This document shows, piece by piece, positions 1 through 39,336 of a stretch of DNA of 39,336 nt. The DNA is taken from positions 1 through 39,336 of the forward strand of contig CAVRGP010000005.1 of NCBI GenBank assembly GCA_963720755.1. Direction: 5' to 3'. Each line of letters opens with the position of its first letter. Positions within the stretch are counted from its first letter, which is position 1. Source of the stretch: an uncultured Chloroflexia bacterium. GTDB taxonomy: Bacteria; Chloroflexota; Limnocylindria; Limnocylindrales; CSP1-4. A model generated the notes under the pieces. That model made no database searches, was not told the origin of the DNA, and saw only the letters and a program-made list of their open reading frames with translations. A program made the translations under genes and the position numbers.

Positions 1-56
1 CGACCGGAGACGTTCACCAGGAACCGAAATGTCCACCACAAGCGTCGCCGGCTCGG

Positions 57-464
57 TCAGGACGCCGCATCCCGCACGCGCGCAGTGTCCACGAACTGCT
101 CGAACCGGACGATCTGTCCGCTGCGCACGACGAAGTGATGGGCGACCCGGCAGTCCAGCTCCTTGCCCGTCACGCGGTGGGTCGCGGTATACCGGGCGAG
201 AACGACGACGTGCTGACCGTCCACGACATAGGTGTCGTCGTGGGCGGTCCAGGCGTCCACTCGCGCCCGAGCGCCTCCATCACGTTCGTCGTGACGCCGT
301 CCGGCGTGCGATACGTCCGCCGAGCGGGAACCCGGCCATCTCGGTCCACTCGACGTCGGCGCCAAGGTTTCCCGGAGCGCCTCCAGGTCTCCCGCCGCGG
401 ACGCGAGGTACTGCCGGCGGACGACGTCGGCGGGCGACGACCGGCCGGATTCGATCAGCCCCAC
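57..464 (-). CDS. SnoaL-like / NTF2-family protein (three apparent 1-nt deletions, net in frame)
   Basis: N-terminus VVRRQYLASAAGDLEALRETL and C-terminus VVLARYTATHRVTGKELDCRVAHHFVVRSGQIVRFEQFVDT are typical of the family. The expected middle (DVEWTEMAGFPLGG / TYRTPDGVTTNVMEALGREW) lies in other frames, with shifts near 358, 317 and 257. Confidence 0.8.
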   Translation of the reverse strand: MGLIESGRSSPADVVRRQYLASAAGDLEALRETLAPTSSGPRWPGSRSADVSHAGRRHDERDGGARARVDAWTAHDDTYVVDGQHVVVLARYTATHRVTGKELDCRVAHHFVVRSGQIVRFEQFVDTARVRDAAS

Positions 465-1260
465 GACATCTCCCCCTTCGCCACCTTGGATCCGGGCCCG
501 CGGCGATCGCGAGGCCGGCGTTCGGGTAGGCCGCGATCAGCGCCGCCTCGAGCGCGGCGCCATCCCGGGAGGTCGCCGCGAGGCTCTCGAAGCGCTCGAG
601 ATACTCGCGGGTATGGCTGATCGCCGTCGTATCGGTGGGGCTACCGCTCGCGCGATGGCCGGCGACGACGAAAGCCGGGGAGAGGGCCAGGAGGTCGTCC
701 AGCACACGGACCCACTCGGCGCGCAGCGCGCTCGCGGCGGCGTCGGCGGTCCAGACGTGGAGGCCCTCGAACAGCAGCACCCCTCCGAAGAGCGAGCGGC
801 TCGCCGGCTCCCACAGGAACCACGAACGATCGCCCAGCAGGTCGCTCCCGCGCCGGACCTCGATCGGCGTGCCGTCGACGGAAAGCATCGTCCCCGTCAA
901 TTCTTCGATCTCGACGAGCCGTGTGGGCAGGTTGGCGCCAAGATCCGCCCAGGCCTTCAGCTTGCCCTCGTAGCTGGTGCGGATGTGGCCGATCACGTCA
1001 GCCGGGGCGACGAACCGCGCGTCCGGGAACGCGTCTGCGATGATCTCGGCGCCGAAGTAGAAGTCCGGGTCGCCGGCGCTGATGACGACGGTGCGCAGCG
1101 TCGTGCCCGAGTCGAGGACGGCGGCCGCGATGCGGTGGCCATCGGCGCGGGTGAACGCGGCGTCGACGACGAGGGCCTCCGTGTCACCGGTCACGAGGAC
1201 GCTCGTCTTGTGGAGCGACGTCGGCGCGCTGTCGAGGATGGAGTAGGTCAGTGTGGTCAT
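455..1260 (-). CDS. MBL-fold hydrolase-like protein (frameshift near 495)
   Basis: ATG at 1260 follows GAGGA. Motifs ALVVDAAF, ISAGDPDFYFG, FGGVLLF and VVAGH are present. The natural C-terminus GSKVAKGEMSWG* (TGA 455-457) is in a shifted frame and overlaps the GTG start of the SnoaL gene. Confidence 0.8.
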
Positions 1261-1356
1261 GGTGTCCTCTGATCGTCTGAGTTGCTGGCTGGCACGGTCA
1301 CCGTAAGACGTCGGACCCCGTGAGTCACGGTCGTGGCGAGGCGTACTATGGTGAAA

Positions 1357-2250
1357 ATGCGACAAGTAGATCGACATGGCATCCGCCCCGTCCAGTTCGC
1401 GCCACGGCACGAGGTCGTGGCTGGGATCGAGGTGCTGACCCTGGAGACGATGCGCCGACGCGCGGGCCTTCGGGAGTTCCTCGGTCCGCAACGCCTGGGG
1501 TTCGACCTCCTCATCCGCATCGACAGCGGCACAGCCGTCCACACGGTGGACCTCGTCGCCTACGACCTCGCCGCTGGCGATTCGATCTGGATCCACGCAG
1601 GCCAGGTCCAGCAATGGGGGGACATCGGCGCGATCGATGGGCCGGTGGTGCTCTTCACACCCCCGGCCCTCGATTTGGATACGCGCCTACGGATCCGCGC
1701 TACGGGCATGGGGCTTCGCAGTCACTTCCCGATGGGACCCGGCGGGTCAGGCCAGGCCCTTGGCTGGTCGTATCTGCGCCACTGTGCAGCGCTCGCCGCT
1801 GGTGTCCCGGAGGCTCTCGGGGCCGCCCTGGTGGCGCGGTCGCTCGCGACGCTGCTCTTGGAGCTGGTGGCCGGGGCGGCTCCCCCTGGGACGGCCGGTC
1901 GCCAACCCGGCGAAGGCTTTCTCCGGCTGCGAGAGGCGATCGAGGACGGCTTCACCACCGAACGCCGCGTTGCGACCTACGCGCGAGGTCTCGGCTACTC
2001 GACCCGCACGCTCGACCGACTCGCACGGACGAACACGGGCATGACCGCGAAGGCCCTGATCGACGAGCGGGTGGTTCTGGAGGCGCAGCGGATGCTCGTG
2101 CACGCCGACGACGCGGTCGCGGCGATCGCAGGTTCCCTCGGGTTCGACGATTCGTCCAACTTCTCCAAGTACTTCACCCATCGTGTCGGCACGACGCCGG
2201 CGGCGTTCCGTCGGCGCGCCAGGGGAGGGAAGGCATCCCGATCCGGGTAG
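1357..2250 (+). CDS. AraC-family transcriptional regulator
   Basis: N-terminal cupin-like ligand domain and C-terminal double HTH (VATYARGLGYSTRTL...IAGSLGFDDSSNFSKYF). The start could be 1348 or 1357; TACTAT at 1344-1349 favours a leaderless 1357. Confidence 0.9.
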   Translation: MRQVDRHGIRPVQFAPRHEVVAGIEVLTLETMRRRAGLREFLGPQRLGFDLLIRIDSGTAVHTVDLVAYDLAAGDSIWIHAGQVQQWGDIGAIDGPVVLFTPPALDLDTRLRIRATGMGLRSHFPMGPGGSGQALGWSYLRHCAALAAGVPEALGAALVARSLATLLLELVAGAAPPGTAGRQPGEGFLRLREAIEDGFTTERRVATYARGLGYSTRTLDRLARTNTGMTAKALIDERVVLEAQRMLVHADDAVAAIAGSLGFDDSSNFSKYFTHRVGTTPAAFRRRARGGKASRSG

Positions 2251-2450
2251 GCGGCCAAGGGGATCTCCGCATGCTCGGGCCTGTGCGCCGCGTCTACGTC
2301 AGTTCATGGCGACGTCTGGGGCATGCTCCCGGCTGAGTTTGGATTCGGCTATCAAAACTCGCAAAAGACAAGGCGAAACGAGAGCTACGAATCGTGGGGT
2401 GGGGGTCGAGAGAGTCGGCTTGGGAGGCAGACGCTTCCCATCCTCGGAGC

Positions 2451-4643
2451 CTAGTCGGACTCGACGTTGCCCGTCGAACCGTCGACCGTGATCCGCATCC
2501 CGGTTCGAAGACGGGACGTGGCGTCTCCACACCCGACGATCGCCGGGATGCCGTACTCGCGCGCGATGATCGAGGCGTGCGATGCGAGGCTTCCGACGTC
2601 GGTCACCACTCCGGCCGCGCGGGTGAAGAGCGGCGTCCAGGCCGGCGCCGTGAGCGGCGCCACGAGGATCTCGCCCGGCTGAAGCTGATCGAACTCCTGC
2701 GGGCCGCGGACGACTCGTGCCAGCCCTGTCGCGCGACCCGGCGACGCGGGCGTGCCCGACACGAGGGCACTGTCCGAGGGGACGGCGCCGACGAGTCGCG
2801 GCATCTTCTCCCACAGCCAATCCATCATCCTGGTCATCCGCCCGACTATCAGTGGGGCCACGAGCTCCGCCTGCTCCTCGCGCCTGGCGCGGCGCTCGGC
2901 GACACTGATGGTGGCGGCCATGCCTGTCCCCGTGAGCGCGGACAGCGCCTCGTCACGAGTCAGGAAGAAGACGTCGTCCGGATCGGCGATGACGCCACGC
3001 GCGGCAAGCGCCTCGCCGATGCGCAGCACCGCTCGCCGCATGACGGGCCATCCGATCGTCAGGCCCGGCACCTGCTCCTCGCGCACCGCTGCAAGATGCT
3101 GGGTGTCCGCGAGCAGCTTGCGGAACGCTCGGAGCCGGCGCGGCGATGACGCAAGGGCTCGATACGCGGCCTCCTCGGCCGCCTGTCGGCTCTCGACCAC
3201 GGCTGCGTGCCGCTCCCTCGCCGTCGCCCCCGTCTCTCCTTGTGGCACAGGGGGATGCCACCAATCGAGCGATACCACGGCGTGCGGTCCGGCATTCATG
3301 AGTGGCGCAACGCCTGCGACCAGCGGGAGGTGGCTGCCGCCGAGTGAGGCGCCCAGGTGGCGGCGATAGAACCGGGCGAGGTTGATCTCGATCTTGAACG
3401 CGCCGCCCGCGAGGGCGGCGATCGAGGTGAAGTATTCGCCGGCCAGATGCGCGAGTCCATCGATCAACGCCGGGAGCTGCGCGACCGGCGTGGTCTCGAC
3501 CTGGCTCTCGGCAGCCGCCACGGCTCCGCGATAGCGCGGCTGAAGGTCCTCGCGCCACTCCCGCTCGAGGATCGGAACGCTGTACTGGACCGTCGGCGGG
3601 AACAGGCCGGCAACACGGCGCGGCGTCCTGATCAAGTGCCAGAGCGTGCCCGGCAGATTGCGAGCGAAGACTCGGGGGGAGAGCCAGTTGATCGAGTAGT
3701 AGTACCAGCCATTGACGACGACGTGGTACGGGCGTGGATCACGTTCGCCAAGCAGTTCCTCGAGAAGAGCGTGCAGCCGGTCCTCCATGGCGGTCAGCAG
3801 CCACGACTCGAAGAGCGGTGTCACCGGCTCGGAGATCCACTCGCCGAAGCGAAACGTTCGGGTGAAGGCGCCATCTGCCGGCGGGTCCCAGGAGACTTCT
3901 CGCGGTAGCGCCGTCATGGGCCTGGCCTGGAGGATCCAGAGCGTGCCGCCACCATCGATCGCCCACTCGATGTCCTGGGGGACCCCGCGCGCCGCCGCGA
4001 TCCGCCGGGCCTCAGTCGCCACCGCGATCGCCTGTCGACGGTCCAGAGCATGCTCGGGCTGACGGCGCACCTTCGCGTCGCCCCCCACGACGACCCATTC
4101 ATCACCGATGGCTTCACCGGACACCAATCGATCGCCCATCCCGCGCACCGCGGAGATGACGGTCGTGCGGCGGTTTCCGGTGATCGGATCGGCGGTCAGG
4201 GCGACGCCCGCAGCGGTCGACGCGACCATGCGCTGGATGATCACCGCCAGGCGGCCGTCGGTCGCGTGGCCGGCCGGGGCGTAGGCCGCGACGCGAGCCG
4301 AATCAGCGCTGGAGATGCTCCGATCCATGGCCGCGGCGAGCTCATCGGGCGAGACGTTGAGCACCGTCTCGTACATGCCGGCATACGAAGCCTCAGATCC
4401 GTCCTCCGAAACACCGCTGGAGCGGACGGCGAACGGTCCCTGGCCGAGCTCGTGGGCAGCGGCGCGCAACAGGGGCCCGCGTTCGCGCGCGGTCATCTCG
4501 ACGGCCGCGGCGGTCAGGACCACGCCATCTGGGACACGCGCCCCCACGGCGATCAGCTCACCGAGACCGGCGGCTTTGCCTCCGACGTCGGCGACATCTG
4601 CCATGCGCACGTCGCCGAGGCGCCGGACCGTGGTGGGGATCAT
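2451..4643 (-). CDS. PEP-synthase-like phosphotransferase (rifampin phosphotransferase domain order)
   Basis: N-terminal ATP-grasp (VGGKAAGL, AVRSS, EDG...YAG, DIEWA, ILQARP), a central helical domain, and a C-terminal phospho-His swivel domain (GSLASHASIIAREYGIPAIVG). Confidence 0.85.
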   Translation of the reverse strand: MIPTTVRRLGDVRMADVADVGGKAAGLGELIAVGARVPDGVVLTAAAVEMTARERGPLLRAAAHELGQGPFAVRSSGVSEDGSEASYAGMYETVLNVSPDELAAAMDRSISSADSARVAAYAPAGHATDGRLAVIIQRMVASTAAGVALTADPITGNRRTTVISAVRGMGDRLVSGEAIGDEWVVVGGDAKVRRQPEHALDRRQAIAVATEARRIAAARGVPQDIEWAIDGGGTLWILQARPMTALPREVSWDPPADGAFTRTFRFGEWISEPVTPLFESWLLTAMEDRLHALLEELLGERDPRPYHVVVNGWYYYSINWLSPRVFARNLPGTLWHLIRTPRRVAGLFPPTVQYSVPILEREWREDLQPRYRGAVAAAESQVETTPVAQLPALIDGLAHLAGEYFTSIAALAGGAFKIEINLARFYRRHLGASLGGSHLPLVAGVAPLMNAGPHAVVSLDWWHPPVPQGETGATARERHAAVVESRQAAEEAAYRALASSPRRLRAFRKLLADTQHLAAVREEQVPGLTIGWPVMRRAVLRIGEALAARGVIADPDDVFFLTRDEALSALTGTGMAATISVAERRARREEQAELVAPLIVGRMTRMMDWLWEKMPRLVGAVPSDSALVSGTPASPGRATGLARVVRGPQEFDQLQPGEILVAPLTAPAWTPLFTRAAGVVTDVGSLASHASIIAREYGIPAIVGCGDATSRLRTGMRITVDGSTGNVESD

Positions 4644-5248
4644 GGCTTACTCCTCATGCCGGCGGCGACGGCCGCCCGGATCACCCAATCGATGTCGTCG
4701 GCTGCCTCCTCGACCGACGAGCCGAGATGGTCGCGCCACAAGCGCAGGGCCGACGAGGAGATCAGGATCGCGAGGACGCGCGCGATCCGAGCCTGATCCG
4801 GCTGAGCGAGATCCGGCGCGATCGCGCCGGCCAGTCGGCGATAGACCTCGAGCCGGGCGGGCATGCCCACCCGCCGGGCCTCTGCCGCCACCGGGCTGGC
4901 CATCGCTGCGCGGGCGAGATCATCGGCCGAATCGAGGCCTTCGAACATCACACGGACGCCGTCCCGAAGTTCGTCGAGCGTCCTCGGGGGCGCGAACTCG
5001 GCGGGGGCGGCACGGCGAACGACATGCAGATATACCGCGGCCAGGAGGTCCTGCTTCGTGGCGAAGTGGCGGTACACGGTGGGGACCGATACGCCCGCTT
5101 CCCGAGCGACCGCTGGGATGGACAGGCTCGCGACCCCGCGAGCCATCACGCTGAGGGTGGCCTCGAGGATGCGGACTCGCGTCGCCTCCGCCTGCGCAGC
5201 TCGCTGTCTGTTGTAGGCGTCCATCGTCCCGGTGCCGATACGAGTCAT
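4640..5248 (-). CDS. TetR/AcrR-family regulator
   Basis: HTH SIPAVAREAGVSVPTVYRHFATKQDLL; ATGA overlap with the downstream phosphotransferase. Confidence 0.92.
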   Translation of the reverse strand: MTRIGTGTMDAYNRQRAAQAEATRVRILEATLSVMARGVASLSIPAVAREAGVSVPTVYRHFATKQDLLAAVYLHVVRRAAPAEFAPPRTLDELRDGVRVMFEGLDSADDLARAAMASPVAAEARRVGMPARLEVYRRLAGAIAPDLAQPDQARIARVLAILISSSALRLWRDHLGSSVEEAADDIDWVIRAAVAAGMRSKP

Positions 5249-5272
5249 CTTGTGACTATATGACTCGTGTCA
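5236..5272. promoter_or_regulatory. Probable TetR operator inverted repeat overlapping the leaderless tetR promoter
   Basis: GATACGAGTCAT-N11-ATGACTCGTGTC (12-bp arms, 1 mismatch) brackets a minus-strand -10 TATAGT (5255-5260) that lies 6 nt before the ATG at 5248. Confidence 0.65.
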
Positions 5273-5376
5273 AACACGTGGCAGGCGGCCGTCGTCACGG
5301 TCCTCCCTTGAGCGTCGACCAACCAGGTGTTGATCGGTCTGATGGGTCGCGTCCGCCTGTCCCCTGGATTGCGTCC

Positions 5377-5979
5377 TCAGCGGGCTCGGGCCTTCCCGAT
5401 GGCGACGTACGCAGCGCACAAGATCACGCCTGACACGAGGGTCGCGATGATCATGACAGCGACCGTCCCATACCCGCCATTCGCAGGGTCGAGGAACGGG
5501 TACGGATACCAGCCGGCGAGGGCGCCCCGGATCATGGTGTAGGTGATCCAGCCGATCGGATAGACCAGCCACAGCAGCCCGTCCCTCATTGACAGCCGGT
5601 TGAGTGGGGGATCGAGGATGAAGTCCGCGACGACGACCACCGGAATGAGCTTGTGGAGGACGAAGTCCACCCATGGGAGCTGAAGCCCGACGTCCACATT
5701 CGACAGGAGAAGGATCACGACCGCGAAGGTGACCGTGAGGTAGACCGACGCCGCGCCTCGCCACCAGTCGACTCGTACGGACCGAGGGTGGCTGCCGCGC
5801 AATGCCAGGACGAGCAGAACGGCTGCTCCGACGAGGTTGCTCTGGATCGTGAAGTAACTGAAGAAATTCACGATGTTCAGGACGCCGGCGTCGGCTGTGA
5901 CCTTGAGCTGCGCCGCGATCGCGACCAGGGTAAGGAGGCCGAAGAAGCCGCGAACCACCGTGGCCGGACGAGCGCTCAC
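5377..5979 (-). CDS. Pr6Pr (FAR-17a/AIG1-like) integral membrane protein
   Basis: Motifs NFFSYFTIQSN, LHKLIPV and YTMIRG...WYPYPFLDP; about 6 TM segments. GTG start lies 6 nt after TATGTT. Confidence 0.85.
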   Translation of the reverse strand: MSARPATVVRGFFGLLTLVAIAAQLKVTADAGVLNIVNFFSYFTIQSNLVGAAVLLVLALRGSHPRSVRVDWWRGAASVYLTVTFAVVILLLSNVDVGLQLPWVDFVLHKLIPVVVVADFILDPPLNRLSMRDGLLWLVYPIGWITYTMIRGALAGWYPYPFLDPANGGYGTVAVMIIATLVSGVILCAAYVAIGKARAR

Positions 5980-6213
5980 GCTTGGAACATAGCACGTCAC
6001 GGAATCGCGAGGCGGTCGACCGCTGGCCGGCGCGCACAGCGGGGCTGCCACCGCGATGCCGAGTTCCGAAGTGACCGGCCAGCTGATGTCGATGATCGAC
6101 ATGTCGATGATGTCGCTGACGCGCTCAACGGTCGTGTCAGAGTAGGCGTGACGCGGGACCGAGAGGATGCGGATCTGGCTCCGGCAGTCCGAGTTTCGAA
6201 GGAGAGATGGGCC

Positions 6214-6654
6214 ATGACCCAGCGTGTCGTCGCAGTTAACGGCGGCCAGGTCTACGACTGGGCTAACGACCGTATCTCGGTCAAGACCCCGGACGCGGCC
6301 ACAGACGGCCGGGTCACAGTCGTCGAGGACACGCTCAAGCCAGGGTTCCACCTGCCTCGGCACTACCACCGCAGCATGGTCGAGGTCTTCTACATCCTCC
6401 AAGGCGAGATCACCTTCGCCTTCGATGAGGCCGTCGTGGTGGCGACTCCCGGGATGACGCTCAACGTCCTGCCGAAGGTTCGCCATGAGGTCACCTGCGA
6501 AGCGGGCGGCAGGCTGCTCACGGTGTTCACCCCCGGCGGGTTCGATCGCTACCTTGCCGAGCTTGCCGGGCTCAGCGAGGCCAAGCTTGCAGACGCCGAA
6601 TTCATGGTGGCCCTGGGGAAGCGATACGACATTTGGCCTGACCCTCCTGCGTGA
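6214..6654 (+). CDS. Cupin domain protein
   Basis: Cupin motifs PRHYHRSMVEVFYILQGE and PKVRHEV; SD AAGGAG upstream of ATG 6214. Confidence 0.85.
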   Translation: MTQRVVAVNGGQVYDWANDRISVKTPDAATDGRVTVVEDTLKPGFHLPRHYHRSMVEVFYILQGEITFAFDEAVVVATPGMTLNVLPKVRHEVTCEAGGRLLTVFTPGGFDRYLAELAGLSEAKLADAEFMVALGKRYDIWPDPPA

Positions 6655-6798
6655 ACGCACCGGGCGCCCGGGACGTCGCCACTCGGGTCCAGGCGCCCGA
6701 ACGCCGTTGGTGACGCGCGTCCGTCTCAGGCAGAACGGAGCGCATCAAGAAGCCCGGGGATCGTGCCGCTGCACGAACCCCGGGCTGGAGAGCGGTGG

Positions 6799-7302
6799 TC
6801 AGACAGTGGCGAGCGGCGCCTCGGCATCGGGCACGGCGGCCGCGACGGCCTCGAGGGCCTCGTCGCTGACGTCGTGGGTTTCGACGGTCCCGCCCATCGC
6901 CGTCATCTTCGCGGTGATCGGCTCGGCTTCGTCGGCCGGCGCCAGGACGCCGACGGCGGCCTTGCCGCCGGCGAGCTCGGCCGTGATCCGCTCACGGTCG
7001 GCCTGGCTGAGGCCGAGGCCCTTGTGGTGGAAGTGACCGATGATCCCGCCGCCGATGACGCCGGCGAGCAGAGTCGGCGGCGCGACGACCGCGAGGACGA
7101 GACCGATCCCGGCTCCCTTCTTGCCGCTCCGCTGGCCGAGCTTGTGCTCCTTGATCTGGCCCTCGTCGTCCAGGACGAGGACGCCGATCGCACCGAGCTC
7201 GATGTCGGCGGATGCATCGTCCATCGCCTTGAGACTCTGCACCGCCATGTCGGCGGCTTCCTCGGCTTCGTAGATGCCGATGATGAGTTGCTGGTCAGCC
7301 AT
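6799..7302 (-). CDS. DUF1269-like membrane-associated protein
   Basis: Pattern LIIGIYE..AA, then a Gly-rich hydrophobic hairpin GAGIGLVLAVVAPPTLLAGVIGGGIIG, then ELAGGKAAVGVL...MGGTV. Confidence 0.7.
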   Translation of the reverse strand: MADQQLIIGIYEAEEAADMAVQSLKAMDDASADIELGAIGVLVLDDEGQIKEHKLGQRSGKKGAGIGLVLAVVAPPTLLAGVIGGGIIGHFHHKGLGLSQADRERITAELAGGKAAVGVLAPADEAEPITAKMTAMGGTVETHDVSDEALEAVAAAVPDAEAPLATV

Positions 7303-7379
7303 ATCGAGCCCTCTCTTTCATGTTCGATTCGTGCCTCGTCGATCCGTACCGTCATCTGGCCGGGACCCGGCGTCCTCGC

Positions 7380-7450
7380 CTTCGTTGCCGAGTGCCTTCG
7401 CCCTGGCCGCCGGGTATTCCTCGTCACTCAGGATCCCCGGGAGATCGCGC
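7380..7450 (-). pseudogene. Possible SHOCT-domain remnant
   Basis: Translation ARDLPGILSDEEYPAARAKAL resembles the SHOCT consensus G.L+..EF...K..LL, but no convincing intact gene surrounds it. Confidence 0.3.
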
Positions 7451-7626
7451 GCGGATGATGGAGCCTTCAGTGAAGGAAGCGACGTTTCGCTCCTGCGCTG
7501 AAGTATGGTGCATCTGGTCATCCGGGGTGATCGGCACCGGGGTCATGGCGCGACCGGCACTCGACCTGATACGGCCGGCACGGGCTACCGAGGCTCCACG
7601 ATGACGTCTCATACCCAGGAGGAGCC

Positions 7627-8289
7627 ATGGATCCGGCGAACCCAAAGCGGGTGACCTTCGTGTATTTCTCCTATACGAAGCAGACCAAGCACGTCATGGA
7701 CGCCATGGCCGACGTGTTCCGTCAGCGCGGTTGGGAGGTTCGGGACGCTCCGATCGCCTTCACCGACAAGCGCTGGTCCGAACGGTTCTCGAAGTTCCCA
7801 TTGCCGATGCTGAGGCTCATCGGCATGTTTCCGCCGCAGCTGCGCGGGGCGACCGGCCAGATCGTGATCCCCGAGGCAGCCGGCCAGGCAGGCTCGGACC
7901 TGGTCGTCTACGGTTCTCCGACCTGGTTCTTCCGGACGAGCATCGCGATGCGGTCGTACCTGAAGTCCGCCGAGGCGAAGAGATTGGTCGATGGAACGTC
8001 CTTCGCCGTGATGGTTGTCTGCCGTCGCTACTGGAGCATCAACGGGAAGAACGTGCGCAAGCGCGCAGAGCAACTGGGCGGCGCCCACGTCGGCACCCAC
8101 AAGTTCACCTTCGAGGGCGGCCAGGTCCGCTCGCTCCTGTCCTTGATCAGCTATCTCACGACGGGTGAGGCGCGCTCGAAGTACATGGGGATCTCGATCC
8201 CACCGGCCAATCTGCGAGATGCCGATCTTGACGCGGCACGAACGCTGGCGGGCCAGCTGATCGAGGGGAGGCCCATCCCGGTCTCGTAG
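7627..8289 (+). CDS. Flavodoxin-family protein
   Basis: N-terminal phosphate-loop-like YFSYTKQT, DLVVYGSPTW and VVCRRYW; strong SD AGGAGG. Confidence 0.75.
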   Translation: MDPANPKRVTFVYFSYTKQTKHVMDAMADVFRQRGWEVRDAPIAFTDKRWSERFSKFPLPMLRLIGMFPPQLRGATGQIVIPEAAGQAGSDLVVYGSPTWFFRTSIAMRSYLKSAEAKRLVDGTSFAVMVVCRRYWSINGKNVRKRAEQLGGAHVGTHKFTFEGGQVRSLLSLISYLTTGEARSKYMGISIPPANLRDADLDAARTLAGQLIEGRPIPVS

Positions 8290-8397
8290 GCGAGATCGCT
8301 CGCGTGATCCGAGTGATGATCCCAGTCGCAGGAGTGTTCTGACATGTCGACGACGAAGGTGAGGGACGGCATCTCTGGTCGTTCGTAGAATGCCTCG

Positions 8398-9420
8398 ATG
8401 AAGAAGATCGGGTTCCTCTCGTTCGGGCACTGGTCGGACTCGCCGCACTCGCAGGTGCGCTCCGGCGCGGACGCGCTCATCCAGTCGATCGAGCTCGCCG
8501 AGGCGGTCGAGGACCTCGGTGCCGACGGGGCGTACTTCCGCGTCCACCACTTCGCCCAGCAGCTCGCGTCGCCGTTCCCGCTCCTGGCCGCGATCGGGGC
8601 GAGGACCAAGCGGATCGAGATCGGGACGGCCGTCATCGACATGCGCTACGAGAACCCGCTGTACATGATCGAGGACGCAGGCGCGGCCGATCTCATCGCG
8701 GGCGGTCGCCTGCAGCTCGGGATCAGCCGCGGCTCGCCCGAGCAGGTGATCGACGGCTTCCGCTACTTCGGCTACGAACCGGCCGACGGTCAGACCGACG
8801 CCGACATGGCGCGCCAGCACACCGAGGTGTTCCTGCAGGCCCTGTCGGGCATCGGGTTCGCGGAGGCCAACCCCTCCCCGATGTTCCCGAACCCGCCGGG
8901 CCTGCTTCGCCCCGAGCCGCATTCGTCCGGCCTGCGCGACCGGATCTGGTGGGGCGCCGGGACACGCGCGACCGCGGAATGGACGGCCCATCAGGGGTTG
9001 AACCTGATGTCGTCCACGCTCCTGACCGAAGACGCCGGCGTGCCGTTCCACGTGCTCCAGGCCGAGCAGATCAGGCTGTTTCGTGAGGCCTGGACTGCGG
9101 CTGGGCATCAGCGCGAGCCGCGGATCTCGGTCAGTCGGAGCATCTTCGCGCTCGTCGACGATCGAGACCGCGCCTACTTCGGTCGCGGTAACCAGGAGTC
9201 GGATCAGGTCGGCTACATCGATGCGCAGACCAGAGCGATCTTCGGGCGTTCGTACGCCGCGGAGCCGGAGGCCCTGGTCCGCGAGCTCGCCAAGGACACC
9301 GCGATCCAGGCTGCGGATACGCTGCTGCTGACCGTCCCGAACCAGCTCGGCGTCGAATACAACACCCACGCGATCGAGGCCATCGTGAAGTTCGTGGCGC
9401 CCGAGCTCGGCTGGCGGTAA
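8398..9420 (+). CDS. LLM-class (luciferase-like) flavin-dependent oxidoreductase
   Basis: Motifs GFLSFGHW, YFRVHHF, IEIGTAVIDMRYENP, LGISRGSPE and IWWGAG. TAGAAT lies 6 nt upstream of the ATG. Confidence 0.92.
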   Translation: MKKIGFLSFGHWSDSPHSQVRSGADALIQSIELAEAVEDLGADGAYFRVHHFAQQLASPFPLLAAIGARTKRIEIGTAVIDMRYENPLYMIEDAGAADLIAGGRLQLGISRGSPEQVIDGFRYFGYEPADGQTDADMARQHTEVFLQALSGIGFAEANPSPMFPNPPGLLRPEPHSSGLRDRIWWGAGTRATAEWTAHQGLNLMSSTLLTEDAGVPFHVLQAEQIRLFREAWTAAGHQREPRISVSRSIFALVDDRDRAYFGRGNQESDQVGYIDAQTRAIFGRSYAAEPEALVRELAKDTAIQAADTLLLTVPNQLGVEYNTHAIEAIVKFVAPELGWR

Positions 9421-9579
9421 CGGGTGACTCGCCGCGACGTCGGAATGGTTAGCGGGACAAGTGGTCACGCCGGTCGAGGCCGATCGCGGATGAGATCTGA
9501 TCTGGTGCGGTCGAAGCCACAGACGGCCATGGTCGGCACGCCCCGCGGTTGCTGCCGGCTCCCGCTAGACTGACGCGCT

Positions 9580-10386
9580 ATGAGCCTGCCGCCGGATGTC
9601 GCCACCCCGGCAACGAGCGCGGAGATCGAGACCGAAGCCCGGCGCGTCATGGGCTCGATCCTCGACGCGGGTCTCCGGGTCCGCCTGATGGGTGGGATGG
9701 CCATCAGGATCGTGTCGCCGTCGGCCGCCCGCCCGCCGTATGAACGGCGCTACGGCGACTTCGACCTGGTCGCCCACGGAAAGGACGTCGCCGCGCTCCG
9801 ACGGCTGCTGGAGACGATGAGTTACGTCGGCGACAAGCTGTTCAACGCCATCCATGGGGCGCAGCGCCTCGTCTACCAGGCGCCCGGCGGGCGGTGGTCA
9901 GTCGACATCGTCATCGATCGGCTGGCCATGTCGCACACGATCGAACTCAGGGAGCGGCTTGCGACCGACGGACTCACCCTGGACTTGGCGGACCTGCTGC
10001 TGACCAAGCTCCAGATCTGGGAGACGAACAAGAAGGACCTCGGCGACGTGATCTGCGTGCTGGCGGATCACCCGCTCGAAGCGGTGGGGCGGCTCGCCAC
10101 CGGCCCGATGTCTGACGGCGGGCCGGCGGCGATCGACCTCACCCGACTCCGAGCCGTGCTCGGCTCCGACTGGGGCCTGTGCCACACGGTCGAGCGGAAC
10201 CTCCGTGCCGTCGCCGATCGGTGGGCCGAGCTGCCCGTCCCCGACGCGCCGTTCCCGGTCGACCGCCAAGTCGCGGCGCTCCTTGCCGACATCGAGGCTA
10301 CACCCAAGAGCCTCGGCTGGAAGGCCCGGGCGCGAGTCGGCGAGCGCGTGCGCTGGTACGAGACGCCCGAGGAACCCCGCCGCTAG
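9580..10386 (+). CDS. Uncharacterised Pol-beta-superfamily nucleotidyltransferase
   Basis: LMGGMAI...R.YGDFDL (GG plus DxD), a third Asp in SVDIV, and DLLLTKLQI...KDLGD. Confidence 0.75.
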   Translation: MSLPPDVATPATSAEIETEARRVMGSILDAGLRVRLMGGMAIRIVSPSAARPPYERRYGDFDLVAHGKDVAALRRLLETMSYVGDKLFNAIHGAQRLVYQAPGGRWSVDIVIDRLAMSHTIELRERLATDGLTLDLADLLLTKLQIWETNKKDLGDVICVLADHPLEAVGRLATGPMSDGGPAAIDLTRLRAVLGSDWGLCHTVERNLRAVADRWAELPVPDAPFPVDRQVAALLADIEATPKSLGWKARARVGERVRWYETPEEPRR

Positions 10387-10405
10387 GATCAGGCGCTGGC
10401 GGACG

Positions 10406-11329
10406 TCAGCCGACGCCGACTCGGTGCCGGACGAGTGCCGAGCGCCAGTAGTCGACCGAGGCCTCCAGCCCGTCGAGGACGGCCGCATCGTCCTCCTCGA
10501 ACGCGGGGATGACCTCGAGGATGAGGGCCGTCGCCTCGACCCCGCCCGCCTCGAGGGCGTCGAGGACCCGGTCCGCGTCGATCCGCCCGATGGCGTTGCG
10601 GTCGGCGGTGAACGGCCAATGATGATCGCCTTCGGCGTCACTCTGCTGGAGCTGGACCACCGGCGCCAGTGGACCGAGCTCGCGCAGCCAGCCGTAGGGA
10701 TCGCGATCAGGACCGGTCGTGCCCGGCACGCACATATGGCCGACATCCAGGCACAGGCGGATAGGCGTCCGCTCCGTCCCGTCCGCATCGCGGCCGCCCT
10801 CCTCGAGCAGCTCGCGGATCATGACCATCGTCGAGGGCTCCCTGGCCGCCGCCAGGTTCTCGACCATCAGGTAATCGAGGCCGGCGGCGGCGGCATGACG
10901 GGCCAGCTCGCCCAGCGCCGCTCGGAGCCCGGCCCATCGCGCGGCGCGTCTATCGGGTCGGGTCCAGTCCGTGACGCTGAACGCACCGACGTGCCCTCCC
11001 GTCGCGACCCCGCCGCTCGCGGCCGTCCAGTCGATAGCCCAGCGGTACCATGCCAGCGCCGCGGCCCGCCCTGCCGGGTCGGGCCCGAGCAGGAGATTGT
11101 CCGAGTATGCGGCGAGGCCGGTGAATGTCGAGTGGACGAGCACGCCGGCGGCTGCCGCTTCGCTGTGAAGTCGGGCGGCATCGTCCGAGCCTGAGCCGCT
11201 CGGGACCAGGTCGAACGAATGCTGGACGATCCCCAGCCCGAGGCGGTCGCGGACGATCGGGATCCAATCCGCGGCGAGCGGCCAGCGCTTGACCGCGAAG
11301 CAGGTGTTGATCCCGAGTCGGACGTCCAC
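10406..11329 (-). CDS. TIM-barrel sugar-phosphate epimerase, EryC (D-erythrulose-1-phosphate 3-epimerase)-like
   Basis: LGINT..VKRW, GLDYLMVE...RE, LDVGH, DPYGW, LQQS...HWPFT...GRI and ILE follow the EryC motif order as I recall it. Confidence 0.75.
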   Translation of the reverse strand: MDVRLGINTCFAVKRWPLAADWIPIVRDRLGLGIVQHSFDLVPSGSGSDDAARLHSEAAAAGVLVHSTFTGLAAYSDNLLLGPDPAGRAAALAWYRWAIDWTAASGGVATGGHVGAFSVTDWTRPDRRAARWAGLRAALGELARHAAAAGLDYLMVENLAAAREPSTMVMIRELLEEGGRDADGTERTPIRLCLDVGHMCVPGTTGPDRDPYGWLRELGPLAPVVQLQQSDAEGDHHWPFTADRNAIGRIDADRVLDALEAGGVEATALILEVIPAFEEDDAAVLDGLEASVDYWRSALVRHRVGVG

Positions 11330-11330
11330 G

Positions 11331-12845
11331 TCAACCTCGTCTTGTCACTGCGGATCTTGCAAGCTCGGCGTAGGCGGCACCTGCACCGGCGTAGGCATCC
11401 CGCACCGTAAGGTCCGGCTCGATGGCAGGCTCGACGCGGACGCAACGGGCGATCGCCTCGGCCGGGTGGCGATAGATGCCGGCGCCTAGGCCCGCCAGCA
11501 TCGCCACGCCCGTCACGGCAGCATCGCCCGGGATGGCTCGGACCGGGATCCCGATGACGTCCGCCTTGATCCGGTTCCAGGTTCGCAGCCGCACGTCGCC
11601 GCCCGACACGCGCAGCTCGGTCACGGGCGCTCCGCCACCGCGGAGCAGGTCGAGCTGTCCGTCGATCGCGAAGGCCACGCCCTCGAGCATGGCCCGAGCC
11701 AGGACCCCGCGATCGTGCCGGAGCGACAGTCCGCTGAAGGCGCCGCGCAGGTCGGGATCGGTCCGCTCGCCGTCACCGAGAACGGGGACGGCGACCACGC
11801 CGTTGGCGCCGGGCGGCACGGCGCCGGCTTCGGCGTCGAGGCGCGCGTAGTCGGCGGCGGTCGGACGGCCACGGCGACCGCCATAAAGGAGGCCGGCCAG
11901 CCAGGCGATGGCCGCGCCGGTCGTGTTGATGCCGGTCTCGGTCGTGAACGGCCCGGGGATCACGTGGGGGTAGTGGGTCACGGCCAGCACGTCCAACGGA
12001 GCGGCCAGCGCCGCGTTCAGGCACGTCGACGAACCGGCCATCTCACTCACCGGTCCGGATGCGACGACGCCGGCACCGAACGCGCACGTCTGGCTGTCGG
12101 CTCCGCCGAGGACGACCGGGATCCCGGCGGGCAGACCGACGCGCGACGCAATGGGTGTCCGCAGGCTGCCGATCGCGTCGGCCGACGAGCGGATGGGCGG
12201 CAGCAGCGACGGTTCCAAGCCCAGTTGCTCGATCAGCGCACGATCCCAGTCACCCATCCGCAGGTCGTACAGCAGGGTCGCGCCCGCGTGGGTCCCGTCC
12301 GTGGCGGCCTCGCCGGTGATGCGCAACGCGACGAGGTCGCGCGGCTGGAGGGCCAGCCGTGCCTTGGCGAACCTCGCCGGTTCGTGCCGTCGCAGCCAGA
12401 GGAGCTTGGGCGCCACGTGGAAGCTCGACGGCAGGTGCCCCGTCCGCCGATGGATCGCCGCGTCCCCAAACCGCTCGCGAAGCTCGGCCGCCTCGGCCGT
12501 CGCCCGGTTATCCCGGTAGATCAGCCCCATGGTGACGGGCCGTCCGCGCTCATCGACCAGGACGACCGATGGGCACTGCCCGGTCAGGCCGATCGCCCGA
12601 ACGTCTCCGGGCCGACCGACGCCTTCGGCGACGAGCCGCCGAACCAGGTCGGCCAGCGCACCGATCGACGCCGTCGCCCAGGCATCAGCGGACTGCTCCG
12701 CCCAGCCGGGACGCGGGGTCAAGGTTGGATAGTCCCGCCGCGCTTCGAGGAGGTGCCGTCCATCCAGATCGATCGCCGCGGCGCGAGCCCCGGACGTGCC
12801 GGCATCGATCGCGATCAGCAGACCGTCCCGCGGGGGGGTGGCCAC
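11331..12845 (-). CDS. FGGY-family carbohydrate kinase (xylulokinase-like)
   Basis: Motifs IDAGTSG, GLTGQ, RDNRA, PKLLWL, GGAD, RAMLEGVA and VSGG. Confidence 0.92.
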   Translation of the reverse strand: MATPPRDGLLIAIDAGTSGARAAAIDLDGRHLLEARRDYPTLTPRPGWAEQSADAWATASIGALADLVRRLVAEGVGRPGDVRAIGLTGQCPSVVLVDERGRPVTMGLIYRDNRATAEAAELRERFGDAAIHRRTGHLPSSFHVAPKLLWLRRHEPARFAKARLALQPRDLVALRITGEAATDGTHAGATLLYDLRMGDWDRALIEQLGLEPSLLPPIRSSADAIGSLRTPIASRVGLPAGIPVVLGGADSQTCAFGAGVVASGPVSEMAGSSTCLNAALAAPLDVLAVTHYPHVIPGPFTTETGINTTGAAIAWLAGLLYGGRRGRPTAADYARLDAEAGAVPPGANGVVAVPVLGDGERTDPDLRGAFSGLSLRHDRGVLARAMLEGVAFAIDGQLDLLRGGGAPVTELRVSGGDVRLRTWNRIKADVIGIPVRAIPGDAAVTGVAMLAGLGAGIYRHPAEAIARCVRVEPAIEPDLTVRDAYAGAGAAYAELARSAVTRRG

Positions 12846-12846
12846 G

Positions 12847-13800
12847 TCAGCCGCGGACGAGTTGGTGGGCCGCGACCTTGTCCTTGGCCAGCGTCACCAG
12901 GGCGCCGTTCAGCACGCCCGTCCCGTAGTCCGAGCCCGGATTGATGGCGATCGTCCGACCGATCCGCCGGATCCCTCCCAATTCATGGATGTGGCCGTGG
13001 AGCCCGAGCAGCGGCTGGACCGCGAGCAGAGCGTCGCGGACCGCGGTGCTGCCGACCGGCTCGAACCGGACCTGGCCGACGGCGGTCTGGACGGTGAGAT
13101 TCTCGTCGAGTGCCGGTGCTTCATCGAGGCCGCTGCCGTAGGGTGGAACGTGGACGTTGAGGATCGACCGTTCGGGTGCCTGCAGCATCGCCACCATGTC
13201 GCCGATCGCGGTCGCCAGTCCATCCTCGGTCATCTCCCGATGACTGTGCCACGGCGTGATGTTCGAGAACCCGAGCGAGATCATCTCGTGGTCGTCGTCG
13301 AGCATGACCACCCGCCCCTCGTCCTGGATACCCCAGGACGCCTGGTCGAGCAGCGACCGCAACTCGGCCGGATCGTCGTTGCCGAGCATGAAGAACAGAC
13401 GCTTGCCGGTCGGGCGCAGCCGTTGGTCCGCCAACTCGAGCCACTCGGTCAGGCGGGCCCGCATCAGCTCGACGAACAGCGCGTCGAGTGAGCCGTCGGC
13501 ACGGCGCGCGTCAAGCTCACCCGTCTCCGCCCGGTACGGGTAGTAGCCGTGGTCGGCGATCAGTTTTTCGAGCAATTCGAGATCGGGGCCGGCCTCGACG
13601 TCGTACGAGGTCCCGATGAAGGTGCAGCGAAACCGTCCGTCCTGGCCCCGCACGATCGTCTGGAGCGCCTTGCCCGCGACGTCGCCGCCGAGGATCAAGA
13701 CGTCCACCCCGTAGGCCGTCCCGGCGTTGACGAACTTCCGGAAGCACTTGCTCGATCCGTGGAGGTCGGTCGCGAAGTAGACCTTGGTCGGCCTGGCCAT
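12847..13800 (-). CDS. Calcineurin-like metallophosphoesterase (Icc-related)
   Basis: Motifs DLHG, GGD, GNDD, HVPP, HGHIHE and INPGS. Confidence 0.88.
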   Translation of the reverse strand: MARPTKVYFATDLHGSSKCFRKFVNAGTAYGVDVLILGGDVAGKALQTIVRGQDGRFRCTFIGTSYDVEAGPDLELLEKLIADHGYYPYRAETGELDARRADGSLDALFVELMRARLTEWLELADQRLRPTGKRLFFMLGNDDPAELRSLLDQASWGIQDEGRVVMLDDDHEMISLGFSNITPWHSHREMTEDGLATAIGDMVAMLQAPERSILNVHVPPYGSGLDEAPALDENLTVQTAVGQVRFEPVGSTAVRDALLAVQPLLGLHGHIHELGGIRRIGRTIAINPGSDYGTGVLNGALVTLAKDKVAAHQLVRG

Positions 13801-13804
13801 CGCG

Positions 13805-14623
13805 TCAGGCGCCGACGGCGCGAGACCGGACCGCCCGTGCGGCGTCCATCAACCGCATGGCGCGGTCCCGTTCGACCGGGTTCCAGGTCACCCCGTCGAC
13901 CTTCAGGCTCGTGCCCACGATGACGCCGTCGGCGACCGCGAAGATCTCCTCGATGCGATCGGCGCGGACCCCCGTGTTGGCGATGACCGGGGTCGATGGG
14001 ATCGCTTCCTTGGCCGTCCGCAGGTCGCTCATCGCGAACGGGACTCCGGCGGCCGGTCCGCTGATGAGGACGGCGTCCATGCCGAGGAAGGCAGCGCCCC
14101 TCGCTCGCTCCGCGATCCCGCGGCTGCCGATCGCGCTGGCGAACTCGGGCAGGATATTGTCGAACAGTGCCACGTCGCCGGCGCCGATCATGGTCCGATA
14201 GCCGGCGATATCGCCGATCCTCGGCTCGATCATCCCGAGATCGCTCTCGTAGACCCCGGTCAGGACCTCGCGGATGAAGGCGGCGCCGGTCGCTCGAGCC
14301 AGGGCCAGGCTGGCGATCGCGTCCCACAGGATATTGACCCCGAATGGCACCCGGATCTCGTTCGTGAGCATCCCGATCGTCGCCGCCATCGCGCTCGGGA
14401 TCTCCGGTCCCACGCGGAGCTGGTACGGGTAGTCCGCCTCGTTGCAGAAGAGGAACCCATCGACCCCGGCCTCCTGCAGGATATCGAGGTCCCGGGCAAG
14501 GCTGTCGAAGGCCTTCGCCCGCCCATTGGCCACGTCATGCAGCGGCCGACCCGGCAGGCCCGGGAAGTGGAGCATCGCGACGACCGGCTTGACGGTCCCG
14601 AAGATCCGCTCGAGTGCGTCCAT
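13805..14623 (-). CDS. BtpA/SgcQ-family TIM-barrel protein
   Basis: Motifs KPVVAMLH.P.LPG.P, NEADYPY, PFGVNIL, ANTGV and DGVIVGTSLK. GAGGAG spacing favours ATG 14623. Confidence 0.9.
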   Translation of the reverse strand: MDALERIFGTVKPVVAMLHFPGLPGRPLHDVANGRAKAFDSLARDLDILQEAGVDGFLFCNEADYPYQLRVGPEIPSAMAATIGMLTNEIRVPFGVNILWDAIASLALARATGAAFIREVLTGVYESDLGMIEPRIGDIAGYRTMIGAGDVALFDNILPEFASAIGSRGIAERARGAAFLGMDAVLISGPAAGVPFAMSDLRTAKEAIPSTPVIANTGVRADRIEEIFAVADGVIVGTSLKVDGVTWNPVERDRAMRLMDAARAVRSRAVGA

Positions 14624-14633
14624 GGGCATCTCC

Positions 14634-15488
14634 TCAGGGGGTCGTGCCGGCGTCGGCCGGCTTGGATGCGTTGTCGTCCGGCCCGGCGATCACGATCTCG
14701 ATGCCGGCGGCAGCCAGTGAAATGAGTTCGTCCTCGGGTGCCGATGCGTCGGTCACCAGCGTCCGGATCGAGGTCGTGTCGCCCACGACGGCATTCGCTG
14801 CCGCGCCGATCTTGGATCCGTCCGCGATGACCACGAGCCGAGCCGTCCGCCTGATGGCCAGGCGCTGGATCTCCGCCTCGCCCTCGTCCAGTTCGGTCAG
14901 GCCCCAGCGGGCGCTGAGACCGGCGCTGCCGACCACGGCCAGGTCGAACCGGAAGCGGCTCAGAGCGGCGGCCGCGACGGGGCCGACACAGGTCAGCTCG
15001 TCCCGGCGAACCTCCCCGCCGAGCGCGATCACTTCGACCGGCCGCGTGCCCAGAAGGCTCGCGGTCGGCAGCGACGCGGTGACCACGACGAGGCCGGGCT
15101 GGACCGGCAGGAAGCGTGCGAATTGCTCCGCGGTCGTACCGATGCCGACGAACACGAATCGGGCATCTCCCAGCAGGCGGGTCGCGCGCATCCCGATCCA
15201 TCGCTTCTCGCGGGTGTGCTGGAGGGCGCGCGCGTTGAACGCCACGTCGAGGGCACGGGTTAGATGCGCGGTGGCTCCACCGTACGTCTGCCGGACAAAG
15301 CCATCGCGCTCGAGCCGCCGGATGTCGCGACGGATCGTCATATCCGACACGTCGAACTCGCGCGCTAGATCGCCGACGTGGATTGTCTGCTCCTCCGCGA
15401 CTCGCTCCAGGATGCGATGCCGGCGGTCGACGGCGGCGAGGGGACGCGGCCGGGCGGCCGTCTCGGGCCGTCTCACAGCATCTGACAC
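14634..15488 (-). CDS. DeoR/GlpR-family transcriptional regulator
   Basis: HTH LAREFDVSDMTIRRDI plus a sugar-phosphate sensor domain (GIGTT, LGG, ADGSK). Confidence 0.92.
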   Translation of the reverse strand: MSDAVRRPETAARPRPLAAVDRRHRILERVAEEQTIHVGDLAREFDVSDMTIRRDIRRLERDGFVRQTYGGATAHLTRALDVAFNARALQHTREKRWIGMRATRLLGDARFVFVGIGTTAEQFARFLPVQPGLVVVTASLPTASLLGTRPVEVIALGGEVRRDELTCVGPVAAAALSRFRFDLAVVGSAGLSARWGLTELDEGEAEIQRLAIRRTARLVVIADGSKIGAAANAVVGDTTSIRTLVTDASAPEDELISLAAAGIEIVIAGPDDNASKPADAGTTP

Positions 15489-15516
15489 CTCACCCCCTGA
15501 AAAGTTACAAGAAGCG

Positions 15517-15573
15517 TTGACGGATGACGTTCGATTGTGTTCAACTATCGACGCGACAGGGTTGCCCTGTCAA
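15517..15573. promoter_or_regulatory. Divergent promoter/operator region of deoR operon and APC permease
   Basis: Minus-strand TTGACA (15568-15573)-N18-GATAGT; inverted repeat GACAGGG-TTG-CCCTGTC (15555-15571); direct repeat GTTCGATT/GTTCAACT spaced 10 bp apart (15529, 15539). Confidence 0.45.
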
Positions 15574-15615
15574 GCATTCTCGCAGCGCTGCGGTCGCGAC
15601 TGAGGAGGGACCACC

Positions 15616-17253
15616 TTGGCCAACCAGACGGAGGGTTCCGGAGGCAGTCAGCTGTTCGTACGCCAGAGTACCGGGCTGGTTCGGGAGGCCTCGGCGCTCG
15701 ACGCGACGATCTTCAACGCCGTGTTCTCGGCGCCAGTCGGGGCAACCCTGGCCATCGGGGTCCTGTGGTCGCTGTCCGCCTTCCCCGGCGCGGACCCCGT
15801 TTGGGCGACCCTCATCGCGGTCGTGCTCAACGTACCCGTCTTGATCATGATGGCGCTGCTCGCCTCGAGTATGCCGCGGACCGGCGGAGACTACGTCTGG
15901 GTGAGCCGCATCCTGACCCCGCCGGCGGCCATGGTCAGTAACTTCGCCGCTGCCCTGTCGGCGATGATCGGGGCGACTTTCTGGGCCAGGTTCTTCCCGG
16001 TGTTCGCTCTCGGCCCGATCCTGGTCTCCTTGGGCGTGCTGTTCAGCAACAACACGCTGATCGAGTGGGGGACCAACTTCCAGACCAAGAACGAGTGGGT
16101 CTTCGTCGGCGGGCTGGCGATGATCCTGCTGATGACCGCGATCCTGATCTCCGGCCTGAAGACCACGTTCCGCTGGCAGAACGCGTTCTGGATCATCGCC
16201 ATGGCGGGCACGTTCATCGCATTCGCGGCCCTGCTACTCGGCGACAGCAACAGCTTCACCTCGAACTTCGACACGCTCAACAAGTCGTTCGGGGGCGGGA
16301 CGACGAGCGACGTCATCGCGGCGGCGGGGGCGGCCAACGCGGCGCCCGACGCGGGCAACATCGATGCGACCGCGCCCACCGTGTTCGCGATCATGGTCTT
16401 CATGATGTGGAGTTGGTGGTCGGTATACCTGTCGGGTGAACTCAAGAGCGCATCGAATCGTGGTCGGCAGCTGTCGGTCATGTTCGGCGGGCTGCTGTGG
16501 GACGGCGTGTTCATCGTCCTGGGCCTGATCCTGTTCTTCAAGGTCGTCCCGTACAACCTGGCGACCGCCCTTAACACCTCGCCGAACGCGGCGTACGCGA
16601 TCCCGAGCGGACCGTGGTACCAGTTCCTCGCGTCGCTCGTCCAGAACATCCCGGCTCTGTCACTAGTCATCCTCGGGTCGTTCCTGTTCTGGAGCCTTCC
16701 GGCCATGGTCGGCAACACGTTCATGCCCATCCGGACGGTGTTCGCGTGGGCGTTCGACCGGGTGCTGCCCGAGAAGCTGGCCGACGTCAACGAGCGCACC
16801 CACTCGCCCGTGCCGGCGATCCTCCTGATCATGATCCTGGTGACCGGGATGCTCGCGTGGAGCGTCCTTTCGACGGATTTCTTCACCTGGCTGGCCCTGG
16901 GAGTCGAAGCGGGTGTGGTCTGCATCGTCATCGTCGGTGTTGCCGCACTGGCCTTCCCGAGCCGGCGTCCCGACCTGTACCAATCCTCGCCGGCCAACGT
17001 CCGGTTCCTGGGGATCCCGGTCCTCTACATCGTGGCGCCGCTGGCGATCCTGGTGATGCTGTTCCTGACCTGGTGCACGGTGACCTTTCCCGCGCTGGCG
17101 CTCGCCGGTGACTCGGGCAACCTGTGGCAGATCCCGGCGTTCATGGGGATGATCGTGGTCGTCGGCCTGGTCATCTTCTACGTGGCGAAGTTCATCCGTC
17201 GCCGCCAGGGCATCGACATCGACCTCGTCTACCGCGAACTGCCCCCGGAGTGA
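15616..17253 (+). CDS. APC-family (amino acid/polyamine/organocation) permease
   Basis: Motifs LFVRQSTGLVRE, MPRTGGDYVWVSR, SGELK, R..FAWAFDR.LP and YRELPPE; at least 12 TM segments. TTG start follows SD GAGGAGG. Confidence 0.92.
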   Translation: MANQTEGSGGSQLFVRQSTGLVREASALDATIFNAVFSAPVGATLAIGVLWSLSAFPGADPVWATLIAVVLNVPVLIMMALLASSMPRTGGDYVWVSRILTPPAAMVSNFAAALSAMIGATFWARFFPVFALGPILVSLGVLFSNNTLIEWGTNFQTKNEWVFVGGLAMILLMTAILISGLKTTFRWQNAFWIIAMAGTFIAFAALLLGDSNSFTSNFDTLNKSFGGGTTSDVIAAAGAANAAPDAGNIDATAPTVFAIMVFMMWSWWSVYLSGELKSASNRGRQLSVMFGGLLWDGVFIVLGLILFFKVVPYNLATALNTSPNAAYAIPSGPWYQFLASLVQNIPALSLVILGSFLFWSLPAMVGNTFMPIRTVFAWAFDRVLPEKLADVNERTHSPVPAILLIMILVTGMLAWSVLSTDFFTWLALGVEAGVVCIVIVGVAALAFPSRRPDLYQSSPANVRFLGIPVLYIVAPLAILVMLFLTWCTVTFPALALAGDSGNLWQIPAFMGMIVVVGLVIFYVAKFIRRRQGIDIDLVYRELPPE

Positions 17254-17545
17254 GGTCGGAAGGACTCGCGGTGCGCCGAGTGGTCGTCCCGTCAGGGCGT
17301 CGATCGAGGGTGTCTGGCCGTGGCGGAGCAGTATCGATCGACCCTGCTCGGCTTTGCATCCGACCACGCCGGCGACCACCGCCAGCGGCGGCGACATGAG
17401 CGCGGCGGCGTCGCCCGCCTCGGGTCGTCGGACTCGCGGTCTCGCGTCGTGTGGTGAGCCCGTCCGGACCGAGCCAGGCAGGAGTCGACGGAGGTGCCTC
17501 GACTGGACGCGTGACTGGGGCTCGAGCCGGGTCGTGCAGCAAGGT

Positions 17546-17580
17546 ATGGGCATCAGCGGACCTGACCGCGCTGTGCCCAT
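17546..17580. terminator. Stem-loop between convergent genes (possible terminator)
   Basis: ATGGGCA-T-CAG-CGG-ACCTGA-CCG-CG-CTG-TGCCCAT, 45 nt downstream of the 17626 stop. There is no U-tract. Confidence 0.3.
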
Positions 17581-17625
17581 GGTGGGTTCGCCCCAATCGG
17601 AGCCCCGGAATTCGGTGCCGGTGCG

Positions 17626-18411
17626 TTAAGAAGTGACGAACTCGATCGACTCGACGACCCGCGTCAGTTGGTCTCGGTCGGCCTGCGTCGCATCGGGACC
17701 ATACGTCGCATCGACGACCAGCCGTTGCCCGTTGACGTCCAGGACCCACAGCCGGTCAACCTGGCCGGCGACCTGCTGGTAGCGCCTACCGAAGCCGTTG
17801 CCCTCCCAGCTCACGAAGTCGTGTGAGCCGTTGGATGGCTCGACATCGCAGCCAGTAAAGTCTGCGTCCCCGGTCACGACCGCGTCGGGGGCGACCGACC
17901 ACTCGAGATAGCGGCCGCTGTATCCGCCGAGAGTCACATCGGTCGGATCGGTGGGATGGCGCGTCGGTTGGGCGATCAGGGCCGCGACGAGCGCGTCCAC
18001 GCCGGGGCCGGGATCAACCTCAGTCCCCGCCCAGTGGCACGGGTCCGCTGGGACAAGTCCGACGTCCCAGACGCTGACGCCGAGAGGCCCGGGCTCCTTG
18101 ACGACGAAGTAACCATCGTCTCTGACAACAGCGTGGCCATCGCTCACTGACCACCCGTCCGGTACAACGACCGTGATCTTCGGGTAGTCACCCGTTCCGA
18201 GGACCTTCAATTTGTGAATCGAGTTAGGCGTTTCGACCACGCCAGGCGTCGCCTCGACGATCGCGCTCGTCGAGGGGCTGGGCGCTGACGCCACCGCCTG
18301 TGCCGTTGAAGGCGGCGTCGAACTCGATCCGATCGCCCCAGAGCACGCGCTGGTCATCAGTGCGATAGCGATCCCGACGAACACGACGGAGCGGCGTTGG
18401 CCAAGGTGCAC
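17626..18411 (-). CDS. Putative lipoprotein, unknown function
   Basis: Signal peptide with lipobox MTSAC, a Ser/Pro/Thr linker, and a PsbP-like end (RLWVLDVNGQRLVV...VESIEF). GTG 18411 follows AAAGGGG. Confidence 0.7.
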   Translation of the reverse strand: MHLGQRRSVVFVGIAIALMTSACSGAIGSSSTPPSTAQAVASAPSPSTSAIVEATPGVVETPNSIHKLKVLGTGDYPKITVVVPDGWSVSDGHAVVRDDGYFVVKEPGPLGVSVWDVGLVPADPCHWAGTEVDPGPGVDALVAALIAQPTRHPTDPTDVTLGGYSGRYLEWSVAPDAVVTGDADFTGCDVEPSNGSHDFVSWEGNGFGRRYQQVAGQVDRLWVLDVNGQRLVVDATYGPDATQADRDQLTRVVESIEFVTS

Positions 18412-18452
18412 GTCAGTGGCCCCTTTCATGGGTTCGGGTGTTTGTGGCTGCA

Positions 18453-20375
18453 CTACTTGAGAACCGACTGCCAGGAGACATCGCCCCAGCCCGGCCACGA
18501 GCGCTGGCCATTGACCGCGCCATCTGCCACGATCGAGTCCTGGGTTTGACCATCGACGGAGACCGCGTGGATCGTGAATCCGCCCGTGTCCTGCATGACG
18601 AGGATCTGGCGACCGTCAGGCGACCAGGCGGCGATCGCGTACGGGCAGTAATCGAGCGCAATGGTGCGGGCACCTGTGCCGTCGGGCGCCGCTACGACGA
18701 CTCCGCAATCTTCGAGTCGCACGGATCGATCGCCAGCCGGCGACAGGAGCGGGTCTGTCGCTTCCCGTGGTCGTGTGAAGTCCTCGATGCTCGGGTCACC
18801 CGGCAGGCCGGCAGGACCGCCGGAAGGCGGCGAGCCATCAGGTGCCCGGACCGCGACCTTGCCAGTGGTGGTGTCAACAAAGGCGATGCGAGTCCCGTCC
18901 GATGACCAGGCGGGACACGACCCCCACCGTGACCCGGCACCATCAAAGCGGACCGTGTCGGTGATGTCGCCGTTCGGAGCCACGCCGAGCACGATGATGT
19001 CCGCGCCGTAGGATGCCTCGACGGCATAGAGCAGCTGACGACCATCGGGTGAGAAGGCTGGGCAGACGTTCCGCCCGGGGCTGCCGTCCCGCCCAGCATG
19101 TTGCCGGTCGGCGATCAGCCTGGGCGTCTCGCCCGCCCTGGCGAGATAGATATCGCTTCCCGAGCTCGTATCGGTCGAGCCCGGGACCGGGCCGCTCGTC
19201 GAGTAGGCGATCCAGCCGTTGGCGATCGGTGGCGACGATGACGACGGATCAGCGCTTTCGGTCGGGCGAGTCGTCGGGTCGGCAGTGATTTCCGGGGTTG
19301 TGGTCGGCTCGGACGTGTCGACACCCTGAGCCACCTCGAGCCAACCGGCGAACGAGCCATCGATGTGGGATACGGTGCCGGTAGCCTGGTCGGTGACCGT
19401 CGCGGCCGGCTGGGCTGGGTCTCGGACGAGGCCGATATCGACCGTCATCGAGTCGTCCGGGGCGGGGCACGGGAACGCGTTCCCTCCGGTCGAGCGGCAG
19501 GTGCTGGTCGCCACCGCCTCAGGCGCGTCGACCACGGTGCCGTCGACGCCTAGGATCCTCGGAGGAGCCTGGTCCGTTGCGCTGCTTCCGACGAAGACGC
19601 CTGACCCGTCGGACGCCCAATACGGTAGAACGACCAGACCCGCAGGAATGGCCACGTCGGTGGCATCGCCTGTGCGCCCGTCGATGACGGTCAACTGGAG
19701 GTGTACCTCGCCGCCGCAACATGGGTACCAGACGACGGCGAGGCGATCGCCCGGGCCCCAGAAGGCGCCCCCGCGTGGGTCGACTTGCCAGTACGGCGTA
19801 TCGCGAAGTTGCTCGACGAATTGCTCGATGCCCGGGACGACGACGGGCTCCGCCTGGGGCCGGTGCAGGTCGTAGAGCTCCCAGTGCGTCATCAGGTCGC
19901 TACCGCCTGTCGGGATCGCGAGAAGTCCACTCGGCGACACGGCGCCCATCGGCGCCAGGAACGTCGATCCCGTTTGCGGCACGCCGATGTCATACGTCAC
20001 CCAGGCGCCCGGCAGCCTGGCGATCTGGCGCTCGTTACCGGCGGGATCGACGCCGACCACGAGCACATCACGCTCACCGGCGGCCACCTCCTGACGCAGG
20101 AACACGGCTTCATAGGACGGCACGGGCTCCCGATGTCGAAGCAGCGTCGCGCCCGCGGTCAGGACGCCCAACAGCGCCACGATCACGAGTCCCGCAAGCA
20201 GGGGCCAGACGAGCCGGGGGGCAACACGTTGGCTGATCGCCCCCGTGCCGGTATGCCCTTCGATCCTCGCGCTCATCTCGAAGGCCGACGGGGCGCCTGC
20301 GGTATCCCTCTCCTGCCAGGCGAGGAAGTCACGGATCTCGCGATCGAACTGGTCGTCGCTGATGCGGTCGGTCAT
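18453..20375 (-). CDS. Membrane-anchored putative anti-sigma factor with extracellular beta-propeller / TolB-like (PD40) modules
   Basis: Short cytoplasmic N-terminus, one TM segment, a first propeller-like region, a Thr/Pro linker, then PAFSPDG / PAWSSDG / AWSPDG repeats. ATGA overlap with the upstream ECF sigma. Confidence 0.7.
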   Translation of the reverse strand: MTDRISDDQFDREIRDFLAWQERDTAGAPSAFEMSARIEGHTGTGAISQRVAPRLVWPLLAGLVIVALLGVLTAGATLLRHREPVPSYEAVFLRQEVAAGERDVLVVGVDPAGNERQIARLPGAWVTYDIGVPQTGSTFLAPMGAVSPSGLLAIPTGGSDLMTHWELYDLHRPQAEPVVVPGIEQFVEQLRDTPYWQVDPRGGAFWGPGDRLAVVWYPCCGGEVHLQLTVIDGRTGDATDVAIPAGLVVLPYWASDGSGVFVGSSATDQAPPRILGVDGTVVDAPEAVATSTCRSTGGNAFPCPAPDDSMTVDIGLVRDPAQPAATVTDQATGTVSHIDGSFAGWLEVAQGVDTSEPTTTPEITADPTTRPTESADPSSSSPPIANGWIAYSTSGPVPGSTDTSSGSDIYLARAGETPRLIADRQHAGRDGSPGRNVCPAFSPDGRQLLYAVEASYGADIIVLGVAPNGDITDTVRFDGAGSRWGSCPAWSSDGTRIAFVDTTTGKVAVRAPDGSPPSGGPAGLPGDPSIEDFTRPREATDPLLSPAGDRSVRLEDCGVVVAAPDGTGARTIALDYCPYAIAAWSPDGRQILVMQDTGGFTIHAVSVDGQTQDSIVADGAVNGQRSWPGWGDVSWQSVLK

Positions 20376-20908
20376 GGCCGTGACTCCTCGAGCTCGTGGC
20401 GCAGTCGCTGTTTGGCCACTCGCAGGCGTGAACGGACGGTCTCCTCGGGCGCCCCGACGATGGCCGCCGTCTCGGCGACCGTGTAGCCGAGGTGCAGGTG
20501 CAGGACCACCACCGCTCGCTGCTCGGGAGAGATCCGTTCGAAGGCCGCTTTCAGGGCAACGAACGTCGACGGCTCCGAACCCTGCGGATCTGTCGGCTCG
20601 ATCCAGCCGACCTCAGGCTGTGGCACGAACAGGCGACCGAGCCAGGATCGACGGCGCTTGCCGATCCGGATCGCTTCGCGAACGACGATGCGGTCGACCC
20701 AGGGCCGCAGTCGCGCTTCATCCTGCAAGGTGGAGCGATGACGCCACGCCTGCTCCAGGCCGACCTGCACCGCATCCGCCGCGTCGCTCGCGTCTCGAGA
20801 CATGAGCCTGGCCAATCGCAGGAGCCGGTCGTAATGCTCGGCCACGAAACCCGCGATGGCCGGGTCTGACCGACTCTGTTCGATCTCCGCCGTCCGCTCG
20901 ACCGTCAC
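20372..20908 (-). CDS. ECF RNA polymerase sigma factor
   Basis: Sigma2 (DAADAVQVGL...WVDRIVVR) and sigma4 (ISPEQRAVVVL...ETAAIVGAPEETVRSRL) regions. Confidence 0.92.
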   Translation of the reverse strand: MTVERTAEIEQSRSDPAIAGFVAEHYDRLLRLARLMSRDASDAADAVQVGLEQAWRHRSTLQDEARLRPWVDRIVVREAIRIGKRRRSWLGRLFVPQPEVGWIEPTDPQGSEPSTFVALKAAFERISPEQRAVVVLHLHLGYTVAETAAIVGAPEETVRSRLRVAKQRLRHELEESRP

Positions 20909-21060
20909 ACGTCGTCTCCGTGGTTGGCGCTGTCAACCCTACAGAGGGACGCAACACGCCAAACGGGTCATTCGGGAAATCGGCACCCGTACTCGACCCG
21001 CCCTGGGTCGAGCGTCGCCAGGAGGTGCTTCGGGGCCGAGCGCAGATGGATGCCCCGGAT

Positions 21061-21513
21061 CTACTCGGCCGTCAGCTCGAAGACTGGACGCGTGACCGCG
21101 GCACGAGACGGGGAGTGCAGCACTTCCGGCGCCACGGACCCGAACAGCAGTCCCAGGAAGCGCCGACCGAGCCACGGTAGTCTGGCGATGAACGCGGGCA
21201 GGGTCGCCGCGTAGAAGACCTCGGCCTCGTCCCGCCCGAGCTCTCTGGCCCGGACGTGCACCGTTCGTCCGTGGAGACGGACATCGCCTTCGGCCGCGGC
21301 CCGCAGGTTTCGGACCCACTGCACGTCACCGTACGCACCGATCACCCAGCGGCGCCCATCCAGCTCGGCGACGGCAACGGCGACGGAGCGTGGACGTCCG
21401 GTCGTGCGGCCGCGCACCGTGAGCAGCACGTTCGGGCCCATCGGCATCCCGATCCGGAGGAATGCCCGCGTGAGGGGGTTCGAGTAGCGAACGAAGGCGG
21501 GGGCACTGGTCAC
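21061..21513 (-). CDS. Deazaflavin (F420H2)-dependent nitroreductase family oxidoreductase
   Basis: Motifs LLTVRGRTTGRPRS, WVRNLRA and RPVFEL; SD AAAGGA upstream. Confidence 0.88.
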   Translation of the reverse strand: MTSAPAFVRYSNPLTRAFLRIGMPMGPNVLLTVRGRTTGRPRSVAVAVAELDGRRWVIGAYGDVQWVRNLRAAAEGDVRLHGRTVHVRARELGRDEAEVFYAATLPAFIARLPWLGRRFLGLLFGSVAPEVLHSPSRAAVTRPVFELTAE

Positions 21514-21526
21514 GGCTATCCTTTCC

Positions 21527-21553
21527 TGTCACGTCAGCGACCCTGCTGCCGTC
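21527..21553 (+). promoter_or_regulatory. ECF41-type promoter for the sigma gene
   Basis: TGTCACG-N16-CGTC versus the established ECF41 consensus TGTCACA-N16-CGTC. Confidence 0.7.
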
Positions 21554-21561
21554 AATCTCCT

Positions 21562-21588
21562 GACGGAACCCATTGCGAGAACGTGACC
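21562..21588 (-). promoter_or_regulatory. ECF41-type promoter for the F420-dependent reductase gene
   Basis: Minus-strand GGTCACG-N16-CGTC upstream of the GTG at 21513. Confidence 0.65.
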
Positions 21589-21589
21589 G

Positions 21590-22474
21590 ATGCCCGACCC
21601 CGACCTGGTCGCCGAGCGCTTCGAGGCCCACCGCGCCCACCTGCACGCGGTGGCATACCGGATGCTCGGGTCGACGGCAGAGGCGGAGGATGCTGTCCAG
21701 GACGCCTGGCTCCGGCTCGATCGCTCAGAAGCCGATGCGATCGACAACCTGGGTGGCTGGCTCACGACCGTGGTCGCGCGGCTATGCCTCGATCGCCTGC
21801 GGGCTCGCGCATCGAGGCGCGAGGAGTCGCTCGAGTTGCTGCCAGACCCCGTCGTCGTCTTCGACGCCGAGGGCGATCCCGAAGGCGAGGCGATCCTCGC
21901 CGATAACGTCGGACTGGCGCTGCTCGTCGTCCTCGATACGCTCACGCCGGCGGAGCGTCTTGCATTCGTCCTGCACGACACCTTCGGACTGCCGTTCGAG
22001 GAGATCGGCCGGATCCTCCAGCGGACTCCGACCGCCGCTCGTCAGCTCGCCAGCCGCGGCCGGCGACGCGTGCGCGCGGCGCCCGCCAGCCCAAGCGTAC
22101 CGCCGGGCCGCCAGCGCGAGCTGGTCGACGCCTTCCTCAGCGCCGCACGGGAGGGGGACTTCGCGGCCCTGGTGCGCGTTCTCGATCCGGGGGCCGTCGT
22201 GCGAGCGGAAACGGACGAGCGGGCGGCAGGGCTCGGCCGGTCGCGCGTCATCCGGGGCGCCGATGCGGTCGCCGGCGAGGCGCTCGGCTTCGGGCGGTTC
22301 GCCGCGGGTGCTCGTCACGCGACGGTCAACGGCAACCCGGGGCTCGTCGTGTTTGCGGGCGATGCGCCGTTCGCCGTGCTCGGCTTCACGGTCCGCGGGG
22401 ATCGCATCGCCGAGATCGACATCCTCGCCGCCCCCGAGCGGCTCCGCGGCCTCGGGCTCCGACCGCCGGCCTAA
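21590..22474 (+). CDS. ECF41 (SigJ-like) sigma factor with C-terminal SnoaL-like extension
   Basis: AYRMLGSTAEAEDAVQDAW, LPDP linker, AERLAFVLHD, RQLASR, and a SnoaL-like tail ending APERL. Confidence 0.9.
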   Translation: MPDPDLVAERFEAHRAHLHAVAYRMLGSTAEAEDAVQDAWLRLDRSEADAIDNLGGWLTTVVARLCLDRLRARASRREESLELLPDPVVVFDAEGDPEGEAILADNVGLALLVVLDTLTPAERLAFVLHDTFGLPFEEIGRILQRTPTAARQLASRGRRRVRAAPASPSVPPGRQRELVDAFLSAAREGDFAALVRVLDPGAVVRAETDERAAGLGRSRVIRGADAVAGEALGFGRFAAGARHATVNGNPGLVVFAGDAPFAVLGFTVRGDRIAEIDILAAPERLRGLGLRPPA

Positions 22475-22477
22475 ACC

Positions 22478-22509
22478 CGGGTCGCGGGTCGCGAGTCGCG
22501 GGTCGCGGG
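22478..22509 (+). repeat. Heptamer tandem repeat (CGGGTCG) x about 4.5
   Basis: CGGGTCG CGGGTCG CGAGTCG CGGGTCG CGGG just after the sigma stop codon. Confidence 0.8.
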
Positions 22510-22555
22510 GCGCTCCGCCTCGCGGCACCATCGTCAGTTTCAGTAGCATCGTCCG

Positions 22556-23686
22556 ATGGCCCTGACTGCCCGACAGCTCAACCGAGCCACACTGCAGCGA
22601 CAGCTCCTGCTCCAGCGTGCGTCGATCGATGTCGGCGACGCCGTCCGTCGTGTCGCGGCGCTCCAGGCCCAGGAGCCGGCCTCGCCGTACATCGCTCTCT
22701 GGAACCGGCTGAAGGCGTTCGATCCGGCGGCCCTCGACTTGGCGTTTGCGGAACAGGCGATCGTCAAGGCGCAACTGATGCGCATCACGCTGCACGCCGT
22801 CGTCGTCGATGACTACCCGGCGTTCCACGAGGCCATGCAGCCGACGCTGCGAGCCGCTCGGTACCACGATCGCCGGTTCGCGAGCGAGGGTGTCTCGATC
22901 GGGGAGACGGAAGCCCTCATCCCCGATCTTCTGGCGTTCACCGCGACGCCGAGGACGAACCAGGACGTCGAGCGATGGCTCGAGGATCGATACGGTGCGC
23001 CCAAACCGCGGATCTGGTGGGCGCTTCGACAGGTCGGGCCGTTCGTCCATGCGTCGACCGGCGGTCCATGGTCCTTCGGGCCGCGGCCGTCGTATGTCGC
23101 GGCTCGCGTCCAGGACCGCCCTCAGGACCCCGAGGCCTCGGTCCGATCGCTGGTCGCGTCGTATCTGCGGGCGTTCGGCCCGGCGACGGTGGCGGATATC
23201 GCGCAGTTCGGGACGATCTATCGGCCGCCGGTCAAACGCGCACTGTCGGCATCGGACGGGCACCTCGTCCGCCATGACGGTCCGAACGGGGAGCGGTTGT
23301 ACGACGTGCCGGATGGCCACGTGCCCGACGGTGACACGCCGGCGCCGCCCCGGTTGCTGCCGATGTGGGACAGCTCATTGCTCGCCTACGCCGATCGGAG
23401 CCGGATCGTGCCTCCCGAGTACCGTCGGCTGGTCATGCGCGCCAACGGCGATCTGCTTCCGACGGTGCTCGTCGATGGGTTCGTGGCGGGGGTATGGCGG
23501 CCGATCGACGACGGCATCGAGGTGACCGCATTCCATCGGCTGTCAACGGACGACTGGGACGCCCTGGACGTCGAAGCCTCTGCGCTGCGGGCGTTCCTGG
23601 CCGATCGGCAGCCCCTCGCTTACGGTCGATACGCGCGCTGGTGGCGGACCCTGCCGAGCGAGGAAGTCCGCGTGATCGGGCGCTGA
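22556..23686 (+). CDS. AlkZ-like (HTH_42 / winged-helix) DNA glycosylase
   Basis: Motifs LNRATLQRQLLL, catalytic QAQ, MRITLH, YLRAFGPAT..D, PRLLPMWD and VLVDGFVAGVW. Confidence 0.88.
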   Translation: MALTARQLNRATLQRQLLLQRASIDVGDAVRRVAALQAQEPASPYIALWNRLKAFDPAALDLAFAEQAIVKAQLMRITLHAVVVDDYPAFHEAMQPTLRAARYHDRRFASEGVSIGETEALIPDLLAFTATPRTNQDVERWLEDRYGAPKPRIWWALRQVGPFVHASTGGPWSFGPRPSYVAARVQDRPQDPEASVRSLVASYLRAFGPATVADIAQFGTIYRPPVKRALSASDGHLVRHDGPNGERLYDVPDGHVPDGDTPAPPRLLPMWDSSLLAYADRSRIVPPEYRRLVMRANGDLLPTVLVDGFVAGVWRPIDDGIEVTAFHRLSTDDWDALDVEASALRAFLADRQPLAYGRYARWWRTLPSEEVRVIGR

Positions 23687-23727
23687 GGTGAGGATCCCGT
23701 GACCCTGGGCGGCCGACAAGGCGTCGA

Positions 23728-24996
23728 TCACGACCGTGGTCGACGGATCCCCATCTGTACGGCCCAGCCGAGCAGGATGGCCGTCATCACGAGGCCGACC
23801 GCGTTCAAGACGGCGCCGGCGATGATCAGCACATTCAGGTTGAGGGGCAGGCCGATCGTCAGAGCCGCGACGCCGGCATCCAGCATGACAAGCCGGATCA
23901 TCGAGGACCGACCCAGGAGCTGCCGCTGTCGTCCATGCGTGACCGGGCTGCCGGGGCCGATGGCGGGGAGCAGGTGCGTCGCAGAGGCGACGATCGCCAG
24001 CCCGACCCAGCCGACCACGAGCGGCCCGAGGACCGCTTCGACCGACCAGCCCGCGGGATCGGCGCCGAGAACGAGGACGCGCCCAGCCGCGATCGCGATC
24101 CCAAGCTCGAGCCAGACGATCGCGGAGATGAGGCCACCCATGGCAAAGCGATGCCAGCCTGGATCGGTCGTCCAGCGCGCCCTCGACCGCCACGTCCGCA
24201 GCACATAGACGGCCAGGCTGGCGGACCCGCCGACGACCCCCAGCGCACCGATCCGCGCCACGAGATCCGACGACACGGCGAAGCCGAGCGCCACCAGAGG
24301 GGCACCGACGGCCAACCCGATGACCGTCGCGCGGGCGCTCGGATGGACGGCGATCCGCGCGCCGACAACGGTCGGAAAGAAGTGCAGCAGGGTCGTCGCG
24401 ATGACGAGCGAGATGAACCCGACCAGGTTCAACCACGCATGGGCCGGCTTCAGTCGGATCCAGTCATCCACGACTGGTGGCCACGCGGCCAACAACAAGG
24501 TCGCCAGACTCGCTCCGATGGCGACCTCGCCGAGCGCGACCAGGTACCCCTGGGTCACCAGCCCACGACTTGGCCCAAGCGCCCGGCCGAGCGGTCGGGC
24601 GGTGGCGATCCCGGTCAGGACGATGCCGACCACGAAGAGGGATCCGCCGGCCACGGCAAGGCTGGCACCGCTCGCGACGACGCCGGCGGCTACCGCTGCC
24701 GCGCCGATCGACACCCCCGCGACCGCAGATGAACGGAGTCGTGCACCACTCGGAGGCGCCGCCGCAAAGGCCGCCGCGAAGAAGGGCATGATCCCCGCGA
24801 TCGCCGTGGTCGCCGCACCCATGGCCAGGTGGAGCGGCAACCAGACGCCTCGCCGATCCCCAGCGGGCAGGAACATGGTGCCCACGGCGGCCACGAGGAA
24901 CACGAGAGCGATCACGATCGCACCGAGCGCGACCAGCCGGTCGGATGATCGATCGATCGGCACAGGGCGACGACGCAGGGCGACGGGATCGATCAC
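23728..24996 (-). CDS. Polytopic membrane protein with intramembrane His (NnrS / heme-copper-oxidase-like fold)
   Basis: About 12 TM segments; motifs WLPLHL, PAHAWLNLVGF...LLHFFPT and GWVG...ATHLLP. The start is uncertain (24996 or 24963). Confidence 0.6.
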   Translation of the reverse strand: MIDPVALRRRPVPIDRSSDRLVALGAIVIALVFLVAAVGTMFLPAGDRRGVWLPLHLAMGAATTAIAGIMPFFAAAFAAAPPSGARLRSSAVAGVSIGAAAVAAGVVASGASLAVAGGSLFVVGIVLTGIATARPLGRALGPSRGLVTQGYLVALGEVAIGASLATLLLAAWPPVVDDWIRLKPAHAWLNLVGFISLVIATTLLHFFPTVVGARIAVHPSARATVIGLAVGAPLVALGFAVSSDLVARIGALGVVGGSASLAVYVLRTWRSRARWTTDPGWHRFAMGGLISAIVWLELGIAIAAGRVLVLGADPAGWSVEAVLGPLVVGWVGLAIVASATHLLPAIGPGSPVTHGRQRQLLGRSSMIRLVMLDAGVAALTIGLPLNLNVLIIAGAVLNAVGLVMTAILLGWAVQMGIRRPRS

Positions 24997-25193
24997 GGCC
25001 GGCCAAGCATATCTCCAGATCATGCTCGCACCGGTTCGCAGCTGGAGCGTCCAGCCCAGCTCAACCAGGATGGATATGGGTACCTTGTTGCCGCGGATGA
25101 ACGGCATTCGGCGGCAGTCGCCGAATCGAGGAGGTGTGTCGTCCTCGGTCAAACTCACAGCACGCCACCCATCAACACCCGTCGAATGAGGTC

Positions 25194-25622
25194 ATGACCA
25201 TGCTCACCCTCGAACAAGCGAACGCGATCGTGGCGAGCGCCTTGGCCAGAGCGGCGGACGATCACGTCCCACCACTGACGGTTGTCGTCCTCGACGCCGC
25301 AGGCGATCTGGTGGCCGCACAACGCCAGGATGGAGCGAGCATGTTCCGGTTCGACATCGCCTTGGGAAAGGCGTGGGCCGTCGTCGCGATGGGCGTATCG
25401 AGCCGAGCGCTGGCCAGTCGGGCGGCCGACAACCCGAACTTCTTCGGGGCACTGGCCGCCACCGCACACGGGCGGTTCATCCCCCAGCCCGGCGCGACCC
25501 CGATCATGGACGACGATGGACGGTTGATCGGCGCTGCGGGAGCCAGTGGCGGCACCGGAGACCAGGACGAGGCCTGTTGTGCCGCCGGGATCCGCGCCGT
25601 CGGGCTGGTGCCCGGTGACTGA
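25194..25622 (+). CDS. GlcG/HbpS-family heme-binding protein
   Basis: Motifs LTLEQA, VVVLDAAG, IALGKAW and IGAAGASGGTGDQDE; GAGG upstream. Confidence 0.88.
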   Translation: MTMLTLEQANAIVASALARAADDHVPPLTVVVLDAAGDLVAAQRQDGASMFRFDIALGKAWAVVAMGVSSRALASRAADNPNFFGALAATAHGRFIPQPGATPIMDDDGRLIGAAGASGGTGDQDEACCAAGIRAVGLVPGD

Positions 25623-25672
25623 GTGAGCGCGGATCGACGTCGCTGATCGCGACGCGCCGGCGCCTCGCCTCG

Positions 25673-26455
25673 TCAGATCGTCTTCGCGCTGAAGCCCCCG
25701 TCCACGCGAACGATCGAGCCCGTCACGAACCCGGACGCTCGCGCCGACGCGAGCCAGACGGCCGCCCCGACCAGCTCGTCCGCCTCGCCGAGGCGCCCAG
25801 CCGGGGTATGCGCCAGGATCGCTCGAACGCGCTCCTCCGACAGCAGCGCCCGATTCTGCTCGGCAGGAAAGAAGCCCGGCGCGATCGCGTTGACCCGGAC
25901 GCCGCGCGGGGCAAGCTCAGCCGCCAGGTACTGGGTCAGGCTGTTCACTCCGGCCTTCGCGATCGAGTAGGTCGCCACCCTCGACAGTGGCGGGCCGGAC
26001 GATGCGGACGAGATGTTGATGATCGATCCGCCGGACCCGCGGTCGGCCATGGCCTTCCCGAACACCTGGCAGGCGAGGAACACCGACGTGAGGTTTCCGT
26101 CGAGGACCCGATACCACTCATCCAGCCCGATCTCGAAGAACGGCGTCGCGCTGTTCACGCCGGCCGCGTTCACCAGGATGTCCACCGGGCCGAGCCGCGC
26201 CTCGGCCTGTTCCAGGGCGGCCTCCAGCGAGTGCCGATCGGTCGCGTCCACGACGATGGCCGCCGCCTCGGTGCCGTCGTTCGCAAGGGCGGCCCGTCGT
26301 GCCTCGGCTCGCTCAGGCGAACGGCCCATGACCGCGACGGCCGCGCCCGCGGCACCGAGCCCGTGGCACAGCGCGCCCCCGAGGACGCCGGTCCCACCGA
26401 TCACGGCGGCGACGCTCCCGTGCAGGTCGAACCGGTCCGTCGGCGAGGGCTTCAC
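25673..26455 (-). CDS. SDR oxidoreductase (D-mannonate / gluconate-5-dehydrogenase-like), in frame with upstream ackA
   Basis: Motifs GGTGVLG, NAAG, NISS, YSIAK and IAPGFF...QN. It has its own SD GGAGG 6 nt before GTG 26455. Confidence 0.85.
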   Translation of the reverse strand: MKPSPTDRFDLHGSVAAVIGGTGVLGGALCHGLGAAGAAVAVMGRSPERAEARRAALANDGTEAAAIVVDATDRHSLEAALEQAEARLGPVDILVNAAGVNSATPFFEIGLDEWYRVLDGNLTSVFLACQVFGKAMADRGSGGSIINISSASSGPPLSRVATYSIAKAGVNSLTQYLAAELAPRGVRVNAIAPGFFPAEQNRALLSEERVRAILAHTPAGRLGEADELVGAAVWLASARASGFVTGSIVRVDGGFSAKTI

Positions 26456-27616
26456 GCGCGCCCTCCGTGGCCATCCGACGGCGATGCCTGGTCCGCCGAG
26501 GACCGTTCGGACCTCGCGCGCGATCTCGCGGTCCTCTCGAGCGGCGATGACGAGCACCCGGACGGGCGCGCCGTCCGCGCCGATCTCGCGGTCGGCCGGG
26601 CCGGATCCGTTCCGTTCCGCGTCGATCTCAACGCCCAGGAACGCGAGTCCGTCGGCGGCCATCGCCCGGATCACCGGGGCGTGCTCACCGACACCACCCG
26701 TGAAGAGGAGGGCGTCGAGTCCGCCGAGCGAGGCCGCCATGGCCGAGATCTCGGCTCGCAACCGATGGACGTAGACGTCGAGGGCGAGAGTCGCCCGTGG
26801 CTCGCCGGTCTGCGCTCGCTCGATGATGATCCGCATGTCCGCCGTGCCGGCCAGGCCGAGCAGGCCGGACCGATGCTCCAGCGTGGCGGCGAGTTCGGCC
26901 GGCGGCATCCCCACGTGCTCCGCCAGCCAGAGCACCAGACCCGGATCGACGCTACCGGACCGGGTCGCCATGACAAGGCCCTCGAGCGGGGTAAAGCCCA
27001 TCGTCGTGTCGACCGAGATGCCGTCACGGATCGCGGCCAGCGACGCACCGGCACCGAGATGACAGGTGATGACGCGCAGGCCGTCGGCCGGCCGCTGGAG
27101 CAGCTCCGTGGCGCGCCGTGCTGCGTAGGCGTGAGACAAGCCGTGGAACCCGAATCGCCGGAGGTCCCACCGTTTGCGCCACTCGACCGGCAGCGCGTAG
27201 GTCGAGGCGGCCGCCGGCAGCGTGGCATGGAACGCGGTATCGAAGCAGGCGACGGCCGGCACGTCCGGCAGGACGGCCGTCACCGCCGCATACGCCGCGA
27301 GCGACTTGGGCTGGTGGAGCGGGGCGAGGTCGGTGAGGCCCTCGAGACGCTCGATGACGGACGCGTCGATGCGGACCGGCCCGGAGAAGGCAGTGCCCCC
27401 ATGGACGATCCGATGGCCGACGGCGCCGACCGGGCCGAGGTCATGGACGGCGTCCGCGACGGCCGCCGCGTCCGCAGACCCTCGAGGCGCCGCCAGGTCC
27501 GCCGTGGCGACGATCGAATCGTCTGAGTCCAGCACGCGGAGCTTGAGGCTGCTGGACCCTGCGTTCACGACGAGGATCCGGCCGGCGAGCTCCCCGTCGT
27601 CGCCTAGGACGGCCAC
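26456..27616 (-). CDS. ackA: Acetate/propionate kinase (no stop before the SDR in this assembly)
   Basis: Motifs [58 protein letters not shown] and ARED. Confidence 0.9.
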
Positions 27617-30006
27617 ACCCAGTCCGCGATCTCGGGGGCATCCTCGCCGGCGACGCGCGTATAGGCACGCGCCTCGATCCGCTTGTCGACCATCAGCTGA
27701 CGGACGTGACCTGCCCGCGGCCCGAGTCCGGGCACCCGGTCGATCACGTCGATGACGAGGTGGTACCGATCGAGGTCGTTGAGCATGACCATGTCGAACG
27801 GCGTCGTGGTGGTGCCTTCCTCCTTGTAGCCGCGGACGTGGAGGTTCCGATGGTTCGTCCGGCGGTAGGTCAGGCGGTGGATCAGCCAGGGATAGCCGTG
27901 GTAGGCGAAGATCACCGGCTTATCGTTCGTGAACAGGGAGTCGAACTCGGCGTCTGTCGCGCCGTGGGGGTGTTCGGACGTCGGTTGCAGGCGCATCAGG
28001 TCCACGACATTGACGAACCGGATCTTGAGGTCCGGCAAGTGGGTCCGCAGGAGATCCACTGCCGCCAGCGCCTCGAGCGTCGGGACGTCCCCGGCGGACG
28101 CGATGACGACGTCCGGATCGCCACCCTCGTCGTTGCTGGCGAAGTCCCAGATCCCCATCCCGCGCGTGCAATGGAGGATCGCCTCGTCCATCGACAGCCA
28201 GGCGGGAGACGGCTGCTTGCCTGCCACGATGACGTTCACGTACTGACGGCTGCGCAGGCAGTGGTCGGTGACCGACAGCAGGGTGTTCGCATCGGGCGGC
28301 AGGTAGACCCGGATGACGTCGGACTTCTTGTTGACGACGTGGTCGATGAACCCGGGATCCTGGTGGCTGAAGCCGTTGTGGTCCTGGCGCCAGACGAGCG
28401 AACTCAGGAGGTAGTTGAGCGACGCGATCGGTCGTCGCCATGGGATCTCGTCGGTCACCTTCAACCACTTGGCATGCTGATTGAACATCGAATCGACGAT
28501 GTGGATGAACGCCTCGTAGCAGTCGAACAGGCCGTGCCGTCCGGTCAGGAGATAGCCCTCCAGCCAGCCCTGGCACTGGTGCTCGGACAGGACCTCCATC
28601 ACCCGGCCCTCGAGCGCCTGGCCTTCATCGGTCGGCAGGATCTCGGCGTCGAACTGTCGATCGGTGACCTCGAACACCGCGCCGAGTCGATTCGACGACG
28701 TCTCGTCGGGTCCGAACAGCCTGAAGGTCTGGCGATTGCGGTCGATGACGTCGCGGATGAAGGTGCCCACGACCCGGGTCGCCTCGGCGGTCGTGGCACC
28801 GGGAGCCTTGACCTCCACCCCGTAGTCGCGGAAATCCGGCAGCGCCAGCTCGTGCAGGAGGAGGCCGCCGTTGGCGTGTGGGTTCGCACTCATCCGTCGG
28901 TAGCTGTGGGGTGCCAGCTCGGCGAGTTCGGGGATCAACGCGCCCTGCTCGTCGAACAGCTCGTCCGGTCGGTAGCTGCGCAGCCACGTCTCCAGGATGT
29001 CGCGATGCGCGGCGTTCGTGCGAACTTCGCCCATCGGGACCTGGTGGGCACGCCACGTCCCCTCGATCTTCTTGCCCTCGATCTCCTTGGGACCCGTCCA
29101 GCCTTTGGGCGTCCGCAGGATGATCATCGGCCAGCGGGGCCGTTCCGTGACCGAGCCGTCGCGGGCCGCCCGCTGGATCTCGTGGATCTCCTCGATCACG
29201 GTATCCATGACGGCTGCCATCTGCTGATGGACCAAGGCGGGATCGTCGCCCTCGACGACATAAGGATGGTGCCCGTACCCCTCCATCAGGGAGAGCAACT
29301 CCGCCTGCGGGATGCGCGCCAGGACCGTCGGGTTGGCGATCTTGTAGCCGTTCAGATGCAGGATCGGCAGGACGGCCCCGTCGTTGACCGGGTTGAGGAA
29401 CTTGTTCGAATGCCAGCTCGTGGCCAAGGGCCCGGTCTCGGCTTCGCCGTCGCCGACGACACAGCAGACGACGAGGTCGGGGTTGTCGAATGCGGCGCCA
29501 TAGGCATGGGAGAGCGCATAGCCGAGTTCACCGCCTTCGTGGATCGAACCCGGCGTCTCGGGCGCCACGTGACTCGGGATCCCGCCCGGGAACGAGAACT
29601 GGCGGAACAGCTTGCGCATCCCGTCTGCGTCCTGGCTGATGCTCGGGTAGACCTCGCTGTAGGTGCCCTCGAGGTAGGCGTTGGCGACGATCGCCGGACC
29701 ACCGTGGCCCGGCCCGATCACGTAGATGGCGTCGAGGTCCCAGTTCCGGATGACCCGGTTCATATGGGCGTAGATGAAGTTGAGCCCCGGCGTCGTGCCC
29801 CAGTGGCCGAGGAGGCGCGGCTTCGTGTGCTCCGCGAGGAGCGGCTCGCGAAGGAGTGGGTTGTCGAGCAGGTAGATCTGGCCGACCGACAGGTAGTTGG
29901 CGGCCCGCCAGTACGCGTCGATCCGGGCGAGGTCGGTGGCCGAAAGCGGACCCGCAGCGGCCGTCGCGGCACCGTCCGTTCGGTCGGCGTGTTCGTCCGT
30001 CTGCAT
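27604..30006 (-). CDS. xfp: Xylulose-5-phosphate/fructose-6-phosphate phosphoketolase
   Basis: Motifs [27 protein letters not shown]...[14 protein letters not shown] and [14 protein letters not shown]. Confidence 0.96.
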
Positions 30007-30130
30007 CGCGGTCTCCTTGGCATCGCCGGTCTCGTGTCCAGCTCGAGTCTAGGAGCCTCCGGATCACCGCGTCGGCCGGCGGATCGCGGCGCCAGGTCCT
30101 TCGTTCCCGTGCCATCCAGGATCGATGGCT

Positions 30131-32521
30131 TCATTCGCCCTGGAGGATCGGTGCGATCGGCGCGCGCGCTGCTCGCTGCGCCGGGAGATAGGCGCCCACC
30201 GCGGCGATCGCAAGCCCGACGAGGGACAACGCGACGATGGTCAGTGGAGTGAAGACGTCGAAAGTGACCGCTGCGACGCGCGTCTCGGCGGCGACCTGGC
30301 CCATATAGCCGAGCGCGATCCGTTGGAGTGCCATCCCGACCGGCACGCCGACGAGGCCGGCGACCAGCCCGACCGGCACCACGGAGGCGACGACCATCGT
30401 CACGACCTGGCGTGGCGTCATCCCGACGGCCTTCAGGATCGCCATATCGTGAGCCCGTTGTCTCGTCTCCAGGACGACGACGTCGAAGACACCGGCGATC
30501 GAGACAGCCACGAGGACGAACCCCATCGTGGCGACGACGGACAGGAACAGCAGGAAGCCAGTGTCGAGGGAACTGTCGAACGTCCGAGTCACGGCCCGTC
30601 CACGGAGTCCCTGCTCGAGCTGGTTGGCGTAGACGCCCGGCGAGGTTTCGGCGACCGGCTGGATCTCCCAGCTGGAGGGACGCGCGGTCGGGTCGAGGGC
30701 GAGCACATCGGCCCAGCTGCCGCGCAGGAACACGTGGTCGGCGACACCTTCGGCCGTATCGAAGATCTCCCCGACAAGACGCTCGGTGATCGATCGATCG
30801 CCGAGCGAGAGCGTGATCGTGTCGCCGACTTCGAGGCCGGCTCGGCTGAACAGGCTCGACGTTGCGACGACCTCGCCGGGACCCTGGAACCAGCGCCCGG
30901 AGATCACCGCGTAGCCCACCCAGCTCGCGTCGCCGTCGTAGCCGACGAACGGGATGGCCCCGAGGCCGGGCACGTTGGCGTGGACCTGGCCGAGGCCGAC
31001 CGATCGAGCCGTGTCCGATCGCGCGGCGATGATCGATCCGATCGACGCCGGATCGGCCGCTGGATCGACCTGTTCCACGCGGACCGGGCTGTCTGCGCTC
31101 CGGTCGGTCTGGGTCTTCACCCGCACGAGTGAGAGGTCGAGGCCGAGCGCGAACGTCATCGATGCGACGCCGACGATGAGGGCACCGAGGGTCATCGCGG
31201 CCCGGATCGGATGCGATACCCCGAGGGCGATGCCCAGCCGGGAAGGAAGACCGACCCGCATGCGCAGTCCGGCACGACGCAGGCGACCACCGTCGTGGCC
31301 GAGCGATGGCGCCGTCCCGCGGGTGATGGCGGCCACGGTGCTCAGCCGTCCCGCCTTGAGCGCCGGCACGACGGCGGAGATCGTCGAGACGAGGATCGCG
31401 AACATCGGCACGACCACGACGACCGACCAATCCGGAGTGAACGTTCGGGGAAGTCCGAAGGAGGACGCCGTGTCGCCGACGATGGGTCCGCTGGCAACGG
31501 TTCCGGCGATCGCACCCGCGATGGAGCCGACGACCACCGGCACGAGGATCTGGCCGACAAGGGTCGACGTCACCTGACCCGGGGTGAACCCGACCGCCTT
31601 CATCACCCCGATGTCGCGATAGCTGGTGAGGATGATGCCGCTCACGACGTTGGCGATCGTGAATGCGGCCGCGAGCAGCGCGAATATCGAGAACGCGAGC
31701 AACACGGGGACGTACAGCTGGGCGATCCGATCGACGCCTGTCTTGATCTGAAGATAGGTCGAAGCGCTCGCGACGGCGTCGGCCGGAAGGTCCGCGGTGA
31801 TCGCCGTCACAGCGGCTGACAGGTCAGCTGCGGTCGCCGCTGGTGCGACGCGATACAGCATCTGCTGGTGCAGGCCCTGGCCACCGACGGCCAGTGCGGC
31901 GACATCGCCCGGGCTCATCCAGGCGGCGACGTCCGGCGTACTGACCGACGCGGCGATCCCGACGACGGCCAGTCGGAGAGTCGGGACGCGGTTCGGTGCG
32001 CCGGATCCCGGATCGGGCGGCAGCTGGTCCATTGTCCCGGGTGTCGCTGATCGGTAGAAACCGATCTCCTGTCCGAGCGAGGCGCCGAGCATCGCGGCCG
32101 TATCACGATCGAGGACGACCTCGCCGGGCATGGCCCACCACCGGCCGGCGCTGATCGTCACCCGATCGATGGAGTCCCCCGGCGTCGGTCGCCCGGATAC
32201 GGTTTGGCCGTCGATCTGCCCGAACGTGCCGGGCACCGCGGCGATCGTGACCGGCCACGGGCCCGCGCTGGCGGTGACGGCGCTGGTCGTCGCGGTCTTG
32301 GCCAGGAGCGCGTTGTCGACCGATCCGTCGTAGTCGATCACGAGATGCGCACCGTTCGCACTCGCAAAGGCTCGTTGGAATGGCTCGTGCGTCTCGGCCA
32401 GGACGCTGAGTGCGAGCGTGGCCGCACCCGCTGCCAGGAACAGGACGATCGCGAGGATGGAGGACTGCAGCCGTCGGTGTCGCAGGTCTGCCAGCGTCTT
32501 GGCGGCGACGGCTCCCATCAC
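30131..32521 (-). CDS. ABC transporter permease, FtsX/MacB-like (duplicated)
   Basis: Two FtsX-type TM blocks (IGVMKAVGFT, MAILKAVGMT) and extracytoplasmic domains with GRW motifs. Confidence 0.9.
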   Translation of the reverse strand: MMGAVAAKTLADLRHRRLQSSILAIVLFLAAGAATLALSVLAETHEPFQRAFASANGAHLVIDYDGSVDNALLAKTATTSAVTASAGPWPVTIAAVPGTFGQIDGQTVSGRPTPGDSIDRVTISAGRWWAMPGEVVLDRDTAAMLGASLGQEIGFYRSATPGTMDQLPPDPGSGAPNRVPTLRLAVVGIAASVSTPDVAAWMSPGDVAALAVGGQGLHQQMLYRVAPAATAADLSAAVTAITADLPADAVASASTYLQIKTGVDRIAQLYVPVLLAFSIFALLAAAFTIANVVSGIILTSYRDIGVMKAVGFTPGQVTSTLVGQILVPVVVGSIAGAIAGTVASGPIVGDTASSFGLPRTFTPDWSVVVVVPMFAILVSTISAVVPALKAGRLSTVAAITRGTAPSLGHDGGRLRRAGLRMRVGLPSRLGIALGVSHPIRAAMTLGALIVGVASMTFALGLDLSLVRVKTQTDRSADSPVRVEQVDPAADPASIGSIIAARSDTARSVGLGQVHANVPGLGAIPFVGYDGDASWVGYAVISGRWFQGPGEVVATSSLFSRAGLEVGDTITLSLGDRSITERLVGEIFDTAEGVADHVFLRGSWADVLALDPTARPSSWEIQPVAETSPGVYANQLEQGLRGRAVTRTFDSSLDTGFLLFLSVVATMGFVLVAVSIAGVFDVVVLETRQRAHDMAILKAVGMTPRQVVTMVVASVVPVGLVAGLVGVPVGMALQRIALGYMGQVAAETRVAAVTFDVFTPLTIVALSLVGLAIAAVGAYLPAQRAARAPIAPILQGE

Positions 32522-33210
32522 CCCGCCCGCCGCACGGCGTCGTCCCCGGTGATCCGACCGTCGACGAGTCGAACGATCCGATGCGCTCGAGCCGTGGCCA
32601 GCGCCTCGTCGTGGGTCACGAGGATGATGGTCTGCCCGCGACGATTCAGATCCTCGAGGAGCGCCAGCGCCAGGTCGCCGTTGTGTCGGTCGAGCGCACC
32701 CGTCGGCTCGTCGGCCAGCAGCACCGCCGGGCGATTGACGATGGCGCGCGCGATGGCCGCGCGTTGTCGCTCACCCCCGCTCAGCGTGGCCGGGAATCGG
32801 CGGGATCTGTCGCCGAGTCCGAGCTGGCCGAGGAGCTCCGCCACGGACCGTTCCGTCTCTTCCCGGGAACGCCCGGAGAGGAGGGCCGGGATGGCAACGT
32901 TGTCGGAGACGCTCAGATCCTCGAGCAGGTGGAAGAACTGGAACACGAAACCGACGTTCGTCCGACGAAATCGAGCGGCACCGGTTTCGCTCAACCGATC
33001 GACCCGGACGCCGTCGACGACGATCTCGCCACTGCTCGGACGGTCGAGACCGCCGATCACATTCAGCAGCGTCGACTTGCCGCCGCCGGACGGACCCATG
33101 ATCGCGGTGATCCGTCCTGGCTCGACATCGAGGTCGATGCGGTCGAGCGCAGGGAGCGGCGAACCGTCGTAGCGCTTGGTCACGCCGCGGAGCGAGATGA
33201 GTGGTGGCAT
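32518..33210 (-). CDS. ABC transporter ATP-binding protein (LolD/MacB-like)
   Basis: Walker A GPSGGGKST, LSGGERQR, LLADEPTGALD and VTH. ATG 33210 follows AGGAG. Confidence 0.95.
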   Translation of the reverse strand: MPPLISLRGVTKRYDGSPLPALDRIDLDVEPGRITAIMGPSGGGKSTLLNVIGGLDRPSSGEIVVDGVRVDRLSETGAARFRRTNVGFVFQFFHLLEDLSVSDNVAIPALLSGRSREETERSVAELLGQLGLGDRSRRFPATLSGGERQRAAIARAIVNRPAVLLADEPTGALDRHNGDLALALLEDLNRRGQTIILVTHDEALATARAHRIVRLVDGRITGDDAVRRAG

Positions 33211-33263
33211 GGTCGGTCTCCTGTGTCGAGGCCCCGACGTTGTCACCACGACCCACGGGTTCA

Positions 33264-33360
33264 CATCCGCCGTGGGGTGGGATGCGACCCAGCCGAACGG
33301 ATGACCGGTCAGCGACTTCCGCCGTTCGGATGAGCTTCCATCCCTCTCGCGGCGGAGGGA
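33264..33360. promoter_or_regulatory. Putative response-regulator binding repeats between ABC and TCS operons
   Basis: GCGAC...CGGATGA occurs twice (33284-33304, 33312-33333), plus inverted repeats CATCC-N11-GGATG and TCCCTC-N8-GAGGGA. Confidence 0.5.
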
Positions 33361-33390
33361 CCGCGGGTCAGTTGCGGCTACAGTTGCGCG

Positions 33391-34575
33391 ATGGCCGAGG
33401 AGACCGTTCGAACGCCCATCGACGTGCCGCCGCCGGATCGGCGCTGGCTCGAGTGGCTCCAGGCGCTCGGCCCCGTGGTCGTCCTCGTCGCGATCGGGCT
33501 GGTGACCCAGGACCGGCCGCGGTCCGGTGGTCTCGAGGCCACGATCGTGCTCGTCGTCCTGCCACTGGTCGTCCGACGCGTCTTCCCGCTCGCGGTCCTC
33601 GTCACCGTGGCGGTCGGATCGCTGTTGACGGCCGCCGGTTCGCCCGCGCCCTGGATCCAGGTCTGCGCGGTGGGGTTGGCGAGCTACACGTTCGGAGGAC
33701 GAGCCGAGAGCCGGACGGGCTCTGGCCTGGCCGTGATCGCCGTGGCCTCGGGCATGGCGGTCGGTTTCATGGCACAGGACGCGAGCGCGATGCTCGGGTT
33801 GGTCCTGCCGTTCGTCGTGGTCGTCCCGACGTGGCTGATCGGAGACCTGGTTCGGTCGCGCCGGATCGAGTCCGAGCGGCGGGCAGAGGCAGCGGAGCGA
33901 TCCGTACGTGAGCGAGAGGAGCGCCTTCGGGTCGCCGCCGCCGAGGAGCGGCGTCACGTCGCCCGCGAGCTCCATGACGTGGTGGCTCACGCCGTCAGCG
34001 TGATGGTGATCCAGGCCGGAGCGGCACGTCAGGTCGTGAGGACGTCGCCCGAGCAGGCTGAAGCGTCGCTGCTCGCGGTCGAATCGACCGGCCGTCAGGC
34101 GATGACCGAACTGCGTCGCTTCCTGGGGGCGTTGAGCGACGAGGACGAAGCTGCCGGTCTGGCTCCGCAGCCGGGGATGAGCGAGCTGGAGAGCCTGCTG
34201 TCCCGCGTCCGTGCGGCGGGACTCCCGGCGTCGCTCGAGGTCGATGGTATGCCGCGCCCGGTCCCCACCTCGCTCGACATGACGATCTATCGCATCGTCC
34301 AGGAGGCGCTCACGAATGCGCTCCGCTATGCGCGCCAGGCGACGACCCTTGTCCGGTTGACGTGGGAGCCGGACCAGCTCCGCCTCGAGGTCCTCGACGA
34401 TGGCCCGCCGACGCCTGACGCGAGCGATGGCAGCGGCCGCGGCCTGACCGGGATGCGCGAACGGGCGTCGCTGGTCGGAGGTCGACTCGAGGCCGGGCCG
34501 AGGGTCGGTGGCGGCTATGCGGTCCGGGCCTGGCTCCCCCTGGACCGTGTGTCTCTCGAGGCTGATTGTTCATGA
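33391..34575 (+). CDS. Membrane sensor histidine kinase (HisKA_3)
   Basis: ERRHVARELHDVVAH, YRIVQEALTN, DDG and GRGL.GMRER; TM N-terminus. Confidence 0.95.
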   Translation: MAEETVRTPIDVPPPDRRWLEWLQALGPVVVLVAIGLVTQDRPRSGGLEATIVLVVLPLVVRRVFPLAVLVTVAVGSLLTAAGSPAPWIQVCAVGLASYTFGGRAESRTGSGLAVIAVASGMAVGFMAQDASAMLGLVLPFVVVVPTWLIGDLVRSRRIESERRAEAAERSVREREERLRVAAAEERRHVARELHDVVAHAVSVMVIQAGAARQVVRTSPEQAEASLLAVESTGRQAMTELRRFLGALSDEDEAAGLAPQPGMSELESLLSRVRAAGLPASLEVDGMPRPVPTSLDMTIYRIVQEALTNALRYARQATTLVRLTWEPDQLRLEVLDDGPPTPDASDGSGRGLTGMRERASLVGGRLEAGPRVGGGYAVRAWLPLDRVSLEADCS

Positions 34576-35288
34576 CCGATCGCCGGTTGCGGGTGCTCGT
34601 CGCCGACGATCAGGCCCTGGTGAGAGCTGGGTTCCGGTTGATCCTCGAGGCCCAACCGGACATCACGGTCGTCGCCGAGGCGGCCGAAGGCGATTCCGCG
34701 GTCAGACTGGCTCGTCGGCATCGACCGGACGTCGTCCTGATGGACATCCGGATGCCCGGTCTCGATGGGCTCGAAGCCACTCGTCGCCTGCTCGCCCCGA
34801 CCGACGATGGACGGGTCACCCTGGAGGTGGCGCCCCGGGTCGTCATCCTGACCACGTTCGACCTCGACGAGTACGTCTACGCGGCGCTCCAGGCGGGTGC
34901 GTCGGGCTTCCTGCTCAAGGACGGTTCCCCTGAACATCTGGTCGCCGCGGTCCGTACCGTGGCGCTCGGCGACGCGCTTCTCGACCCGACCATCACTCGT
35001 CGCCTCGTGGAGCGATATGCGCACCCGCCGGCAGCCCCCGACGTCGCCCTGCACGCCATCGCCGAGCTCACGGTTCGCGAGACCGACGCGTTCTACCTCG
35101 TCGCTCGAGGGATGAGCAACGCCGAGATCGCCGAGGCGCTCGTGGTCAGCGAAGCGACCGTCAAGACGCATGTCGCATCGATCCTCGCGAAGCTTGGGGT
35201 CCGCAATCGCGCGCAGGCGGTCGTGTACGCCTACGAATCCGGCCTCGTGACCGCAGGCGCCCCGCTTCCGACGGCCACGCCCCGCTGA
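34572..35288 (+). CDS. NarL/LuxR-family response regulator
   Basis: VADDQ, LMDIRMP, FLLK and HTH SNAEIAEALVVSEATVKTHV; ATGA overlap with the kinase. Confidence 0.95.
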   Translation: MTDRRLRVLVADDQALVRAGFRLILEAQPDITVVAEAAEGDSAVRLARRHRPDVVLMDIRMPGLDGLEATRRLLAPTDDGRVTLEVAPRVVILTTFDLDEYVYAALQAGASGFLLKDGSPEHLVAAVRTVALGDALLDPTITRRLVERYAHPPAAPDVALHAIAELTVRETDAFYLVARGMSNAEIAEALVVSEATVKTHVASILAKLGVRNRAQAVVYAYESGLVTAGAPLPTATPR

Positions 35289-37090
35289 TGGGAGCAACGA
35301 CGCGCAGCAGATGGATCGCCCCGCTGCTCGTCGTCCTCCTGGTCGCTGCCTGTACTCCGGCGAGCCCGACGCCGTCACCCGCGACACCGACCGAGAAGAG
35401 CGGATCGGCATCGGCGACACCGACCGAACCGATCGCGTCGGCATCCTCGACACCATCGTCGCGTCCGGCGTTCGATGCCTCGGGTCGACCCCTCGTCTGG
35501 TTCGCGCCGCTCGGGCCACGGGCCGATCACCACGGCTACGGTGGGGCCAACGACTTCTACGACCTGTTCGAGCCGGGAGCGCCATGGCCGACGGCCGTCG
35601 CCGACGTCGATGTCTTCCAGGTCTACGGCACCTGGGTCACCCACTACTCCACCGACGACGAACTCACCCGTGTCATCGACGGCGTCGCCGAGCGAGGACT
35701 CGGTCTCGGCCTGGAAGTCGGTCCGCTCACGGGGACGAACGAATGCGAACAGGGCGAGGGTTGGGCAGCCGACGAAAGCCTCGATGTCGTCCGCCGGATC
35801 CAGGCGCACGGTGGCCGGGTCGATGTCGTCGCGCTCGACGAGCCGTATGCCTTCGGCCACGTGGCGACGAGTGATCGGTCGTGCCTGTACCCGGTCGATC
35901 GGGTCGCCCGCGAGGTTGCCGGGTTCGTGGCCGATCTTCGGGTTCTCGAGCCCGACGTGATCGTCGGGGATGTCGAGCCGATGTGGTCGGACATCACACC
36001 CGACGACATGGCCGCGTGGATCGATGCGTACGCGACCGCTGCGGGTGAGCCGTTCGCGTTCCTTCATCTCGACGCCGACTGGACCCGCGCCGACTGGGCG
36101 GAGGCGCTCCTGGCGACCGAGCAAGTGTGCCGTGATCAAGGCGTCCCGTTCGGGATCATCTACAACGGCGGCGACGCGCCCTCGGACGAGGAGTGGACCC
36201 GACTCGCGATGGACCGTGCGGTCCACTACGAGGAGGAGACGGGTGGTCGGCCCGACCACGTCGTGTTCCAGTCGTGGTTCGACCACCCGGATCGCGTGCT
36301 GCCGGACACCGACGTGACGACGTTCACAGGCTTGATCGCTCAGTACTCCGGAGCCCGGACCGAGATCGCGGTCGACCAGCTGGGTTCCGCTCGTGCCAGG
36401 GTGATCGAGGTCAGCGGCGCGGTCACCGTAGCCGGGCGGGCGGTCGGTGGAGCCAGCTTGACGATGAGCGCAACCCCGCTCGACGGGGCCAGACAGGAGT
36501 TGACCCTGGCCGGCCAGGTCCCCGCTGGGGCGAGCCACGCGGTGGTCGGCATTCGAGCGAATACCGAAGATGCGGGCCCGGGTCCGATCGACATCGAGTT
36601 GTACCGGTTGAGCTACCAGGAAGCGGTGGATGGGACGAATCTGGTCCCGAACCCGCGGTTCGCCGCCGGGCTCGATCATTGGGGCATCACCGGTTCCGGA
36701 TCGGCCAAACTCGTGGCCAGCGACTCGGGTCCGGGCCGAGCGCTGCAACTCGCGGGGTCCGCGACACGATGGCTCAGCATCGACTCCGGCGAATTCGCGG
36801 TGACGCCGGGGGCTCGCTTCGAACTGAACGCCCTCGTCAGCGTGCCGGCGTCATCTGCCGCCAGCGCCTATGCCGCCGTGATCTTCCTCGGCCCGACCGA
36901 GCTCGCACGCGAACGACTTCCGCTCGAACCGCGTGCGATCGTGCTCGGCACGGTGGCGAGCGACGCGGAGGGCCGGTTCCAGGGGATCGGCGAGGACCTT
37001 CCTGCCGGGCGCTACCGCGTCCGTATCGACGATCGCGGAAGCGCCCAGCGTTGGCCGGCCCGTTGGTCTCAGGAGGTTCTCGTCCGCTGA
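35288..37090 (+). CDS. Lipoprotein with glycoside-hydrolase-like barrel and CBM-like/Ig-like C-terminus
   Basis: Lipobox VAAC, Ser/Pro/Thr linker, VALDEP, FLHLD, VVFQSW and NLVPNPRF..GL..W. TGATG overlap with the response regulator. Confidence 0.65.
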   Translation: MGATTRSRWIAPLLVVLLVAACTPASPTPSPATPTEKSGSASATPTEPIASASSTPSSRPAFDASGRPLVWFAPLGPRADHHGYGGANDFYDLFEPGAPWPTAVADVDVFQVYGTWVTHYSTDDELTRVIDGVAERGLGLGLEVGPLTGTNECEQGEGWAADESLDVVRRIQAHGGRVDVVALDEPYAFGHVATSDRSCLYPVDRVAREVAGFVADLRVLEPDVIVGDVEPMWSDITPDDMAAWIDAYATAAGEPFAFLHLDADWTRADWAEALLATEQVCRDQGVPFGIIYNGGDAPSDEEWTRLAMDRAVHYEEETGGRPDHVVFQSWFDHPDRVLPDTDVTTFTGLIAQYSGARTEIAVDQLGSARARVIEVSGAVTVAGRAVGGASLTMSATPLDGARQELTLAGQVPAGASHAVVGIRANTEDAGPGPIDIELYRLSYQEAVDGTNLVPNPRFAAGLDHWGITGSGSAKLVASDSGPGRALQLAGSATRWLSIDSGEFAVTPGARFELNALVSVPASSAASAYAAVIFLGPTELARERLPLEPRAIVLGTVASDAEGRFQGIGEDLPAGRYRVRIDDRGSAQRWPARWSQEVLVR

Positions 37091-37137
37091 CGCTCGGCAC
37101 GCCCCTGCGCTGACAGGCGCAGACCTGCAACGCGGAC

Positions 37138-38056
37138 CTAGGCGAGGATCGTCCCCCGAGTCGGCAGGATTTCGCCGATCCGGTCGAGCACCTCGAGGAA
37201 GCCCTGGAGCGGCGGTGGGAGCAGACCGGCTGACGGCCGATGCACTGCCACGATCCGGCGGCGTGTCGGAGCGACACCGGCGATCGGCACCGCCCGAAGG
37301 TCGCCTCGGGCGATGTCGCTGGCGATCGCAGTAAGTGGCAGGAAGGCCACGCCGAGGCCGTCTCTGACCATGTGCTTCGCTGCTTCGATGTTGTCGAGTT
37401 CGATCGTGCTCCGCGGTACCACCCCGGAGGCTCGGAAGATCGCGTTGGTCAGGTCGTAGTAACTCGACGTCCGGTCGAAGAGGATCAAGGTCGAAATCCG
37501 CGAGACGGTCGACGCCGATCGGATCGGGACCCGCGAATTCATGATGAGCAGGGACGACCAGGATGAGTTCGTCCTCGTACAGGGGTCGCGCGATCACGCC
37601 CGGGCGATGGAGCTCCCGGATGAGCCCGATGTCGAGCTCGTTGCGCTCGACCTGCTCGACGATCTCTTCCGAATGGCCGGTCCGAACGATGAGTCGAACG
37701 CCCTCGAAACGCTGGACGAACCGGGTCAGGATCCCAGGCAGAACGTAGGCGCCGACCGCTGGGGCTGTCCCGATCGTCAACTGCCCGGTGATCCCTCGGG
37801 CGTGCTCACGCACCTGGCCCCGCCCCGCATCCAGGGACTGTATCGCGCGATCCGCGTACGGCATGAAGGCGCGACCGGCGTTCGTGAGTCGCATCCCTCG
37901 ATTCGACCGCTCGAACAACGGAGTACCGAGCTCCTCCTCGAGCAGTCTGATCCGTGCCGTGAGCGCGGGTTGTGTGACGAGCAGGGCCGTCGCTGCCCGG
38001 CTCAGGTTTTGTTGACGCGCGATCTCGAGAAAGCCCTCGATCTGGGTGATCAGCAT
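37138..38056 (-). CDS. LysR-family transcriptional regulator (1-nt frameshift near 37495)
   Basis: HTH NLSRAATALLVTQPALT..IRLLEEELG. The substrate domain continues in another frame (STLILFDRTSSYY...ELDNIEAAKHMVRDGLGVAFLP). Removing one A from AAA 37494-37496 restores a single ORF. Confidence 0.88.
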
Positions 38057-38071
38057 GGAATATCCCAAGGC

Positions 38072-38116
38072 ATCACTTAGATTGATGGACATATCATATC
38101 AATCGATTGGACTGAT
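38072..38116. promoter_or_regulatory. LysR binding sites (three ATC-N9-GAT boxes)
   Basis: ATC-N9-GAT (T-N11-A) at 38072-38086, 38093-38107 and 38102-38116 in an AT-rich island. Candidate -35/-10 TGGACT-N17-CAGAAT (38108-38136). Confidence 0.65.
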
Positions 38117-38162
38117 GGGCAGGCGGACGGCAGAATCAACCTCCCTTCGAAGGAGGCTTCTC

Positions 38163-38357
38163 ATGTACCAGCTGCCGGAACCCATTCGCTCGTCGCGCGA
38201 GCTGCTCGATCGCGGGGTCCAGACCCCCGGCTTGACGGTCGTCACGTGGACCACGTTCGGCCCACGGCTCGCCTGGCCACCGACGCCACGATCGCAAGCC
38301 GAGACGGCCGAATGCACCTGCCCGACCGATTGCATCCGCGATCACGAGAACGAGTGA
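38163..38357 (+). CDS. 64-aa small protein with C-terminal CxCxxxCxxDH motif
   Basis: Perfect SD AAGGAGG (38150-38156) 6 nt before the ATG. The protein ends [15 protein letters not shown], and its stop overlaps an in-frame ICL GTG (GTGA). Confidence 0.7.
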
Positions 38358-39336
38358 TCGACTCGATCCCCACGATGACCACGACGCCTGTCGTCAGCGA
38401 TCCGCACGACGCGATCGTCGATCCGGAGATCGCTGAGACCCAGGATTGGTTGGACAGCCCGCGCTTCGACGGGATCACCCGACTGCATAGCGCTCGTCAG
38501 GTGGCCGAACAGCGAGGCACGATCCGGACCGACTCCGTGGTCGCCCGTGACGCGGCGACGGCGTTCTACGATCGTTTGCGCGAGCTGTTCTCGGAGCGGC
38601 GTTCGATCACCACATTCGGCCCCTACTCACCGGGTCAGGCGGTCATCATCAAGCGCCTGGGGATCGAGGGCATCTACCTCGGCGGATGGGCGACGTCGGC
38701 CAAGGGATCGGCGGCGGAGGACCCGGGGCCGGATCTCGCCAGCTACCCGCTGTCGCAGGTGCCCGACGAGGCTGCCGCCCTGGTTCGGGCCCTGCTCACG
38801 GCCGACCGCAACCAGCACTTCCTTCGGTCACGCATGCCGCCTGAGCAGCGGGCAGCCACGCCGTCCGTCGACTACCGACCATTCATCATCGCCGACGCCG
38901 ACACCGGCCACGGCGGCGACCCCCACGTTCGCAACCTCATCCGGCGGTTCGTCGAGGCCGGCGTACCCGGGTACCACATCGAGGATCAGCGGCCCGGCAC
39001 CAAGAAATGCGGTCACCAGGGGGGCAAGGTGCTGGTGTCGTCCAGCGAGCAGATCAAGCGTCTCAATGCCGCGCGGTTCCAGCTGGACGTGATGGGCGTG
39101 CCCGGGATCATCGTGGCTCGGACCGACGCCGAGTCGGCGAGCCTGCTCGAATTGCGGGGAGACGAGCGCGACCAGCCGTTCATCCTGGGTGTCACGAACC
39201 TGTCGGTGCCGTCGTACAAGGTCGCCTATCTCAGCCTGCTCCGGCGCTTCCACGACATCGGGATCGAGGAACTCAACGGGCATCGCGCCTATGCGATCAG
39301 CGACGACGAATACCGAGTCGCCGACGCCTGGGCGGA
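38354..39336 (+). CDS. aceA: Isocitrate lyase, mycobacterial ICL2-type (3' truncated by window end)
   Basis: Manual translation gives [72 protein letters not shown] and ARTDAE. It is absent from the ORF track because it has no stop. Start is GTG 38354 or ATG 38375. Confidence 0.93.

Follow-up and report, generated by a model that had tools for sequence, protein, structure and literature searches.

The glyoxylate shunt decides whether carbon derived from acetate or lipids is conserved or burnt, and AceK, IclR and RamB are among its established controls. To our knowledge, the controls described for this pathway consist of a kinase (AceK), transcription factors and allostery, with no microprotein among them. 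Other described systems come close to the present subject by their form rather than by their pathway. The E. coli systems uof-fur, TnaC and SpeFL represent coupled leader ORFs and peptides that arrest the ribosome at the termination stage, and the small Cys/His metal binders include zinc knuckles, the zinc-finger microproteins of haloarchaea, the ZAS motif HxxxCxxC and the Cys-Pro heme-regulatory motifs. Mycobacteria supply two further points of reference: leaderless short ORFs with polycysteine stretches are reported to act as cysteine-responsive attenuators (10.1101/834739), and acetyl-CoA is reported to activate the isocitrate lyase 2 (ICL2) of M. tuberculosis via its C-terminal domain (PMC6788997).

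The small ORF (sORF) described here belongs to a microprotein family that is linked to the glyoxylate shunt and has no earlier description; the family probably has a hitherto unstudied role in assisting or regulating the shunt. AceK, IclR, RamB and the acetyl-CoA control of ICL2 concern the same pathway, and none of these is known to involve a microprotein. The window, by which we mean the whole stretch of 39,336 nucleotides that was analysed, is the entire contig C5 of a 3.0 Mb genome in 15 contigs that is 93.6% complete. The sORF occupies positions 38163 to 38357 of the plus strand and consists of 64 codons followed by TGA (38355-38357), with the Shine-Dalgarno sequence AAGGAGG at 38150-38156 and a spacer of 6 nt to the ATG at 38163. 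Its product (P0001) begins MYQLPEPIR and carries all three of its cysteines (residues 51, 53 and 57) and its sole histidine (residue 61) within the last 14 residues, in the spacing C51-x-C53-x3-C57-x3-H61. At the 3' end, a GTG in the frame of ICL2 (38354-38356) overlaps the stop as GTGA, an arrangement with ATGA or GTGA equivalents in relatives. An earlier sequence-only reading of the window had claimed the perfect Shine-Dalgarno sequence and the ORF behind it, the clustering of all Cys and the only His as C-x-C-x3-C-x3-H, and the overlap of the stop with an in-frame GTG of the isocitrate lyase, and all three are borne out by position and sequence.

By itself, an ORF of 64 codons is within chance at 68.5% G+C, the composition of this window, which holds many long chance ORFs, and AAGGAGG occurs in it five times against 2.1 expected; the sORF is rated above chance because it is conserved. 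Its sequence is also well supported as assembled. The last 13.7 kb of the window are duplicated on contig C12 at 99.44% identity, and none of the 76 differences between the two copies falls within 38163-38357. Contigs from two soil-metagenome runs (X1 and X2) span the sORF without indels and differ from it by one synonymous C>G at 38273 (GCC to GCG).

Downstream, the 5' part of an isocitrate lyase gene runs on the plus strand from 38375 to 39336 (PF00463, 5.4e-69) and continues past the end of the window. The full gene, read from C12:12706-15033, encodes 775 residues and contains KKCGH, as does the reading from the window. Because its residues 7-772 align to the solved structure named 'Isocitrate lyase 2' (6edw, 1191.9 bits), the downstream gene is, judged by alignment, a true full-length ICL2 with the C-terminal regulatory domain. 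The sequence-only reading had pointed to the overlapping in-frame GTG of this gene and had seen no clear Shine-Dalgarno sequence for it. The second part stands, whereas the GTG is probably not the start: an in-frame ATG at 38375, 17 nt past the sORF stop, coincides in alignment with the position at which ICL2 begins in the closest relatives (MTTSAAVSDP... in L056; starts at +18 in L059, L060 and L067) and is for that reason the likelier start. No GGAGG-like or otherwise Shine-Dalgarno-like run precedes ATG 38375.

Upstream, a divergent LysR-type regulator lies on the minus strand at 37138-38056 (HTH_1, 6e-20; LysR_substrate, 5.7e-24), with its likely start at ATG 38056 (MLITQ...) in a start-codon column that is conserved among loci. 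In the window, one extra T in a run of Ts near 37494 disrupts its reading frame; the contigs of three soil-metagenome runs (X1, X2 and X4) all lack that base, which shows the disruption to be an error of assembly in an intact regulator gene. The 106-nt divergent intergenic region contains an inverted repeat, ATC-N9-GAT (38072-38086), that resembles a LysR box and may function as one, and an ATCnnT...TGAT block is kept in an alignment of 130-nt upstream regions. Both domains, the divergent orientation and a T-N11-A-type box between the genes are as expected of a LysR-type regulator, with binding to the box putative. Closer to the sORF, a candidate plus-strand promoter extends from 38104 to 38136: a conserved CGATTGGAC at 38104-38112 that includes the -35-like TTGGAC (38107-38112), an 18-nt spacer and the -10-like CAGAAT (38131-38136). 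Across loci, the upstream-region alignment keeps CGATTGGAC and a TAnnGT-type hexamer ahead of the sORF. Such a promoter would give the sORF a 5' UTR of about 20-25 nt; a strict sigma-70 scan returned 0 promoters. Two terminator-like sites were found, one within lysR (37984-38003) and one on the minus strand over the Shine-Dalgarno sequence, and none was found between the sORF and ICL2. Likewise, an Rfam scan of 37900-38600 gave 0 matches at E<=1, and the 5' UTR and the stop/start junction are predicted to fold no more stably than shuffled sequences (z-scores 0.62 and 0.20). The genome has one malate synthase gene, which lies elsewhere (contig C11) and has no sORF; at 93.6% completeness, the genome shows no AceK kinase domain.

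The case that the sORF is a genuine gene rests on its relatives. A six-frame peptide search of 201 genomes of the same family gave 30 loci, 23 of which have an ORF ending in C-x-C-P-x-x-C-x-R-D-H-x-N-E-stop; the remaining seven (L022, L023, L026 and L029-L032) have no ORF with the motif and were dropped as chance matches. Together with loci from a phylum-wide sample and from a genome collection, the family loci make up 71 unique loci (alignment A2), for which start codons were picked by us with a heuristic that looks for Shine-Dalgarno-like runs; most relatives have such a purine run 3-11 nt ahead of the chosen start, and the product is 61-64 residues long in 51 of the 71. Residues C51, C53, P54, C57, R59, D60 and H61, all within the conserved tail formed by the last 17 codons (38304-38354), are invariant in 71/71 rows of A2, and C51, C53, C57 and H61 are invariant also in 15/15 rows of an alignment of a sister branch (A3). 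Four invariant residues of ligand type in a short span are what a generic Cys3His knuckle would show, and metal binding remains putative on that footing. Variant tails exist outside A2: L055 has R in place of C53, a putative ligand, and L049 has V in place of R59. At the nucleotide level the same tail varies synonymously (GAA/GAG, TGC/TGT, CCC/CCG/CCT, CGG/AGG/CGC), and mean entropy over the last 17 codons is 0.50, 0.51 and 0.93 at codon positions 1, 2 and 3. Pooled over 17 non-overlapping pairs, dN/dS by the Nei-Gojobori method (NG86) is 0.18 in the tail and 0.51 in the rest of the ORF, where single pairs range from 0.12 to 1.4; the N-terminal part is therefore also below 1.

Because codons vary synonymously within an invariant tail, we conclude that the sORF is a genuine conserved protein-coding gene. 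The reading opposed to this holds that there is no gene here, and that what was seen is a chance ORF of high G+C, conservation of DNA or RNA only (an operator or the ribosome-binding site of ICL2), or an alternative frame of ICL2. Long chance ORFs are indeed plentiful at this composition, and the tail codons GAGAACGAG are purine-rich and placed where the ribosome-binding site for an overlapping start would be. However, the substitutions follow the coding frame, including the exchanges between CGG and AGG for Arg; the downstream gene stands in all three relative frames and belongs to different families; the sORF stops are TGA in 51 loci, TAG in 17 and TAA in 3, which speaks against both selenocysteine and read-through; and no fused long form appears among 150 listed matches of the family. 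Codon-level conservation refutes the non-gene reading for practical purposes, leaving it a vanishingly small probability. A conserved ORF with a conserved Cys/His tail, as claimed from the sequence alone, is consequently upheld, and the search for homologues upstream of icl genes that had been suggested along with it found both the homologues and the coding selection.

The family is far larger than the 71 loci. Searched with a 23-row profile, a word-indexed collection returned 567 clusters, and the 120 of these that were listed have no Pfam domain and no name beyond 'hypothetical protein'. An exhaustive HMM search of 1.84 billion representatives gave 416 matches at E<=1e-3 (clusters at 50% identity). 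The 150 listed of these 416 are 35-88 residues long, and in 150/150 the match ends no more than two residues from the C-terminus, such that the last 17 or so residues are conserved at a fixed distance from the stop; the N-terminal parts differ both in length and in sequence. These 150 include no fused or extended form, and, with all three stop codons in use, an sORF fused to or read through into ICL2 was discarded as an idea. One 379-residue 'member' of a cluster (P0288) was set aside as well, having no trace of the tail motif and looking unrelated.

The sequence-only reading had called the sORF unannotated; homologues elsewhere carry the annotation 'hypothetical protein', and no match to the family was found in Pfam or NCBIfam. 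The profile had 0 matches at E<=10 against PDB sequences, Foldseek of a model of the sister type had 0 matches against the PDB, the ESM Atlas gave only unnamed Chloroflexota clusters, and no description of such a peptide was found in the literature searched. With AlphaFold2, the type found in the window had a mean pLDDT of 57.6, too low for a confident fold, and the sister type reached a mean of 72.0, with residues 31-50 around the motif at 80-86, a moderate and local value. The predicted complex of ICL2 (A4) with the sORF product (A2) scored 0.00, which in a run made without controls is not evidence either way. The nearest approach to a named family is DUF6907 (PF21848), positions 12-25 of whose profile match the CPDWCERDH stretch of 4 of the 15 A3 peptides weakly and locally at E-values of 0.04-0.1 (best 0.037); P0208, for example, scores 13.7 bits (E 0.096) against a gathering cut-off of 26. 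The stretch is N-terminal within a domain of 116 positions in DUF6907 and C-terminal here; none of the 71 Chloroflexota-type peptides (A2) matches; and, among 61 genomes from the order that includes G578, a genome with a sister-branch copy, three gave marginal matches. With scores below the cut-off, a relation to DUF6907 is a lead only.

Small size, a variable N-terminal part and a strict C-terminal core at the very end are also what one expects of a precursor for a modified peptide or a peptide-derived cofactor, such as PqqA or MftA, whose C-terminal core is the substrate. Such a precursor would be expected in the company of its maturases, but the neighbours scanned (Pfam and NCBIfam, flanks of 1.5-4 kb) include no radical-SAM enzyme, peptidase or other maturase; they are ICL, malate synthase, LysR, GntR, leuS, an ABC ATPase and others. 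We regard a precursor as highly improbable.

Taxonomically, 50 of 52 related genome loci belong to Chloroflexota, mostly to Candidatus Limnocylindrales or Limnocylindria, and 21 genomes from several families match in a sample of 401 genomes of the phylum. The genome of the window is accordingly placed with this group and not with the actinobacteria. The sister branch, whose tail ends ...TAELAECTCPDFCERDHDNE, is assigned to Gaiellaceae in the NCBI records of three cluster members and occurs in 8 of 101 genomes from the order that includes G578 (Gaiellales). Within the window's own family, 25 of 201 genomes have ICL (PF00463, E<=1e-20), and the sORF is present in 24 of the 25; the sole exception, G157, is 64% complete. 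In all, 39 of the 201 carry the sORF (a count that includes the unpublished genome G139). The two patchy distributions coincide, an observation for which we make no statistical claim because related genomes are not independent. Two copies were found only in G270 and in G578; the second copy of G578 lies on a short contig, is of the Limnocylindria type and may be mis-binned. A single sensor leader reused before many operons of a genome was considered and found no support: searched with the A3 profile among the 101 genomes, the positive genomes (8/8) are single-copy.

Among the 23 family loci with the motif, a divergent LysR gene precedes all 23 and ICL2 is next in 20. Of the 71 Chloroflexota-type loci, 49 have ICL2 as the following same-strand gene, 12 have an ICL-like lyase (about 390 residues, ICL/PEP-mutase family, KRCGH) and 8 have malate synthase, with no such gene found in 2; where malate synthase comes first, the loci continue into ICL2. 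An ICL-family or malate synthase gene thus lies directly downstream in 69 of the 71, the window included. The association with LysR that had been noted in the window holds for the wider set, with a divergent LysR gene in 64 of 71 loci, the f18 loci having none within 1.5 kb. With the most upstream candidate, which is not a proven start, taken as the start of the next gene, that start overlaps the stop of the sORF (ATGA or GTGA) in 28/71 and lies at +2 to +30 in 25, at +31 to +100 in 10 and farther away in 1, with none found in 5; the sORF stop is accordingly on or within about 30 nt of that start in 53 of the 71. Of the two G270 copies, L051 and L055, each precedes its own lyase gene and has its own LysR.

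These arrangements favour a reading in which the sORF acts in cis, as a leader whose translation, perhaps with pausing of the nascent chain at the stop, sets the entry of ribosomes to the next gene (ICL2, malate synthase, ICL1 or GntR), the tail then being an arrest or sensor sequence within the exit tunnel rather than a folded site. A shunt gene follows directly in nearly every Chloroflexota-type locus, a conserved promoter-like block stands just upstream of the sORF, junctions are overlapping or short, the ICL2 start in the window has no Shine-Dalgarno sequence of its own, the conserved residues keep a fixed distance from the stop while the rest varies, and in one genome each of two copies precedes a lyase gene of its own. 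Junctions that overlap or are short, however, occur commonly between operon genes in general. In uof-fur, TnaC and SpeFL, too, a short 5' ORF has its stop at or near the regulated start, with residues fixed relative to that stop. A leader is expected to be the first ORF of its transcript, as it is in the window and in the Chloroflexota-type loci, and to keep C-terminal residues at a fixed distance from its stop, as is seen here, with stalling putative. Against this reading, the junctions, whether overlapping or of 17 nt, leave no space for an attenuator structure, no terminator or structured RNA was detected around the window's sORF, the N-terminal part has a dN/dS of 0.51 rather than 1, and an invariant Cys3His is not known as a feature of arrest peptides.

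The sister branch weighs further on this question. Eighty of its metagenome loci were classified, with flanks of 1.5-4 kb scanned. The sORF leads a shunt cassette in part of them: LysR diverges from sORF-MS(-ICL1) in 12/80 and from sORF followed by an ICL-like gene in 1/80, and the order is sORF-ICL1(-MS) in 17/80. Elsewhere it follows the shunt genes, the order being (ICL1-)MS-sORF, mostly with a GntR/FCD regulator next, in 20/80; four more loci read sORF-GntR with too little sequence upstream. In 8/80 it stands alone, facing a convergent gene for a MalK-type ABC ATPase 11-220 nt away. Other neighbours account for 14/80 (glycosyl hydrolase in 4, and an AMP-binding enzyme, a pyridine-nucleotide oxidoreductase about 400 nt away, a transposase and unknown genes), and 4/80 are too short to classify; no shunt gene lies in the available flank of 22 of the 80. 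Genomes of the order of G578 add two loci with the sORF in the middle (ICL1-sORF-MS; L195 and L197) and one of the type MS-sORF-GntR (L191, GntR by tblastn). At MS-sORF loci, GGAGGA stands between the malate synthase stop and the ATG of the sORF. In sORF-ICL1 and stand-alone copies, a TAGGAT -10-like hexamer flanked by GGATCC boxes comes 6-7 nt ahead of the ATG, a layout that looks leaderless.

This variety of positions argues against a pure leader peptide. The sORF is not the first ORF ahead of a controlled gene at the ICL1-sORF-MS and MS-sORF-GntR loci or at the eight stand-alone loci, where the neighbour is convergent and nothing lies downstream to be regulated in cis. The leader peptide put forward by the sequence-only reading consequently fits the window and fails to fit a family that is also found in mid-operon, at the end of operons and as a monocistron; it is in the same respects, and in the invariant Cys3His and the lack of attenuator RNA, that the sORF family departs from uof-fur, TnaC and SpeFL. 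The proposed coupling to ICL2 requires a similar qualification: the sORF adjoins an ICL gene in the window and at most loci, but is not specific to ICL2, being found also before MS-ICL2, the KRCGH lyase or ICL1, after malate synthase, and alone. With the mycobacterial polycysteine ORFs (10.1101/834739), the leaderless-looking sister branch, with TAGGAT 6-7 nt before its ATG, is the point of likeness; unlike those ORFs, the sORF has its cysteines spaced as C-x-C-x3-C in a context of P, R, D and H instead of consecutively, its neighbours are glyoxylate-shunt genes (ICL, MS) with LysR or GntR instead of cysteine genes, and the window copy has a strong Shine-Dalgarno sequence. All told, we consider a cis-acting leader unlikely, though it deserves serious weight.

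We favour instead, tentatively and as close to an even call, a trans-acting Cys3His microprotein that is co-produced with ICL-family lyases. In the window, the sORF would be the first cistron of a LysR-controlled transcript, sORF-ICL2. Given the strong Shine-Dalgarno sequence of the sORF, the lack of one before ICL2 and a junction that is overlapping or 17 nt long, we infer translational coupling, in which ribosomes that finish the microprotein probably go on to start ICL2 and the pair is co-produced. The peptide itself is most likely the active product and would act in trans, as is suggested by an sORF that shifts its position beside the shunt genes (first, middle or last) or stands alone. 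Its active part would be the C-terminal tail, [A-E-x-x-E]-C-x-C-P-x-x-C-x-R-D-H-x-N-E-stop, whose three Cys and one His, spanning 11 residues, would most likely bind a single metal ion (Zn, Fe or Cu) or serve as a thiol switch. Four potential ligands in 11 residues, an invariant Cys-Pro, small size and the lack of another fold recall the small Cys/His metal binders, while the spacing C-x-C-P-x2-C-x3-H matches none of their motifs known to us, and the site is putative. As partner, an ICL-family lyase is the most likely, since no other kind of gene recurs in all the shunt-linked cassette types seen, and its activity or stability may be tuned to metal or redox state. The sequence-only interpretation is thereby supported in part, with its proposed sensing of metal, thiol or redox status and its effect on ICL2 still hypothetical. 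Speaking against this microprotein reading, a motif placed at the very C-terminus in all listed members and a downstream start at or near the stop in most loci are what would be expected of a termination-stage arrest peptide. The lack of a match to any known metal-binding family and of a confident fold, the variant tails of L055 and L049, and the 22 metagenome loci whose flank has no shunt gene also count against it, as does our own choice of start codons in A2.

A trans-acting microprotein might alternatively have a transcription factor as its target (LysR, GntR/FCD or a protein binding the GGATCC boxes), serving as anti-regulator or co-sensor and feeding metal or redox state into transcription of the shunt genes. 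Regulators are certainly close at hand, with LysR divergent at most Chloroflexota-type loci and GntR/FCD directly downstream (by Pfam) in at least 18 sister-branch metagenome loci in addition to L191; further, the sister-branch peptides are very acidic, and stand-alone and ICL1-linked copies share the leaderless promoter layout with GGATCC boxes. However, the type of regulator changes from LysR to GntR to none seen, and the f18 loci have no LysR nearby, whereas the ICL-family gene is constant wherever the cassette is linked to the shunt. A regulator as target is improbable on this balance.

This sORF family accompanies ICL and malate synthase in two soil phyla that are abundant and for the most part uncultured. 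Its implications depend on which reading holds, and a peptide of 64 residues with a cassette of three genes makes them directly testable. If the nascent chain is the sensor, the family would be a metabolic arrest peptide of a kind rarely met beyond model organisms. If the peptide binds metal or switches the lyase through its thiols, it would be a new route linking central carbon flux to metal or redox state. The boldest form of this idea, that soil Chloroflexota and Gaiellales share a microprotein whose tail senses metal, redox or glyoxylate status and acts as a direct switch of ICL-family lyases, or of the isocitrate branch point where AceK is lacking, is one we hold to be quite doubtful. Were it true, the glyoxylate shunt would have a new control at the level of protein, kept stoichiometric with the enzyme by start-stop coupling.

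The end of the window (25669-39336) repeats the start of C12, another contig of the same genome (G000:C12:1-13667), over 13.7 kb at 99.44% identity. The two copies are separated by 75 mismatches and one gap, with 51 of these 76 differences falling within 25841-26630. Such a duplicate is what one would expect if the assembler had failed to merge the haplotypes of two strains. Both contigs also carry one extra T in a T-run (37489-37494) of the minus-strand lysR (37138..38056), which splits the gene into two frames. Given that this T is missing from contigs assembled from three soil-metagenome runs, the break is an assembly error and not the mark of a pseudogene.

The company that relatives of the Cys/His-tailed microprotein (the sORF) keep is varied. 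At loci from several Chloroflexota families (L039, L042, L045-L053, L104, L106 and L172) the downstream gene encodes a protein of about 390 aa of the ICL/PEP-mutase family, with KRCGH in all three copies checked (L045, L050 and L104) where the window's ICL2 has KKCGH; the five copies scanned with NCBIfam all scored under the cut-offs of isocitrate lyase and PrpB alike. One genome labelled Gaiellales (G578) combines a sORF-ICL2 pair of the window's own Limnocylindria type with a LysR<>sORF-ICL1 arrangement of the sister, Gaiellaceae-named type (L189 and L190). The former lies on a 4.7-kb contig, which may be mis-binned. At L195 (G581:C2), an ORF stopping one base before the sORF ATG ends in ...CPSCGFSG...HCSCGHVFETER, a second small Cys-rich, zinc-ribbon-like product placed between ICL1 and the sORF.

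Where a possible ATG of ICL2 overlaps the sORF stop (ATGA), starting there would give the lyase an extension of 20-35 residues. Because these extensions share the beginning MTPxTxxTAT in the clade of L069, L070, L073, L076, L091 and L101, their sequences suggest that the overlapping start is truly used in that clade.

Upstream, the 106-nt lysR/sORF intergenic region of the window holds an ATC-N9-GAT repeat together with a conserved CGATTGGAC...TAnnGT block (38072-38136), a candidate operator and promoter for a LysR-type transcriptional regulator; the block is common to several genera, even to distant families of the phylum. Sister-branch loci (L114, L119, L126, L129, L136, L142, L144, L156, L164 and others) carry repeated GGATCC boxes (TTGGATCC ... 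TAGGATCCGAGA-ATG) upstream of the sORF, around a leaderless-type promoter. Since this layout precedes both sORF-ICL1 operons and stand-alone sORFs, it suggests one common regulator for all of these sister-branch loci.
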